DNA from: a virus | Lineage: Duplodnaviria; Caudoviricetes | Length of the DNA stretch: 64,000 bases | Virus record (IMG/VR): IMGVR_UViG_3300044991_001466 | Direction: 5' to 3' (one strand) | Part shown: positions 1 through 64,000 of the stretch, one piece after another | Position numbering within the stretch: the first letter of the stretch is position 1 | Layout of the letters: each line of letters begins with the position of its first letter | Position numbers and translations under genes: made by a program | The notes under the pieces: model-generated | The model's input: the letters and a program-made list of their open reading frames with translations, nothing else | Told to the model about the DNA's origin: nothing | Databases searched by the model: none

Positions 1-6
1 AAAACA

Positions 7-34
7 AAAAACCCCCGAACTAAAAGTCCGAGGG
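7..34 (-). terminator. Rho-independent terminator after ORF 60..302
   Basis: minus strand CCCTCGGAC-loop-GTTCGGGGG followed by T run. Confidence 0.7.
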
Positions 35-59
35 TTTCACACAACGTTAACCTAAAATA

Positions 60-302
60 CTATATTGTCTTTTCAACCACAAACTCCGACAACTTATGAA
101 GTAAGGGTATAACCCTACCACCAACCACATACTTAATTTTTTCAACGACATCATCATTTTCCGTGTCAATCTTGACACCCTCTTGTTCAAGTCTATCCAT
201 TACAAACTCAATGAAATCGTGATTTGACATATCTTCAACTAATTGAGTAATCCTATCAAGGATTATGTCGTTTACAACTTGGGTTACTTTTTGTTCATTC
301 AT
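60..302 (-). CDS. hypothetical protein (80 aa; start moved from 368 to MNEQKV)
   Basis: A-rich leader before ATG 302, terminator downstream, acidic phage-like composition. Confidence 0.65.
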   Translation of the reverse strand: MNEQKVTQVVNDIILDRITQLVEDMSNHDFIEFVMDRLEQEGVKIDTENDDVVEKIKYVVGGRVIPLLHKLSEFVVEKTI

Positions 303-949
303 TTTTTTTCGTTTTATTGTGTCATCATTAACACATATCAAAACTACAAAATAATATCGGATATACAATAAACTTTATCATAAAGTTTTCCACATTTTTT
401 TATTCAAAAAAACTTGAGGAAGACAAAAAAAATATATTGTTTCGCATGTATGACAATTTAATCCCCCCGTATTACAACTCGATGCGAAACAACAAGATAC
501 CGAATTACAACCTTGTCAAAATCTGTTGGTCAAAAAAAAAGTCCCGTGAGGGACTTGGTATTATAATTGGTTTTGGAATTCTATTTCCGTTTGTGGAACT
601 TCCACGTGAGGTTTTTGATAATCCTATGGTCAGTGATTTCTACGTTATCAAGAGTGTAGAAACGTAACCTATCGTAGATGTGTAAAAGGTACGTAGATTT
701 TCTGAATGTGATGTGTTGAAAAAGTCCTAATTGTACTATCATGTCGTTTAGTTTAAGTGAACTTGAAGATACAAAGAATGATACGATTTTTAAAATTTAA
801 TTTACTATATGACAATCTAATGACAATTCATTTTGGGACACCCGTGGAGGTTTTCATATTGTTTCGCATGTATTACCAAACCCCACCCTTGTATGACGAC
901 CCATGCGAAACAACATATTCCCGTAGTCCGAACTCAAGATTTCTTGGAC

Positions 950-982
950 AAAAAAAAACCACTCCTTTCGGAATGGTCTTTT
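950..982. terminator. bidirectional terminator
   Basis: A run-ACCACTCC-tttc-GGAATGGT-CTTTT, downstream of ORF 1004..1561. Confidence 0.65.
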
Positions 983-1003
983 CGGTTTGTAGGGGAACAA
1001 ACC

Positions 1004-1561
1004 TTAATCAATAATCGTGTACTCTTGTTTGAGTATCTTAATTCTCTTGATGTGGTCTAAACTCATAACCTTGAAATTTAAGGTATTCTCTAAACCATTT
1101 TGATACTTTGAGTAGTCAGTTTTGGTATCTACCATAAATTGATTAAACATAACCTTCTCAATACTATTACCCTCAAAGATATACTTTGTATCAAGGTAAG
1201 AACTATCGTGGTCTTGATAACGAAAATAGAAACTATTAGGATTGGACTTACTAACTACTAAACACTTTGAAACTTGATTAAACCAAATCTCTTTTTTGTT
1301 TTCGTTTTCAATGGGAGTGATACCCTCTTTAGTGTACTTCCTATCTAATTGACCATCGTAATCAAAACCTGATTGAAGATTTGAAATTCTTTGTTCAACC
1401 AAAATTTGGTCGTAATAAGGATTAGGATTTTGTTTTCCGTTTACCTTGAAATCAAGATATTTGTTCATCTTAACTTTTTTTAATGAGGTTAAACCTACAT
1501 TAGGTACAAAGGTATCTATACCTGATAATACCTCTTTTAATTCATTTTTTGTGATGTTCAT
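1004..1561 (-). CDS. hypothetical phage protein (185 aa)
   Basis: long ORF with A-rich leader and downstream terminator. Confidence 0.8.
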   Translation of the reverse strand: MNITKNELKEVLSGIDTFVPNVGLTSLKKVKMNKYLDFKVNGKQNPNPYYDQILVEQRISNLQSGFDYDGQLDRKYTKEGITPIENENKKEIWFNQVSKCLVVSKSNPNSFYFRYQDHDSSYLDTKYIFEGNSIEKVMFNQFMVDTKTDYSKYQNGLENTLNFKVMSLDHIKRIKILKQEYTIID

Positions 1562-1947
1562 TTTTTGTCGTTTTTTTTACTTTGTCATTATTGACACTTC
1601 AAATATCGGAATTAATATCGGATATACAATAACTTTTATCATATATTTTCAAATTATTTTTTATTTATTTTTCCACAAGTTATTAACATTTTTTGGGACT
1701 GATGTGGATAACTAAATGTGTTTCGCATGGATCCAATTTTCGTCAACAGGAAGTTATTGTTTCGCATCCGACATCTATCTCACACCAACACCGACCGATG
1801 CGAAACAACATATCCCGAGGACCTGGATCAAAAAATCCATTTGTCATAGAATTGTCATAAAGTAAAATAAGGTTAGTACCTATTAAAGTTATTCTTATAT
1901 TAGTGGTGTCAAACAATAGGGTCTGACACAAACTAACACTTACTACA

Positions 1948-2352
1948 ATGAAATTCTTATTTAACACTTTAAAGACCATTTGGGAAAACGGAAACCAACT
2001 TCACGAAAATTTAGGTTTGGAGTTTGATAACAAAGTATTAATCTCTTATAAAGTCACTCCCGAATTACCACACTACACTAAAGATGTCGTGTCAAGTATC
2101 GTTAATGATTTGATACGTGAAAACAAGATTACGTTTTTTGATGACGTACCACAAATGAAGGTACACGTACCTATTCAAGAAATTGGTATTGGTAGTGAAG
2201 AAGGAAACGAACAAAATCCGATTTACATAGAAACCTTCCATTACGATATGGATGACGAACCTCTTGAGGGATTAGGTAAGGAGTGTGACGTACCAACCCC
2301 TCTACACTCTTATTTAGGTTTGGATAGGGAACTAAACCATACGGATATGTAA
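1948..2352 (+). CDS. hypothetical protein (134 aa)
   Basis: upstream CTTATATTAG promoter-like element, terminator at 2371. Confidence 0.65.
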   Translation: MKFLFNTLKTIWENGNQLHENLGLEFDNKVLISYKVTPELPHYTKDVVSSIVNDLIRENKITFFDDVPQMKVHVPIQEIGIGSEEGNEQNPIYIETFHYDMDDEPLEGLGKECDVPTPLHSYLGLDRELNHTDM

Positions 2353-2370
2353 GTCCGTTAGAACGTCTTA

Positions 2371-2400
2371 AAACCACATCTACACGGATGTGGTTTTTTT
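2371..2400 (+). terminator. Rho-independent terminator
   Basis: AAACCACATC-loop-GATGTGGTTT plus T run. Confidence 0.8.
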
Positions 2401-2461
2401 GTGTCTAAAATTTTACCAACCCCCGTCACACCTGTCCACAGATTTGATTTTGTTTCGCATA

Positions 2462-2564
2462 CCCCCCATACCACGACCCCCTTATATAAACAACCCCCCC
2501 TCCCTCCATTATGGGGGGGTATCCCCCCTTATATAGGGGGTATTTTGACATCTCAATAGGGGGG
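2462..2564. other. G/C homopolymer tract cluster (palindromic, G-quadruplex-capable)
   Basis: C6, C5, C7, C3, G7-TAT-C6, G5, G6 runs in an otherwise AT-rich genome. Confidence 0.8.
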
Positions 2565-2651
2565 TCAATGCCGTAACAGAAATTTTTCCAGAAAAAAAGT
2601 CAAAAAAGGAACATTACCTCTGAAAGTTAAAATAAAATTTTCCAGAAATTT

Positions 2652-3527
2652 TTAGGAATTTTTGTGTATATCTAATATTCCTTTGGCGAACGATATTAAT
2701 TCTTCTTGTGTTGCACTATTTTTCATAGTGTTAGCTAATTTAGAGATGATTTCAACATTTCCTTTAATGTAACCTTTAGAACTATCTATCCTATCTACGG
2801 TATAGTAAAAGGATTCTCTACAGTCTTTTTTGTTAAATGACAGTTTACATTTGAAGTATGGACAATATTCGGGTATTACGATATCTTCTGGTTTGAGGTT
2901 GAATTCAATTTTCTTTAATTTAGCACTACGTTTAGTCTTGATACAAACTTCTTTCTGAATATCTTGAGGGGTATAATCAACACAATCGAGGAAACCTTCT
3001 TTATATAGTTCGTTTATTCTTTTACTTAATCCTGATTTGGAAACAACTCTAATATTTTCTTTTACTACTCCTTTCAACCAATCAATTTTATCGAGTACGT
3101 AGTAGTTATCTGAGTTACGGTCTTCAAAGTTAACTGATATGGGTATGTTAGTGATGGGACAATATTCGGGTATTACGATATCTTCGGGGCTGATATCAAA
3201 AAACATATTACGTTCTTTACTACTTTGTCTTGTTCTTTCCCATAGTAATTCTTCTGCGGTTTTGATTATACGTGGGGTATGATTAACTTTAGTGCCACCA
3301 TCATGACCATTTCTTGATTTAATTGTATTCCAAAATGAGAAATCACCTTTACCGAGTTGGTCGTAGATTTTTTTCTGTTCATCGTTCATCTCACCACCCA
3401 CGGGTGGTAGAACCCCCAATTCTCTTAATCTTGACCTTGTCTTATATATTCTACTTTGTAATGATCTTTTTTCGGGATTATTATGTCTCCATACGAGTGC
3501 TCTATATGCCATAATAAAATATAACAC
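2652..3527 (-). CDS. His-Me finger (HNH-like) endonuclease with a tandemly duplicated domain
   Basis: PEDIVIPEYCP twice; TVDRIDSSKGYIKGNVEIISKLANTMKN in repeat 2, degenerate in repeat 1; identical 29 bp at 2860-2888 and 3157-3185. Confidence 0.75.
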   Translation of the reverse strand: MLYFIMAYRALVWRHNNPEKRSLQSRIYKTRSRLRELGVLPPVGGEMNDEQKKIYDQLGKGDFSFWNTIKSRNGHDGGTKVNHTPRIIKTAEELLWERTRQSSKERNMFFDISPEDIVIPEYCPITNIPISVNFEDRNSDNYYVLDKIDWLKGVVKENIRVVSKSGLSKRINELYKEGFLDCVDYTPQDIQKEVCIKTKRSAKLKKIEFNLKPEDIVIPEYCPYFKCKLSFNKKDCRESFYYTVDRIDSSKGYIKGNVEIISKLANTMKNSATQEELISFAKGILDIHKNS

Positions 3528-3603
3528 TTATTATTTAAAAAAAAAGTCAAAACCCGTATTATTGTCTTAATTTAGAAAAAAAAATTTCCATAAATTTTTT
3601 GAA

Positions 3604-3612
3604 ATATTTATA
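3604..3612 (+). promoter_or_regulatory. phage late-type promoter motif RTATTTATA (representative of >20 copies)
   Basis: exact ATATTTATA at 3604, 4062, 5315, 8203, 9136, 13458, 14429, 14730, 16135, 17105, 18692, 19609, 33328, 43995, 48907 (+) and 14385, 28377 (-); GTATTTATA at 25925, 43697, 62819 (+) and 30459 (-); one-mismatch variants at 9743, 12310, 22836, 41221, 42631. Confidence 0.8.
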
Positions 3613-3616
3613 ATTT

Positions 3617-4060
3617 ATGAACTTACAAGAAAACATAGATAGAATAAGGGAGGTAATGAGATTAGATGATAATATATACTATCATGGAACAGGTCAATTA
3701 ACAAAGGTTATAGATGCACTAAAAACAAAGACATTCATTCCACATAAATCAGGAGGTGTCGAGAATGGAATGTTCATTACACCAAACATAGAATTGGCCA
3801 CCGAATATGCTAAACAAACAGGTGGGGACGACATCGGTATTGTTAGATTACGATTCAATCAGAAACCACACCTTAAAAAATACAATGGTCCGGAAGACTT
3901 ATATAATCACGAATTATCATATAATCATTATTTTATAAAAGATAATGTCCTTAAACATAGACAAGACTTACTGGATGATGGGTATGATGGTTATACTACT
4001 GGTCCTGATGTGATTTTAATATATAAAGAAAGGATGGACATTCTTAGTCCAATAGATTAA
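3617..4060 (+). CDS. leader + ADP-ribosyltransferase-fold domain
   Basis: leader MNLQENIDRIREVM; YYHGT...GMFITPNIELATEYA, the ART H-G-T / G-x-[YF]-x-[ST] / Y pattern. Confidence 0.65.
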   Translation: MNLQENIDRIREVMRLDDNIYYHGTGQLTKVIDALKTKTFIPHKSGGVENGMFITPNIELATEYAKQTGGDDIGIVRLRFNQKPHLKKYNGPEDLYNHELSYNHYFIKDNVLKHRQDLLDDGYDGYTTGPDVILIYKERMDILSPID

Positions 4061-4076
4061 CATATTTATATACCAC

Positions 4077-5288
4077 ATGAAAGTCCTTATATTAGAAACA
4101 CAATTAAGAGAAATAGTTAACCATTATTACGGGTTAATCAATGGGACTAATGAAAAGGTTCAACTTCGTGAGGATACATCTTGTGATATTTTCACTAGAA
4201 CAACAAGAAGACCTGATTATGATGACACCTTAAATGATGTTACTCCAAGAATAATGAAAGATCTTACGGGAACCATTGTTAAAATGTCGCCGGATGAGTA
4301 CTTTCAAAAATGTGCTACCTTACAGAGAACTACCGTAGAGAGACAATACAGTTACATTGACCCGAATAGGGTTGATGCTCTTATGGAAAAGATAAATGCA
4401 AATATTAAGGTGGATATTCCCATGATTGATTTTATCAACAACTTTCAGGAAGGTCGTCACCGAGCTTATGTGGCCAAAAAATTGGGTTGTGAACAAATTG
4501 AGGTGGCGGTGTTTACAAAGTCCGTACGAACAACAGATGATGATGAGGTGATTACCATTAATGATGGTAAGTGGGACGACGTGTTTACGGACGATGAGGG
4601 AACCTTTGTGAGTTATGATTATGCAGACCGTAAACAAATGGAGGACTTCTATTCTCATTTTGATTCACCACAGTACGGTTTGACTGAGGTTATTTATGAT
4701 ATAATGAAAGGCTGGTCGGTGTGGTCAAAAAATATTGAACCTGGACCTGTTATTGATATTGATAGAATTAAGTTTGAAAAGAAACCCGAAAAACTGATTG
4801 ACCTTATGGTTGACGTGATATCCAAGAATATTGGTGAGGAGGAATATTACGAGAACAAGGACAATGAAGGGGATACTTTGGATATGGTATTGAAATATCG
4901 AAGTTTTGATGAACTTTTTTATGAGGTTATTGTTGATTGGTCCGATAGGAAACCAAAGATTAAAGAACTTGAGGATTATATCTTATCGATGGTTGCCGGG
5001 ATATTTGAATTTATTAAATACCATGAGGACTATGGTAGTTTGGAGGATGAACTATTTAAGGATTACAAATTAAAATTTGGGGATGGTATTATTAAATTAT
5101 ACATTGACAACACCATGGAATTCGGAAGTTCGGTTAATACCTATAAAAACTTTAAGGATTTTTTTGAGGGACCCATATCAAGATACACCTACCGTAAGAT
5201 TGAAAACTATATTAAAGACAGCTATTATTATACAATATCTGTCAAGGACGTTAATGAGTTTTTATCTAAATTTATCTTTTCATTCTAA
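4077..5288 (+). CDS. leader + ParB/sulfiredoxin-like domain + acidic C-terminal region
   Basis: leader MKVLILETQL; IPMIDF...QEGRHRAYVAKKLG..IEV. Confidence 0.65.
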   Translation: MKVLILETQLREIVNHYYGLINGTNEKVQLREDTSCDIFTRTTRRPDYDDTLNDVTPRIMKDLTGTIVKMSPDEYFQKCATLQRTTVERQYSYIDPNRVDALMEKINANIKVDIPMIDFINNFQEGRHRAYVAKKLGCEQIEVAVFTKSVRTTDDDEVITINDGKWDDVFTDDEGTFVSYDYADRKQMEDFYSHFDSPQYGLTEVIYDIMKGWSVWSKNIEPGPVIDIDRIKFEKKPEKLIDLMVDVISKNIGEEEYYENKDNEGDTLDMVLKYRSFDELFYEVIVDWSDRKPKIKELEDYILSMVAGIFEFIKYHEDYGSLEDELFKDYKLKFGDGIIKLYIDNTMEFGSSVNTYKNFKDFFEGPISRYTYRKIENYIKDSYYYTISVKDVNEFLSKFIFSF

Positions 5289-5327
5289 TTTACCAAAAGA
5301 CTAAAATTTTGGTTATATTTATATACT

Positions 5328-7193
5328 ATGAAGATACAGCTTTCCGAAAATCAGTTAATGACGGTTAAAAAATACGTTATTAATGAGGATGTTAAATTGG
5401 CGGAGAAGATTTTAAGGGCTACGGGTTATCAACCAACAGATGAATGGTATGTTGATTTAAAAAATGATTTATTAAAAAATAACAAATTAGGATATATTGG
5501 TATTATATTAAAACTATCAGCGATGTCAGATGGTAGACTAAGTAAGCGTTGGGTATATAGATTAACGGAGTTTTTTAAAGAAGAGAGTGACATTTTAAAA
5601 TTTCTACCTAAAAATGTGTTTCAATATGATAATTACGATATATTTTTGAAAGACGCAGATATTACCAAATTTAGAATGGTTTTTAAAAAGTTACTAAATA
5701 AACTAACTTCTGATGTCATAAAAGGTGAGATAAAAGAATACATGTACGGGCCGGAGGTTGAAGATAGGTCTAGACATACACGGGATGTAATTGACATAAT
5801 TAATAACATGTTCAATCTTCCTTCATCCTCACAAAAAGAGTTCTTTACAATATCCGATAAATTTAAGAGCTTTGATGAATTAATGATAGAAATGTCGGCT
5901 TTTGTCAAAAACTACATTGGGACTTTTGATGGTATGATGGATAAAATTAAAACTGTGGGTGATGAACATCTTAGAGTTTTAATGTCGGATGAAAATCTTG
6001 GTCACATCTTGGTTCGTGTGTTGGATTATAAGGGTTCCGAAAGTATTGGGTCAACTTCTTGGTGTATTGTTTCTAGTAAGGACCAATTTGAGAGTTATGT
6101 TGGTAATAACAATTATCAATATTTCTTCTTTAACTTTGGTGTGGGTATTCCAGCAAAGTTAAAAATGTTGGCGTTTACTATGGACCCAAACGGTGAGATT
6201 AGTTATAGTCATGACAGATATAATTCTCAATTTGAAAATACGGTGAAGTATCTAAAATCAATCGGTGTGAATGATAAAATACTTAAAATAAATTATAGAG
6301 AGCGGGCTATACGTACATTGGATAGATTTAGTAAAACAAATGACCGCCTTCATAATTCTAATTACGAGTATGAAAATATAAATATAGAAAGTAATTTTAC
6401 ATACTCTTTAGAGATTTTGGGAACTATTTTATCAATGATACAAAATGAATATTATGTAAATAATAACATTGATATACTCGCAAAACATCTTGAGTCGTTT
6501 CCTGCATATGTAAAAGTACAAGAAAAAGATGAAAACGGTATTTACCATTCCAAAACCATTAAATCTACAATAAATGGTTTCCAATATGTTTCGTCCAAAT
6601 TTGATTATCACGAAAAAGATGAATATAGACAAATTAATAATCATAGCCGCGATTGGTCAATTATGTTTGGGAAAGAAATGAAAAAGAAAGTTATAGATTT
6701 TTTTATTAAAGTTTATAATTCCAATTTCAAAAAAAATGAAATTACCAATTATTCCATTTTGGGTTATCTAAAAAATCAGGGGTATAATACGGATGAAATG
6801 GTCTATAACAAAAAAATAAAAAGTGGGGAAGATTTAAGTGACACCATTTTTAGTGCAACCGCAAAAAGTGGAAAGAATCTTAAACCTATAATTCAAAATA
6901 AAATGTCATCACTTCGTAGAGGTGAAGATGTGAACCTATCGTATTCTGAAACAATGTATGCGATTGAAAACGGATTTGAACCATTTATTAAAAAATATTA
7001 TACCAATGGTTTAAATAATTATTTAAATGATCGGTTGGATTATGATGATATGAGGGTCTATCAAAAACTTGGGATGATAAAAGATATCACAGATGTGATT
7101 ATTAAGAAAGGAGATATGTACGGTATTAATACATTAAACAGTATTGAGACGAGTATGTATCAAATGGCAAATAATGTGTCAAAAGTGAAATAA
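5328..7193 (+). CDS. leader + PcfJ-like (SWC-motif) protein, 621 aa
   Basis: leader MKIQLSENQL...VINE; IGSTSWCIVSSKDQFESYVGNNNYQYFFF. Confidence 0.55.
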   Translation: MKIQLSENQLMTVKKYVINEDVKLAEKILRATGYQPTDEWYVDLKNDLLKNNKLGYIGIILKLSAMSDGRLSKRWVYRLTEFFKEESDILKFLPKNVFQYDNYDIFLKDADITKFRMVFKKLLNKLTSDVIKGEIKEYMYGPEVEDRSRHTRDVIDIINNMFNLPSSSQKEFFTISDKFKSFDELMIEMSAFVKNYIGTFDGMMDKIKTVGDEHLRVLMSDENLGHILVRVLDYKGSESIGSTSWCIVSSKDQFESYVGNNNYQYFFFNFGVGIPAKLKMLAFTMDPNGEISYSHDRYNSQFENTVKYLKSIGVNDKILKINYRERAIRTLDRFSKTNDRLHNSNYEYENINIESNFTYSLEILGTILSMIQNEYYVNNNIDILAKHLESFPAYVKVQEKDENGIYHSKTIKSTINGFQYVSSKFDYHEKDEYRQINNHSRDWSIMFGKEMKKKVIDFFIKVYNSNFKKNEITNYSILGYLKNQGYNTDEMVYNKKIKSGEDLSDTIFSATAKSGKNLKPIIQNKMSSLRRGEDVNLSYSETMYAIENGFEPFIKKYYTNGLNNYLNDRLDYDDMRVYQKLGMIKDITDVIIKKGDMYGINTLNSIETSMYQMANNVSKVK

Positions 7194-7203
7194 AAATTTA
7201 TAT

Positions 7204-8157
7204 ATGAAATTACAAGAAAACATAAATAGGATAAGACAAGTGATGGGTCTTAATGAGGTGGAACACATTTATCAACCCACCGGTAATTCCTGTGGACCTA
7301 CTTGTATTAAAATGGTTGGGGATTTTATTAAGGGTGATGTACCATCCATTGACGAGATATGTAAAATATGTGGAACTGATTGGGTTGTTGGAACACCTCC
7401 CGAAAGAATGAAGATTGGTTTGGATGAGTTGGGTATAATTTACAAAGAGCATATCGATGAACTTGAACCGTACCAATCCATTAGAAATGTTATTGATAAG
7501 GGTAATGTGGCCATTGTTAGAACCATTACACAAGAGATTCCACATTGGATTGTGATACACGGTTATAATGAAGATGTGTTTACGGTGAACGACCCTTGGT
7601 TGGGACCAAAGACATATAACGAAGAGGAGTTGGGGTCAATATGGAAAGTAAGAAACCATTTCTTCTATGAGATTATGTCGGGTGAACAGAAAATAACTCC
7701 CGATGTAAAAATTCGTAAAATGGAACAAAGTGATATTGAAAAAATATTACCAAATCTTTCTACCATATTCGATAAAACAGGATTATCAAATAATCGAATT
7801 TGGAATGAAATTAAACATTATGATTCCTCAATTTCTGTTGTGTCAACTGTTGGTGATGAAATTGCTGGATTTTATTTTTTATGTTTTGCTAAAATACCTA
7901 AAGGTGGTAATCCAAAAATTTATAAAGAACTTAAAACATTAAATGGTGTTGAGGGTATTGCTATAGGTGTAAACAAGAAATTTAAAAATATGGGTATTGG
8001 TAAAAAATTAATAGAATACACACAAAATTTGAATGATGTGGATTATATATGGGGGTACCAATTTAAAAGTCTTAAAAATATTGATGATTGGTTGAAGAGA
8101 AGAAAAATATATTATGAGAATGATGGTGTTTATATCACCTATCAGTTATTTGTTTAA
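7204..8157 (+). CDS. leader + C39-like cysteine peptidase + GNAT acetyltransferase fusion
   Basis: Q..GNSCGPTC, HWIVIHGY, VNDP; GIAIGVNKKFKNMGIGKKLI (GNAT motif A). Confidence 0.75.
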   Translation: MKLQENINRIRQVMGLNEVEHIYQPTGNSCGPTCIKMVGDFIKGDVPSIDEICKICGTDWVVGTPPERMKIGLDELGIIYKEHIDELEPYQSIRNVIDKGNVAIVRTITQEIPHWIVIHGYNEDVFTVNDPWLGPKTYNEEELGSIWKVRNHFFYEIMSGEQKITPDVKIRKMEQSDIEKILPNLSTIFDKTGLSNNRIWNEIKHYDSSISVVSTVGDEIAGFYFLCFAKIPKGGNPKIYKELKTLNGVEGIAIGVNKKFKNMGIGKKLIEYTQNLNDVDYIWGYQFKSLKNIDDWLKRRKIYYENDGVYITYQLFV

Positions 8158-8164
8158 TATCATT

Positions 8165-8189
8165 AACCCTCCTATATGGAGGGTTTTTT
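8165..8189 (+). terminator. Rho-independent terminator
   Basis: AACCCTCC-tatat-GGAGGGTT plus T run. Confidence 0.8.
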
Positions 8190-8228
8190 ATTTGAGTTCT
8201 TTATATTTATATAAAAACAAGTTGCAAT

Positions 8229-9077
8229 ATGTACAAGAACTTTAATTTAACAGACGAAGAAAGAAAAGAGATTATGGAGATGCATAAATCTCATGGATAT
8301 AAAAAACCATTAAACGAATTAGACGATAAGGATGTTGACCTTGTAAGAGGTAACCCCGATTTTAAAACCCAAACAGGTAGACCTGTTGGTGATTATGTAA
8401 TTAAACGTGCTGCGGCAAACCAATTCCAACAAGACTTCAAAAAAGAATTTCCAGACCCGGGTGTGGAAACCACTCCTTATTGGATGAAGGATAGACCCAA
8501 CTCCGATGGAGATTCTGAGTTAGAATTAGATATTAGAAATAGTGCTAGACAAGCTAATAGAGAATTAGGTAAAAAATTGGAAAAAGATACGATATCCCAA
8601 GACAGAGAAGAACGTATAAAACTAAGAAGAAGAATTGCATCACTTGTGTCACACAGAGACGAATTCGGTGGGGATGATGAGTTGGATATTTTAATAAGAA
8701 GATTAAGAGATCAAGCCATGGATATGGATGACAGTAGACAACCATCTGTAACAAGTGATGAAATCCCAAATTTAAACGAGAATGATTCTTCTAATAGTAT
8801 AAAGGTATTATGGGAAAAAATATCCGAAATATCTAAGAATTATTCTGATGCTCTGAGAAATTTAGATGCTGTCGGATGTGACGATTCTGAAACATATGCG
8901 GAATACTATCATTCCTCAGGTCAAATGGAACCAGGAGATCACGACGATAGGGACGATTACGAGGATAGGGAAGATAATGGATATTCACATAGTCAACAAT
9001 CATTTGCCGATAGACTTGATTATGCAAACTCCGCTGAAGACCCCATAACTAGAGCTGAACGTAGAATGGGAGCATAA
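8229..9077 (+). CDS. leader + acidic hypothetical protein (putative internal head protein)
   Basis: MYKNFNLTDEERKEIMEMH; LNE sites at KKPLNE and PNLNE. Confidence 0.7.
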   Translation: MYKNFNLTDEERKEIMEMHKSHGYKKPLNELDDKDVDLVRGNPDFKTQTGRPVGDYVIKRAAANQFQQDFKKEFPDPGVETTPYWMKDRPNSDGDSELELDIRNSARQANRELGKKLEKDTISQDREERIKLRRRIASLVSHRDEFGGDDELDILIRRLRDQAMDMDDSRQPSVTSDEIPNLNENDSSNSIKVLWEKISEISKNYSDALRNLDAVGCDDSETYAEYYHSSGQMEPGDHDDRDDYEDREDNGYSHSQQSFADRLDYANSAEDPITRAERRMGA

Positions 9078-9102
9078 TTTAAAATTTTAAAATAAGATAA
9101 AG

Positions 9103-9126
9103 AACCCTCTTAACGGAGGGTTCTTT
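9103..9126 (+). terminator. Rho-independent terminator
   Basis: AACCCTCT-taac-GGAGGGTT-cttt. Confidence 0.7.
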
Positions 9127-9148
9127 ATTTAATGGATATTTATATACA

Positions 9149-9742
9149 ATGAAATTATTGGATATAATATTTGAGGTTGTTGTAACTAATAAAGAAATGT
9201 TAGGTAAGGGTAAAGATCATGTGGTATATGATTACAAGTCAGACCCAACAAAAGTAATTAAATCTGCGTGGGGTGTTAATAAGGGTGAGTACAAATATGG
9301 TGATAAGTCTAATCAACATATTGTGGATATGAATCCTGACCATATTGAGGTAATTTTAAAATACCCTAATTTATTTCCAAAAGTTTTTAAATACAATAAA
9401 CGATACGCCGTTATTGAAAAATTGGACACAAGTAGGGTTATCCAAGACCAAAAAGAGTTATATAATCAATTAACAAAATACGATGATGTTTTTAGGAATG
9501 TTGTAGAAAGTGATTTTATATCGGGGTTATATTGGACGGTAACCAAGGTGAGTGGGTTCATTCCTAAAATTATTCGTAAGATGAAAAGTGCTGGTGAGGA
9601 TTTAACATTATTGGGGAAATATGTTAGTTTATTTAAGAAATTAAAAACGACTGTGGCACGTTCATCATACTATGGTGTGGATGTTACCGTACATAATTTG
9701 GGATATGATAATGAAGGTAATTTAAAATTGCTAGATTTTTAA
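9149..9742 (+). CDS. leader + minimal protein-kinase-like domain
   Basis: LGKGKDHVVY, VIK, DVTVHNLGY (D-x4-N), ends at LKLLDF. Confidence 0.7.
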   Translation: MKLLDIIFEVVVTNKEMLGKGKDHVVYDYKSDPTKVIKSAWGVNKGEYKYGDKSNQHIVDMNPDHIEVILKYPNLFPKVFKYNKRYAVIEKLDTSRVIQDQKELYNQLTKYDDVFRNVVESDFISGLYWTVTKVSGFIPKIIRKMKSAGEDLTLLGKYVSLFKKLKTTVARSSYYGVDVTVHNLGYDNEGNLKLLDF

Positions 9743-9755
9743 ATATTTACATACA

Positions 9756-10178
9756 ATGAAATTACAGGATATTCTATTAGAATTGTTATTGTTACCTACC
9801 GACCAAGAAAGGTTGAATCAAAATGGGGAAGAGATTATCGACGAATTTGAGGAAGGTCCTTATGTTTTAATTCTAATCAAGAATAAATATAATGGGTATT
9901 ATCAGGTGGGATTGACAAGTGACGAACAAGAATTCACCACCGCAGCTTCCCAAATTAAAAAACCAACAGATAAAACTAACATTCAAATCATTCAGACTTG
10001 GGGTAGAATTGCAAGAAAATTACAACAATGGGTTGGGGAACATGAAAAAATCGCAATAGGGTCATTTAATAAAAGTAGAACCGCAAAATATCGTAGAATA
10101 CTCCAAAATTTTGGATTAGATGTTAGTGAAATATATGAACAAAGTCAGGGAGATTTTTTCTTTATTTACAAAAAATAA
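9756..10178 (+). CDS. leader + hypothetical domain
   Basis: MKLQDILLE leader, promoter variant at 9743. Confidence 0.75.
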   Translation: MKLQDILLELLLLPTDQERLNQNGEEIIDEFEEGPYVLILIKNKYNGYYQVGLTSDEQEFTTAASQIKKPTDKTNIQIIQTWGRIARKLQQWVGEHEKIAIGSFNKSRTAKYRRILQNFGLDVSEIYEQSQGDFFFIYKK

Positions 10179-10243
10179 ATAATTATAGTTATGGTTCTGA
10201 CAAAATAAATAAAGAATCGAGTTTTAAATAAAACAAACACAAT

Positions 10244-11317
10244 ATGATACAAGAACAAATTCCTACAGGTTGGCAAGGTGGTTTTCCTTCTGAAAAACAA
10301 AAGAAAATGAAATATCCAACTGCAGATTTAACTTCATTACCTATGTTGGGTAATATGGATAACATTAATTTACTACAAAGACAATGGGGTGTTAAATGGC
10401 CAATGTTTAGTTGGAATACCCTAAATGGAGAAAAGGACCCAAAACGTTGTTATGTACAATTTGCTCCTTATATTTCAAGAATAGGATATACCAATGAAGG
10501 TAGAATCTATTCCATAATCTGTCCTCAACAAGGGATGTGGATTGGAGATGAGATTTGTATCAATGTGGAAGTAACAGTTACGGGACAAAGAGGATGGGTT
10601 AATGAAGACACAAAGGAGATTGCTGCAGATATGATGGTTGAGGGAAAAATTTGGTTAACACCAGGTGAAAATCAAGGTGGTTTATTAAGAGCAATTTGGC
10701 CATTATTAAAATACAGTTCTCGTAAGTATCCTATCAACAAAGAAAATGCTATTCGTGTTTTAACACATCTACCAGGAAATCCTAAAGAACCTATATTTCA
10801 ACTAGGAAAGGGTTTATCACCAAGATTTAAAAATCCTGAATTTGCTATAAAGGAAGAAGCATATAGTACAGGACATATCAATGTAGAAATAGGAGGAATG
10901 GTAACAACAAGTGATCACAAATTAGATAAGTTTAATCAATACTTTTTAAATCTTTTTAACTTAGGTACGGGTAATATGTTACAAAAGGGTAATGTATTAT
11001 CATGGAATTTATTTTTTGATTCTCCTGAATTGGTTTCAATTCCTGAATGGCAAAATCACGCTGACTATTGGCGTACTTCTATAGGTGCACATCACGGTTC
11101 ACCAGGTGGTGAAGGAACAAGTCCAAGATATTTTGACGGAACCTATTTTGATACCAAAAATTTCGCCATTAAAGAGGTCATAAAAGATATTTTAGAACAC
11201 GTTGTAAAAAACTCCACATTGAGGAAGGGTTTAATATTACTTGTAGAATATTGTCCTAAAACAATATTTGATATATTCTTAAAGAAGGGTGATCAATCTA
11301 AAACAAAAACAAAATAA
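10244..11317 (+). CDS. hypothetical protein (357 aa, Trp/Gly-rich globular, no leader)
   Basis: long ORF, A-rich start context. Confidence 0.8.
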   Translation: MIQEQIPTGWQGGFPSEKQKKMKYPTADLTSLPMLGNMDNINLLQRQWGVKWPMFSWNTLNGEKDPKRCYVQFAPYISRIGYTNEGRIYSIICPQQGMWIGDEICINVEVTVTGQRGWVNEDTKEIAADMMVEGKIWLTPGENQGGLLRAIWPLLKYSSRKYPINKENAIRVLTHLPGNPKEPIFQLGKGLSPRFKNPEFAIKEEAYSTGHINVEIGGMVTTSDHKLDKFNQYFLNLFNLGTGNMLQKGNVLSWNLFFDSPELVSIPEWQNHADYWRTSIGAHHGSPGGEGTSPRYFDGTYFDTKNFAIKEVIKDILEHVVKNSTLRKGLILLVEYCPKTIFDIFLKKGDQSKTKTK

Positions 11318-11320
11318 ACT

Positions 11321-11557
11321 ATGGAAGAAGAATTAATTGGAGCAATTAAATTATTTGCAGGAGGCTACGCTCCTCAAGGATATGTAGAATGCAACGGACA
11401 ATTATTAAACATAAGGGAAAATGAGGCGTTATATGTATTACTGCAAGATAGATACGGAGCAACACCAAATTTATTTGCGGTACCTAAAATGGAACCACCT
11501 ATGGATGGTATGAAATACATAATAGCCACTCGTGGTATATGGCCAGCAAGACAGTAA
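11321..11557 (+). CDS. stand-alone phage tail-collar (MdpB-like) domain protein
   Basis: IGAIKLFAGGYAPQGYVECNGQLL...ALYVLL..RYG...FAVP...YIIA. Confidence 0.85.
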   Translation: MEEELIGAIKLFAGGYAPQGYVECNGQLLNIRENEALYVLLQDRYGATPNLFAVPKMEPPMDGMKYIIATRGIWPARQ

Positions 11558-11581
11558 TATTATAACAAAAACAAAAACAAA

Positions 11582-12310
11582 ATGACAAAAGACGAAGTAA
11601 TCTATAACGTACAATTATGTGACGTTGTATACAAAGAACAAAAAGACATTGACTTCAATGGTCTTGGACTTAAATCCGTTAAATGGATTGACGATAAGAA
11701 ATCAGATACTCAAGCATTTGTTGCTATGAAAGGGAAGTCACTCTATGTGGTCTTCAGGGGAACATCAAGTAAGAAGGACGCTCAGAACGATGTGTCTATT
11801 GATAAGGTTCCATTCATTCTTGATGGTGATAAGGTACATATTGGTTTCAAGTCTTCTTGGGATGCTGTGAAGGACGTTGTAATCAAGAACATCGATAAGA
11901 TGAGTGGGTATAATAAGATTGTTGTATGTGGTCATAGTCTTGGTGCGGCTGTTGCTACCTTATGTGCTTACAACCTTTCTCATGTATATGATACTGTAAT
12001 TGAATGTTGTACCATAGGAAGTCCAAGGGTTGGTAATAAGACCTTTAAGAACAACTATGACAGCCGTAAGATTAAAACCCTCAGGATTGTCCATAATAAC
12101 GATGTGGTGACACATTCTCCATCTATTGGGTACTATCACGTAAATCACATGTTACGTATCGACCACGACGGTAATATTAAGAAGTTTATGATTGATTGGG
12201 AACGTGCTTGGAATTATGTTAAATCCATGGTTACCGGTAAGAACGTTAAAGACCATATGACCAATGGTTATATGAGTTCCCTGAAGAAGTGGTATGACAA
12301 ACAAGCGTAA
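11582..12310 (+). CDS. lipase class 3 family protein
   Basis: VFRGT, VHIGF, GHSLGAAVA, IGSPRVGN, HNNDVV, C-terminal DH. Confidence 0.9.
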   Translation: MTKDEVIYNVQLCDVVYKEQKDIDFNGLGLKSVKWIDDKKSDTQAFVAMKGKSLYVVFRGTSSKKDAQNDVSIDKVPFILDGDKVHIGFKSSWDAVKDVVIKNIDKMSGYNKIVVCGHSLGAAVATLCAYNLSHVYDTVIECCTIGSPRVGNKTFKNNYDSRKIKTLRIVHNNDVVTHSPSIGYYHVNHMLRIDHDGNIKKFMIDWERAWNYVKSMVTGKNVKDHMTNGYMSSLKKWYDKQA

Positions 12311-12324
12311 CATTTATATACCAC

Positions 12325-13458
12325 ATGAAAATCCTCTTATCAGAATTACAATATAAAAATTTAGTTGAGCAATCTTCTTATGAGAAGGGGATAATGGATA
12401 GGTCAAGCAATATGTTAGATAAGATATCGAATGTTGACCCACATACATTAATGACGATTACCCAAATAGGTACCGCATTTATTCCTGTTGTGGGTGTATT
12501 CATATCAGCATCTATTGGGTTGGCTGACGCTGGAATGTATTATAATGAAGGGGATAAAACGAGTGCGGGTATTACTGCTGCGTTTTCAATGTTACCGTTT
12601 GTATCCAAAATACCTGGTGTTAAAAAATTGGGGTCCAAGGGGATGGCATTGTTGGCAAGTAAATTGGGTAAGGGGGTTAAAAATTTAACAGAGATAGAAA
12701 TTGGTGTTCTGAATGCTGTGGCTAAAGAGGGTGATATGGTAAAGAGTCAATTAAATAAAGTATCCGCCAAATTATCTCGTTTGGGTAATCAACTTGATTT
12801 ATATAGAAAAAACTATATAACAAAATATGGTGAGAATGAATATACCGCATTATTATGGAAATATCTATATGGTGGTGTGGACGAACAATCATTTGTACAA
12901 ACATTGAAAAATGTTAAAAATCCCAATATAAGAATTAAACCAGCAATAGGTGGTGGTGCGGACCACAGGGTATTTCAATCTGCAATACATGCGGACCAAG
13001 TGATTAAGGCGGAGATTAGACCGGGTGAAGTTAATTTATGGTATAATACGTTTAAGAAGTATCCAAAAGTATTTGCAAATGTAATTAAAAAGGCTAAAGT
13101 AAAAGGTACAAATGGTGCAATGATGGATGCAGTTGTTCTTGAAAAATTAAACACCGAACCTTTTATGAATCTTTGGACTAATATGGAAAGTTTACTTATA
13201 AAAATGGAGAGACAAACTCCTGGTAGTCCTATGGTTGGTTTGGAATCCACATTAAAGAATATACAAAATCCAGCATTTAAAAATGTGTGGAATAATTTTT
13301 TAACATACGTAAAACAAAATAATCCTTCAATATTTGGTAAGGTTAATGAATTGAATGTAATGGTTGGTGAGTTGTATAAAATAACCCCTAAACCCGATAT
13401 CAGACAATTTAATTTTGGATATGATAAGAATGGTCTATTAAAAGCCTTAGATTTATAA
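12325..13458 (+). CDS. leader + pre-toxin-TG-like hairpin + minimal kinase
   Basis: MKILLSELQY; AFIPVVG...GDKTSAGITAAFSMLPFV; IGGGADHRVF, DIRQFNFGYD, ends at LKALDL. Confidence 0.7.
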   Translation: MKILLSELQYKNLVEQSSYEKGIMDRSSNMLDKISNVDPHTLMTITQIGTAFIPVVGVFISASIGLADAGMYYNEGDKTSAGITAAFSMLPFVSKIPGVKKLGSKGMALLASKLGKGVKNLTEIEIGVLNAVAKEGDMVKSQLNKVSAKLSRLGNQLDLYRKNYITKYGENEYTALLWKYLYGGVDEQSFVQTLKNVKNPNIRIKPAIGGGADHRVFQSAIHADQVIKAEIRPGEVNLWYNTFKKYPKVFANVIKKAKVKGTNGAMMDAVVLEKLNTEPFMNLWTNMESLLIKMERQTPGSPMVGLESTLKNIQNPAFKNVWNNFLTYVKQNNPSIFGKVNELNVMVGELYKITPKPDIRQFNFGYDKNGLLKALDL

Positions 13459-13470
13459 TATTTATAACAT

Positions 13471-14082
13471 ATGAAAACATTAAATGAACAAGTAACCCGT
13501 ATCAAACAAATGATGGGGATAAATGAATCGGAAATTGATTTAAATACCTACAAAGAAGAGACACCAATATTACAAGATATTAAACGTGAGGGAACCTCAG
13601 GTGAGGGTAATCCAATAATCTCAATGGTGGTTAATACATATATCCCTTACAATGATGACGTTAATGGTGATTATAAAAGTGGACAATCAGTTAAGATTAA
13701 AGTTGTTACAGAATGGAAAGTTTATCACACCACCCATTATAGAACACCAAGGGAGACATTCTCGCTTAAAAAATGTTTAGATGTAACTTCTGATGTTAAT
13801 TTAACTGATAATGTAATTGGTAGTATTAAACATATATTCAGGGAACATACTAGATCAGGTGAATTATTAGACAAAATATATGGTCCTTATTTTTACGAAC
13901 ATATTAAATCATCAGGGGTTCATACAGAACACGGTAACAAGATTATTGATAACATTAAACAAAATAAAGAAACTCTTGAGAGGTTATTGTTATCTAATGA
14001 AACACCTCAAGAGGAAATCCCACAAGATAACCCAACCATAGACAACAACGTATCTAATAACGATACATGGGCATCAGAATAA
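13471..14082 (+). CDS. leader + hypothetical domain
   Basis: MKTLNEQVTRIKQMMGINE. Confidence 0.75.
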   Translation: MKTLNEQVTRIKQMMGINESEIDLNTYKEETPILQDIKREGTSGEGNPIISMVVNTYIPYNDDVNGDYKSGQSVKIKVVTEWKVYHTTHYRTPRETFSLKKCLDVTSDVNLTDNVIGSIKHIFREHTRSGELLDKIYGPYFYEHIKSSGVHTEHGNKIIDNIKQNKETLERLLLSNETPQEEIPQDNPTIDNNVSNNDTWASE

Positions 14083-14099
14083 TATCAAATGAAAATATG

Positions 14100-14381
14100 T
14101 TATCCTATGGTGATGTTCTTTATATCCCTTATGGATATATTCTTTAATCTTAATGTTCCATGTGCCATCGACACAAACTTACCACCCTGCTGTAAGCTCA
14201 TAAAGACGTAATAGAGGTACTGTGGGTTCAGGACGTCCGTTTGTATCACCTTCACCCCGATGTGTTCAGAATTGAACTCTTTAACGGGTTTTCCGACCGT
14301 TGTTTCGGAACCCTTTCTAACTAACCAGAAATCCGCCTCGGGAAAGTTGGTTTTAAATTCACATAAATCTCCTAATGTCAT
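14100..14381 (-). CDS. small protein resembling a type I R-M HsdS half-domain
   Basis: MTLGDLC...LNPQYLYY...GTLRLKNISIRDIKNITI; own RTATTTATA at 14385. Confidence 0.5.
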   Translation of the reverse strand: MTLGDLCEFKTNFPEADFWLVRKGSETTVGKPVKEFNSEHIGVKVIQTDVLNPQYLYYVFMSLQQGGKFVSMAHGTLRLKNISIRDIKNITIG

Positions 14382-14443
14382 ATGTATAAATATGTCTCTC
14401 TGTTTTTGTGTCCCTTACTATTTGTGGGATATTTATATATGAT

Positions 14444-14728
14444 ATGAAGATTATAATAAACGAAAGTCAAATAAAGAAAATGGTTAATAAATTAAAATGG
14501 GAAGAGGTGAGCGGAAAACTAATCAGAACATATTATTTTAAAGATTATAAAGAAGTAATACCATTTGTTGATTCTGTAATGAAAATTGCGGATAAACAAA
14601 ATCATCATCCAGATATGACCGTTCATTATGATAATGTGAAATTATCCATTACTGACCACGATGCCGGTAAGGTATCTGATAAATGTCACAAATTCACGGA
14701 TGCGGTGGATAACATAATTAAAAAATAA
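14444..14728 (+). CDS. phhB: leader + pterin-4-alpha-carbinolamine dehydratase (start moved to 14444)
   Basis: LIRTYYFKDY...ADKQNHHPDM...DHD PCD signature; leader MKIIINESQI. Confidence 0.85.
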   Translation: MKIIINESQIKKMVNKLKWEEVSGKLIRTYYFKDYKEVIPFVDSVMKIADKQNHHPDMTVHYDNVKLSITDHDAGKVSDKCHKFTDAVDNIIKK

Positions 14729-14744
14729 TATATTTATATAACAT

Positions 14745-15134
14745 ATGAAAAATTTAAATGAACAAGTATCCCGCATAAAGGAAATGATGGGTACTATTGT
14801 AGAACAATCTACACCTACGGGAAATTATAAGGTTGACCCTAATGTGGCCAAATCAAAAGGATTCACAGTCGTTAAAGATAATAACAAAATTATTGTCCCT
14901 AGTATGGCTAAGAATAACGGAAGTTGGATTGCCGTTGGTTCGGTTAATGCCAATGATTATGAATATGTTTTACTTTCAAATGATGGTAGTACATACGCAT
15001 GTAAAGAAAATGGTTGTCACTCATATAACAAACAAACAGGGAAAATCGTGGACTATGGTAATGGTACCATAAAAACGGCACAAGTTAACGTTGGATTGTC
15101 AGCAACAACCACCGTCTTTAACCCACCTAAATAA
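14745..15134 (+). CDS. leader + hypothetical domain
   Basis: MKNLNEQVSRIKEMMGTIVEQ. Confidence 0.75.
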   Translation: MKNLNEQVSRIKEMMGTIVEQSTPTGNYKVDPNVAKSKGFTVVKDNNKIIVPSMAKNNGSWIAVGSVNANDYEYVLLSNDGSTYACKENGCHSYNKQTGKIVDYGNGTIKTAQVNVGLSATTTVFNPPK

Positions 15135-15135
15135 T

Positions 15136-15753
15136 ATGAAAAATAAAATAAAAATTACGGAACCACAACTTAAGATGTTACAAGAATCGTTTAACGATTA
15201 TAACAAACCAACTGAGTCTGATAAACTATTAGACTATAGCCACAATGAAATGAGTCCAGAACAAATTGGTCAAATATTCATATTGGCGGCTAATGTTGGA
15301 GTTATAAGAGATTCCGTTCAAAAATATTTTACAGAATTTGTACAAATGTGGCACACACGAGAAGAGGCTCAAAAACATATTGAATTGTTAAAACAAATGG
15401 TGGATAAAGAAGAGAGTGGTGGTGAAGGAGATTCAATGGATAGTGAGTTTTATAATCGTAATCAGGGTGGTGAAAATTTAAATGAACAAGTATCTCGTAT
15501 AAAAAATATGATGGGGATAAATGAATCCCATCATGATTTAGATGAACCTAGAGAAACTCATATCGATAAAAGTCACGGTTCACCTTATGATAGAGGATCT
15601 GCCGATTCATATTATGGAAGAAGAAGAAATCCACATAAATGGCCTGAAGGAACAGGTCACGGTGAAAAGGTAACATTAACCGACCCTGATGAAATTGAAC
15701 ATTACATGAAAGGTTATAGTGAAAATAACGATTTTAAAGATTGGGGGGAATAA
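15136..15753 (+). CDS. two-module protein with N-terminal and internal leaders (start moved to 15136)
   Basis: MKNKIKITEPQL; internal ENLNEQVSRIKNMMGINE; C-terminal HGSPYDRGSADSYY phage domain. Confidence 0.75.
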   Translation: MKNKIKITEPQLKMLQESFNDYNKPTESDKLLDYSHNEMSPEQIGQIFILAANVGVIRDSVQKYFTEFVQMWHTREEAQKHIELLKQMVDKEESGGEGDSMDSEFYNRNQGGENLNEQVSRIKNMMGINESHHDLDEPRETHIDKSHGSPYDRGSADSYYGRRRNPHKWPEGTGHGEKVTLTDPDEIEHYMKGYSENNDFKDWGE

Positions 15754-15766
15754 AAAAACATTTAAT

Positions 15767-15883
15767 ATGGGAACAGCACCAAAAAAACCACGTGCAAAAA
15801 GAAGTGTACGTTCAGGTAGAAAGAAGATGGAATTATTTAAGAAGAATCAAGAAACCCTTAAGAAAGTAACTAAAGGATTATAA
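15767..15883 (+). CDS. 38-aa basic microprotein MGTAPKKPRAKRSVRSGRKKMELFKKNQETLKKVTKGL
   Basis: clean ATG-TAA filling the gap after 15753; below the ORF-track cutoff. Confidence 0.55.
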   Translation: MGTAPKKPRAKRSVRSGRKKMELFKKNQETLKKVTKGL

Positions 15884-15887
15884 GATA

Positions 15888-15971
15888 CCTCCGGTTTGAA
15901 GACCGGACTTAGGACCGGGACTAGTTACTAATCCCGTTGGGATGTGAATTCGCTACTCACATCCCTTTTTT
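15888..15971 (+). ncRNA. candidate three-hairpin small RNA ending in a terminator
   Basis: TCCGGT/ACCGGA, CGGGA/TCCCG, GGGATGTGA/TCACATCCC plus T6. Confidence 0.5.
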
Positions 15972-15990
15972 GTATATCACAAATAACCAT

Positions 15991-15998
15991 TACCTTTG
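15991..15998 (+). promoter_or_regulatory. Bacteroidota-type -7 promoter box TAnnTTTG (representative)
   Basis: TACCTTTG with TTTG at 15969; also 28825 (+) and 28785, 49482, 51220, 52823, 61895 (-), each just upstream of a gene or RNA. Confidence 0.7.
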
Positions 15999-16012
15999 TA
16001 AAAATTAATATT

Positions 16013-16120
16013 ATGCCAGTAAAGTACAAGAAGATTTATTCCCACACAAGAACCTCTAAAGCGGGTAAAAGAACTAACGTAAAAACCCATGTAAGGAATG
16101 TTGCCAGAAAGAGAAAATAA
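16013..16120 (+). CDS. 35-aa basic microprotein MPVKYKKIYSHTRTSKAGKRTNVKTHVRNVARKRK
   Basis: directly behind the -7 promoter; repeated H-x-R motif. Confidence 0.6.
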   Translation: MPVKYKKIYSHTRTSKAGKRTNVKTHVRNVARKRK

Positions 16121-16147
16121 TTGTTACATTTTTCATATTTATATAAT

Positions 16148-16822
16148 ATGAACATTTACGTATTTGGTGATAGTTTTTCGGTGGAATTTAATCTTGTAGG
16201 GTCAATTCCTAATCAGGGAGGTATGGATTACTGTGATTGGAAAGGGTATATCCCAAAAAAATATTATCATCATTTAAAAGAACATTTTGGTGCTGAAAAT
16301 ATATTTAATTATTCAATTACAGGTAATGATAATGAAAATATGTTTGAGAAATTCACTGAAGTCTACAAAGAAATTAAAGATGATGATTTAATTATTTTTA
16401 GTTGGTCAAATATTAATAGATTTTCTATTGACACAAATATAGATTATCACGTTGAGGACTATAATTCATATTGGGGGTCATCCATTTCTAGCCATGACGA
16501 TGTTGATTGGGTTGGTAAAATGACAATAAATAAATCAGGTTCTTTATATTACAATAGAATGATTTGTTTAATTAATTTCATTAATGAAATATTAAAATCA
16601 AATAAAGTTATTCATTGGACGTGGGATTGTAATCATAAAATTGAGCAGGATACAAGAACTATTAAATTTGAAACAGGGGGAGAAGTTAATGATTTCCATT
16701 GGAATGAAGATACTCACAATAAATTATATGAGGATATGGTCTTAAAGTTAAAAGATGATGACAAAATTTCTGTAAATCTTTGGAAAAGACCTTCTTTTCG
16801 TAATAAACCACGTCTTTTTTAA
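16148..16822 (+). CDS. SGNH/GDSL hydrolase-like (start moved to 16148)
   Basis: VFGDSFS; C-terminal DFHW...H. Confidence 0.7.
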   Translation: MNIYVFGDSFSVEFNLVGSIPNQGGMDYCDWKGYIPKKYYHHLKEHFGAENIFNYSITGNDNENMFEKFTEVYKEIKDDDLIIFSWSNINRFSIDTNIDYHVEDYNSYWGSSISSHDDVDWVGKMTINKSGSLYYNRMICLINFINEILKSNKVIHWTWDCNHKIEQDTRTIKFETGGEVNDFHWNEDTHNKLYEDMVLKLKDDDKISVNLWKRPSFRNKPRLF

Positions 16823-16827
16823 ATTGT

Positions 16828-17094
16828 ATGACTTATTCTAAAGAATATATGGATTGGACGGGGAATGTTATTGAACCGTCATTTGAAATACGTTTGGTGT
16901 CCGCAGGAATGGCCGATGGTACCTATAGTGACGTTAAGTGCGATGGACTTGGTTTTATCGGTATGTATAAAAGAAAAAGTGACCACATGTTACTTTTAAA
17001 AATGAAATCATCCAATGAAAAAGGATATCAGTATCAAACATTCTTGGACGTTAAGAGAATATATGTTCCAAACTTTGAGACTCCGTTCGATTAA
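16828..17094 (+). CDS. hypothetical protein, paralog of 19263
   Basis: CDGLGFIGMYK..LLKMK vs CEGFGFIGMYK..MLKMK. Confidence 0.7.
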   Translation: MTYSKEYMDWTGNVIEPSFEIRLVSAGMADGTYSDVKCDGLGFIGMYKRKSDHMLLLKMKSSNEKGYQYQTFLDVKRIYVPNFETPFD

Positions 17095-17118
17095 AGTATT
17101 GGTAATATTTATATAACA

Positions 17119-18669
17119 ATGAACTTTAAAAACTTACTATCTGAGTTATTGGTTGAAGCCAATAAACGAGATGTATTAATCACCAAATTGGGATTAAATG
17201 AAATGAACGCAGAGACAATTTCAAAAATCTGTGGCCCATTTTCTGTGTTTATTGCAAACAAGATTATTGATATTGTTCAGAAACAAATCATAAAAGATAA
17301 GAATAGAGATTTCACTAGACAAGAAACCGTTGAATATTTAAACGGGGGGTATACCATTCGAACATCTCAGACCCAACTAACCACAATAATGGATTGGGTT
17401 CGTACAGGATTAAATGGTAATGTTAAACCATATCAAAATTTCACATACGACCAGTTGGTTCAAGAAGCCAAAAAATGGCACGATGATTTGGGTGTTGGTA
17501 ATGGTGAAATTAATTATGTGGAAAAAGGTGAAACCCTATTGGATTATCGTGATGATGAGATTGGTTTTTATTGGGTTAATCTTAATACAAATGCCAGTGA
17601 TGAGGAATGTAATAGAATGGGTCACTGTGGACGTACAAGTTCTGACAACACAATCTACTCACTTAGAGAAGTTAAACGATTTAACGAGAAGTATACCATC
17701 AATAAGAGTCATCTAACAGCGGCGATAGGAAACCGTGATGGTATTGTATATCAAATGAAAGGTCCCAAGAATTCAAAACCTCAGGAAAAGTTCTTTCCTT
17801 ACATCATTGACTTATTATTGAAAAGTGAAAACATTAAAGGTTTTGGTTTCGAATATAATTCAAATGACGATTTTAGTTTGGGGGATTTACCTGAAGATAA
17901 AATAAAAGAAATATATAGTCAGAAACCAATCCTATTTGATAATAGAAAAGGTAAAAGAATATTACAGAAAATCGGAGTATTACCAAATAGGTCAACGGAA
18001 GATATGGTGTTTGAATTACAAATTGATCCAGCATATATTTCACGTTACGTGGATGGTGATTGGACGGTTAGAAAATACAAAGACTCAAGTGGTAGACAAA
18101 GAGAGACGGGTATGTTTGAAACGTTGTTAAGTGGTGATTATTGGGATTTGTTTGAGGGTAATGGTGGAGATTGGGAATCTGCAATGTATTATATAGATGA
18201 GGAAAATACTAAAATTATATGGGATTTAATTGGGAGTATCACTAACCCCGATGAAATTGAGGGTATGTCATTAAATGAGGTCATTAACGAATTTGATAAA
18301 AATTATGAAATTCGAAATTCATTAGGTAACGCAATATCTTCCGCCGAAAGTGATTCATTTTACATTTATTATAAAAAAGCACTTCAGAACGCATTGGAAG
18401 AATATGGTGAAGTTACTAAATTAAATGATGAGGGCGCAATAATAAGAATTGATTTACAAAAAGTAATTGAAAATCATGGGATAAATGATGATGATTTGGA
18501 TAGTTATTTTGAAAGATGTGGGGATAGATATGAATGTGTATTTGACGAAGTGATGGGGGATTACTACGATAAACCCGATTTTAGAATAGACGATAGGTGG
18601 ACACCTGATGTAAATGAAAATTATTTTAATGAAATTCTAAATGATTACTTAGGTGATATTAGAATGTAA
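17119..18669 (+). CDS. leader + PcfJ-like domain protein
   Basis: MNFKNLLSE; ECNRMGHCG...IYSLRE...YQMKGPKNSKP. Confidence 0.7.
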   Translation: MNFKNLLSELLVEANKRDVLITKLGLNEMNAETISKICGPFSVFIANKIIDIVQKQIIKDKNRDFTRQETVEYLNGGYTIRTSQTQLTTIMDWVRTGLNGNVKPYQNFTYDQLVQEAKKWHDDLGVGNGEINYVEKGETLLDYRDDEIGFYWVNLNTNASDEECNRMGHCGRTSSDNTIYSLREVKRFNEKYTINKSHLTAAIGNRDGIVYQMKGPKNSKPQEKFFPYIIDLLLKSENIKGFGFEYNSNDDFSLGDLPEDKIKEIYSQKPILFDNRKGKRILQKIGVLPNRSTEDMVFELQIDPAYISRYVDGDWTVRKYKDSSGRQRETGMFETLLSGDYWDLFEGNGGDWESAMYYIDEENTKIIWDLIGSITNPDEIEGMSLNEVINEFDKNYEIRNSLGNAISSAESDSFYIYYKKALQNALEEYGEVTKLNDEGAIIRIDLQKVIENHGINDDDLDSYFERCGDRYECVFDEVMGDYYDKPDFRIDDRWTPDVNENYFNEILNDYLGDIRM

Positions 18670-18716
18670 ATGAATTTTTTAACAAATCAAGATATTTATA
18701 TAAAAACACAAACAAA

Positions 18717-18902
18717 ATGGCAGAAACATTCAAAATTTGTTTAGCGGGTACAAACACACAAGTCGCTGGCACGGAAGAACTTACATTACCTAATGAAATT
18801 GAGGCTTGGTTACTGGTTAATCAAGTTTATTATGAAGATGGTGATCCTAACAAACCAGAACCTGATAGTTCTAAGTATGTTGTTTTACCAACAGATATGT
18901 AA
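18717..18902 (+). CDS. small late protein (61 aa)
   Basis: promoter at 18692, terminator at 18926. Confidence 0.7.
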   Translation: MAETFKICLAGTNTQVAGTEELTLPNEIEAWLLVNQVYYEDGDPNKPEPDSSKYVVLPTDM

Positions 18903-18925
18903 TTAACTGACGTAAATAATTAAAT

Positions 18926-18958
18926 AATCCTTCATAATACAATTTGAAGGATTTTTTT
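18926..18958 (+). terminator. Rho-independent terminator
   Basis: AATCCTTCA/TGAAGGATT plus T run. Confidence 0.75.
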
Positions 18959-19002
18959 GTTTAAAAATTTTGAATTACCAAAAAACTTTACTATATTATA
19001 AT

Positions 19003-19233
19003 ATGGAAATGTTAATTATATTAGGATTTATAATTTTTGCGGTATTCTCTATTTTTGGTGTTATTAGTATGTTGAAACAAATAAATAGATTACCGGTTAA
19101 AAATAAAAAACCTAACCCAAAGATGATTTTAAAAGGAGTTGATGAAAGTCAACCATTTGTTAAAACAAGAAAAAGAAAACCTAAAACAACAAAAGAGTGG
19201 GAAGACGAATTTGATTTAGGTGGACATGAATAA
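19003..19233 (+). CDS. small single-TM protein
   Basis: MEMLIILGFIIFAVFSIFGVISML followed by a basic tail. Confidence 0.65.
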   Translation: MEMLIILGFIIFAVFSIFGVISMLKQINRLPVKNKKPNPKMILKGVDESQPFVKTRKRKPKTTKEWEDEFDLGGHE

Positions 19234-19262
19234 AAAATAATTTTAATTTAAAAAAAAAGAAT

Positions 19263-19511
19263 ATGCCGTACTGCCAAGAATATGTTGATATTACCAACGC
19301 CGATGTTGAAGTTAATTTTCATGTTAAAATAGAATCAGGTCTATTAATGCCAGGTTTTCACAGTAAATTCGCCTGTGAAGGGTTTGGGTTTATTGGGATG
19401 TATAAGGAAGAAGATGGGACACTAATGTTAAAAATGAAAACAGACAATGATGAGGGATTTGAATTGGTTCCATATCATGTGGTTAAAAACAATTTAATAC
19501 TCGCACAGTAA
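19263..19511 (+). CDS. hypothetical protein, paralog of 16828
   Basis: shared GFIGMYK motif. Confidence 0.7.
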   Translation: MPYCQEYVDITNADVEVNFHVKIESGLLMPGFHSKFACEGFGFIGMYKEEDGTLMLKMKTDNDEGFELVPYHVVKNNLILAQ

Positions 19512-19530
19512 TCAATATTATTAAATTCTT

Positions 19531-19559
19531 AAACTCCATCGAATTCGATGGAGTTTTTT
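19531..19559 (+). terminator. Rho-independent terminator
   Basis: AAACTCCATCG/CGATGGAGTTT perfect stem. Confidence 0.8.
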
Positions 19560-19647
19560 GTTATTTAAAAGAATAACCACATATCAAACGAATTTAATTA
19601 ATTTACGTATATTTATATAATAATCACAAAAAAGATATATATTTAAA

Positions 19648-19881
19648 ATGGCATTAACTTCAGCTGCATCCACAAAGTCAACAACCGATACCGCAACAGG
19701 TAGTTTCACATACATTAATGGTTTATTATCAGCGGCGGCGGGAAATGGTCTATATACGATACATATTGATGGTCAATATGTTAATGATTCAATGACAGGT
19801 TCATTTATAACACAGGGATATAGAGTAACAAAAAAATATACGGATATGGGTACTTACCCAACATACATGATTAGTTGGTAA
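19648..19881 (+). CDS. small late (likely virion) protein
   Basis: promoter at 19609; Ala/Thr/Ser/Gly-rich. Confidence 0.7.
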   Translation: MALTSAASTKSTTDTATGSFTYINGLLSAAAGNGLYTIHIDGQYVNDSMTGSFITQGYRVTKKYTDMGTYPTYMISW

Positions 19882-19894
19882 TTAAAAAAACAAA

Positions 19895-20251
19895 ATGGCA
19901 AAGAAACTTAAAATCACGGAAGAACAATTAAAAAGATTAATGGTCTTAAAAGAAGAAAATCAAGAATTTGACGATTTTGATACTCAAATACAACCTGAGG
20001 AAATACCATCAACCGATTATGACAATATGAATGACATGAAAAATTCTAATCTTGAATTAGAAAGAATGGTAGATAGTTTTATTAAACAATTTAAAGAAAA
20101 GGCCACTTACGGGGTGGATGAAGCTATGATTGATGACCTTTGTAATCAAATGCGTCAGGGTTTAAGTGGCGAAGAAACACGACCCCCTCTGAGTATTGGT
20201 TTTAGAGAATCGGTTAAAAAAATTAAATCTGAATTCCAAAGATATCTTTAA
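19895..20251 (+). CDS. leader + acidic hypothetical protein
   Basis: MAKKLKITEEQLKRLMVLKEE. Confidence 0.75.
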   Translation: MAKKLKITEEQLKRLMVLKEENQEFDDFDTQIQPEEIPSTDYDNMNDMKNSNLELERMVDSFIKQFKEKATYGVDEAMIDDLCNQMRQGLSGEETRPPLSIGFRESVKKIKSEFQRYL

Positions 20252-20271
20252 TCAAATATAAAAAAGTAAAT

Positions 20272-20297
20272 AAAACCCTCCAAACGGAGGGTTTTTT
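20272..20297. terminator. bidirectional terminator
   Basis: AAACCCTCC/GGAGGGTTT between convergent genes. Confidence 0.8.
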
Positions 20298-22083
20298 ATT
20301 TAACAAAAGAGTTTGGCTTTTTAGGTGGGAACTTTAAACTTTTATTAATTTCAATTAACAAATCATTTGCTAAGTCCACGTGACCTTTTTCGGAGTAATG
20401 TAAGTCATCAACCATTCCGTTTGTTTCCTCACTAATTGTTTGATACCGTTTCCACGGAATGAAATTATTATAACATAATTTTTTATAATTGGTTGTATCA
20501 TAGTACTCAAATCCCATTTTAAGTTGATTTATGGTTTCATGGTCAGATATTTTTAATTTATCACCATTAACTAATACAATTTTTTTACCTAAATTAATGT
20601 CAGTTCTTATTTTATCAATATCTAGATTTTCAAAAACATCATAAATTACTTCAGATTCTCTTTTTATTAACTCTTTATGGTCTTCAGAAATGTTATCCCA
20701 ATCACCTTTTACGTATAATCCAATATTAAACATGGGGTATCTTTTTGACCAAATTCTATTAGGTAGCGTTTGAATGGGGTCTACCCATGTCCAATGATAA
20801 ATATTGTTTTTTAAAACCATTTTAATGATTTTAATGTAATTATCAATTTCAGTCCAATAAATTGAATATGTACTACGATTAATTGCAATTTCAGATGTTG
20901 ATTTGTTTGACACATCATCATTTTGTGGTGGATGTATTGGGTTTCCAGTAACATCTTTAAAAAAATTAGCTTCAGTAGAGATTCTAAATCTACCAGGGTC
21001 AGTCCAATTAAATATTACATAATCATTTGGTTTAATTTGAGAAACACAACGTAAAAAAGTATCAAAAATTGTTTGATTAGAACACCCACCATTACCATGA
21101 TTTTCCAAATCAACATTCAACGAGTTCGCAATTATCTCACTATAGTTTTTTGGAATGAAACCCCCTAATATGTTTTGTTTTATTTTATATTCTTTATATT
21201 TTGTTGCCCAATCATTATTAGTCTCAAAATGAGATTTAAATGTTTGAGTGAAAGAATCCCCAAACACCCATAATTTAGGTTTTATTCTTTGTTCAATAAT
21301 TTTTATTAATTTTTCAGAATATAATTTATGCCCAAAATATCCTGGATGACCGTCAGTGGTAAAATTATTTGTTTCTGTTCTTATGTTATGGTTTTGAAAT
21401 CCACAAAACTGATTAATGGACATAAACCCATCTACTATGATATTTCTTTTTTTATCTAAACTATCGTATATTTTTTCATAATGTAATTTTAATGTTGAGT
21501 CATTGAACATATAAAAATATTCAATATTGTTTTCATTTAGAAAACTAAATAATCCAATTAAATCACCTCTAAATTTATTTGTAAACACAATAGGGTCATG
21601 ATATTTTTCCAAATGAGATTTTAATTCATCATTCATCTTACTATTAAAAATTTCAAGATTGTCTTTTTTAGGTTCATAATATTTTGGTTCCATTGAATGT
21701 ACAAATTCATATGACCCATCGGATTTATATCCAACATTAACAATCATATAATCTTGTGTCTCTTTATTATACATATCAATTCTATGTATAGGGTCTGTAA
21801 TTTCAAATAGAAATAACGTCTTTTTTGCTTGTTCTAAACCAACAGATTGGATATATTCATACGTCCTTCTTATTAATCTTGGGACACCAGACCCCGATTG
21901 TGCATCATGAACTAAGTCACATTCAAAATGGTTGGCAACATATTGTGGATATGTCACATCTTTTTGGTTGTCCCATTCAATACCGTATAAGTTTTTATAT
22001 ACCCTTTTAATTGCACTTTCACCTAAACCTCCACCGGCAGTTAATGAAGATCCATTAGCGTAAATTGTGTTAAAATTTTTCAT
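20296..22083 (-). CDS. tandem two-domain SGNH hydrolase-like protein
   Basis: ANGSSLTAG...DGHPGYFGH and VFGDSFT...DDLHYSEKGH. Confidence 0.75.
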   Translation of the reverse strand: MKNFNTIYANGSSLTAGGGLGESAIKRVYKNLYGIEWDNQKDVTYPQYVANHFECDLVHDAQSGSGVPRLIRRTYEYIQSVGLEQAKKTLFLFEITDPIHRIDMYNKETQDYMIVNVGYKSDGSYEFVHSMEPKYYEPKKDNLEIFNSKMNDELKSHLEKYHDPIVFTNKFRGDLIGLFSFLNENNIEYFYMFNDSTLKLHYEKIYDSLDKKRNIIVDGFMSINQFCGFQNHNIRTETNNFTTDGHPGYFGHKLYSEKLIKIIEQRIKPKLWVFGDSFTQTFKSHFETNNDWATKYKEYKIKQNILGGFIPKNYSEIIANSLNVDLENHGNGGCSNQTIFDTFLRCVSQIKPNDYVIFNWTDPGRFRISTEANFFKDVTGNPIHPPQNDDVSNKSTSEIAINRSTYSIYWTEIDNYIKIIKMVLKNNIYHWTWVDPIQTLPNRIWSKRYPMFNIGLYVKGDWDNISEDHKELIKRESEVIYDVFENLDIDKIRTDINLGKKIVLVNGDKLKISDHETINQLKMGFEYYDTTNYKKLCYNNFIPWKRYQTISEETNGMVDDLHYSEKGHVDLANDLLIEINKSLKFPPKKPNSFVK

Positions 22084-22816
22084 TTATAATTTTTATAATG
22101 TCGTTAGCTAAATCTTGATGTCCTTTTTCAGAAAAATGACCATTAAAACTAATGTCATTTGTTTCATCTTTTATTGTTTGATATGTAGATTTAAATGGTG
22201 TGATTAATTTTAAATATTCTGTGGTATAATCGTCCACATTACTTGTATTTGAAAAATCAAGATGTATAATTAAGTTTTTATTAAACATTTGATTAACTAA
22301 TTTTAAATTATTAGTTAACCATTTATAATATATGGAATAATTTTGTCTGTTATACAATAGTTCATTAATCGTTTGAGGACAAATATTTTTGTCAATATAA
22401 TGGTCCTCATTAACCATTATGTTAATATTAGCCATTTTATTTTTATCGTCCGCCAAATTAAATCTGGAATTATATGTCCACCCAAATATTAAAACATCAT
22501 TTGGTTTAATTTGATTAGATGCCTCACTAAAACTTTGAAATATATTTTCGTTTGAGTAACTTGGGGTTGCAAGATTAATTAAATTTACGTCATAAATCTC
22601 AGCAATTATTTCAGGATATGATTTTGGGAAATATCCTTTATATTTAAAATATTTCATTCTAAAATCATCTGTATATAAATAACTACTCGGGTCAATTTCT
22701 GGATTTGATTTAGCTGAATAGGAATCGCCAAAAACCCATAATGTTGGTTTTAGACCAATATTGGTGGTGTGCAAATAATTGTTAGTATAAATTGTCTTAA
22801 ATTTCTCAAATCCCAT
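22070..22816 (-). CDS. SGNH hydrolase-like
   Basis: VFGDSYS...NGHFSEKGH. Confidence 0.75.
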   Translation of the reverse strand: MGFEKFKTIYTNNYLHTTNIGLKPTLWVFGDSYSAKSNPEIDPSSYLYTDDFRMKYFKYKGYFPKSYPEIIAEIYDVNLINLATPSYSNENIFQSFSEASNQIKPNDVLIFGWTYNSRFNLADDKNKMANINIMVNEDHYIDKNICPQTINELLYNRQNYSIYYKWLTNNLKLVNQMFNKNLIIHLDFSNTSNVDDYTTEYLKLITPFKSTYQTIKDETNDISFNGHFSEKGHQDLANDIIKIINEKF

Positions 22817-22861
22817 GAGTTTAAATATAACTCAAATATTTATTAAAAACAACGTTTTACA

Positions 22862-23200
22862 GTGAGAATTATAATATCAGAAACTCAGTTGGGGAAGTTA
22901 AAGGAATTGGTCAATAAAGAAGAGGATATTGATGAGAGAAGTCGAAGTTTTGCGTTTACAAGAAAAAAAAGACTTTTCAGTCAACCTGAAAGAATGTCAA
23001 ATCCTTTGAGGTATAAACTAAAGGATAGACTTGAGGAAGAAAAACCATTAACGGATAAACAAGTAAAAAGTATTGAGGATATCAGTAAGGATTCTAAATT
23101 TTTAACTTGTAGAAATTGTAGAAAGAAATTTACTCAAACAACACATAAGGGTAAAAAGTCTCTACCAATTTGTCCTTATTGTGGAACACATAATAATTGA
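22862..23200 (+). CDS. leader + C-terminal zinc ribbon
   Basis: GTG start, MRIIISETQL; CRNC...CPYC. Confidence 0.7.
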   Translation: MRIIISETQLGKLKELVNKEEDIDERSRSFAFTRKKRLFSQPERMSNPLRYKLKDRLEEEKPLTDKQVKSIEDISKDSKFLTCRNCRKKFTQTTHKGKKSLPICPYCGTHNN

Positions 23201-23204
23201 ATTT

Positions 23205-23230
23205 AAACCTCGTCTATTCGAGGTTTTTTT
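23205..23230 (+). terminator. Rho-independent terminator
   Basis: AAACCTCG/CGAGGTTT plus T run. Confidence 0.7.
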
Positions 23231-23443
23231 ATGCTTATGACAAAAACATGCGAACACAGAGGTTGTAATAATACAATCGAAAAAAAAGAAATGTATAAGG
23301 TATTAGACAGTGATTTTAAACTTTATACGTTTAAGGTATCTTTATGTAATAAATGTTATGAGGAGATACATGAAATTAAAGAAAAATTAGTTGGTGACTT
23401 TTCTATTTTTTTTAAAGAACCAATTAAAAAACGTTACTATTAA
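23231..23443 (+). CDS. small Cys-containing hypothetical protein
   Basis: CEHRGC...CNKC. Confidence 0.5.
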   Translation: MLMTKTCEHRGCNNTIEKKEMYKVLDSDFKLYTFKVSLCNKCYEEIHEIKEKLVGDFSIFFKEPIKKRYY

Positions 23444-24429
23444 ATTAATGATCTGTTTTTTTTATCTTCTTGTAAAAAATACCTTTCATCCATTAAGTCA
23501 TAGTTTGGAATGATAACATTCTGATAATTTAAAATATGTTCATATACAATATCACAAATTAGTTCATGACCTTTTTTGGTTGGATGTTGGCATTTGGAAA
23601 TCCAACCAAACTCACTAGTTTTTTCAATATTAAAATTTCTAAAACCATAATTTGGTATTAAATCGTCTCTATTTTCTAAATGTAATAACATTTCAATCAT
23701 AGAACCATACCCCATGGGTTGTATAATGTTATACCAAGGTATTTTATTAATTAATTTACTTACAATATTTCTTCTTAAAACACTTTCATTACCTTTCATT
23801 AATGTTTTAAAAAAATAGTCACGATTTAATTCTGGAGTAAAACCACTTATTAATAATAATTTAGTGTGGGTTATCTCACACCAATTTAACAACATAAACA
23901 TATCTAACAAAAATTCTGAAAGTACAAATTTTTCAGTGTATATACTTTCACCAAAATGATCTTGTAATTGAGCGTAACCCAATCTATTTTTATCCGCATA
24001 ACTTGGCCACAATGTTGTGGCGTGACAACTAACATCACAAATTTCATTTGCCACATCAAATCTTGAAAAATCTGACACAACAAAAACCAATATTTTTTCG
24101 TGAGCAACTTCAATATTTAAACCCGGATTTAAAAATAACTCCCTAATTGCAAACCGATTTCCTTTACCCGACATACCTAAATTTATTGGTATATAATCGG
24201 TTAAGTGTTTTTCACATAATTGATTTATAAATGACCCAATCCTTCCTTGTTCAAACGCGGCTGGCTCACTTCTCATTTTCTCTACGTCCCAATTATTTTT
24301 TTCCCATAATTCGTAATCTTCGGTGCCTGATCCAGCACAAAAACTATCACCAATACCTATTAGTAATTTTGTTTCTGAATGTATTATTTTATTATAACCA
24401 TTAGTGTTTTTTGACATGTCCATATACAT
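23440..24429 (-). CDS. SGNH hydrolase-like
   Basis: IGIGDSFCAG...CQHPTKKGH. Confidence 0.7.
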   Translation of the reverse strand: MYMDMSKNTNGYNKIIHSETKLLIGIGDSFCAGSGTEDYELWEKNNWDVEKMRSEPAAFEQGRIGSFINQLCEKHLTDYIPINLGMSGKGNRFAIRELFLNPGLNIEVAHEKILVFVVSDFSRFDVANEICDVSCHATTLWPSYADKNRLGYAQLQDHFGESIYTEKFVLSEFLLDMFMLLNWCEITHTKLLLISGFTPELNRDYFFKTLMKGNESVLRRNIVSKLINKIPWYNIIQPMGYGSMIEMLLHLENRDDLIPNYGFRNFNIEKTSEFGWISKCQHPTKKGHELICDIVYEHILNYQNVIIPNYDLMDERYFLQEDKKNRSLI

Positions 24430-24536
24430 AAATATAACACTTTTTTTTCATAAAATAAACATATGTTTATGGTAAATTAAAGACCTCATTATTAAGTGGG
24501 GTTGATTATGTCTGATTTTAATTTTATATTTTACTT

Positions 24537-25904
24537 ATGAATTTACCAAAAATTATTTTAGGATACGATGTGGTGACATCCGGCGGTGAATTACCAAACT
24601 GTCTAAACCCCAAATATATTAATACATTTTATGAATCTAATAAGTTTAAATTTAGTGACTCTGTAAAATATTTTAATAAGAATTGGGGTTTTGATTGTCC
24701 AGTTTTTATTGGTAATCATTATGACCAAATAACAAAAAGGAAATCAATTTACGATATCATTAACGATAGAAAAGAGAGAAATCCATATAATTGGTATTAC
24801 TTAATTGAACCGTACGGAGGTCTTGACATCTTTTTTGGGGATCACTTAATTCAAAAAGATTTTGTATTAAATTTTATGTCAGATGAGGCAATTAATGAAA
24901 TTGTTAACCATATGGGTAATTTATTAATCAATTACGTAATTGATGGCGGTATTGGTATTAATGAAGAAAATTTTAAAAAGTTGGCGGAATTTACAAGAAG
25001 TAAAAAAATACCAGATGAAAAGGTGTTTTTAATATTTTCAGATTTTAAATTAAAAGATAACTTACAAAAGTTAGGTATTAATTATAATTTTTTAGATTAT
25101 AACTTTTATTTAATTTTTAAATCGTTAGAATTTGGTAGAAATATGAAATCCAATAAATCCACAATAACAACAAAAGAGGAATTTATTGATAGTATTGGTA
25201 AACCAAAAAAAGATTTTTTACATTTAACGGGTAGATGGAAATTACATAGACTATTGATTTTAAGTCAATTACAAAAATTGGGAATTGATAATAATTTGGT
25301 TTCTTGGGATAATAGACATTATTATGACAGACTAATCAACGATTTTTTAAAATTAGACAATAACATCATTTTTGCGGAAATGTTAAAAACAAAATCTAAA
25401 GTTTTAGATGTTGAAAACATAAAAAACGTAATGGGTTTTGGATTTGAAAATAAGGGAATTTACCTTAGTAGTTACATTAGTTTAGTTACGGAATCTATTT
25501 TTTTTGAGGAAAAAGGTAAAGGTTTAATTAATTCTAATTTCCCAAGCGGGTTTCTATCTGAAAAAATATGGAAACCGATTGGACACTGTCAACCTTTTAT
25601 ATTGATTGGTCCCGCTAAATCATTACAATACATTAAAGAACGATATCAATTTAAAACTTTTCACCCATTTATAGATGAAGACTATGACAATGAACTTAAC
25701 GATGAATTAAGATTAGAATTAATACAAAAAGAAATTGAAAAATTTTCAAATAAAACTGAAAATGAAAAAATTGAATTTTTAAATGAGGTTAAAGATATTT
25801 GCATTTACAATCAAGAAAAGTTTCTTTCTTTTGGGTTTGAAATGGATAATCCTGTTGAAGATAATCCAGAATTGGCGTCCGTATATCAATTTTTACAACA
25901 CTAA
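24537..25904 (+). CDS. conserved phage protein, possible GT-B glycosyltransferase
   Basis: ISLVTES...FLSEKIWKPI...PFILIG...FKTF. Confidence 0.45.
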   Translation: MNLPKIILGYDVVTSGGELPNCLNPKYINTFYESNKFKFSDSVKYFNKNWGFDCPVFIGNHYDQITKRKSIYDIINDRKERNPYNWYYLIEPYGGLDIFFGDHLIQKDFVLNFMSDEAINEIVNHMGNLLINYVIDGGIGINEENFKKLAEFTRSKKIPDEKVFLIFSDFKLKDNLQKLGINYNFLDYNFYLIFKSLEFGRNMKSNKSTITTKEEFIDSIGKPKKDFLHLTGRWKLHRLLILSQLQKLGIDNNLVSWDNRHYYDRLINDFLKLDNNIIFAEMLKTKSKVLDVENIKNVMGFGFENKGIYLSSYISLVTESIFFEEKGKGLINSNFPSGFLSEKIWKPIGHCQPFILIGPAKSLQYIKERYQFKTFHPFIDEDYDNELNDELRLELIQKEIEKFSNKTENEKIEFLNEVKDICIYNQEKFLSFGFEMDNPVEDNPELASVYQFLQH

Positions 25905-25962
25905 TACTCAATATGATTTAAGGTGTATTTATATAAGAATAAACTTATAAACAAATACACGT

Positions 25963-26808
25963 ATGTTACTTAAATTAGGATCAGAAGGAGAAGATGTAAA
26001 AAAACTCCAAGTAAAATTAGGGGTTGACCCAATTGGTAAATTTGGACCAAAAACCGAAGCCGCGGTAAAGAATTGGCAATCTAAAAATGGATTATCGGCA
26101 GATGGTATTGTCGGAGATAAGACTTGGGGAGTTATTATGGGTATAACCGAACAAGTTAGTGCACCTACGGTTATTACCGAACCCGCACCTGTTAAGAGTG
26201 TTGGTGGGTTAAAATTAGAAAAATTAAAAGGTCATATTCCAGATAGTGTTATCTCTATGATTCCTGATACTGCAGCTAAGTTTCAAATAGACACTCCGTT
26301 AAGGTTAGCCCATTTCTTGGCACAATGTGGACATGAGAGTGGTGGATTTAGATTGACAAAAGAAAATTTAAACTATTCAGCTAAAGGATTGAATGGTACA
26401 TTTAAGAAATATTTTCCAACACTTGAATCCGCAATTCCTTATGAGAGAAAACCTGATAAAATTGCAAATAAAGTATATGGTGGAAGAATGGGTAACGGAC
26501 CTGAATCGTCAGGAGAAGGTGCAAAGTTTTGTGGACGTGGTTATATCCAATTAACAGGAAAAGAAAACTACACAGCATTCGGTAAATCAATAAACGAAGA
26601 TATATTATCTAATCCAGATAAAGTTGCATCAAATTATGCGTTATTATCTGCGGCTTGGTTCTTCAGTAAGAATGGGTTACATAAAATGGCTGACGAGGGG
26701 TCAAGTGACACTGTTGTTACTAAAATAACTAAGAGAGTAAACGGTGGAACAATTGGATTACCTGACCGTATAAAACACTTTAAAGAATATTATTCTTTAT
26801 TATCGTAA
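25963..26808 (+). CDS. endolysin: PG-binding domain + GH19 muramidase
   Basis: LKLGSEGEDVKKLQ..GKFGPKTEAAVK..Q; HFLAQCGHES, ENLNYS, GRGYIQLTG, VNGG. Confidence 0.9.
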   Translation: MLLKLGSEGEDVKKLQVKLGVDPIGKFGPKTEAAVKNWQSKNGLSADGIVGDKTWGVIMGITEQVSAPTVITEPAPVKSVGGLKLEKLKGHIPDSVISMIPDTAAKFQIDTPLRLAHFLAQCGHESGGFRLTKENLNYSAKGLNGTFKKYFPTLESAIPYERKPDKIANKVYGGRMGNGPESSGEGAKFCGRGYIQLTGKENYTAFGKSINEDILSNPDKVASNYALLSAAWFFSKNGLHKMADEGSSDTVVTKITKRVNGGTIGLPDRIKHFKEYYSLLS

Positions 26809-26809
26809 T

Positions 26810-26836
26810 AAAAAAGGGACTTTATAGTCCCTTTTT
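26810..26836. terminator. bidirectional terminator
   Basis: AAAAAGGGACT/AGTCCCTTTTT. Confidence 0.8.
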
Positions 26837-28360
26837 AAATTCATTTATATCTTGTGCGGTATCGGCATCTAATTCCGTACCTTCCGTTTTAAATTTATCT
26901 TTAATACCTTCCCAAGCGTTTTTACTTAAAAAATAAGAGTCAACGTCTAATAATGGTGTGATTGCAACAAAATAATCATTATCATTGGTTGAATACTTAT
27001 CAACGTAAAATCTTTCTTTTGTTTTTGGGTTTTCTATTATTTCCTCTTCAATTTTATCATAAGAAGGGTCATATACATTTCCATTTTTCTCTAACCAATC
27101 ACTTGTAATGTTATTCCATAAACCATATTTTTTTTGAATTGTTTTGTATAAAATTATTGATTCATTTACAATTCCTGCCCTTTCTTCTTGTAAACGTAAA
27201 TCTTTATTTAGATATTCACTTAATGACTTTATACCTTCATTTCTGTCTTTTTTAATCATCTCATCATTCAACAACTTACCTAAACCATATTTTTTAACGG
27301 CCCTAAGAATTTCAAAATTTGGAAATCTATTTCTAAAGTCACCAGCTGGTGTTAAAACAATATATAATTCACGTAACTTTTGATCCATAAAATCCCATGA
27401 ATTAGGTTTTTGTATTTTTAACATGGCATCTATATATTGCTTTTTGTAAACCCTATCCATACGAGAAAATTCGTACATATCACCTTCTCTCTCGTTTATT
27501 TTAGCCACGGTATTTTGAGCTTCAAGTTCGTTGTTACTAAATTTAAGAGGTTGAAGTACATCTTTATATTCCGATAATTGCGGGTATATTGCTACAATTT
27601 CACCCCAAGTCTTTCCTACTTCACCTGGATTTTTAATGTCTGTTATTTCGTAACCTGTTGCGTGATATCTTTCTTTTGAAAATACTTGTATTGCACACAA
27701 ATAATATTTTTTAACTTCAGTATCTTCAGATTCAAATTTTGATTCATCGATTACAAAATAAAATGTACCACCATCTTTTCTATAAGATCCCCACCGATTA
27801 CTTCCAGACCTCCATGTGATACACCAAGCGTGCCAACCAGGTCTAAGTTCATTCAGTAATTTTTCCTCATACCAACCAAATTTAACTGCATCGGATTGGT
27901 TCATTGGCTGGTAAACTCTAAATCCAGGTAGATTTATTTTTGCAGATGGTTCATCAAACCAAAGTTTTTTTGATATTTCAGCGGTCTCTTCATTAAATTT
28001 TGTTTTACTTAAAAGTTCACTATTTTGACTTACATCATCACCATCTTGAGGTTCAGTTGTGTACTCACCAATTAAAAATTTTAATTGTTCAATATTATAT
28101 TTTGTAATGTCTTTTAAATCACTTTCAAATTTTATAGTATCGTGATTACCACTGAAATGTCTTAAAAAAGTGTCGACTTGAGGAATCCCAAGTTTAAGTC
28201 CATTTTGTATTTGTTTAAAACGGGGATAATATTTAGTTGTAATATCGTTAACAATTTGGTCCCTAGACGGTGAGTTTTCCACCCCAGAATTAATCAATAT
28301 TGAATTGATAATCGCTTTACTTGGTCCTGGTTGTTCTAAAAGTAAATCTGTAATCTTCAT
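26822..28360 (-). CDS. leader + PcfJ-like (WC-motif) protein
   Basis: MKITDLLLEQ; HAWCITW...YRKDGGTFYFVID, like the motif in 5328. Confidence 0.55.
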   Translation of the reverse strand: MKITDLLLEQPGPSKAIINSILINSGVENSPSRDQIVNDITTKYYPRFKQIQNGLKLGIPQVDTFLRHFSGNHDTIKFESDLKDITKYNIEQLKFLIGEYTTEPQDGDDVSQNSELLSKTKFNEETAEISKKLWFDEPSAKINLPGFRVYQPMNQSDAVKFGWYEEKLLNELRPGWHAWCITWRSGSNRWGSYRKDGGTFYFVIDESKFESEDTEVKKYYLCAIQVFSKERYHATGYEITDIKNPGEVGKTWGEIVAIYPQLSEYKDVLQPLKFSNNELEAQNTVAKINEREGDMYEFSRMDRVYKKQYIDAMLKIQKPNSWDFMDQKLRELYIVLTPAGDFRNRFPNFEILRAVKKYGLGKLLNDEMIKKDRNEGIKSLSEYLNKDLRLQEERAGIVNESIILYKTIQKKYGLWNNITSDWLEKNGNVYDPSYDKIEEEIIENPKTKERFYVDKYSTNDNDYFVAITPLLDVDSYFLSKNAWEGIKDKFKTEGTELDADTAQDINEFKKGL

Positions 28361-28413
28361 AATAAGATAAATATCATATAAATATCGTTTCCGTAATATC
28401 TAAACGAAATTAA

Positions 28414-28764
28414 CTATGAAAATACGTTTTCATTTTTTATACAACTATTTTTTAAATGACCTAACTCGTGCGAAATTGATTGAATCATTTTTTCAATCAT
28501 TAAGATTTTAACCAAATTATCGGGACTATTTAAACCACCATCTTGGTGATTATTATTTAAAAAGGCCATTTTAATGAGGTTGTCATTCTCCATTTTAGAT
28601 ATCCTTTCCTTTTTTCTTTGAAAATATCTTTTAGAGTTTTCTCTCGTACAATCAATACAGTAGTTACTATGACCATCTAAAACCAGTTTATTTTTATAAA
28701 AATGGTTGTTATCCAACGGCTTCTCACTTTTACATCCTGAACACTTTTTCTTAATTTCTTCCAT
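28414..28764 (-). CDS. zinc-finger protein (HNH/EndoVII N-terminal-like finger)
   Basis: KKCSGCKSEKP...FYKN...DGHSNYCIDC. Confidence 0.6.
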   Translation of the reverse strand: MEEIKKKCSGCKSEKPLDNNHFYKNKLVLDGHSNYCIDCTRENSKRYFQRKKERISKMENDNLIKMAFLNNNHQDGGLNSPDNLVKILMIEKMIQSISHELGHLKNSCIKNENVFS

Positions 28765-28852
28765 AATATAATTTATTTACAATACAAAAGTATGTATATT
28801 ATTATAAATCACCAAATATTTTAATATATTTGTGTGAGATAAATTTTCTCGT

Positions 28853-29422
28853 ATGGGTAAAGAATTAATTACAAAAATTGGATATTACTCAATATTCTCA
28901 GAAAAAACAATAAAGGGTGAGATGTTTATTGTTGATAGTGGTAAAACACTTTATGTTGCTAAGTTTAAAAAGACCATAGCGAACCCATACAGGGACGTGA
29001 AGGAGTTTAAATCTCTTTCTAAGGCTAAAGACTATGTTGGTCTTAAATTGGTTAAAAAACGACAGGAAAGGAAGAAAAAGATTGACTCACTACCTAAATG
29101 TCTTTATTTGGTTTTAATTAAAGAAGAATCGACAGAAAAGACCTTTGTTAAGGTTGGTATTACATCTAAAAGATTTATAATGAGACGTTTTAGTAAAGCT
29201 TATGGATATGAGGGGTATATTGTTGAAACCATACTAAGAAGGATAGACACTCCTAATGCCGAAAAATTAGAAAGTGAAATTAAAGAAAAACTTAATAAAA
29301 AAAGGTCTGTAAAAAAATACAGACCAATTTTAGAATCTTTTTCAGGTTATTCCGAATGTTTTGATTTCTTGTGTCTTGAAGAAATAGTTAAAATATTTGA
29401 TCAAGTGTCGTCAAAAAGTTAA
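28853..29422 (+). CDS. GIY-YIG superfamily (T5orf172-like) nuclease
   Basis: LYLVLI...FVKVGIT...E...GYSECF. Confidence 0.65.
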   Translation: MGKELITKIGYYSIFSEKTIKGEMFIVDSGKTLYVAKFKKTIANPYRDVKEFKSLSKAKDYVGLKLVKKRQERKKKIDSLPKCLYLVLIKEESTEKTFVKVGITSKRFIMRRFSKAYGYEGYIVETILRRIDTPNAEKLESEIKEKLNKKRSVKKYRPILESFSGYSECFDFLCLEEIVKIFDQVSSKS

Positions 29423-29814
29423 TCACAATTTGGACCCCATCCGAAAAAATCCATTAATTTACCCCATAAATCACGACCTAAGTAACCTTGTTGAATTAAT
29501 TTTTTAGTGGATTTACAACCAACTAACCCATCAACGTCTAATCCATTGTTTTTTTGGAAAATTGCAAGAGCACCTTTTGATTTGTCTCCCCACGCACCGT
29601 CAGTGTTAATTACAATAATTGGTGCCTTTGGGTTTAATTTAAAATCATATGACCCATCCCAAACACCTCTAATATTTTTAGATTGTAGATATTTGTTCAA
29701 TGCTGATTGAACATGGTGAATATCTTCGGGAGTGTCGGTATCACCATATTGTTCATTTAATTGCGTGTCAATAATCTTTTTAATTTGATTTTCTGTGAAT
29801 ATATATTTTTTCAT
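29419..29814 (-). CDS. leader + peptidoglycan-binding domain
   Basis: MKKYIFTENQI...QLNE; DGAWGDKSKGALAIFQKNNGLDVDGLVG. Confidence 0.75.
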   Translation of the reverse strand: MKKYIFTENQIKKIIDTQLNEQYGDTDTPEDIHHVQSALNKYLQSKNIRGVWDGSYDFKLNPKAPIIVINTDGAWGDKSKGALAIFQKNNGLDVDGLVGCKSTKKLIQQGYLGRDLWGKLMDFFGWGPNCD

Positions 29815-29820
29815 AATATG

Positions 29821-30447
29821 TTACTTTGATTTAAGGTATATTGATAAATATCCCGCTAATCGACTACCTCTCTCTATTAAAAAATCTTTTTGTGTTTGTG
29901 TTAGTTTCTTCTTATCTCTATAGTCCACCCCCATTGTTCCAATACATTTATCTGTTACAATGTCAAATAACCCAATTACATACGATGCATTAGTCCCCGT
30001 TGCATCAGCTGCGGACTTCAATCCATAAGTTGCAATGGTGTCATCTTTAAAATCGGAAATCCACAAATGTTTATGTTCCATAATGTAATTCATTGATCTT
30101 GAATATAACGATAATGGGATGTCTGTGAATAAATGAATAATACTACCAATTCCGGGTTTAACATCCTCATATGTTATTGAAAACTTTTGAATTGATTTGT
30201 TAGTGTGAAGAAAATGACCGCCATTGTGAAATTGACTTATCCAAATTCTGTCGGCATCTACCATATCTCTAATTTCCGATATTTCATCAAAAATAACCAA
30301 ATTTCTTTCAATATCATCTTTAACGATGTCTTTTGATACTGGTTTAGATAGTTTAGCTTTTACATATTCAAGTCCCGCTGGACCAACTAATGCGGTAATA
30401 ACCGCAACTAAAACCATACCAATCAATTCTATTGTGTGTTGTTCCAT
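29821..30447 (-). CDS. N-terminal TM + GAF-like domain; candidate T4-type holin
   Basis: single hydrophobic N-terminal helix, DADRIWISQFHNGG..., IGTMGVDY; late promoter at 30459. Confidence 0.5.
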   Translation of the reverse strand: MEQHTIELIGMVLVAVITALVGPAGLEYVKAKLSKPVSKDIVKDDIERNLVIFDEISEIRDMVDADRIWISQFHNGGHFLHTNKSIQKFSITYEDVKPGIGSIIHLFTDIPLSLYSRSMNYIMEHKHLWISDFKDDTIATYGLKSAADATGTNASYVIGLFDIVTDKCIGTMGVDYRDKKKLTQTQKDFLIERGSRLAGYLSIYLKSK

Positions 30448-30677
30448 AGTAATAATTCTATAAATACTGATATATAAAATAAAATTTTAAATTTTATAAC
30501 GTTTACCTTATAATAAACCGAAATTTATTTTAAACTGACAAATAGTCGTTCTATTTTTGAGTGTTTTTACAATATATAACTTATTTATTTTTGTTGTCGG
30601 GGGACAAAATAAACTTATATAAATTAATATACGGGAGATTTCACAAACTCCCTTTTTTTATGTATATTATGTGAGAT

Positions 30678-31229
30678 ATGAGCAAGATAATTAACTTTTT
30701 TGGTGGACCTGGAATAGGTAAATCCACACAAGCATCAGGTTTATTTACCGAGATGAAAAAACACCATATGAGTGTTGAATATACATACGAATTCCCAAAA
30801 GAAGTTGCGTGGGAAGGAAATATATCCCAATTAAGAGATCAGTTTTTTATTACCGCAAATCAACATAGAAACATTAGTCGTCTTTATGGTAAGGTTGATT
30901 ACATCATTGTTGATTCTCCAATAATTCTTGGTTGTTTTTACGAGCAAAGATATGGTGAGGGTTATCCAGCATCATTCTATGGGATGACCGGTTTAAGTGA
31001 CTTTATTTGGAAATTATTTAAACAATATGAAAATATAAACATAGTATTAAAAAGAAATAATGAGACATATGACCCTAACGGTAGGATACAAGATTTACGA
31101 GAAGCTGAAGAAATTGATAATGATATTAAACAAACATTGGATATTAATAGCATACCTTATAGTGAATTTTCTGTTCATAACAACACTCCTTTGGAGATTT
31201 ACAACTATTTAATAGAAAACAATTTATGA
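30678..31229 (+). CDS. P-loop NTPase (nucleotide-kinase/AAA_28-like)
   Basis: INFFGGPGIGKST; IIVDSPI. Confidence 0.75.
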   Translation: MSKIINFFGGPGIGKSTQASGLFTEMKKHHMSVEYTYEFPKEVAWEGNISQLRDQFFITANQHRNISRLYGKVDYIIVDSPIILGCFYEQRYGEGYPASFYGMTGLSDFIWKLFKQYENINIVLKRNNETYDPNGRIQDLREAEEIDNDIKQTLDINSIPYSEFSVHNNTPLEIYNYLIENNL

Positions 31230-31885
31230 GGAAAAATTTAGGTTCTTATGTGGGGATAACATTGATGACGGTGATGTTATCATTAATTACAGTTTTTACA
31301 TTTGCACAAGATGTGGTGGTATTAAAACATACAAATTACACATCACATTTCAGTAAATCAAAGAAGTATCCGGTAATGGTAGAATGGTGGGAAACAAAGG
31401 TAAAAATTGGTTGTCCAAACCCTATTCCACGTAAAGATAATTTCAAACCAGACCCTCAATTACCAAACGAAACAAATATTGGAAACGATTATGTGGGAAG
31501 TGGATTTGATAGGGGTCATCTAATGCCAGCAAAATCAAATCAATGTCAAACTCCCGCAATACAAGATGAGTGTTTCTATTATTCAAATATGGTGGCACAA
31601 TATCACCGATTAAATGCGGGTGATTGGAAATCATTAGAAACTCTAACAAGAGATGTTGCATTAATAAGTGATTCGGTTCATGTATGGGCAGGAAATGTGG
31701 GTGAATTAAAAAAGATAGGAAAAATTTCCGTTCCGACACAATGTTGGAAAGTTTTTTATGTGGTTAAGAATAAGGAATGGTTTGCGTTCTTATTTGAGAA
31801 CGACTTATCTAAACCAGACGGTATAAATAATAACAAAGTAGAGGTTAGTGATATTGAAAAACTAACTGGATTTAAATTTAAATGA
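31226..31885 (+). CDS. DNA/RNA non-specific endonuclease (NucA/EndA family) with N-terminal signal/TM
   Basis: FDRGHLMP, YYSNMVAQ...LNAGDWKSLE. Confidence 0.9.
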   Translation: MRKNLGSYVGITLMTVMLSLITVFTFAQDVVVLKHTNYTSHFSKSKKYPVMVEWWETKVKIGCPNPIPRKDNFKPDPQLPNETNIGNDYVGSGFDRGHLMPAKSNQCQTPAIQDECFYYSNMVAQYHRLNAGDWKSLETLTRDVALISDSVHVWAGNVGELKKIGKISVPTQCWKVFYVVKNKEWFAFLFENDLSKPDGINNNKVEVSDIEKLTGFKFK

Positions 31886-32085
31886 TGTTACCAAGAGAAT
31901 ATGTAAATTACGAAGATAAACTGTATTGGGTTTACCGTAAAGTTAAACATTACCAAGTTAAAGAGGGTAGTATTAACGATTTAAAGGAATTTTGGTTATG
32001 TGATATGGTTGTTAGAAATAAAAATCAAAACGACGACACCCTTTTGTTTATGAGGGAAATTGAGGAGGCGGTTATCGTTTCCTAA
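31882..32085 (+). CDS. hypothetical protein (67 aa)
   Basis: ATGA overlap with the upstream gene. Confidence 0.65.
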   Translation: MMLPREYVNYEDKLYWVYRKVKHYQVKEGSINDLKEFWLCDMVVRNKNQNDDTLLFMREIEEAVIVS

Positions 32086-32461
32086 TCTCTTTTAAACATA
32101 TTTTGGTGTATTTGTCCTCATTACGTTTGGCTTGTCTTTCTAACGGATTATGGGAATAGTATCTTGATAACTCATATTCCCGATATTTTCTACGAACTTG
32201 TAAATAATGCGTATATTCATGAATAACGGTTGCAACTAAATCGTAGATTGTGTTGTTATTGGGTAAGTAAATTATAATTTCATTTCGATAAAAACAATAG
32301 TTACCAAAAATATCAAAGTTATCCGATTTTCGTTTTCTTTCACTAAATCTAAAGAGAAGTTTTCTCTTTTTTCTATGACACAACCCAAAATACAATTCAC
32401 ACCATTTTAAGGCGGCAGTTGCATAACGTTTTTTGGATTCAGTGTCGATAGTTCTACTCAT
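32072..32461 (-). CDS. zincin-like metallopeptidase
   Basis: TVIHEYTHYLQ...PLERQA. Confidence 0.7.
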   Translation of the reverse strand: MSRTIDTESKKRYATAALKWCELYFGLCHRKKRKLLFRFSERKRKSDNFDIFGNYCFYRNEIIIYLPNNNTIYDLVATVIHEYTHYLQVRRKYREYELSRYYSHNPLERQAKRNEDKYTKICLKEIRKR

Positions 32462-32813
32462 CTTTATTTTTATCTGTTTTGATGGTCCTAATCTGTCTTT
32501 TTATTGGTTTAATTGAATCATTAACTGCGTCAAAATTATTCGCAATGTCATTTAAAATTGCTGCAAACTCATAATTTTCAAGTTCTTCATTCTTTTTCCA
32601 TAAAACCGACACAAAACTCCTCATTTCTAAATCGGTTAAAGTGGCTCGAATTGAGATGGATTTTTTCATCAGTTTAAAAACCATATACAAAACCCCCATT
32701 TTTTTCTCGTGCGATAAACAAAAATAGTTGTCGATTGATATGTTACTTAAGATATTGTTACTTACATTATCTAAGAATGAAATAAAAGAGGGATGATTTA
32801 GGTTTACTTTCAT
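32454..32813 (-). CDS. hypothetical protein with C-terminal UVR-like helix (start moved to 32813)
   Basis: EELENYEFAAILND. Confidence 0.55.
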   Translation of the reverse strand: MKVNLNHPSFISFLDNVSNNILSNISIDNYFCLSHEKKMGVLYMVFKLMKKSISIRATLTDLEMRSFVSVLWKKNEELENYEFAAILNDIANNFDAVNDSIKPIKRQIRTIKTDKNKDE

Positions 32814-32919
32814 GGTTTCTTTGTCGTTTAAAATAAATACTGATATAAATGTTCTTGAAATAAAAACGGGATAAGTTTTTTTTAAACTCACCCCCTTTTT
32901 ATTATTTAAATTGTTTAAA

Positions 32920-33279
32920 TTATTTGGCCCATTTACCTCTAATAACAATTTGAGCGATAATGTTATATACTGATAAATCTTGATATGTGTCCTCAATGGC
33001 TTCACCTACCGTATCTTCTTTACCTAATAACACTAATTGCTTCAATCTCTGTATCTTATCGTTCATTCTGAACCAAAGACCTGTTTGGGACAATTTAACC
33101 TCGTCAGGGGTCTCTAAACGAGTTCCAACCGATATGTTATCGGGTCCGTAGTTTAATTGTTTTCTACAAAAGATTTCATACTGTTCTTTTAAGATTTTTT
33201 TGAATTCTGCGGTTGTTTCGGGATACTTTTCCTCACATTGTTTAACCGGTGACTGGGGTACTGTTTTATCTTCTGACAT
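32920..33279 (-). CDS. DUF1599 / nucleotide-modification-associated domain protein
   Basis: KQLNYG, RMNDKIQRL, IEDTYQDLSVYNII. Confidence 0.8.
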   Translation of the reverse strand: MSEDKTVPQSPVKQCEEKYPETTAEFKKILKEQYEIFCRKQLNYGPDNISVGTRLETPDEVKLSQTGLWFRMNDKIQRLKQLVLLGKEDTVGEAIEDTYQDLSVYNIIAQIVIRGKWAK

Positions 33280-33354
33280 ATATTTTGTGTTTTTTAATAA
33301 TATAATCGTTTTTATTTGTAATACAAAATATTTATATAAAAAAGATATTACACG

Positions 33355-33603
33355 ATGGACAATTTTAATGAAATCGAGGAGAAGGAATCGGGAGAAACCG
33401 CCTCAAAACCAAAACACAACCAATTTATCAAAATGTTAACATTTAGGGTTGTACCAGCATATTATAGAGAAATTGAAAAGGTTGCGAAACATAAGAAATC
33501 TTCAGTTTCTAAATTAATTAGAACATATATTAAAGAAGGTATGATTCGTGATAAAGAAATAACCACACAATCTGCGGACTTTGAAACAGAACCAACAGTA
33601 TAG
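33355..33603 (+). CDS. ribbon-helix-helix-like protein
   Basis: LTFRV...EIEKVAKHKKSSVSKLIRTYI; late promoter at 33328. Confidence 0.6.
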   Translation: MDNFNEIEEKESGETASKPKHNQFIKMLTFRVVPAYYREIEKVAKHKKSSVSKLIRTYIKEGMIRDKEITTQSADFETEPTV

Positions 33604-33604
33604 T

Positions 33605-33931
33605 ATGAAAGATAACATATTGAACGAGGATACGATTAAAGAGGTGTTAGATAAGGTAATTTTAGAACATGTATCTAAAGTGTCTAGACAGGATTTTTCT
33701 AGAGTACAATTTAAGATTGAGGAATTACAAAATTCATTAAATGAAACCGTTAAAGAATTACGAAAATTAGAAGAATCGGTACCGTCAGGTTTAAAAAACA
33801 TGACAAATGGAAGAGTTAATGGGATGAGGATTGGATTAGCGAATTCACAAAAACTATTACAACAATTAAAAGACAAAATTAGACAATATAAAAAGAGTCT
33901 ATACTCTCAACCAATACAAGAAAAGAAATAA
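33605..33931 (+). CDS. coiled-coil hypothetical protein
   Basis: MKDNILNE, heptad pattern. Confidence 0.65.
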   Translation: MKDNILNEDTIKEVLDKVILEHVSKVSRQDFSRVQFKIEELQNSLNETVKELRKLEESVPSGLKNMTNGRVNGMRIGLANSQKLLQQLKDKIRQYKKSLYSQPIQEKK

Positions 33932-33932
33932 A

Positions 33933-34292
33933 TTAACGGAGGTTAAAATCTCCGTCATTTTTTAACATTTTTTTTCCTTTTTGAGTTAGGAAAAACAACT
34001 CTTCAGTGTTGTCGTCCTCATATGAATTCACTAACCCCTTATGTTTAAGGTCAGTTAATATTGAACCTGCGATAATTTCTCTAAGAATTACATTAAATTC
34101 CTCTTCCTCAAATATATCATCACTTTCTTCATCTAATTCCCCTAATATAAATTTCTCAGTTAATTTATCGTTTAGGTATTTTATTGTGAAATCAAAATTT
34201 TCAATTTCGTAATCTTTAAAGAAATTGGTTTCTTCTAAAATACAAAGAATTTCAGTCGTTTTTTCTATTACAATAGGTTGATATTTCGCCAT
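33933..34292 (-). CDS. acidic winged-helix-like hypothetical protein (start moved to 34292)
   Basis: LTDLKHKGLV...FFLTQKGK. Confidence 0.55.
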   Translation of the reverse strand: MAKYQPIVIEKTTEILCILEETNFFKDYEIENFDFTIKYLNDKLTEKFILGELDEESDDIFEEEEFNVILREIIAGSILTDLKHKGLVNSYEDDNTEELFFLTQKGKKMLKNDGDFNLR

Positions 34293-34401
34293 ATCTACAT
34301 GTTTAATGTTTATTAAATTATAAACTAAAAAATTCAAAAAAAGAAATTTAGAGTTTAATATTTTACCAATTTTTAATATATTATCATATAAAATATAAAT
34401 A

Positions 34402-35652
34402 ATGGGAAACGGAAAAATATTCATTCAAATCGCCTCTTACAGAGACCCTCAATTAATACCTACAATTAAAGACTGTATTGAAAAGGCTAAAAACCCTAAA
34501 AAGTTAGTTTTTTCTATTGCTTGGCAACATTCAAGTGAGGATGCTTGGGATAACTTAGATGAGTTTAAGGGAGATAAACGATTTAAAATTGTTGATATAA
34601 ATTACTTAGACTCAAAGGGTGCATGTTGGGCAAGAAATCAATTACAACAAAATTATGATGGTGAAGAGTATACATTACAATTAGATTCACACCATAGATT
34701 TGTTGAAAATTGGGACGTTGAGTTAATATCAATGATAAAACAATTACAAACCTTAGGTCATAAAAAACCTTTATTAACAGGGTATGTTTCGTCATTTGAC
34801 CCTGATAATGACCCGGCAGGCAGAATTCCACAACCTTGGAAAATGAATTTTGATAGATTTATTCCTGAAGGAGCTGTGTTCTTTTTACCCGCAACCATTG
34901 ACGATTATATGGAAAGAACTCAACCGATACCAGCGAGATTCTATTCCGCACACTTTTGTTTTACTTTAGGTTCTTTCGTTATCGACGTTCCTCATGACCC
35001 TGAATATTATTTTCATGGAGAAGAAATATCCATAGCTGTTAGAGCTTACACACATGGTTATGATTTATTTCACCCACATAAAACATTAATTTGGCATGAG
35101 TATACAAGAAAGGGTAGAACTAAACAATGGGACGATGATAAACAATGGGTAAGTAAGAATGTTCATTGTCATAAGAGAAATCGTAAGTTATTTGAAATGG
35201 ATGGTGAAATAAAAGATGTCGATTTTGGGATATATGATTTTGGTACTGAAAGAACATTAGAGGATTATGAAAGATATTCCGGATTGTCATTTAAAAAGAG
35301 AGCGGTTCAACAATTTACATTGGATAATAATTTAGCACCAAACCCTCCATTATATGGTGAGGAATTTGATAAATCGTTTTTAAGTATATTTAAACATTGT
35401 ATTGATATTGCTTTTGATAAAATACCATTAACCGATTATGAATTTTTTGTAGTCGCATTTCATGATAGTAATGACAATACGTTACATAGAAAAGATATGG
35501 ATGTTAGTGAAATTAATAATCTTAAAAACGACCCTGATGGGTACGGTAAAATTTGGAGAGAATTTCAAACAGATAAAAAACCAACGTATTGGGTGGTGTG
35601 GCCATTTAGTACGTCTCAGGGTTGGTGTGATAGAATAACGGGAGATTTATAA
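34402..35652 (+). CDS. Gnt1-like (Skp1 hydroxyproline) GlcNAc-transferase family
   Basis: IFIQIASYRD, GACWARN, LQLDSHHRF, FYSAHFCF, YFHGEEI. Confidence 0.8.
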   Translation: MGNGKIFIQIASYRDPQLIPTIKDCIEKAKNPKKLVFSIAWQHSSEDAWDNLDEFKGDKRFKIVDINYLDSKGACWARNQLQQNYDGEEYTLQLDSHHRFVENWDVELISMIKQLQTLGHKKPLLTGYVSSFDPDNDPAGRIPQPWKMNFDRFIPEGAVFFLPATIDDYMERTQPIPARFYSAHFCFTLGSFVIDVPHDPEYYFHGEEISIAVRAYTHGYDLFHPHKTLIWHEYTRKGRTKQWDDDKQWVSKNVHCHKRNRKLFEMDGEIKDVDFGIYDFGTERTLEDYERYSGLSFKKRAVQQFTLDNNLAPNPPLYGEEFDKSFLSIFKHCIDIAFDKIPLTDYEFFVVAFHDSNDNTLHRKDMDVSEINNLKNDPDGYGKIWREFQTDKKPTYWVVWPFSTSQGWCDRITGDL

Positions 35653-35653
35653 C

Positions 35654-36184
35654 ATGAAATTACATTTAGGATGTGGGAATAAACATATTGAGGGATACGT
35701 TAATATTGATATTAGATATTTGCCGGGTGTTGATGAGGTTAACAATGTCGGTAGATTACGAAATTATAAAAACAATTCGGTAGATATAATTTATGCATCT
35801 CATATCTTAGAACATTTTGGTAGATGGGAATATCAATCGGTGTTAAAGAGATGGTATGATTTATTAAAAAATGGAGGAACATTAAGATTAGGGGTTCCGG
35901 ATTTTGGTGCAATCGTAGAATATTATAATAAGACAAAAGACTTAAGAGGGGTTTCCGGTATGTTATATGGTGGGCAAGACTATCCTGAAAATAATCATTA
36001 TTGGGTTTGGGATTTTGATGTGTTATCTAAAGAATTAAAAGAGATTGGGTTTACTGAAATAAATAAATATGATTGGAGAGATACTGAACATTCCAATCTT
36101 GATGATTATACACAATCATATCTCCCACATATGGATAAAGAAAACGGTGTTTTATTAAGTTTAAATGTTGAGGCAAAAAAATAA
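35654..36184 (+). CDS. class I SAM-dependent methyltransferase (type 11-like)
   Basis: KLHLGCG, IYASHILEH, LLKNGG.LRL.VPD. Confidence 0.85.
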   Translation: MKLHLGCGNKHIEGYVNIDIRYLPGVDEVNNVGRLRNYKNNSVDIIYASHILEHFGRWEYQSVLKRWYDLLKNGGTLRLGVPDFGAIVEYYNKTKDLRGVSGMLYGGQDYPENNHYWVWDFDVLSKELKEIGFTEINKYDWRDTEHSNLDDYTQSYLPHMDKENGVLLSLNVEAKK

Positions 36185-36190
36185 GAAATT

Positions 36191-37075
36191 ATGGATGAGA
36201 ATAAATATTTTTTAGATTTATGGGGAGGATCTCATTATTATGATAAAACTAATGGAACTTATCAATTTTCAAGAGATTGTGGATTATTTTCTTGTTTAAC
36301 AGTATTAACATATGGTATAAAAAAATTCACTTTACACGGGTACATTCCAAAAAATATTTCATTAACATTATTAGAATATGATTACAATACGGATTATTAT
36401 AATGATTTATTTAAAATTGGTGATGGCGATTTTAAGTTAGATGATATTGACAATTTAACAATGGAACATCAAATGAAATATTGTGAACCGAGTTTTATAG
36501 GAATAGGTCGAGCTAAATCTCATTTAAATTTTAATATTTTAAAAAGAATTTATGATAAATATTTTATTTTATCTGACACCGTAAAAGAATATATAAAAGA
36601 GATTGAAGATAAACATATTTCAGATTATTCTAATACCGTTTTAATTTGGGCTAGAAAGACTGACAAAGATCTTGAAATATTAGTTCCGGATGTTGCCGAT
36701 TACATTAAATTAGTTGATGAATTAAATTTAAGAGGTAAAGACATAATATTACAAACCGACGATTTAAGGGTATATAACGATTTTAAATCATTAGGTTTAA
36801 AGTGTAGAACATTAGATGAAATACCATACGCAAAAGATAATTACAGTGGGTTTCATCGAAAATTATGTAACATTACTGATGAAGAATTTTTAATTGAATA
36901 TAACATGACTAAAAAATATTACTTACAAAGAATATTGGCATTAGTTCACGTCGCATCTAAATGTGATACGTTAATTATATATCCAGGTAATCTATCCACA
37001 TATATTCCATTAATAAGAGGTAATTGGGATAACGTATATTCCTACGAAAATAAACATAATTTAATTCCAGAATAA
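36191..37075 (+). CDS. fucosyltransferase-like (NodZ/GT23-type fold)
   Basis: GLFSC, IWARKTDK, ILQTDD. Confidence 0.55.
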   Translation: MDENKYFLDLWGGSHYYDKTNGTYQFSRDCGLFSCLTVLTYGIKKFTLHGYIPKNISLTLLEYDYNTDYYNDLFKIGDGDFKLDDIDNLTMEHQMKYCEPSFIGIGRAKSHLNFNILKRIYDKYFILSDTVKEYIKEIEDKHISDYSNTVLIWARKTDKDLEILVPDVADYIKLVDELNLRGKDIILQTDDLRVYNDFKSLGLKCRTLDEIPYAKDNYSGFHRKLCNITDEEFLIEYNMTKKYYLQRILALVHVASKCDTLIIYPGNLSTYIPLIRGNWDNVYSYENKHNLIPE

Positions 37076-37923
37076 TGAAAGTATTAGTACAACACACCTT
37101 TAACACAGGAATGGGAGATTTTTTAAATTGCATTTATGAATATTTCCACACTTGTGAAAATTTAAAAAAGATTGGATATAACGATTTTAGTATAAAATTT
37201 TCTTTAAATAAAAACGTTTACTTACACAAAGATTCGTTTTTTGATTTTTTTAAAAGAGAAACTTTTGAAACAATTTTTAATAGTATTGAGATTATCGACA
37301 ATCCAATCGTTTCGGTAAAATATGGAGATATGGAAAGAATAATCTCAATTGGAAACGCAGACCCTGGTGCACATTTATGGGATTTATTTGTTGAGGATGG
37401 ATATGATGAAAATGTTAAAAACGCATTTAAACAATATTCATATAAAAAACCTGAAATCCCATATATTGATTTTTTTAATGACAAAATTAATGAAAAATAT
37501 CAAAATTTAAAGAAAGAATATGGTTTAGATGATTACGTCTCAATTTATTATCGTACACACGATTTACAAGATAATGAAGACACATATGTTAATTTTGAGT
37601 CTGAATTTGATGAAATTATAAGAAATAATGATAAAATATATGTTTCATCTAACGCGTATTTATTTAAAGAGTATGTTAAAAAATATGGTGATAAAATAGT
37701 AATGTACGATATACCGGGAGAAGATGTTGCAGGAAACCATTATAATTACAACCGTGTTTTTTATGACAATAAAGACATGATACATTTGAGGACTGAGTTT
37801 GTTTTATTTGAAATGTTAACACTATCGGACTCAAAAGAGGTTAATTTTTTCACATTATGGGGAAGAGAATCTAACTTCTTATTATTAACAAAAGTTAAAG
37901 AAACCCCTATAATTACAAAATGA
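37075..37923 (+). CDS. fucosyltransferase-like (O-FucT/NodZ-type fold)
   Basis: GMGDF, IYYRTHD, IYVSSN, EMLTLS. Confidence 0.55.
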   Translation: MKVLVQHTFNTGMGDFLNCIYEYFHTCENLKKIGYNDFSIKFSLNKNVYLHKDSFFDFFKRETFETIFNSIEIIDNPIVSVKYGDMERIISIGNADPGAHLWDLFVEDGYDENVKNAFKQYSYKKPEIPYIDFFNDKINEKYQNLKKEYGLDDYVSIYYRTHDLQDNEDTYVNFESEFDEIIRNNDKIYVSSNAYLFKEYVKKYGDKIVMYDIPGEDVAGNHYNYNRVFYDNKDMIHLRTEFVLFEMLTLSDSKEVNFFTLWGRESNFLLLTKVKETPIITK

Positions 37924-38774
37924 AATTAAGTTTTACTTTTGAACCGTTAATGAGTTCGTGGGCACCACAAAGAATATTTAATGAATATTACAAATGGTTT
38001 AAAGAATCACATCAAAATGTTGACATTGAATATATTAACATCGACAATTTCAATAAAACACCATGTGGTCTTTATTCTCCACATAATATGACTATTAGAA
38101 ATGTGGAAAATAAAAAATATATGATTGTCACATATTGGGATAGACCTGATGATTTTACCACTGATTATAATGGTTGGGATATTGAAAATTGTGTAGAGAT
38201 ACTAACGTCGGCTGGTGTTTCAGATAAAGTTGTTGCAACCCCAACGTCGTATTGCACATATTCATTATCACACGAAAATATTGCAAATGATATTAGAACC
38301 ACGTTTGATAAAAAAACAAATAACGAATTACTTTTTAGGGGATTTTTATACTCAATAAGAAAAGAAATGGGTGACTTGGAACCCAATATGATAACAAATG
38401 AAAAATTGGGGACGTTTGAATATATGTCTGAAATAAACAATAATCAAATATCATTAAGTTTAAATGGAGCGGCGGAAATTTGTAATAGAGATATTGAAAT
38501 ATTATCTGTTGGGTCAGTATTATTTAGACCAAAATTAAAACAGAAGTTTTATAATCAATTAATTGATGGAGTACATTATGTTGGTTTTGATGAAGATGAA
38601 AATCCAAATAATCAAATTGAAATCATTAAAGAAAAGTTTGCAGAAATGAGAAACCAATACGATTTATTAAAATCAATTTCAGAAAATGGCCTTAAATGGT
38701 ATCATGAAAATGGTTCAATAAAAGGTAATGTTAATGTATTAAAAAAAGTAATAAAAATAGAAAATTTAAAATAA
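37920..38774 (+). CDS. GT-B glycosyltransferase (CgeB/GT90-like C-terminus)
   Basis: SLSLNG..ICNRDIEILSVG..L; LIDGVHYV. Confidence 0.6.
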   Translation: MKLSFTFEPLMSSWAPQRIFNEYYKWFKESHQNVDIEYINIDNFNKTPCGLYSPHNMTIRNVENKKYMIVTYWDRPDDFTTDYNGWDIENCVEILTSAGVSDKVVATPTSYCTYSLSHENIANDIRTTFDKKTNNELLFRGFLYSIRKEMGDLEPNMITNEKLGTFEYMSEINNNQISLSLNGAAEICNRDIEILSVGSVLFRPKLKQKFYNQLIDGVHYVGFDEDENPNNQIEIIKEKFAEMRNQYDLLKSISENGLKWYHENGSIKGNVNVLKKVIKIENLK

Positions 38775-39539
38775 ATGACAAATCAATCAACTAAAGTCAT
38801 TTTAACAATGACAACAATACCTAATAGATTGAATGACTCAACATTAGAAACGGGGATTGGACCCGTTATTGTTAGGATGACAACATTATCATATGATAAT
38901 TATGAATTACATTTAAACATACCATATATTAATGCTAAAATAAATCAAGAATACATTATACCTGATTGGTTACAAAATTATCAATCAGATAAATTAAAAA
39001 TTTTTAGAACCATTGATTATGGTTCAGTTACTAAAATCTTACCGACATTAGAAAGAATAAATGACCCTGAACAGATAATCATAACGGTAGACGATGATTT
39101 GGAATACATGGATGGATTTATTGAATATCATTTATTAAAAAGAAACGATTATCCCGATTTTGCTTTGGGGTTTGCTGGCGTTGGATCAATAGGTGGTGAT
39201 TGTCATTTTTGTACTACATTACCTAAAGACACTAGAGTTAAAATATTGGAAGGATATAAAACCGCGTCATATAAAAGAAGTTTTTTTAATGACGATTTTT
39301 ATGAATTTTCAAAAGGTAGTTGGAGTGATGATGTAATAATCTCAGCATACTTGGGTAAAAATAATATTCAAAAATATGTAATGAGTTATAATTTAGATGA
39401 AGACTTTAATCCAGTAGTTGAGTCTTTTCCTGTGGTTAGAATATTACCTAATGAAGCAGGTGGATGTCACGTGTTTAGAAATGAAAACATATACGATAAT
39501 AGTAGTTCGTACCATAAATTAGGATATCTTGAAAAATAG
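38775..39539 (+). CDS. GT-A glycosyltransferase
   Basis: LTMTTIPNR, DYGSVTKILP, IITVDDD. Confidence 0.7.
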   Translation: MTNQSTKVILTMTTIPNRLNDSTLETGIGPVIVRMTTLSYDNYELHLNIPYINAKINQEYIIPDWLQNYQSDKLKIFRTIDYGSVTKILPTLERINDPEQIIITVDDDLEYMDGFIEYHLLKRNDYPDFALGFAGVGSIGGDCHFCTTLPKDTRVKILEGYKTASYKRSFFNDDFYEFSKGSWSDDVIISAYLGKNNIQKYVMSYNLDEDFNPVVESFPVVRILPNEAGGCHVFRNENIYDNSSSYHKLGYLEK

Positions 39540-39542
39540 TAT

Positions 39543-41219
39543 ATGAGTAAAGTAACAATAGTAACAGGTATTTGGGACATAAAAAGAAGTGAACTATCCG
39601 AAGGGTGGAATCGTTCTTTTAATCATTATTTAATTCATTTATCTAACTTAATGAAAGTTGATGACAACATGATAATTTATGTTGAGGAGAAATATAAGTC
39701 ATTTGTGGAAGAAAAAAGAAGTTCAAGCAATACATTGATTATTGTCAGAGAATTAGAATGGTTTAAATCAAACGAGTTAATTTTCAATAACATACAAAAA
39801 ATAAGACAATCGTCTGAATGGTACAATCAGTCTGGTTGGTTACCGGAAAGTACTCAGGCTAAATTAGAGATGTACAATCCGATTGTTATGTCTAAAATGT
39901 TTTTATTAAATGACGCATCTATTATGGACCCATTTAATTCTACACATATGGTTTGGGTTGATGGTGCGTTAACCAACACAGTACATGAGGGTTATTTTTG
40001 GAATGATAATGTTATTAAAAAATTAAACAAACATTTTAATAAATTTAGTTTTGTTTGTTTTCCATATGACGGTAAAGTTGAAATCCATGGTTTCAAGTAT
40101 GATGAGATGTGTAAATATGCAAACGATGAAGTTAATAAAGTTGCTAGAGGTGGTATTTTTGGTGGTCCTAAACATTTAATAAATCATATTAATCAAATAT
40201 ATTATGATTTATTAAGCGACACCTTATCAAAAGGATTGATGGGGACTGAGGAGAGTTTATTTACCATAATGACTTATAAACATCCCGATTTAATACAATA
40301 CTTTGAAATTGAATCAAATGGACTGTTGGGGTTATTTTTTGAAAATTTAAAAAATGATAATTTAACACCTAAGATTGAGGGTAAACAATTAAATAACATT
40401 AATTTACATGATAGAGAAAATGTTGCATTATATGTTTTAACGTACAATTCACCAAGACAATTTGAAAAATTATGTTTATCCTTTGAAACGTATGATAGGA
40501 ACTTCATAGATAGACCTAAAAAATTTCTATTAAATAATTCATTAGATAGGTCGACAGACTTGGCGTATGCTGAACTTTGTGATAGATATGGTTTTGAAGA
40601 AATTAAAAAAGACAATATAGGTATTTGCGGTGGTAGACAATTTATTGCGGAACATTCAGATGAACATGGTTTTGATTATTATTTCTTTTTTGAGGACGAT
40701 ATGTTTTTTTATATGGGTCCCGATGAATTTTGTAGAAATGGTTTTAGAAGAAAAATAAAAGATTTCTACAATGTTATGATGGACGTTATTTGGAAAGAAA
40801 ATTTTGATTATTTAAAATGGAATTTTAGTGAATTTTTTGGTGACAACACAAGACAATGGGCTTGGCACAACGTACCAGCAAATGTTAGGTCAGAATTATT
40901 CAAAGACGCACCAATCAAATTTAACGACGATTATAGTTTAGCTCCGTTTTTAAATTTTAAAAACATTAAATCACATAAAGGATTACCATACGCTACAGGT
41001 GAGATTTATTATTGTAATTGGCCACAAGTGGTTTCAAAAGAAGGTAATAAGAAAATGTTTTTAGATACAAAATGGGGTCACCCATACGAACAAACTTGGA
41101 TGTCTCACATATATCAAGAAACAATTAAAGGTAAGGTTAACACCGCAATACTTTTAGCGTCACCAACAGAACATGATAGATTTGATCATTATCCCGGAAA
41201 CGATAGAAGGGAAAATTAA
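39543..41219 (+). CDS. HtrL/YibB-like domain + GT-A domain fusion
   Basis: VTIVTGIWDI, SKMFLL..A...PF, WVDG; C-terminal FFEDDM. Confidence 0.65.
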   Translation: MSKVTIVTGIWDIKRSELSEGWNRSFNHYLIHLSNLMKVDDNMIIYVEEKYKSFVEEKRSSSNTLIIVRELEWFKSNELIFNNIQKIRQSSEWYNQSGWLPESTQAKLEMYNPIVMSKMFLLNDASIMDPFNSTHMVWVDGALTNTVHEGYFWNDNVIKKLNKHFNKFSFVCFPYDGKVEIHGFKYDEMCKYANDEVNKVARGGIFGGPKHLINHINQIYYDLLSDTLSKGLMGTEESLFTIMTYKHPDLIQYFEIESNGLLGLFFENLKNDNLTPKIEGKQLNNINLHDRENVALYVLTYNSPRQFEKLCLSFETYDRNFIDRPKKFLLNNSLDRSTDLAYAELCDRYGFEEIKKDNIGICGGRQFIAEHSDEHGFDYYFFFEDDMFFYMGPDEFCRNGFRRKIKDFYNVMMDVIWKENFDYLKWNFSEFFGDNTRQWAWHNVPANVRSELFKDAPIKFNDDYSLAPFLNFKNIKSHKGLPYATGEIYYCNWPQVVSKEGNKKMFLDTKWGHPYEQTWMSHIYQETIKGKVNTAILLASPTEHDRFDHYPGNDRREN

Positions 41220-41270
41220 TATATTTATCACAACACCATAATAGTTTAAACAATCGACAAATGACAGACG

Positions 41271-41516
41271 GTGATAGTAAAACACATAAAAAATTTAAAA
41301 AAACGAGAACACCGAATTCCGTTTCTAAAAGACATGTTTTTAATGTTGTCCCTATTCTTCAATCCTTTTGGGTTCGATGCCGTACAGTATTCCCTAATAT
41401 TACTAACAGGGAGTTTATGGAAAGCGAATTTCGTATTGTATTGTATTGCGGGATTATTTTTTGGTTTATATATCTACTATACCAAATTGTTACATAAAAA
41501 CAAAACCTCCGATTAG
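41271..41516 (+). CDS. small two-TM membrane protein
   Basis: FLMLSLFFNPFGFD...LYCIAGLFFGLY; terminator follows. Confidence 0.55.
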   Translation: MIVKHIKNLKKREHRIPFLKDMFLMLSLFFNPFGFDAVQYSLILLTGSLWKANFVLYCIAGLFFGLYIYYTKLLHKNKTSD

Positions 41517-41527
41517 GAGGTTTTTTT
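41502..41527. terminator. Rho-independent terminator
   Basis: AAAACCTCC/GGAGGTTTT. Confidence 0.7.
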
Positions 41528-41661
41528 AGTTTTATCTTTTTCAGGTTGTTTTAACCCTTTTTTTAAATCTTCTTTTTTATCTATATCAGATTTAATTGCT
41601 GTTTTGTGTTGGTTGGAAATTTTCTTTTTTTCCTCTTCCGACATTTCTATAATACTCATGA

Positions 41662-41976
41662 TTAAATTGTTTTACTTTCTTTTACTTTTATTGATTCTTC
41701 TTTTTTATTTTTTAATGTCACACACATTTCATATTCTTCTCTTTCTTCAAATATCAAAATTAATGAATCTAAAATTTCAACATAAAGTTGTAAGTCATTG
41801 TCATAAGAAAGTATGGTACATGTATTATTATAATCATTTAAAATTTCATTGTCAACAGCACACATAAAATTAGTTATCATAGACAATTCATCCTCATCAT
41901 ATGTATTATGATTTAATACTCTTGTTGCCTGTAATAAAAAATTCATTGGTAAACTCATATCATAAATACCACTCAT
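41662..41976 (-). CDS. hypothetical protein with UVR-like helix
   Basis: FEEREEYEMCVTLK; overlaps 41973. Confidence 0.6.
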   Translation of the reverse strand: MSGIYDMSLPMNFLLQATRVLNHNTYDEDELSMITNFMCAVDNEILNDYNNTCTILSYDNDLQLYVEILDSLILIFEEREEYEMCVTLKNKKEESIKVKESKTI

Positions 41977-42296
41977 ACTTTCTCCTTTTTTATTTTATCT
42001 AATAATTTAAAACAATGAAAAAAACCATTAACCTCACATTCTTCTCTTGTTGTTGTGGAATCTTGGGTTGGGCCAAATACTATTCCGTTATGTAGTGAGA
42101 TGGTAAAAACCCATTGTTGTGGATTGTACATTTCCGTGGTTAGATACACACCTTCTTTATCAAAAAAATGATATAGTTTTTTTGTATCATACGTTTCTAA
42201 AGTAGAAATACTCAACACCCCCATATTTGGGAACATAATTTCTGAAAACCTTGTAAAGGCCGTCGGAAACAAATATTCAATTTCATACCAATTCAT
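41973..42296 (-). CDS. hypothetical protein (107 aa)
   Basis: 4-nt overlap with the next gene. Confidence 0.7.
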   Translation of the reverse strand: MNWYEIEYLFPTAFTRFSEIMFPNMGVLSISTLETYDTKKLYHFFDKEGVYLTTEMYNPQQWVFTISLHNGIVFGPTQDSTTTREECEVNGFFHCFKLLDKIKKEKV

Positions 42297-42391
42297 ATTA
42301 TTAATTATAAGAAAAAATAACTCATTTTGTATCTAAAATTTGAAAATATTTGGGATTATCAAAATTATTAATATAATTATGTTTATTTACA

Positions 42392-42631
42392 ATGAATATA
42401 ATCGAATATTATTACAACGACGATAACAGGATGTTATACGTCGAATTTTCAACAAAAGAAGACGGAGATAGTTATTATCGAGTGTTAAAACTCAATTATG
42501 ACGATATTGAATTCTATTCTCCCGAAATTATAGATGAGGAAGACATAGACGGAATAGATGAGGATTTCGTAATTGACCTAATTAATCAGTATTTATTAGA
42601 TAATGACTTACCAGAAGAAATAAGTCTCTGA
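42392..42631 (+). CDS. acidic hypothetical protein (79 aa)
   Basis: clean ORF. Confidence 0.65.
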   Translation: MNIIEYYYNDDNRMLYVEFSTKEDGDSYYRVLKLNYDDIEFYSPEIIDEEDIDGIDEDFVIDLINQYLLDNDLPEEISL

Positions 42632-42642
42632 TATTTATTACT

Positions 42643-43011
42643 ATGAGTTTTTTAACCGAAGATAAAAAAAAGGTGTTAGATAAGTTTGTCCTATTTGTAA
42701 AAAAACAATTAGAATTAAAGACAATCCCCACAATTAAAATCCAAAACGATAGAGAGGGATTAAAAACAACAGCAAATTACGACTACACCAAAGAAAACAA
42801 AATAATTAAGGTTTGTGCAATGAACAGAGCGTTAGTTGATGTGTGTAGAAGTATTGCACATGAAATGGTTCATCATAAACAATTTGAGGATGGTCGTTTA
42901 GAGGTTAAACCACCTGATATTGGAGGTGAAATTGAGGATGAGGCAAATGCTAAGGCCGGTCAATTCATCAAGATGTACTCCAAGGAAGACCCCACCATTT
43001 ACGACTTGTAA
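42643..43011 (+). CDS. late zincin-like metallopeptidase with short leader
   Basis: MSFLTEDKKK; IAHEMVHHKQ...EDEANA. Confidence 0.75.
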   Translation: MSFLTEDKKKVLDKFVLFVKKQLELKTIPTIKIQNDREGLKTTANYDYTKENKIIKVCAMNRALVDVCRSIAHEMVHHKQFEDGRLEVKPPDIGGEIEDEANAKAGQFIKMYSKEDPTIYDL

Positions 43012-43012
43012 A

Positions 43013-43630
43013 TTAATTTCTCATAAACACTAATTGTAGTTTATAAGTTAATAATTTATCTGTTGACCTGTTACTTAATAAAACATCAGTTGTTACGTTT
43101 GGGGATGTTAAAATTAAGACTTCTTTTGGGGTTACCCCTAGTTTTTTTTCAGTATAATATGTCCATGACGTATACCCTATAGGTCTTTGGTCAAATTGTT
43201 TTATATCATGTACCGTTATTCTGGTACCACTATTAAAAGACACCCAACAATTTTTGGTTCCTTGATTACCATTAAAAAAGGTAGAAAGTTCATAAGTTTC
43301 AAATTCCCATTTTGTTGAATTTACCCCATCTCTATCTAAAATAAATAATCTAGATAATGGAGTTTTAGAAAAGTCTTGGGTTAATGTTAATGTTGTATCA
43401 GTCTGTTGTTTGAATCTAAATGATTGTAAACCAACACTATCGGTTTTAATTACTTCTATTTTGCTTATGTCGGATGCCTTGTCACAACCTTGGCAACTCA
43501 CCAATTTTATTTCATAATCGGATAGAAACCATTGACCCCCATTTAACGTTAGTGGGACGTAGCTTTCTAACTCATATTTCTCACAGCTAAGTAAGGTCAA
43601 TGATATTATAAAAAAGATTAATCTCTTCAT
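43013..43630 (-). CDS. lipoprotein (lipocalin-like)
   Basis: MKRLIFFIISLTLLS-C lipobox; GQW strand. Confidence 0.7.
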   Translation of the reverse strand: MKRLIFFIISLTLLSCEKYELESYVPLTLNGGQWFLSDYEIKLVSCQGCDKASDISKIEVIKTDSVGLQSFRFKQQTDTTLTLTQDFSKTPLSRLFILDRDGVNSTKWEFETYELSTFFNGNQGTKNCWVSFNSGTRITVHDIKQFDQRPIGYTSWTYYTEKKLGVTPKEVLILTSPNVTTDVLLSNRSTDKLLTYKLQLVFMRN

Positions 43631-43709
43631 GTCTTTATGTTTTCACCAAAATTACGTATTTTTTATGATATACATACAAATATCTCACTTTTTTTTGTAT
43701 TTATACTAT

Positions 43710-43985
43710 ATGAAGATGTTTATCAGTGAAAAACAATTAGAGTTAATATACTCAGAACGTAATGGTAATCAAGAGATTGATGAAGAAGACGCTGGAACGG
43801 ACCCTGAGGCAGCAAAACCAACTGCGGGTACGTCATCAACACAAACGGGTGGTCAAGGGTATCCTGAGGTCGGTAAATGGGAAAGTGGGGTAACAAGAGG
43901 TCCTGGTAATCAAGTTGGTATAACGAAGTGGGCGGATGTTGTCGGAGCTAATCTTAAACGAGGTAAGGATAATCCATTAAAATAA
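43710..43985 (+). CDS. leader + low-complexity small protein (start moved to 43710)
   Basis: MKMFISEKQL; repeats KWESGVTRGPGNQ / KWADVVGANLKRGKDNP. Confidence 0.7.
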   Translation: MKMFISEKQLELIYSERNGNQEIDEEDAGTDPEAAKPTAGTSSTQTGGQGYPEVGKWESGVTRGPGNQVGITKWADVVGANLKRGKDNPLK

Positions 43986-44018
43986 TATTCTTAGATATTT
44001 ATATACGTAAAAATAAAC

Positions 44019-45185
44019 ATGGTATACCAAAGAAGACAAATTATTACAGAATCTGAAAGAAATCATATTAGAAAAATATATGGTTTAACTCCACAAAAGG
44101 AGTTTGTTTTTGATTTGGTTATTACCGAAAATGAGAAATATCTAATTTTTTTAGATAATGTTTTTGTTAAAAACGGTGACGGAAAATCAATCGGTACAAT
44201 ATGGGAAAACACCTATATTTTTAACGAAATTTTAATGGATTCGGTTAAACATTTAAATGAGTCAGTTCAATCTTCTGTAAATGAACTTATATCAACAATT
44301 AAATGGTCTAAAGAATTGATAACTGAATGGATTAAAGATAAGGGTGTTATATCGGAAGAAGAAGGTAGTTGGTGGGATAACATTAAAAGTGGAGCAATAA
44401 ATTTAGGCCAAAAAGTAAGTTCATCTTTTTTAAGTTCAATGGAATCTATTTTTAAGGGAGCAATTCTACCCGCACTAAGATGGATTAGACGACAATTATA
44501 CACAATTGAAGGTATTATTATAGATATTCTTATGTCATTTTTTTTAGTTAAAAGTAATGCAATTTTATGGGGTATTATAGTTTTATTAGATATTGGTGAA
44601 ATTGCATTTAATGATTTTGACCCACAAGACCCTGCGAGGTCACAATTACCGTATTTCTTTTTAATTGCAGATACCATTGGCGCACTATTCTCTGGATTAG
44701 CCGCAAAAGCTGCAGCAAAAGAAGTTCAAATCATTTCAAAATCTGGTTTATCAAAAGGGTCACCAACATTAGTGAAAATGATAAACACATTAGCGGAAAA
44801 AATACCATCATTAAAAAATATTTTAAAAACGGCAGCCGATGCCATTTCTAAAAAACTTACTAACGGTAAAGGGGTTATTTCAAAAATATTAGGGTTTGTA
44901 GATACAATATTATCTAATTTTTCAGTGTTTTTATCAAAATTAACTGGTAAAACAAACGGTAAACTTAACATATTAAATCCCGCAAAAACAGCCGCGGTAG
45001 CTCTCGGTGTTGGTAAGTCGGCCGAATATGGTATTGAACATTTAGATAAAAATAACAAGGTTGGCGGATTTATTGTTGGAACAAATGATAAGGTTAAAAA
45101 TTTGGTCGGAGTTAGAACACCGGTTTTTAATCCTGAAACATCTTCAGCAGTTTTAAGAGCAAGACAATTAGGACTATTAAAATAA
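44019..45185 (+). CDS. leader + hydrophobic helical protein (candidate ejection protein)
   Basis: IITESERNHI; hydrophobic hairpin IIIDILMSFFLV...LWGIIVLLD; Ala/Gly/Lys-rich tail. Confidence 0.65.
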   Translation: MVYQRRQIITESERNHIRKIYGLTPQKEFVFDLVITENEKYLIFLDNVFVKNGDGKSIGTIWENTYIFNEILMDSVKHLNESVQSSVNELISTIKWSKELITEWIKDKGVISEEEGSWWDNIKSGAINLGQKVSSSFLSSMESIFKGAILPALRWIRRQLYTIEGIIIDILMSFFLVKSNAILWGIIVLLDIGEIAFNDFDPQDPARSQLPYFFLIADTIGALFSGLAAKAAAKEVQIISKSGLSKGSPTLVKMINTLAEKIPSLKNILKTAADAISKKLTNGKGVISKILGFVDTILSNFSVFLSKLTGKTNGKLNILNPAKTAAVALGVGKSAEYGIEHLDKNNKVGGFIVGTNDKVKNLVGVRTPVFNPETSSAVLRARQLGLLK

Positions 45186-45193
45186 AAAAAAAC

Positions 45194-47347
45194 ATGAAAA
45201 CATTTGACATTGCAAAAGAAATTATGGGATACCATAATTTTGTTAAAAAAGAAATAAACGAAGGTACTCTCACAAAGATAATCACAAATGCCACAGTAAA
45301 ATCTGCAGTTCAAGCGATTGAAAAGGACGTTGCAAATTTAATCACACAACTAATACAAAAAGCTGGTTCTGCAAAAAAAATAACTGTTAATGCAATTAAA
45401 AACGATATAACTTATTTAAAAAGTTTAGAAAGTTTAGCGGAAATAGCCGCAAAATTAGAAAAAAACCCTTCAACGGGAATAAATTACAAATCTTTCAAGG
45501 AATATCAAACAGCTAATAGAGATGGGGCAGATGCTTTATTAAAAAAGGTATCTGAGGGGATGAATCAAGAAATATTAAACACCACCAAATCAATGGGAGC
45601 AACTATTGAAGGTGCCGAAAGTTTAGCCAAAGGTGAATTAAATGCTGCAACAAAAAAAGTTGGTAAAGATGGTGCGGTTATTGACCCGTTATTTAAAAAC
45701 GTTGAATCTAGTACAAATTTATCCACTAAATTGTCAAAGGGTCGAGCAGAAGCATCAAAACTTGGTCCAACTACTTTGAAAAATTTTGAAAAAGAAATGA
45801 ATAAGTTGGCACAATTAAGAGCACAGGGTCCAGGAGCCACAGTTTGGAAGAAGGTTAGGACTAAAAACAATAAAGTAAATGTTGTGAAAGGTGGAAAAGG
45901 TTATTCAATGACTGTGGACCAACTTAAAATTTATGGCGGTAATGTAAAAAACTTTGTGTTTAGTAAAAAAGGACTGGGTGTTTTAGCCGGTTTAGCTACA
46001 ATTGGGGTTATCTATTATTTACTACAACAACAAAATCCAAATGATCTTCTTATTATATCAGATGAGGATGGAAATGATTTAAGTGATATTGGAGGATGGG
46101 CACCATGTATTCAAGAATTATTAAAATCGGGAGAGGCTAAGGTGATAAAAAATGTGAGTGGTCAAATTAGTGTTAGACTTATACCAACGGAGTATCCTGG
46201 TGGATTACAATTTTACCCCAATGGTAAAGTTATGGATGTTGCAAGTAAAAAAATGGGTACTTGGAAATGTAAAGATGGTAAAACGGTAATTGCTGAAACT
46301 CAAAAAATATCATTAATTGGTTTATTAAATGAACAAGGTGGTCAAGTAACAGATGAACAAATGGATTCTTATGTTGACACCGCAGTAGATGATTTAGACG
46401 GATATGTTGCAGAATATAATTTAAAAAGTCTTTTAAATATTTTAACTGCATTAAAAGGTAAAACAAATAATGGTGAGGATGCAATTAAAAAATTCTTACA
46501 ATATTATAAAGAAGATGAGGGTGTTGATTTTGTGTCTGATGTGAATAGTGTTGGAGTTGCAAATCTAAGTGTGATGGCAAAAAATATGAAGCCACAAATC
46601 ATTGCTTTAGCGAAAGGTGGGGGGGTACCAACCGCAACTAAAACACCACCAACGGGAGGTAATAAAGGTTTAGGTGGTATCGATATTATTTGGGATGGTC
46701 AAAAGAAAACAGGAGAAAAAGAACCTATAGTAACGACACCAAAAAAATCAAAATATCACGATTGTTCAGGAAAAGATACATTTGAATTTGGATGTAAATC
46801 ACCAAAAATTAAAGAGATACAAACATGTTTAGGAATGGAAGAAAGATATCAAACGGGTAATTTCGGTCCATTAACAAAAAAGGCATTAGAAGACATGAGT
46901 TATGATACAAGTAAAGGTATTACTGTTGAGATGTATAACAGAATTAAATCAACGTGTACAGACAACTCTGATGATGGTGAGGGTGTTGGTGTGACAAAAT
47001 TAGACGGTTCTGTAGAACCTTTAAAAACAGATTCAATACCTAAAGTTGCATCGGTTAACGCTGATAATTTAAATAACGTACCAAACTTACAACCAATATC
47101 CCAAGGTAATAAAGGAGAAAAAATTTACAACCTATTAAAAGGTAATTTTGATACAAGAAATGACGAGGGTAATGAAGGTGATTCTTACATATTCCAAGAA
47201 GGAAATAGAATAAAATATAAGGGTAACGCATTATCTCAAGAGAATTTAGATATGTTAACTAGTTATATTTCAAGTTTAGGTTATGATTTTATGAAAGCAA
47301 AACCTAAAGATGATTATGAATTTAAATATGTTTGGTTAAAAAGATAA
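45194..47347 (+). CDS. 717-aa protein with TM helix and PG-binding-like repeat (candidate ejection protein)
   Basis: GLGVLAGLATIGVIYYLL; internal LIGLLNEQ; IKEIQTCLG...GNFGPLTKKAL. Confidence 0.65.
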   Translation: MKTFDIAKEIMGYHNFVKKEINEGTLTKIITNATVKSAVQAIEKDVANLITQLIQKAGSAKKITVNAIKNDITYLKSLESLAEIAAKLEKNPSTGINYKSFKEYQTANRDGADALLKKVSEGMNQEILNTTKSMGATIEGAESLAKGELNAATKKVGKDGAVIDPLFKNVESSTNLSTKLSKGRAEASKLGPTTLKNFEKEMNKLAQLRAQGPGATVWKKVRTKNNKVNVVKGGKGYSMTVDQLKIYGGNVKNFVFSKKGLGVLAGLATIGVIYYLLQQQNPNDLLIISDEDGNDLSDIGGWAPCIQELLKSGEAKVIKNVSGQISVRLIPTEYPGGLQFYPNGKVMDVASKKMGTWKCKDGKTVIAETQKISLIGLLNEQGGQVTDEQMDSYVDTAVDDLDGYVAEYNLKSLLNILTALKGKTNNGEDAIKKFLQYYKEDEGVDFVSDVNSVGVANLSVMAKNMKPQIIALAKGGGVPTATKTPPTGGNKGLGGIDIIWDGQKKTGEKEPIVTTPKKSKYHDCSGKDTFEFGCKSPKIKEIQTCLGMEERYQTGNFGPLTKKALEDMSYDTSKGITVEMYNRIKSTCTDNSDDGEGVGVTKLDGSVEPLKTDSIPKVASVNADNLNNVPNLQPISQGNKGEKIYNLLKGNFDTRNDEGNEGDSYIFQEGNRIKYKGNALSQENLDMLTSYISSLGYDFMKAKPKDDYEFKYVWLKR

Positions 47348-47350
47348 GAT

Positions 47351-47956
47351 ATGAATAATATAAAATTAGATATTAAGAAAATTGTAAGTGAGAACTTACA
47401 AAAGACAAGAAAACAACGTCTTGAAGAATCTTTTAATCACATCAAAGATATTAAAGATATTGAAACCCTATACAGTCAAATACTATATACCTCATCAAAT
47501 TTAATTGAGGAGGGATATGAAATTGGGGAAGTTGAATCCGTTGTTAATGGTTTAACCAAAGAAGGTATTATGGATAGTGCATTAGGTGGAATGGAAGACT
47601 TAAAAAATAGAGATTGGGCTGGTGACGTTAAAACAGGTTTGTGGTCTGCGGCTAAGGAATATGTTATAAAGTATTTTGTAAGTGCTTTAGGTGTGAATGA
47701 ATTTTGGAGTAAAGAACTTTCGGTAATATTTGCAAACATGTCACCAATAGAGATATTGAAGCCATTTAAAAATGCACAATATTGTACTCAGTATATGCCG
47801 AAATTAGCGGGAACAATTATTGAAGCAACTGTAGCTGGATATATGGGAAAAGACAATGCCGTAAAAAACATTACTAGAAATATATTAACCGAAGCTTTTA
47901 ATGAATCAAATATTAACCAAGTATTAGCAAACAAATTATGTAAAATAATACATTAA
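47351..47956 (+). CDS. helical protein (candidate head/ejection protein)
   Basis: co-transcribed; IVSE and RLEE sites. Confidence 0.65.
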   Translation: MNNIKLDIKKIVSENLQKTRKQRLEESFNHIKDIKDIETLYSQILYTSSNLIEEGYEIGEVESVVNGLTKEGIMDSALGGMEDLKNRDWAGDVKTGLWSAAKEYVIKYFVSALGVNEFWSKELSVIFANMSPIEILKPFKNAQYCTQYMPKLAGTIIEATVAGYMGKDNAVKNITRNILTEAFNESNINQVLANKLCKIIH

Positions 47957-47958
47957 TC

Positions 47959-48900
47959 ATGGAAAAAAAATATTATACAAAACAACAAATATTGGAAGAT
48001 AAACAACCGTTAAATGAAGAAGGTTGGTTTACATTAGAAAACACGTTAATGGCTTTAGGATTTGTTCCTGTTATTGGTGAGATTGCCGACTTTGCACTTA
48101 TTATTTATTATTTAAAAAAAGGTCAGAACTTATATGCCGCATTGATGTGTATAGCACTATTTCCCGTTGTAGGTGATTTAATTGCTAAACCATTTATTAA
48201 ATTATTAAAATTAGGTAAAGAAGGTAATTTAGCACTTAAAGGTGGTGTTGAAATGACTGAGTATCTTGCTAAAAATCCACAAATGGCGGCTAAGGCTGCT
48301 GAAATGGCAAAATACGCTACGTCACCAACCGCAGGAAAGGTTGTTGCTAGTGTCGCAAATGTCAATAAAGGTTGGGGGTTAGGTTTAAAGGGAGCTCTTG
48401 CGGAATTAGGTAGTATATTTGCTAAAGTAAAACCTGTTGGTGCAATTAGTGCTGGTGTTGGTGCTAAAGTTGCAGGGTCAACATTTAAAACAGGATTTAA
48501 AGGATATTATCAAGGTGAAAGAATTGCACAATATGCGGTTAAAAATGGTATGAAACCAGAAGGGTTTATAAAAAATTGGTATATACCATACATGTCGAGA
48601 TTGGATAGGAAAAATTCATTTAGAAAATTTATAATTGCTAATAATTTATTAGCAGTATTTGGAATACCGTCATTAACAACATTTGAAGAAAAAGTTATGA
48701 ATGATGAGAAATTTAGGGAAAAATTGGCTAATAACCCAGCAATGAGTGAATACATTGCATCAAACACAACACCCGATGTTGCGGCACAAGTAACAAACAA
48801 ACCTGCAGGTTCAGAAGGTGTTGGTGATAAAGCGGCAAATTTAGTTGGAGGTACAATAGGATTAGGAATTATTAAGAGAATTGCTTCAACTATTGTCTAA
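47959..48900 (+). CDS. pre-toxin-TG-like domain protein
   Basis: PLNEE; LGFVPVIGEIADF...GQNLYAALMCIALFPVVGD. Confidence 0.65.
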   Translation: MEKKYYTKQQILEDKQPLNEEGWFTLENTLMALGFVPVIGEIADFALIIYYLKKGQNLYAALMCIALFPVVGDLIAKPFIKLLKLGKEGNLALKGGVEMTEYLAKNPQMAAKAAEMAKYATSPTAGKVVASVANVNKGWGLGLKGALAELGSIFAKVKPVGAISAGVGAKVAGSTFKTGFKGYYQGERIAQYAVKNGMKPEGFIKNWYIPYMSRLDRKNSFRKFIIANNLLAVFGIPSLTTFEEKVMNDEKFREKLANNPAMSEYIASNTTPDVAAQVTNKPAGSEGVGDKAANLVGGTIGLGIIKRIASTIV

Positions 48901-48918
48901 AACAAGATATTTATATTC

Positions 48919-49020
48919 AGAGTTTGATTGGTTTGGTCGCCATTAAACGATAATACTTATAAACGAAAAGGAGGTGTTTTAAATCTCGACAAAGGAGCTC
49001 TAAAGGCTCTTTTGTTCGTT
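48919..49020 (+). ncRNA. candidate late-expressed structured RNA
   Basis: late promoter at 48907 with no ORF; stems AACGAA/TTCGTT, GAGGT/ATCTC, AAGGAGC/GCTCTTT. Confidence 0.45.
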
Positions 49021-49045
49021 AATAGACTTTCCATATTAAAAATAT

Positions 49046-49073
49046 AAAAAAAGGTCCTTAAAAAGGACCTTTT
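49046..49073. terminator. bidirectional terminator at the tmRNA 3' end
   Basis: AAAAGGTCCT/AGGACCTTTT. Confidence 0.8.
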
Positions 49074-49074
49074 G

Positions 49075-49468
49075 TGGAGATGACGGGACTCGAACCCGTG
49101 TCTTTCCGGTTCAACAATAAATGACTACACGTTTATTCAATTAGTTCTTAATTGACAAATAGAAGGTTAATATCAGGAAACCTACAATACTGTTCCTAAC
49201 CGGATTTTCAAGAGCCGTCAAGTTTGCTCCAACACTCTGGGGTTATGTTCCACCGAAGGGACTTCTGTTCCTAGGTTATATGTCCATCGACCCGATTGTA
49301 GTTTCGCCTTAGGCTACTGCTACGTTAGAAGTTGCAAGTAAACCTGCAATTTCCATGTTTGTGTAAACGTTTCCGTTTGAAATTTTCCACCGTAGATTTA
49401 AGTCATAGATGAAGTCTGACTACGTGCCATTTATCCCTGATACCTGAAATCAATTCCATGGCATCCCC
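49075..49468 (-). ncRNA. ssrA: tmRNA; tag ORF 49374-49309 = GNVYTNMEIAGLLATSNVAVA*
   Basis: 5' GGGGATG pairs with 3' CATCTCC-A (G3-U70), T-arm GGTTCGAGTCC, tag frame; -7 promoter at 49482. Confidence 0.92.
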
Positions 49469-49548
49469 AAATGGTATTTAACAAAAATAGATAAAAAAGG
49501 GTTAAAAAACTAATTTTAACCCTGAATAAATCTATGTAAAGAAAAAAA

Positions 49549-49749
49549 TTACTTAGTAGTAGTTTTCTTTGGTGCCTTTTGAGTTGCGTCTTTTACTTTT
49601 TTAACCTTAGCTTTAACTTCAGTTACAACCGCTTTAACAACTTCAACTTCTTTAACAACCTCACTTTCTAATTGTTGTAATTGTACTGCTTTCTCAGCTG
49701 TAGTTCCACTACTCAAAAGTTTCTTAATCAAATCAATAATTTTTTTCAT
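49549..49749 (-). CDS. small Lys/Val-rich late protein (start moved to 49749)
   Basis: MKKIIDLIKKLL; ATATTTATT at 49767. Confidence 0.65.
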   Translation of the reverse strand: MKKIIDLIKKLLSSGTTAEKAVQLQQLESEVVKEVEVVKAVVTEVKAKVKKVKDATQKAPKKTTTK

Positions 49750-49795
49750 AAAAGTTTTTTTATAATAATAAATATATACAAATTTGGTTAAATTA

Positions 49796-50485
49796 TCAAG
49801 AGGTAAGTGGGAGATTTTTATCAAATAATGCCTCAAAGTATAATTTATTCTTTTCCCACTTCTTATTTGTCATTCCGATTGAAAGGTGAGTTACCCCAAA
49901 TTTGGTTGTTAACCCAATTTTAACCCCCTCTAAAAAATTCTCAACACAGAAGGGAATGTCATAAAAATGAAACCCTTCAAATTGTTCGTTAAATTCCTTC
50001 TTTATACGTCCCTTATGAACCGCAAAGAATAAACCGTCTACTATTACCACATCCTTAAGAACGTCGTTGTATGACCCCTTAGAATACTTGTTAACGTGTC
50101 GTTTACCTTCATGTATATGACCAACAACACCAAACATATTTTCCCTATTCTCCCACCAACATCCACTTGTTAATTTATCGGTTCCTGCAATGCCAATTAT
50201 ACCATATTCGGAATGCTTTTCAAACATTTTCACAACCTTAGGAGTCATATTTGGAGTTTCTAAAATAAGATCGTCGTGCATAAACACGACTATATCATTT
50301 TCAGATTCCTTTAGACCAATATTATAAATTTGAGTTAACGATTTTTCACCATCATTCTCATAAATAAGAATTTGAGTTTTTGGGTGTGAAAACATCTTTT
50401 TAACGTGATTAACGTAAGTCTCATCTATTTTACGTGTTGATATAACAACACTCACTATTTCATTATTCTTCGACATAGGTTGCAA
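49796..50485 (-). CDS. GT-A glycosyltransferase (GT2-like)
   Basis: YNIGL...IVVFMHDDL, IVDGLFF, FHFYDI. Confidence 0.8.
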   Translation of the reverse strand: MQPMSKNNEIVSVVISTRKIDETYVNHVKKMFSHPKTQILIYENDGEKSLTQIYNIGLKESENDIVVFMHDDLILETPNMTPKVVKMFEKHSEYGIIGIAGTDKLTSGCWWENRENMFGVVGHIHEGKRHVNKYSKGSYNDVLKDVVIVDGLFFAVHKGRIKKEFNEQFEGFHFYDIPFCVENFLEGVKIGLTTKFGVTHLSIGMTNKKWEKNKLYFEALFDKNLPLTS

Positions 50486-51215
50486 TTATTTTACCTTCAA
50501 CTTCTTCTAAGTCAACTATGATTGGTTTATTTGATGGTTCATATCTTTCCGTACAAATTGATGCATTAACATAAAGAGTTTCTCTATTATAAACCGCACC
50601 ATAAGCTCCGTGGATATGTCCAAATACATGTAATAATGGTTTTAATCTATTTTCTAATTGATGTCTTAATAATTCACAACCCACGTTCATATCCCCTTGT
50701 CTCCAATTACTTACAAAATCTCTAATCTCATTTGGTGGTCCGTGTGTAATTAGTACATCAGTATCATCAGGAATCATATCCCATTTAGTTTTAAGTTCAT
50801 CACCCATTCTTGGTAAGTTAAAAGCCCAATCATAAAAATTTGGTTGCCAAGGACTTCCGTAGATTTTAATTGGTCTTGAGAATTCAGGACTATTTATTAC
50901 AATAAATTCATCCTGTAAGTAAAATACATTCGATTCTACTAAATTATCAAAACTCATTAAATCATTTAACCAATCATAATCACCTCTATGATGAGGTTCA
51001 TCGACTTTTTCAAAACAAAAATCGTGATTACCTGCAATGAATATTTTATATTGAAAATCATCAATATTTTGAAACCAATGTACAAAATTGGTAACATCTT
51101 TCTCACCTCCTTTATTTGAAATGTCCCCTGAATGTATCAACACATCACCTTTGGGGATTGGGTGGGACATTAGGTCCTGAAGACTATGCGTGTCTGATAA
51201 GCAGATTATTCTCAT
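50463..51215 (-). CDS. calcineurin-like metallophosphoesterase
   Basis: LSDTH, HSGD, AGNHD, ITHGPP, FGHIH. Confidence 0.9.
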   Translation of the reverse strand: MRIICLSDTHSLQDLMSHPIPKGDVLIHSGDISNKGGEKDVTNFVHWFQNIDDFQYKIFIAGNHDFCFEKVDEPHHRGDYDWLNDLMSFDNLVESNVFYLQDEFIVINSPEFSRPIKIYGSPWQPNFYDWAFNLPRMGDELKTKWDMIPDDTDVLITHGPPNEIRDFVSNWRQGDMNVGCELLRHQLENRLKPLLHVFGHIHGAYGAVYNRETLYVNASICTERYEPSNKPIIVDLEEVEGKIIATYVEE

Positions 51216-51255
51216 AAAACAAATATAAGAAATTAAACGTGAAATATCAAATTAC

Positions 51256-51846
51256 TTAAGGGGTTACTTCAAAAACTAAATTTACCCTAACTTTATTTGA
51301 TGCATTAATGAAGGTATGTAGGGAATTTCCAATCGAATAGACTGAACCTGATTTTAAATTATGAATAGAATTTAATTCACTATCATTTAAAAAAAACTCA
51401 TTAAACTCATCAAAATTTTCAGGGAAATCTTTTCTCATTTTATTATAGATTTCACCTTTTTCATGTAGTTTTTGTTCAAGTAAACATTCATAATTATAAA
51501 ACTTAACGTCATCATTTAATGGTAAAATATACCTGTTTAATCCTCTATCAATGTGAAAATTAATCTCACCCTTTTGTGCGTACTCTAAATAAAATAAGAT
51601 GTTAATATTAAATAATTTTTTTAAACTATCAATAAAGTTAGTTAAATCATCTTTTACTCGATAACTAATTTCATGAATAGAATCTAAACTATATACTTTC
51701 TTAAAATTTGGGTCTCTATTATAAATGATGTAATTAACATTATGATTTAAAAAATGTTTTAAGTGAAAAGAATCGGAATTATAAAAATCAATGACTTTTG
51801 TCAAATAAACATCATCTATTTCCGTTATCTTTTTTAATCCTTCCAT
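51256..51846 (-). CDS. 2OG-Fe(II) oxygenase-like (Asp/Asn hydroxylase-type)
   Basis: HID (HxD), RYILPL, distal H in LHTFIN...RVNLV. Confidence 0.6.
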   Translation of the reverse strand: MEGLKKITEIDDVYLTKVIDFYNSDSFHLKHFLNHNVNYIIYNRDPNFKKVYSLDSIHEISYRVKDDLTNFIDSLKKLFNINILFYLEYAQKGEINFHIDRGLNRYILPLNDDVKFYNYECLLEQKLHEKGEIYNKMRKDFPENFDEFNEFFLNDSELNSIHNLKSGSVYSIGNSLHTFINASNKVRVNLVFEVTP

Positions 51847-51863
51847 TTATATAATTATATGGC

Positions 51864-51899
51864 AAAAAAAAAAGTCAGAATTTCTTCTGACTGGTTTTT
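51864..51899 (-). terminator. terminator of the large-RNA transcript
   Basis: AGTCAGAA/TTCTGACT plus T10 on the minus strand. Confidence 0.8.
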
Positions 51900-51963
51900 C
51901 TTTAGGCCGAACGGTTTTAAAACGTTCCGATTCCACCACTTTGTTTTACTAAACAAAGAAAAT

Positions 51964-52815
51964 AAAACACTGAGAATACATGTCTTAATGAGAATCTTTT
52001 AAACGGATTATTGTTTCCCGTTTGTTTCCACTACCTTTTGAGTAGTAACCCTCAGCGGCGGTCAATTAGATTAACCAATCCTAAAGTCATCAGATACTCT
52101 TTTAATACTCATTACTCTTCGAGATTGCCATCCCAATTAAACCTTATGAGTTTAGAGAACTTTTTTAAAAATCATATTGGGATTGAGTCCCTTTATGGCC
52201 GTGAACCCCTCACGACTAAGTAGCCACCTGTCTCCAATGACTGACGAACACTTTTTCTTTTATTTTTTTAGTTTTCACCATTGAAAGTAAAAGTTTGGTT
52301 TGCAGATTAGGAAAGTAGCGGTTCGTCGACCAGCCAAGCCACCTTTTGAGCGACTCGATACTAAACTACTCTCTAAGACATCCCTGCCTTCATATTTTTG
52401 GTTTCCTTCAGAATTAAACCCTTGGTAGAGTTTAATTAAGGATGATAACAGCACCACCTGTTTTCCACCATACCTTTCGGTTTTAAAGATACCATTATAT
52501 TGAACAACACAATTATAAGGTTGGAGACCTTATTTCTTGTAATAGTTCTACAAGTTATTCTTATTGTTCTTCCGAACTCAGTCAAACGACCTGCATCGCT
52601 TGACCACCAAACCACTTTCCCTACAGTGTTACCCTCAGTACTTAAGGTTCGATGATACCTTGCTTGCCTACTCGAGTTCTATTTCTAAAACCGCAATCTC
52701 ATTCAACCAAATGAAATTACTTTATCCCACTTTCATGGTTTATTTTGTTGACCATAGGCGGCCAATATTTTTAATTCAAAGAACTTTTTCTTTCGATAAA
52801 ACCACCTTTGTGATT
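51964..52815 (-). ncRNA. large ornate RNA, GOLLD-like (boundaries approximate)
   Basis: ~850 nt without credible CDS between a -7 promoter (52823) and a terminator; many stems; twice CTCAAAAGG; 3' hairpin AAGACAT-GTATTCTCA-GTGTTTT resembling my recollection of the GOLLD 3' end. Confidence 0.62.
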
Positions 52816-52854
52816 TCTTTTACAAATATACAACTTATATTTGGTAATAAAAAA

Positions 52855-53088
52855 TTATTTAGAAACTTTTTTATTATTTTTTTTCTTTTCAACCTTAACT
52901 TCGTAAGTTCCACCCATATCGTGTTGAGTTTCAACAACTTGTGTTTTTTTATTACCCTTCCAATCTGATTTAGGGATAAATTTCCAAACACCGCTAGCCA
53001 CTTTTTGGTCTGCATCAATATCGTCAGTTCTACGAATTTCTCCTAATGTATAGGATTTTGTTTCTTTAATTGCTTTAATACATTTCAT
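52855..53088 (-). CDS. small basic hypothetical protein
   Basis: clean ORF, KFIPKSDWK. Confidence 0.65.
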   Translation of the reverse strand: MKCIKAIKETKSYTLGEIRRTDDIDADQKVASGVWKFIPKSDWKGNKKTQVVETQHDMGGTYEVKVEKKKNNKKVSK

Positions 53089-53141
53089 ATGTCCATGTTT
53101 TAATTATAATAAAATATACAAAAAAATATTGATAAAAAAAA

Positions 53142-53495
53142 CTATTTCCAAAATAATGATATAACAATTATTGTAAATGCCAATAATAATTGTGTAACAG
53201 TTTTCATAGTAAAAGGTTGATCAAAATGATAAGGATATAACACCGCTGCGATAATAATTCCAGTCACAAAAAATAAAAATCGATTACTCCACATTTCACC
53301 ATTGAAAGCTTTTACCCCATAATGTGACGCCATTATCCATAAAAAAGTACATACAATAGAAATTAAATATGGCCAAGGTGTTTTAACCCAATTAGGTAAT
53401 TTAAATTGCCAATACATAATATACCAATGTCCAATGGAACCCAATAGAAATAATAGTATTGAGTATAAAAGATTTATTAATTGTGACTTAATCAT
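53142..53495 (-). CDS. four-TM small membrane protein
   Basis: four hydrophobic segments. Confidence 0.7.
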   Translation of the reverse strand: MIKSQLINLLYSILLFLLGSIGHWYIMYWQFKLPNWVKTPWPYLISIVCTFLWIMASHYGVKAFNGEMWSNRFLFFVTGIIIAAVLYPYHFDQPFTMKTVTQLLLAFTIIVISLFWK

Positions 53496-54265
53496 GTTAA
53501 TTTAATATTTGTGTCATATCCGTAATATTCCAATTCAGGTAAAAAATATTTATATAGTTGTTTCATGTTGTTTAAAGTGGCTTCTTCAGAATAATCCCAC
53601 CTCAAATGATGTTTTTGATTGAAATATACTTTATAATATGAATATAACATTATAAAATCGAATGTTAATTCTTTATCAAAAAAACTTAAAAAATCAAAAC
53701 TTTTAAGTAACGAATCAACATTTTGTGTGGTGTAATCTAATTTAGAATCATATAATACACCATTATTAACATTGTATTTATTTGCTAAATCCTCAATTCT
53801 GTAAAAATTAAACGTTGAGTGTTTAAATTTCTTTGCAAAATCAGATTCTAAATTTTTATACTTGGTAAATTCGTATCCATTAGTAAATTCTTCTAATAGA
53901 TATGTTGATTGTGGTAGGAAATGTGGGTCACCATAACTTTTAATAAAATTAGGATATTCCTTAACAAAGGTATCTAACGAGTTTATGTTCAATTCAGATA
54001 CCAAATTCCTTAACTTATCGTTTTCACGATTTTCTTCATCATATTTTAATCTATTTTGTAACCAACTATAACATGAAAAAAATCTATCGACTGGATTTCT
54101 AACAAAAATATTACAACATTCTTGAATACCGCTTAAATCTTCTCTAATAAAATGATTTATATCATGTATCCTAAATAAATGAGATAATGTCGTCCCAATT
54201 AAATTTTTTCCTGATTTAAATGGGATAATATACGAAACGGAACAATCCGGTAGACTTAAAACCAT
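53492..54265 (-). CDS. sulfotransferase family 2-like
   Basis: KSGKNL (5'-PSB-like), FVRNPVDRFFSCY (3'-PB), DPHFLPQ. Confidence 0.7.
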   Translation of the reverse strand: MVLSLPDCSVSYIIPFKSGKNLIGTTLSHLFRIHDINHFIREDLSGIQECCNIFVRNPVDRFFSCYSWLQNRLKYDEENRENDKLRNLVSELNINSLDTFVKEYPNFIKSYGDPHFLPQSTYLLEEFTNGYEFTKYKNLESDFAKKFKHSTFNFYRIEDLANKYNVNNGVLYDSKLDYTTQNVDSLLKSFDFLSFFDKELTFDFIMLYSYYKVYFNQKHHLRWDYSEEATLNNMKQLYKYFLPELEYYGYDTNIKLT

Positions 54266-54301
54266 ATAAACTAATATACAAAAATTTTGTGATAATACAA
54301 A

Positions 54302-54646
54302 TTATTTAATAAATTCAGAAAAACAAACCGCTTTGTCGTCAATTAAATAATCATAGTGTAATTTACCCATTATTAAACCGTGGTGTTTAATCCCCCACTC
54401 TTCCAAACTATTTAATGTTAAAACATACAAAGAATTGTAAACCTTAACTAAATCACCATTAAATTGACCCATACCTCTTGCGGTATAAATGTAAATGGTG
54501 TTACCTTCATCGTAAAGTTTATTTAATTTTTCAATCATTGCTGGAATGGGATGACAATGTTTGTATTTGTCAGGACCTAAATGTTCAACTCCTTCTTCTC
54601 TTGTACATAACGTATCATCCAAATCAAACGCGTAAATTTTAGACAT
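54302..54646 (-). CDS. HAD-family capsule-biosynthesis phosphatase (EcbF-like)
   Basis: FDLDDTL, IYTARG, GK...YLIDDKA. Confidence 0.85.
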   Translation of the reverse strand: MSKIYAFDLDDTLCTREEGVEHLGPDKYKHCHPIPAMIEKLNKLYDEGNTIYIYTARGMGQFNGDLVKVYNSLYVLTLNSLEEWGIKHHGLIMGKLHYDYLIDDKAVCFSEFIK

Positions 54647-55601
54647 AACTTAACAATTCATTTAACTTATTCATTATCATAGATTTAACTTCAGTTGTTA
54701 TTTTAATATCACTTGCAATAGAATTAGGTAAGTTATCAAAATTATAGTGACCACAAACCATTATTAACTTTTTCTTATCTAAAATATCAAAATCATCGTT
54801 AACCCATTTTTTCCATTTTTCAGATTTAAAACATTTTAAATAAAAATTATCAATTTCAGATTGATTCATGTGTTTTAAATAAATTTCAGTTTCAATTTGT
54901 GCAATTTCAGGACCAATATTAATAGAACTTAAACCACTATCAAACCTAATTCGAAAATCGGTTTCTTTTAAGTAATCACCATTATGTTCTTTTGTTTGTT
55001 TACCAAAAAAAGTAGATAATGTAATCATTTGTTTTAGTTTATCAATATTAAAAATACCGGTGTTTATTTGGTTAACTAAATCGAGACCAACTCCTGATTG
55101 AACACACACATAAGTTATGTTCTTAAACATTTCGGGAGTTAATCGAATATGTAATTCGTCAATGTATCTGTCTAATTCATCTATTGAGAATGGACGAATT
55201 GCCTCTTCGGTACCCACCTCAAATTTAATGCTTTTATTATGTTGGTGGATGTATTCAATATTTTTTATTGTTTCGTTTATCCCATCAAATAATAATTTAT
55301 GTTTCATCCATGGGTCTAAATGGATTAAATCAAAATATTCCAAATCTTCCTCAAATGATACATATTCATCACCATCTTTTTTTCCTTGTTTACCCCCCGA
55401 ATGATCTCTTTGAATTATTATGTTAGATTTTGTTTTTACATAATCGGTAAAACTTTTAGTATTCCATTCATTAACATATCCACCATCGTAATCAATTTGG
55501 CGACGACTTGGTAGTAGTCCTAATTTTTCTGAATTAATCTCTATAACCGAATCAACAATGTTTTTAGACATTGGGCATATGAAGAATTTAACTTTAGACA
55601 T
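54639..55601 (-). CDS. TIM-barrel tagatose aldolase/epimerase-like (GatZ/KbaZ-related)
   Basis: QRDHSG, IHLDPW, FEVGTEE, KEHNGDY, NIGPE. Confidence 0.6.
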   Translation of the reverse strand: MSKVKFFICPMSKNIVDSVIEINSEKLGLLPSRRQIDYDGGYVNEWNTKSFTDYVKTKSNIIIQRDHSGGKQGKKDGDEYVSFEEDLEYFDLIHLDPWMKHKLLFDGINETIKNIEYIHQHNKSIKFEVGTEEAIRPFSIDELDRYIDELHIRLTPEMFKNITYVCVQSGVGLDLVNQINTGIFNIDKLKQMITLSTFFGKQTKEHNGDYLKETDFRIRFDSGLSSINIGPEIAQIETEIYLKHMNQSEIDNFYLKCFKSEKWKKWVNDDFDILDKKKLIMVCGHYNFDNLPNSIASDIKITTEVKSMIMNKLNELLSYV

Positions 55602-56223
55602 AATCTTTTCCTGTGTATAATTTAAACTGTTCCAAAGCTTGGAGTTTGAATATTTCCTTACCAGTCTTTGTAAATGGTCTACCGTCGATTATTGTATTTC
55701 TTTTTGATTTGATGTCTGCTGGCGTTGCATTAATGAAATATTGATTAACAACCTCATCTATATGTTCAACATCTTCTCTATTATATATGACATATCCTAT
55801 TTTCAATAAATCAAATGCATATTGAATTGATTTACTAAACCCACCGTTACCTATTATACTCACAAATTTTAAATTTTTATCTTTAAAATATTCATATGCA
55901 CCAATGTAATCCGTGTTATATCCCCACAATAAACTATCTTTAATTAAAACGGTATTTGCAGCACCAATAGATTTAACCGATTCGGAAATGACATCAAGAT
56001 ATGGTACAACTTCAATTTTTAACGGCATACTTAATGCAAAACCTGAAAAATTAAGATGTTTAACCGAACCTATTGTTTTTTTAATATCAGTGGAATAAAA
56101 TGATTTATAGATTGCATCAATTTTATGTTTCTTAAATCCTTTATTAAAAAATATACAACCATTATTACCTGGTTTATCAGAAAACGAACCGTATAATTGA
56201 GTATCTTTATTTATCATAGTCAT
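55594..56223 (-). CDS. shikimate-dehydrogenase (AroE)-like oxidoreductase
   Basis: SMPLK, IGAANTV, GYNTD, IIGNGG, INATP. Confidence 0.8.
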   Translation of the reverse strand: MTMINKDTQLYGSFSDKPGNNGCIFFNKGFKKHKIDAIYKSFYSTDIKKTIGSVKHLNFSGFALSMPLKIEVVPYLDVISESVKSIGAANTVLIKDSLLWGYNTDYIGAYEYFKDKNLKFVSIIGNGGFSKSIQYAFDLLKIGYVIYNREDVEHIDEVVNQYFINATPADIKSKRNTIIDGRPFTKTGKEIFKLQALEQFKLYTGKDYV

Positions 56224-58114
56224 CTATCATTTCAATACCTTTAAACCATAACATTTTACCAAATTTTTCGTCATGTAATGGTGACATATTAAGAAAGATT
56301 AATCCTGTAATTAATTTTATTTTTTGTAAATCATATCCATTAAGAATTAACCAATTTTCATATATTAACTTAAATCTAACTAAATTTTCAGATATTGGGT
56401 AGTCATATTTTATTGAATACAAACCTTCGGTATAGTTTAGGTTATCATTATTTTTCATGGTGTTATATGGAATTAATAATCCACCATATAATTTAGATAA
56501 GTCATAATAAATGTCACCACTATCTACCGATTCACCAAACGAGTCTCTCCAATCAATGTAGTAATATCTACTTTCCTCAGAGTTGTAGATAACATTATCA
56601 AACTGTAAATCACCGTGAAATAATACATAGAAATCATTTGATAATTCAAATGTCGGTTTACTATGTAGTAAACTACTAAGTGATGGTCTTTTAATACCAT
56701 TAACCTCATGTTCTAATTCTAAATAATTAAACCCGTTTTTTTGAACAAATGAGTCAATCCGTTTCTTTGTTTTTGTAACGTAAAACTCTTGAATGTCATT
56801 GTCATTACCGGCAACTTTACTTTTAAGATTATACTCAAGCAATTCTAAGAAATTTGTAAAAACATCTAAATTATCAATTTCATATAGGGTATTACCCTTA
56901 ACCCAATCATAATGAATGAATTTACTTGTTGAACCAAAATTAGGAGGTATTAACGAATCTAAAAGTTTCGCTCTTTTACTACGGTTATTTAAAATTGTGA
57001 TATCAGGAACAAATTTTAAAAATTTATCATTATCACAATATGTAATTTCGTTAGTATTTTTTTGTAATGATAATGGTTTGTCTTTAAAATACTCTCTGGT
57101 TTTTTGTAAGTCATCTAAATTACCTGTATCAAACCACTTTAGTTTTTTTACCTTAAATGTTGGGTAATTTTTTGGGTTAATAAATGCCGATACTATTTCA
57201 CCATTTAATATGTTTTTAGAAAGTTCATTCCAAAAAATTTGATAGTCCAAAATTGAACCTAATCCAATAAATGCATTATCGTGACCGTGAATGTCTTTAT
57301 CTGAAAATGATTGGATGTTGTCAAATTCGTCAATGTTAATTGTTGAATATTTTTCAGGGTATGACGTAGGATAACATCCTAACCAATTACCATCTAAATA
57401 CGGTAATGGAGAATCAATTACACAATCACCCGTTATAAAATAAAATGGCCTTTGTAAATGTTCTGAACACATTAATGCGCTATAACCAGGACCACTATTT
57501 TCAGAATCAAACACATCCACATCTACAAAAATAAAATTACAATTTTGATGTGTAATTTTACAATATTCCTTTATTGATTCACTTTCATATCCTAATGCAA
57601 TTACAATATCATAGTTTATTGGGAACATATCGATGATATGTGATATAATCGCTTTGTTATTAATTGGTAATAATACTTTATTAATATTATTTGTAAGATT
57701 TTTTAATCTAGTTCCATAACCGGCAGCTAAAATTAAAACTGCTGGTGTTTGATGTTCACCATCTATCTTACCGTCCATTCGATTTGTATCATCTTCAATT
57801 CTAATAACATCATCAACCTCGGGTGTGGACACTTCTTGCAATATTATGTCAGTTAACGCAATGACCCTATGTTTTTTAGGTGGTGTTACATTAAAATATT
57901 CACCAGGACCCATTATTTTTTTCTCAACAATACCTTCATCATTTTCTAACCATATTTCCGCTTGACCTGAAATAATGAAATTTGTTTCTCGTTTAAAATT
58001 ATGATATTGGTATGATGTTTTATATCCCGCGTTTATATAAATTCTTTTATAGCAATAGGAATCATTTAATTCTAACCACTCTTCTCTACCCCAAGGTTTG
58101 TGTATTGTTTTCAT
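56207..58114 (-). CDS. cupin + nucleotidyltransferase + choline/aminoglycoside-kinase-like fusion
   Basis: KPWG..cupin; LILAAGYGTRL; FHGDLQFDNV, IDWR, YYDLSKL. Confidence 0.8.
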   Translation of the reverse strand: MKTIHKPWGREEWLELNDSYCYKRIYINAGYKTSYQYHNFKRETNFIISGQAEIWLENDEGIVEKKIMGPGEYFNVTPPKKHRVIALTDIILQEVSTPEVDDVIRIEDDTNRMDGKIDGEHQTPAVLILAAGYGTRLKNLTNNINKVLLPINNKAIISHIIDMFPINYDIVIALGYESESIKEYCKITHQNCNFIFVDVDVFDSENSGPGYSALMCSEHLQRPFYFITGDCVIDSPLPYLDGNWLGCYPTSYPEKYSTINIDEFDNIQSFSDKDIHGHDNAFIGLGSILDYQIFWNELSKNILNGEIVSAFINPKNYPTFKVKKLKWFDTGNLDDLQKTREYFKDKPLSLQKNTNEITYCDNDKFLKFVPDITILNNRSKRAKLLDSLIPPNFGSTSKFIHYDWVKGNTLYEIDNLDVFTNFLELLEYNLKSKVAGNDNDIQEFYVTKTKKRIDSFVQKNGFNYLELEHEVNGIKRPSLSSLLHSKPTFELSNDFYVLFHGDLQFDNVIYNSEESRYYYIDWRDSFGESVDSGDIYYDLSKLYGGLLIPYNTMKNNDNLNYTEGLYSIKYDYPISENLVRFKLIYENWLILNGYDLQKIKLITGLIFLNMSPLHDEKFGKMLWFKGIEMIDDYDK

Positions 58115-58843
58115 TTATTTTATATTATTTTTATCCCAAATTCTTAGACATTTTAAAAGTACTTCTAAATTTAATACATCACTTTTTTCAAACTCTCTAA
58201 CATTAGGTCTTACAACTACACTATTAAATTCTGAAACCGCATCTACATATAACCCTAACGATAAAATGTGTTTAGCTAATTCGGTATGTATATTAAATGT
58301 AATTTTATTTGGTAATGTATCGATTAATTTTGAGATGTTATGAAATGTACCACAAAAAAATGTATCGACTAAAAAATAATGTTTTAACCCCGTTATATGT
58401 ATAAAATTACAACCATAAATTCTATCATCTAAAGAACATTCTTTTAATTTTTTAATCCCATCATCATTTAACATCATATAGGAATCAGGTCTCATTAAAA
58501 CAATTAAATCATACTCTTTCCCGCTTTCTTTTATTAATTTTAAACCATTTTTCCAATGGTAAATCATTTTAGTACTATTAATTAAACCGGGTCCTAACCC
58601 ATTAAAATCAAATTCAACATTATCTTCATTAACAACATCAATAACTGCATTTGGTATGTGTTTTGATATCATTTCGGATGTTATATCTTCATTTAAATCG
58701 TATCCCAATGATTCACATTTTTGAATTGATTTACTCCATGTCGAGAAGTAAAAATCAAAATCGGAATCATTAAGAAATTTCCATGATTTGACTGCAATAT
58801 CAAATTCTCTATACATTCCATATACAATTATAGCAATTTTCAT
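58115..58843 (-). CDS. putative glycosyltransferase-like protein, paralog of 58846
   Basis: MKIAIIVYGMYREFDIAVKSW; YDLIVLMRPD. Confidence 0.55.
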   Translation of the reverse strand: MKIAIIVYGMYREFDIAVKSWKFLNDSDFDFYFSTWSKSIQKCESLGYDLNEDITSEMISKHIPNAVIDVVNEDNVEFDFNGLGPGLINSTKMIYHWKNGLKLIKESGKEYDLIVLMRPDSYMMLNDDGIKKLKECSLDDRIYGCNFIHITGLKHYFLVDTFFCGTFHNISKLIDTLPNKITFNIHTELAKHILSLGLYVDAVSEFNSVVVRPNVREFEKSDVLNLEVLLKCLRIWDKNNIK

Positions 58844-58845
58844 AG

Positions 58846-59523
58846 TTATAGTGTGTTATTCCATTCATTTCTTTTACTATGAATAGTTTCGTGGTTAATT
58901 TTGATGTCATCAATTTCAATAACATTTGGTCTAATTACATTTATATGTAAAAATTCAATCATTTCAACATTTAAATTCAAATCATGAACATGTTTACCTA
59001 AAAAATGATGAATATCACTATGTATTGTTGGTACTGTGTCAATTAATTTCTTCATCATGTCATATGACCCTAATAAAAAAATATCACTTAAAAAAAATCT
59101 ATCATTATTGTATTTTAAAATACTTGTTGAATAAAGAATGTTAGGTTTAATCAAATTTGGTAACATTTCAGATGGGACACTTAATTCAAAATAATCGTCA
59201 AATCTAAGTAATAAAATATAATCGTAATTTTTATTTAAAAGCGATAAACAATTTTTCCAATGAAAAATCATTTTTTCAGAATTACTTAACCCAATGTAAT
59301 TTATTTCATCTAAAATATCTACGGTTGCATTTGGATAATATTTTAATATCATATTTTCATTGACATTAAATTCACGTCTATATCCAAGGTTTTCATTCAC
59401 TTGTTTTGATTTGTTCCACGTCGAAAAATAAAAATCACAATCAAAGTTATTTAATACTTCCCAAGATTTAACCGCTATGTCAAATTCTCTATATTGTCCA
59501 TAAACTAAAACCGCTATTTTCAT
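58846..59523 (-). CDS. putative glycosyltransferase-like protein (start moved to 59523)
   Basis: MKIAVLVYGQYREFDIAVKSW; YDYILLLRFD. Confidence 0.55.
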   Translation of the reverse strand: MKIAVLVYGQYREFDIAVKSWEVLNNFDCDFYFSTWNKSKQVNENLGYRREFNVNENMILKYYPNATVDILDEINYIGLSNSEKMIFHWKNCLSLLNKNYDYILLLRFDDYFELSVPSEMLPNLIKPNILYSTSILKYNNDRFFLSDIFLLGSYDMMKKLIDTVPTIHSDIHHFLGKHVHDLNLNVEMIEFLHINVIRPNVIEIDDIKINHETIHSKRNEWNNTL

Positions 59524-59535
59524 AATAACATATAT

Positions 59536-59685
59536 TGCTGTAGTGGATGGATTCGAACCACCAAGATGAGATTCAGTAAGTAACACTATGCCGGCCGGCT
59601 GGTGGTCTACCCCATATTACTTACCTATTTCTTTGTCACCACCCCCGAGACAGGAGGGCACGTTTGCCAATTTCGTCACACTACA
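59536..59685 (-). tRNA. tRNA-Asp(GUC)-like RNA with a 79-nt variable arm
   Basis: acceptor TGTAGTG/CACTACA-G, D-stem ACG/CGT, anticodon stem CCCTC/GGGGG with loop CTGTCTC, T-arm GGTGG-TTCGAAT-CCATC. Confidence 0.7.
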
Positions 59686-59868
59686 AAATAACACCCTTTT
59701 ATCAGCCTAAGCCTCACATAACCTTAGTGTGGAACCACCGGTAGATGTCATGAATGAAGTTATCACGGAGAATGTAGATTTTCACTAACTCGATTTAGCG
59801 GTCTCTATGATAACAATGATGGATGAAAAACTTCTGCCTTTCTTGTGGACTTCCATCGGAGTCCCATA
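59686..59868 (-). ncRNA. candidate structured RNA upstream of the tRNA-like element
   Basis: GGACT/AGTCC, GTTATCA/TGATAAC and CTAAG/CTTAG stems; no credible ORF. Confidence 0.4.
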
Positions 59869-59870
59869 AC

Positions 59871-60101
59871 TTACAAGATTTGTTTGTCTTGTCTTCTTCT
59901 TGCTTCTTCTGCGTCTTTATACCAACGAATCCATGTTAATGAAATATCAACAGGAGCTAAAACCCATGCCATTACTATTACCATTATAACATCCAATTCT
60001 GGAGAACCTCCAGTTGGGTCGTTACTATATCTCTTACTTAAATTTTTAAATAATTGATAGAAGCAATAAATAATACAAATAACATAATAACCTATAAACA
60101 T
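59871..60101 (-). CDS. small two-TM membrane protein
   Basis: two hydrophobic segments. Confidence 0.65.
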   Translation of the reverse strand: MFIGYYVICIIYCFYQLFKNLSKRYSNDPTGGSPELDVIMVIVMAWVLAPVDISLTWIRWYKDAEEARRRQDKQIL

Positions 60102-60117
60102 AATTTTTAATTTTACT

Positions 60118-60157
60118 GTGGACCAAATAAGAATAGTACTTAGTGATTTACAAATCC
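60118..60157 (-). pseudogene. internally deleted remnant of the CAU tRNA
   Basis: 32/40 identity to the 60878-60952 tRNA with its centre deleted at an AACCTA microhomology. Confidence 0.6.
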
Positions 60158-60168
60158 ATAACGTTCAA

Positions 60169-60861
60169 TTAAACCCATCCTAAAGACACTAATTTAGGAT
60201 AAATTATTTTTTCTGAAAAAATTTCTCCCGAAACTGGTGCCGGATGTTTATCATCTAACATTTCCAAATTATTTTTAATTGCATATTCTAAATATGGGTC
60301 ATCAATATAATTAATCTGATGTTCATGTAACTGTTTTTTAAATATCCTCATTGTTGAGTTTGGCATTACATTTTCCCATCCAAACACAACAATAATTCGA
60401 GGTGTAAAATGTGATGCCAAAATTATGGTGGACAACAATTTTTGTAGTTCTTGATTTACATCAAAATCTATTGGTTCTTGATTTACATCATATTCTATTT
60501 TTATATCGGGAGAATTTGATAATAAATCTATTCTATTTTTCCTATCAAATATATTGACGCTATCACAAACATAGTGATGGAAAACCCCCGCAAATTGTTC
60601 TTTCTGAATTTTATCAATTTCTTCAAATTTATTCATTTGCAATCGTTTATACGGTCGATAGCATCCTGTCACTTGCCAATAAATTATATCTGTTTTATCA
60701 ATTTGTTTATTAAGTGTCGCCTCGTGAAAACGATTAATTTGTAGTTGATTTGATCCCGCTGAGTGTGCTAAATTTAACAAATCAACATTCATTAGATTTG
60801 ATAACTTTTTAACAAGACCGTAATGATGAGTTAAACTACAACCAAATGTTACTAATTTCAT
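60169..60861 (-). CDS. SGNH hydrolase-like (start moved to 60861)
   Basis: VTFGCSLT, AHSAGSN, DKHP. Confidence 0.7.
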   Translation of the reverse strand: MKLVTFGCSLTHHYGLVKKLSNLMNVDLLNLAHSAGSNQLQINRFHEATLNKQIDKTDIIYWQVTGCYRPYKRLQMNKFEEIDKIQKEQFAGVFHHYVCDSVNIFDRKNRIDLLSNSPDIKIEYDVNQEPIDFDVNQELQKLLSTIILASHFTPRIIVVFGWENVMPNSTMRIFKKQLHEHQINYIDDPYLEYAIKNNLEMLDDKHPAPVSGEIFSEKIIYPKLVSLGWV

Positions 60862-60878
60862 AATTCTTATTTTTAGAG

Positions 60879-60952
60879 TGGACCAGATAGGAATCGAACC
60901 TATTACCTTCACATTATGAGTGTGCCGCTCTAACCTAGTGAGCTACAAGTCC
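60879..60952 (-). tRNA. tRNA-CAU, probably Ile2 (lysidine) rather than Met
   Basis: cloverleaf, loop CTCATAA, C4-G69, A73; G27-A43 and T6-T67 mismatches. Confidence 0.8.
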
Positions 60953-60962
60953 AAAATTTACG

Positions 60963-61036
60963 TAATCCCGTTTGGATTCGAACCAAAGACCCACATCTTA
61001 GAAGGATGTTGCTCTATCCAACTGAGCTACGGAACC
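60963..61036 (-). tRNA. trnR-UCU: tRNA-Arg(UCU)
   Basis: ACATC-CTTCTAA-GATGT; GGTTCGAATCC. Confidence 0.92.
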
Positions 61037-61042
61037 AAAATT

Positions 61043-61363
61043 AACACTATCGTCTTTGAAAGTTTTTATTTAATCGTTATGCCTTACGGCTTATTGTTAT
61101 TTTACTCTCAAGTTTATCTAAACGTGAATCCAATACACGATAAACATCGTTCATTGCATTTTCACGTTCTCTGTTTTGATTTTCAATCTCTCTTCCGAGA
61201 CATTGTTCTACTTCTCTAATTTCTTTGTTTAGTTTATTAACCTTAACAAAGGCAATAACCGCAACTACCGCAACTGCGATAACCACAACTATTGACATTC
61301 CTAAAATAAATGATAATATATCCATATTAATTTTCTCCTTTATTTTCAAAGAACGATAGTGTT
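61043..61363. repeat. 19/20-bp inverted repeat flanking ORF 61077..61325
   Basis: AACACTATCGTCTTTGAAA (61043-61061) / TTTCAAAGAACGATAGTGTT (61344-61363). Confidence 0.85.
61077..61325 (-). CDS. single-TM + coiled-coil protein (82 aa)
   Basis: MDILSFILGMSIVVVIAVAVVAVIAFV; AGGAG upstream. Confidence 0.7.
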   Translation of the reverse strand: MDILSFILGMSIVVVIAVAVVAVIAFVKVNKLNKEIREVEQCLGREIENQNRERENAMNDVYRVLDSRLDKLESKITISRKA

Positions 61364-61378
61364 GTAATAAAATATAAC

Positions 61379-61411
61379 AAAAAAAACCCGAATAAAAAAA
61401 TTCGGGTTTTT
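61379..61411 (-). terminator. terminator after tRNA-Ser
   Basis: AAAAACCCGAAT/ATTCGGGTTTTT. Confidence 0.8.
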
Positions 61412-61416
61412 CTGTT

Positions 61417-61507
61417 TGGCGGAGAGAGTAGGATTCGAACCCACGGGCCAGTTTCCCGGCCTCCTGATTTCAAGTCAGGTGCAATAGACCAACTCTACCA
61501 TCTCTCC
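61417..61507 (-). tRNA. trnS-UGA: tRNA-Ser(UGA), encoded CCA
   Basis: CCTGA-CTTGAAA-TCAGG, long variable arm, G73-CCA. Confidence 0.95.
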
Positions 61508-61510
61508 AAT

Positions 61511-61617
61511 TTTCCCGTTTTTTCCTCACATTTAGCCCAATCAACAGTGAGACATTGATTGGATTTTGATCATAGAAGCTTATAAGGTTTCCCCATTAAG
61601 CCGTTACCACGGGCAAA
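61511..61617 (-). ncRNA. candidate small structured spacer RNA
   Basis: CCCGT/ACGGG closing stem, CCAATCAA/TTGATTGG hairpin. Confidence 0.35.
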
Positions 61618-61626
61618 CTAAATCAG

Positions 61627-61700
61627 CGGACTAGACGAGACTCGAACTCGCGACCTTCGGCGTGACAAGCCGACATTCTAACCAACTGAACTACCAATCC
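61627..61700 (-). tRNA. trnD-GUC: tRNA-Asp(GUC)
   Basis: TCGGC-TTGTCAC-GCCGA, G73. Confidence 0.93.
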
Positions 61701-61707
61701 AAAAATT

Positions 61708-61890
61708 ACAGGTTTTTTGTACCCTTCCGTACATCATAACAAATACATTCCTATATCTGTGGTTACATTTTCGCCATTGGGTAATTACTCCCGACTTATA
61801 GTAACTCTACCCTCACCGCTTTGATATCTAGAATCAAGACAGCTCTTTGGGATTTATATACCGTGGGGTTACACCACAGTCGTCACCTGT
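61708..61890 (-). ncRNA. candidate ~183-nt structured RNA heading the tRNA operon
   Basis: ends pair (ACAGGT/ACCTGT), CTGTGGT/ACCACAG, TTGAT/ATCAA, TGTAC/GTACA; -7 promoter at 61895. Confidence 0.55.
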
Positions 61891-61936
61891 TTTACAAAGA
61901 TAAGAAATAATTAATGATATACAAAATTATTTCAAA

Positions 61937-62719
61937 TTATTTTGACCAATGTTTATCTCTTAATTCATAAACGTCAATAGGTTCACGTTTCATATGACTT
62001 CCTTGATTATAAAAGGCTCCTTTTTTCAAAAATCCACCTAAGAAGTTTCTTCTCATTCTATTTGAGTTGTTAGCCTCTGAACCGTGTACACAATGTGAGT
62101 GTAATAAAACCACCTGTCCTTTTTTAAGAACTCCTTCTATTTTACGGAAATCATGTCCTTCTGGCATAATACAAGGCTTACCACGTTCGTTCCTCCAAAA
62201 AGATGGATTTGTTTTGGCTCTCTCTTCATCAACCTCAATAGGTAATGTTGGTAGTCTGTGAGAACCTTCATAATTCCAAACTGACCCGTTACCATCATCG
62301 TGATTGTCTAATGCTAATGCTGTGTTGATAATTTCATTATGACCACACCCTGTGTAAAATGCGTTTTGATGCATATCTCTACCTAATTGTCCAGGTGGTT
62401 TAAAATACGCCCAACTTTGCATCCCAACAATGTCACCTTCCATTAGAAACTGACAAGCTTCAATTAATTTAGGGTGAACATATAGTTTTGCCAGTTTATC
62501 GGATAATTTATGTGGATATGCAAATGGATCCCATTCACCCCACTCCTTACCATCGTCTGTTAACGTTCCTTTTCTCTCCTGACGTAAACGTTCAAGTTCG
62601 TCATTGATTTCATCACATTCTTCTTCGGTTAAGAGTTCTAATGCAGTAAATCCTCGGTACCTCCAGTCAAATGTCATTTGTTGGATTTCCAATTCTGTTA
62701 AATGTTTAAAATTTCCCAT
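61937..62719 (-). CDS. phytanoyl-CoA dioxygenase family 2OG-Fe(II) oxygenase
   Basis: MHQN, ALALD, EGSH, GQVVLLHSHCVHGS..N.S..MRR. Confidence 0.85.
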   Translation of the reverse strand: MGNFKHLTELEIQQMTFDWRYRGFTALELLTEEECDEINDELERLRQERKGTLTDDGKEWGEWDPFAYPHKLSDKLAKLYVHPKLIEACQFLMEGDIVGMQSWAYFKPPGQLGRDMHQNAFYTGCGHNEIINTALALDNHDDGNGSVWNYEGSHRLPTLPIEVDEERAKTNPSFWRNERGKPCIMPEGHDFRKIEGVLKKGQVVLLHSHCVHGSEANNSNRMRRNFLGGFLKKGAFYNQGSHMKREPIDVYELRDKHWSK

Positions 62720-62925
62720 AATACTTAGTTTAATACATTAATATAACCATATTTTTTAAGAAAACAAAACATTTGTTAAAAAATAACATATGAGTTTTAT
62801 CAGTAGTTCATTTTAGCAGTATTTATAGACAGACAAAAAATAAATGTATCTCTCTCATACATTACGTATTATATTAATATTATATTAATATGTGGTTCTG
62901 AGCGGGTATATAAACTTAGAACCTT

Positions 62926-63576
62926 ATGGAAAAAATCAAATCACTCACTATTAACATTAGCGACAAACTTGTAACGATATTATTATCGTTAGTTGGAGTT
63001 TGGATTGCGTTCGCACTATGTTTTCAATTATTCTTCGTTTATTTAGAACTTTCTGGTAAAGATGAATTGCAAAGAAATGTAATAAATTGGATTGAATGGA
63101 GAATCGACGGTACATTCAAAAATTCACCTGAAAACATTTGGTATAATGCTGACGACCACATGTGGGTTGAAAGTGTAACCAACGAGGTTAAAATCGGTAA
63201 ATTGGCCGGTAATAGAAATTTAGCTTTTGGGGTTAAAAATGTTTTAGAAGAATTACTACAAGAAAAGGGGTATGATTTATCTGAGTCATCACCATACAAA
63301 ATAAAAGTACAAATTGTTTATTTAGATGTTCTTACAACAAAAAAGAACATATCTGTTTTCCATTCTGGTGTGGAGGAAGTGGTTATTAGACTGAAGGGAA
63401 CGTTAACAAAAGACGGTAAAAAAGAAAAAGAATTAGTTGTTGAAGAATCATCATCTGAGGTTTCTATGTCTACACTAATTGTTGATGAAGGAGGTTCATT
63501 TAACCAAACTTCTTTAAGTAACGCACTCAAAAAAGCAAGTGAAAAACTAATAAATAAATTAATAGACAAAAAATGA
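62926..63576 (+). CDS. membrane-anchored protein (CsgG/LpoB-like fold possible)
   Basis: N-terminal TM; LAFGVKNVLEELL; late promoter at 62819. Confidence 0.55.
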   Translation: MEKIKSLTINISDKLVTILLSLVGVWIAFALCFQLFFVYLELSGKDELQRNVINWIEWRIDGTFKNSPENIWYNADDHMWVESVTNEVKIGKLAGNRNLAFGVKNVLEELLQEKGYDLSESSPYKIKVQIVYLDVLTTKKNISVFHSGVEEVVIRLKGTLTKDGKKEKELVVEESSSEVSMSTLIVDEGGSFNQTSLSNALKKASEKLINKLIDKK

Positions 63577-64000
63577 AAAAACTAATCTCCATCATTGGGT
63601 TGTTCTTAATAACCTACACGTCATTTGGTCAACTGACCATTAATCAATCGTTCACTCCGACTTCAAATTTAAAAGTTGGTGACACTCTTTCGATAAAATA
63701 TACCGTTGATAGAGGTACAACAACACCAAGATATTTTTGGTTAAGGTATCAATTTAATAATAAGGCATTATCTTACGTTTCAACCGTATTTTCACAAGGA
63801 ACTTCGGTACAAACATTTTATACTGGTTGGACTGGATATAAATTTACACCAAGTACTGCAAATAGTATTACCGCCACAAGTTTATATGCACAATATTTAG
63901 TAAGTCCTTGGGGTTATGCGGCAAACGTAGATTGGAACGTTGGTCAATTAACAGTACAAAGAACTGACGCATCAATCAACGGAGATATTGCAACTCAAAA
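63573..64000 (+). CDS. secreted beta-rich (cohesin-like) protein, partial, runs off the window
   Basis: MKKLISIIGLFLITYTSFG-Q signal peptide; open to the window end. Confidence 0.7.
   Translation, partial: MKKLISIIGLFLITYTSFGQLTINQSFTPTSNLKVGDTLSIKYTVDRGTTTPRYFWLRYQFNNKALSYVSTVFSQGTSVQTFYTGWTGYKFTPSTANSITATSLYAQYLVSPWGYAANVDWNVGQLTVQRTDASINGDIATQ

Follow-up and report, generated by a model that had tools for sequence, protein, structure and literature searches.

A GOLLD RNA gene on the minus strand of a 64,000-nucleotide phage sequence and its comparison with env-38 and other giant RNAs

Introduction

GOLLD RNAs are giant phage RNAs that build cages composed of RNA only. ROOL (RF03087), another large ornate phage RNA found near tRNAs, likewise forms an RNA-only cage, in this case an 8-mer.

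For env-38, a GOLLD RNA from a marine metagenome, cryo-EM showed a nanocage built as a 14-mer (Kretsch et al. 2025, PMC12286853). In that report, the env-38 linker is described as disordered and located inside the cage, while the L21a loop is described as a self-kissing contact between half-shells (bridge B8) whose central dinucleotide switches between GC and CG (PMC12286853). Other members of the family are known from a Lactobacillus brevis prophage and from mycobacteria (Weinberg 2009; PMC6582537). They are located in prophages or chromosomal tRNA islands and often contain a tRNA or pseudo-tRNA inside the linker (PMC6582537).

The gene considered in this work lies in a stretch of viral DNA of 64,000 nucleotides, which was analysed as a whole and is called the window. 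Its RNA belongs to the same Rfam family as the Lactobacillus brevis and mycobacterial GOLLDs and shares with them a mobile-element context with tRNAs nearby, but its subtype is practically absent from prokaryote genomes and its linker carries no tRNA. ROOL is unrelated to it in both sequence and fold. The likeness to env-38 includes the same two-domain architecture, the same type of 5' domain, common 5' GAAA hairpins, the invariant GUGGUG and UACCA loops, the CAAAAG loop, an A/U-rich linker and a 3'-terminal UCUCAG hairpin. The core starts at the same place in both RNAs (UUGGCCGC in the window, AUGGCCGC in env-38), and from the first core base onwards the two sequences are collinear by eye. 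The differences are that the central dinucleotide of the L21a-type loop is AU in the window instead of GC, that its hairpin following the long-range stem is shortened, and that env-38 is located downstream of a tRNA-Met, whereas the window GOLLD has no adjacent tRNA. The window also has a leader with a boxA-like element and a 3' extension of some 75 nt; here the comparison covered the env-38 RNA itself. The env-38 sequence (PMC12286853) was compared partly by eye and otherwise through two short blocks, because IMG/VR contains no exact match to a 5' motif of env-38.

Identity and Limits of the RNA Gene

The region 52830-51864(-) is a single promoter-to-terminator unit of about 950 nt without a credible gene. 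An earlier note, prepared from the raw sequence, had described it in these terms, and the description is borne out by a promoter at 52830-52823(-), a terminator at 51892-51873(-) and the open reading frames overlapping the unit, which are either short or, in the case of one of 134 aa (52564-52968, plus), located on the opposite strand. An Rfam scan of the whole 64,000-nt window, including the RF02032 search that the note had proposed, returned a GOLLD match at 52373-51967(-) with 298.8 bits (E 1.7e-84). This match covers model positions 1-416 of 416 without truncation and scores about twice the gathering score of 150 bits. The unit is a GOLLD RNA, because its full-length match to RF02032 is well above the gathering score. 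Neither ROOL nor any other Rfam family was reported at E <= 1 on either strand of 51700-53100, GOLLD being the sole family found there.

The RF02032 model represents only the conserved 3' domain of GOLLD, and the remaining half of the RNA was delimited by comparison with relatives. The core, 52766-51967, has 800 nt and consists of a structured 5' domain followed by the conserved 3' domain; its limits were set in this way because the more distant relatives align over 52766-51971 only. The minus-strand unit is, very probably, a phage-encoded GOLLD RNA gene of the env-38 type, belonging to a known family and not to a new class. The wording of the earlier note, a GOLLD or a related new class, therefore stands in its first half, supported by RF02032 and by homology to env-38, and is refuted in its second half by RF02032 and the env-38 blocks described below. 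That note had left the strand unstated and had overlooked a tmRNA gene. In effect, the GOLLD gene was recognisable from the raw sequence at that first stage, and the strand, ends and anatomy of the present copy are now fixed.

Promoter, Leader and Terminator

The promoter contains the -7 element TATATTTG at 52823-52830 (minus strand), which is of the Bacteroidota type TAnnTTTG and has a conserved position in relatives. All 16 aligned relatives have TAnnTTTG at this position, and among the matches listed 101 of 115 loci have it no more than 200 nt upstream. It is not enriched in the whole window (121 found, 111 expected), and the weight of the assignment lies in conservation across relatives. 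Transcription would start a few bases past the promoter, near 52816. The ends of the unit at about 52816 and 51865 give roughly 950 nt, which matches the size estimated in the earlier note.

The leader opens with a hairpin, AAAUCAC-AAAG-GUGGUUU (52799-52816, minus strand), recognised from the sequence and the alignment and located before a boxA-like element. This hairpin is optional, because it is found in the window and in three relatives (L110, L029 and L082) and is absent or different in the others. The boxA-like element itself, GTTCTTTGA at 52776-52784 (minus strand), precedes the GOLLD core by 10 nt and was identified by a pattern search and by conservation. It presumably corresponds in kind to the boxA of rrn operons, which it resembles. 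The element is invariant in 16 of 16 close relatives, and among the matches listed 96 of 118 loci have it at most 120 nt upstream. Its two occurrences in the whole window, with 0.83 expected, are not significant, and here too the weight comes from conservation across relatives. A literature search with the boxA string returned unrelated primer matches only.

At the other end of the unit, a terminator search identified an intrinsic terminator at 51864-51892 (minus strand), composed of an 8-bp stem (51892-51873) followed by U10. It is conserved in the alignment of close relatives.

A separate observation concerns the leaders of two relatives, L071 and L020, in which, by eye, a tRNA-like stretch seems to lie between the promoter and the boxA-like element, while ARAGORN finds no tRNA in either locus. 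If this stretch is real, GOLLD would be co-transcribed with a tRNA in that clade.

The 5' Domain

The 5' domain (52374-52766, minus strand) was assigned to the env-38 type on the basis of covariation and env-38 blocks. An RNAalifold consensus of 53 sequences with less than 93% identity contains 107 pairs, of which 106 are canonical in the window and 82 show compensatory double changes. The covariation sought for the structured RNA of the earlier note was, in other words, found. Across the 53 relatives, 96.6% of the pair cells are canonical, a share that falls to 38-42% if each 3' partner is displaced by 1-3 columns. Two blocks of env-38 occur in this domain in order, at 52579-52546 (31/34) and 52673-52653 (18/21), with 0 expected by chance.

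All six stem pairs that had been noticed from the sequence alone are present, and four correspond to helices of the family, while two are coincidental alternatives. The 5'-domain consensus includes two of the family helices, ATAAGG 52515-20 with CCTTAT 52528-33 and AATTAAAC 52412-19 with GTTTAATT 52430-37. The pair CTTGTA 52536-41 / TACAAG 52549-54 was rejected as a family helix, since its bases have other, covarying partners: CUUGU is paired to a GCAAG some 115 nt upstream, and ACAA to a downstream UUGU. A long-range pairing of ACUGAGGGUA with UAUUCUCAGU, present in the minimum free energy fold, was likewise rejected. Its 5' bases belong to a local covarying hairpin, and relatives with ACCGAG or AGUGAG, read by eye, leave CUCAG unchanged.

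Two adjacent loops of this domain, GUGGUG and CUACCAAG (52399-52351 region, minus strand; alignment A2 columns 362-373 and 394-401), are complementary over 5 bp. Both are invariant or nearly so in 53 of 53 relatives and show no covariation, and their complementarity makes them a candidate tertiary or quaternary kissing contact.

The 3' Domain, Linker and Contact-Type Elements

The conserved 3' domain, aligned by Rfam to RF02032 positions 1-416, occupies 51967-52373 (minus strand). Within it, the third family helix among the six noticed stems, AAACGG 52001-06 with CCGTTT 52018-23, is part of the Rfam consensus. The pair ATCCCAAT 52130-37 / ATTGGGAT 52176-83 is not a family helix, as its bases belong to two separate local hairpins of the consensus. 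The segment at about 52250-52300, previously seen as an A/U-rich central insert, is indeed A/U-rich, but it is a known variable linker (52250-52310, minus strand) with one small hairpin, aligning to the unstructured model positions 65-135 and corresponding to the disordered linker of env-38. A tRNA search found no tRNA inside 52250-52310.

Covariation also reveals pairings outside the nested consensus. A pseudoknot-type pairing (52243-52327, minus strand) joins GACGAAC 52327-52321 to GUUCGUC 52249-52243 and crosses the first 3'-domain hairpin. It consists of seven consecutive covarying column pairs, is perfect in the window and has compensated variants in L003, L020, L085, L091 and L013. In the second such pairing, 52228-52223 covaries with 52059-52054, again perfectly in the window.

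In the solved structure, cage contacts are made by an A-rich L14-type loop, a self-complementary L21a dinucleotide and a conserved L21b loop. The window contains candidate counterparts, namely the CAAAAG loop of the first 3' hairpin, a self-complementary AU, and the GGCA loop of the hairpin following the one with AU, the loop names having been mapped through the env-38 text and approximate numbering; the two pseudoknot-type pairings are further candidates. The AU is the central dinucleotide of the L21a-type hairpin (loop CAUAA; 52141-52151, minus strand), which was located in the alignment and assigned to L21a by approximate nucleotide numbering. Most of 44 relatives have GC here and six have CG, whereas the window, L031 and L022 share AU, and every variant is self-complementary; in the rows of L021 and L078, two hairpins appear swapped. 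L031 is a close relative of the window and L022 is unrelated, so AU is found in two separate lineages. An AU dinucleotide would make a weaker self-kissing contact than GC.

The 3' Extension

Between the end of the RF02032 model and the terminator lies a tail of about 75 nt, composed of a covarying hairpin, the invariant UGGUGGAA and a second hairpin. The first hairpin, CUUUGUUU / AAACAAAG (51939-51958, minus strand), is supported by covariation and is located outside the Rfam model and past the end of env-38. Its stem, CTTTGTTT 51939-46 with AAACAAAG 51951-58, is the last of the four family helices among the stems noticed earlier, and it is replaced by CUUGGUAU/AAACCAAG in L025 and by UUUAAUUUUG/AAAAUUAAA in L082. 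The single-stranded motif UGGUGGAA(U/C) at 51930-51938 (minus strand) separates the two hairpins and shows no variation across the 10 distinct tails containing it, though the flanking stems vary. The second hairpin (51905-51929, minus strand) has a conserved AAAACC loop and a stem that differs among relatives and stays pairable, the evidence for it being weaker than for the first.

Of 61 loci among the matches listed whose tail region could be read, 13 carry this extension, all in the closest clade. The possibility that it is a degenerate tRNA was rejected, as neither ARAGORN nor Rfam at E <= 1 finds anything there.

Relatives and Host

A 27-nt pattern of the 5' domain was found in at least 120 viral contigs of IMG/VR and once, in a 501-bp fragment, in 185,579 prokaryote species genomes. 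Because this single 501-bp contig is the only occurrence in those genomes, the env-38-type 5'-domain subtype is one of phages, as opposed to prophages or cells. The fragment (L239, JALRFG010000313.1) had been binned into a Methylocystis metagenome-assembled genome and is probably a mis-binned piece of a phage.

The closest relative among the matches listed is L031, 88% identical over 52923-51865. Two uncultured huge phages, LR756502 (642 kb) and LR745206 (634 kb), carry more distant homologues, with RF02032 scores of 275-287 bits and a homologous 5' domain that aligns with the upstream 390 nt of the window RNA at 65-74% identity, although theirs are directly flanked by tRNAs and have an extra insertion in a 5'-domain hairpin. 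The nearest relatives of the window, up to 88% identical among the matches listed, are other IMG/VR contigs and not these two phages.

The phage origin and Bacteroidota context suggested earlier are plausible, given the IMG/VR viral relatives, the conserved TAnnTTTG and the homologues in the two huge-phage records. Al-Shayeb et al. 2020 described huge-phage genomes predicted to infect Bacteroidetes, and the type of promoter together with the resemblance in size of LR756502 and LR745206 to such genomes makes a Bacteroidota host plausible. The related-locus search found no bacterial relative of the neighbouring metallophosphoesterase and gave no host clue from it.

Genomic Neighbourhood

Genes for a glycosyltransferase, a metallophosphoesterase and sugar-nucleotide functions surround GOLLD, and the metallophosphoesterase gene directly follows it in most close relatives. 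A phage tmRNA gene (49072-49468, minus strand), identified by Rfam and by a tRNA/tmRNA search, lies 2.4 kb downstream of the GOLLD terminator. In 10 close relatives, it is located about 1.9-2.0 kb downstream, so that a tmRNA downstream of GOLLD is a conserved synteny of the closest clade. The larger distance in the window is due to an inserted open reading frame of 196 aa (51256-51846, minus strand) between GOLLD and the metallophosphoesterase gene, which has no Pfam or PHROG match.

Upstream, Rfam and a tRNA search place four tRNA genes (Asp, Ser, Arg and Met) at 60878-61700 (minus strand). The tRNAs are distant, as previously claimed, but the nearest one was measured at 8.0 kb and not at 7 kb. 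The window GOLLD has no adjacent tRNA, which is common in its subtype, unlike many described GOLLDs. Of the 66 loci among the matches listed whose flanks reach at least 1 kb, 26 lack a tRNA and 19 have one within 300 nt. PHROGs and Pfam gave nothing for 9 of the 10 largest open reading frames of the window, and no phage hallmark gene was identified inside its 64,000 nt.

Alternative Explanations

The stems of this RNA look strand-symmetric by eye, a 134-aa open reading frame exists on the plus strand at 52564-52968, and a T-run follows the terminator hairpin on both strands. These features could suggest a plus-strand transcript or a protein-coding region, for example that open reading frame, but the probability of either is negligible. 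The functional strand is the minus strand, because the minus-strand core folds with a minimum free energy of -219.8 kcal/mol and a z of -6.9 (0 of 20 shuffles as good), against -164.2 kcal/mol and a z of only -1.9 for the plus strand, and because the 5'-domain helices of 53 relatives, read on the minus strand, contain 973 G-U cells against 25 A-C cells. In the window itself, 18 of the 107 5'-domain pairs are G-U and would become A-C mismatches on the plus strand. Moreover, RF02032 matches the minus strand only, the neighbouring genes and the conserved promoter are on that strand, and substitutions among relatives are compensatory in helices and follow no codon pattern. It is similarly far-fetched that the unit represents a new class of ornate RNA resembling GOLLD in size and context only. 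The Rfam model covers just the 3' half, and the 3' extension lies outside any model. However, RF02032 is matched in full at twice its gathering score, the 5' half matches the env-38 blocks, and a covarying structure is common to more than 100 loci with the same 5'-domain motif.

Another explanation, improbable though to be taken more seriously, accepts the RNA as a true GOLLD homologue and supposes that its clade does not form the closed 14-mer, the product being, through the weak AU self-kissing contact or interference from the tail, a monomer, a half-shell or an assembly of other stoichiometry. The AU in place of GC at L21a is in its favour, as is the tail of about 75 nt, absent from env-38, which carries UGGUGG, complementary, as read from the sequence, to the invariant 5'-domain loop CUACCA. 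Against it, all consensus helices and conserved loops are intact, and AU can still pair with itself; its separate origin in two lineages, that of the window and L031 and that of L022, is what maintenance of the contact would predict.

Possible Function and Significance

For the preferred reading, a GOLLD RNA of the env-38 type, a sequence of events can be proposed. In the infected cell, host RNA polymerase would transcribe the unit into a stable RNA of about 950 nt that is not translated. Its boxA-like leader might act as in rRNA operons and keep so long an untranslated RNA from being terminated prematurely (Rho-type). By homology with env-38, the RNA would then assemble without protein into a closed multimeric nanocage like the env-38 14-mer, in which the 5' domains would form the caps, the 3' domains would provide the rings and half-shell contacts, and the A/U-rich linker would lie inside. 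GOLLD is located on the same strand as the tRNA cluster and the tmRNA, and between them. It is possible, albeit rather unlikely, that the target of the cage is the translational machinery of the cell under infection, for instance by holding or shielding tRNAs or parts of ribosomes.

A bolder proposal is that GOLLD of this freshwater-phage clade carries a built-in assembly switch and belongs to a phage 'stable-RNA regulon', which is considered very improbable. The invariant UGGUGG of the tail could pair (6 bp, one of them G-U) with the invariant 5'-domain loop CUACCA, which is also a potential partner of the invariant GUGGUG loop. By competing with the cap contact or adding to it, the tail would control the timing of cage closure, while the half-shell contact would be weakened by the change from GC to AU. 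If this were true, the boxA-like leader and the conserved tRNA-GOLLD-tmRNA order would tie cage formation to the takeover of host translation.

The value of the locus is small and comparative, consisting in an alignment in which the env-38 subtype is represented by more than 100 phage loci, and no feature of the present copy alters existing knowledge of the GOLLD family. The AU loop variant, the conserved boxA-like leader, the clade-specific 3' tail and the tmRNA synteny could guide experiments on cage assembly.

Additional Observations on the Flanking RNA Genes

The tmRNA has a predicted tag peptide, ATSNVAVA, ending in VAVA, while tmRNA tags usually end in ALAA. A promoter element, TATTTTTG, lies 14 nt upstream of this gene, and no boxA-like element accompanies it.

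A second exact copy of GTTCTTTGA, reading GTTCTTTGAAAA, is located at 61346-61354(-), after the terminator of tRNA-Ser, where it precedes a small open reading frame followed by tRNA-Arg and tRNA-Met. This copy could be a chance match or a read-through signal. Further upstream, 61700-61925(-) contains a full Bacteroidota-type promoter, TTTG-N19-TATCTTTG, and then about 190 nt of a GC-richer leader without open reading frames before tRNA-Asp; this stretch could represent a small RNA or a structured leader.
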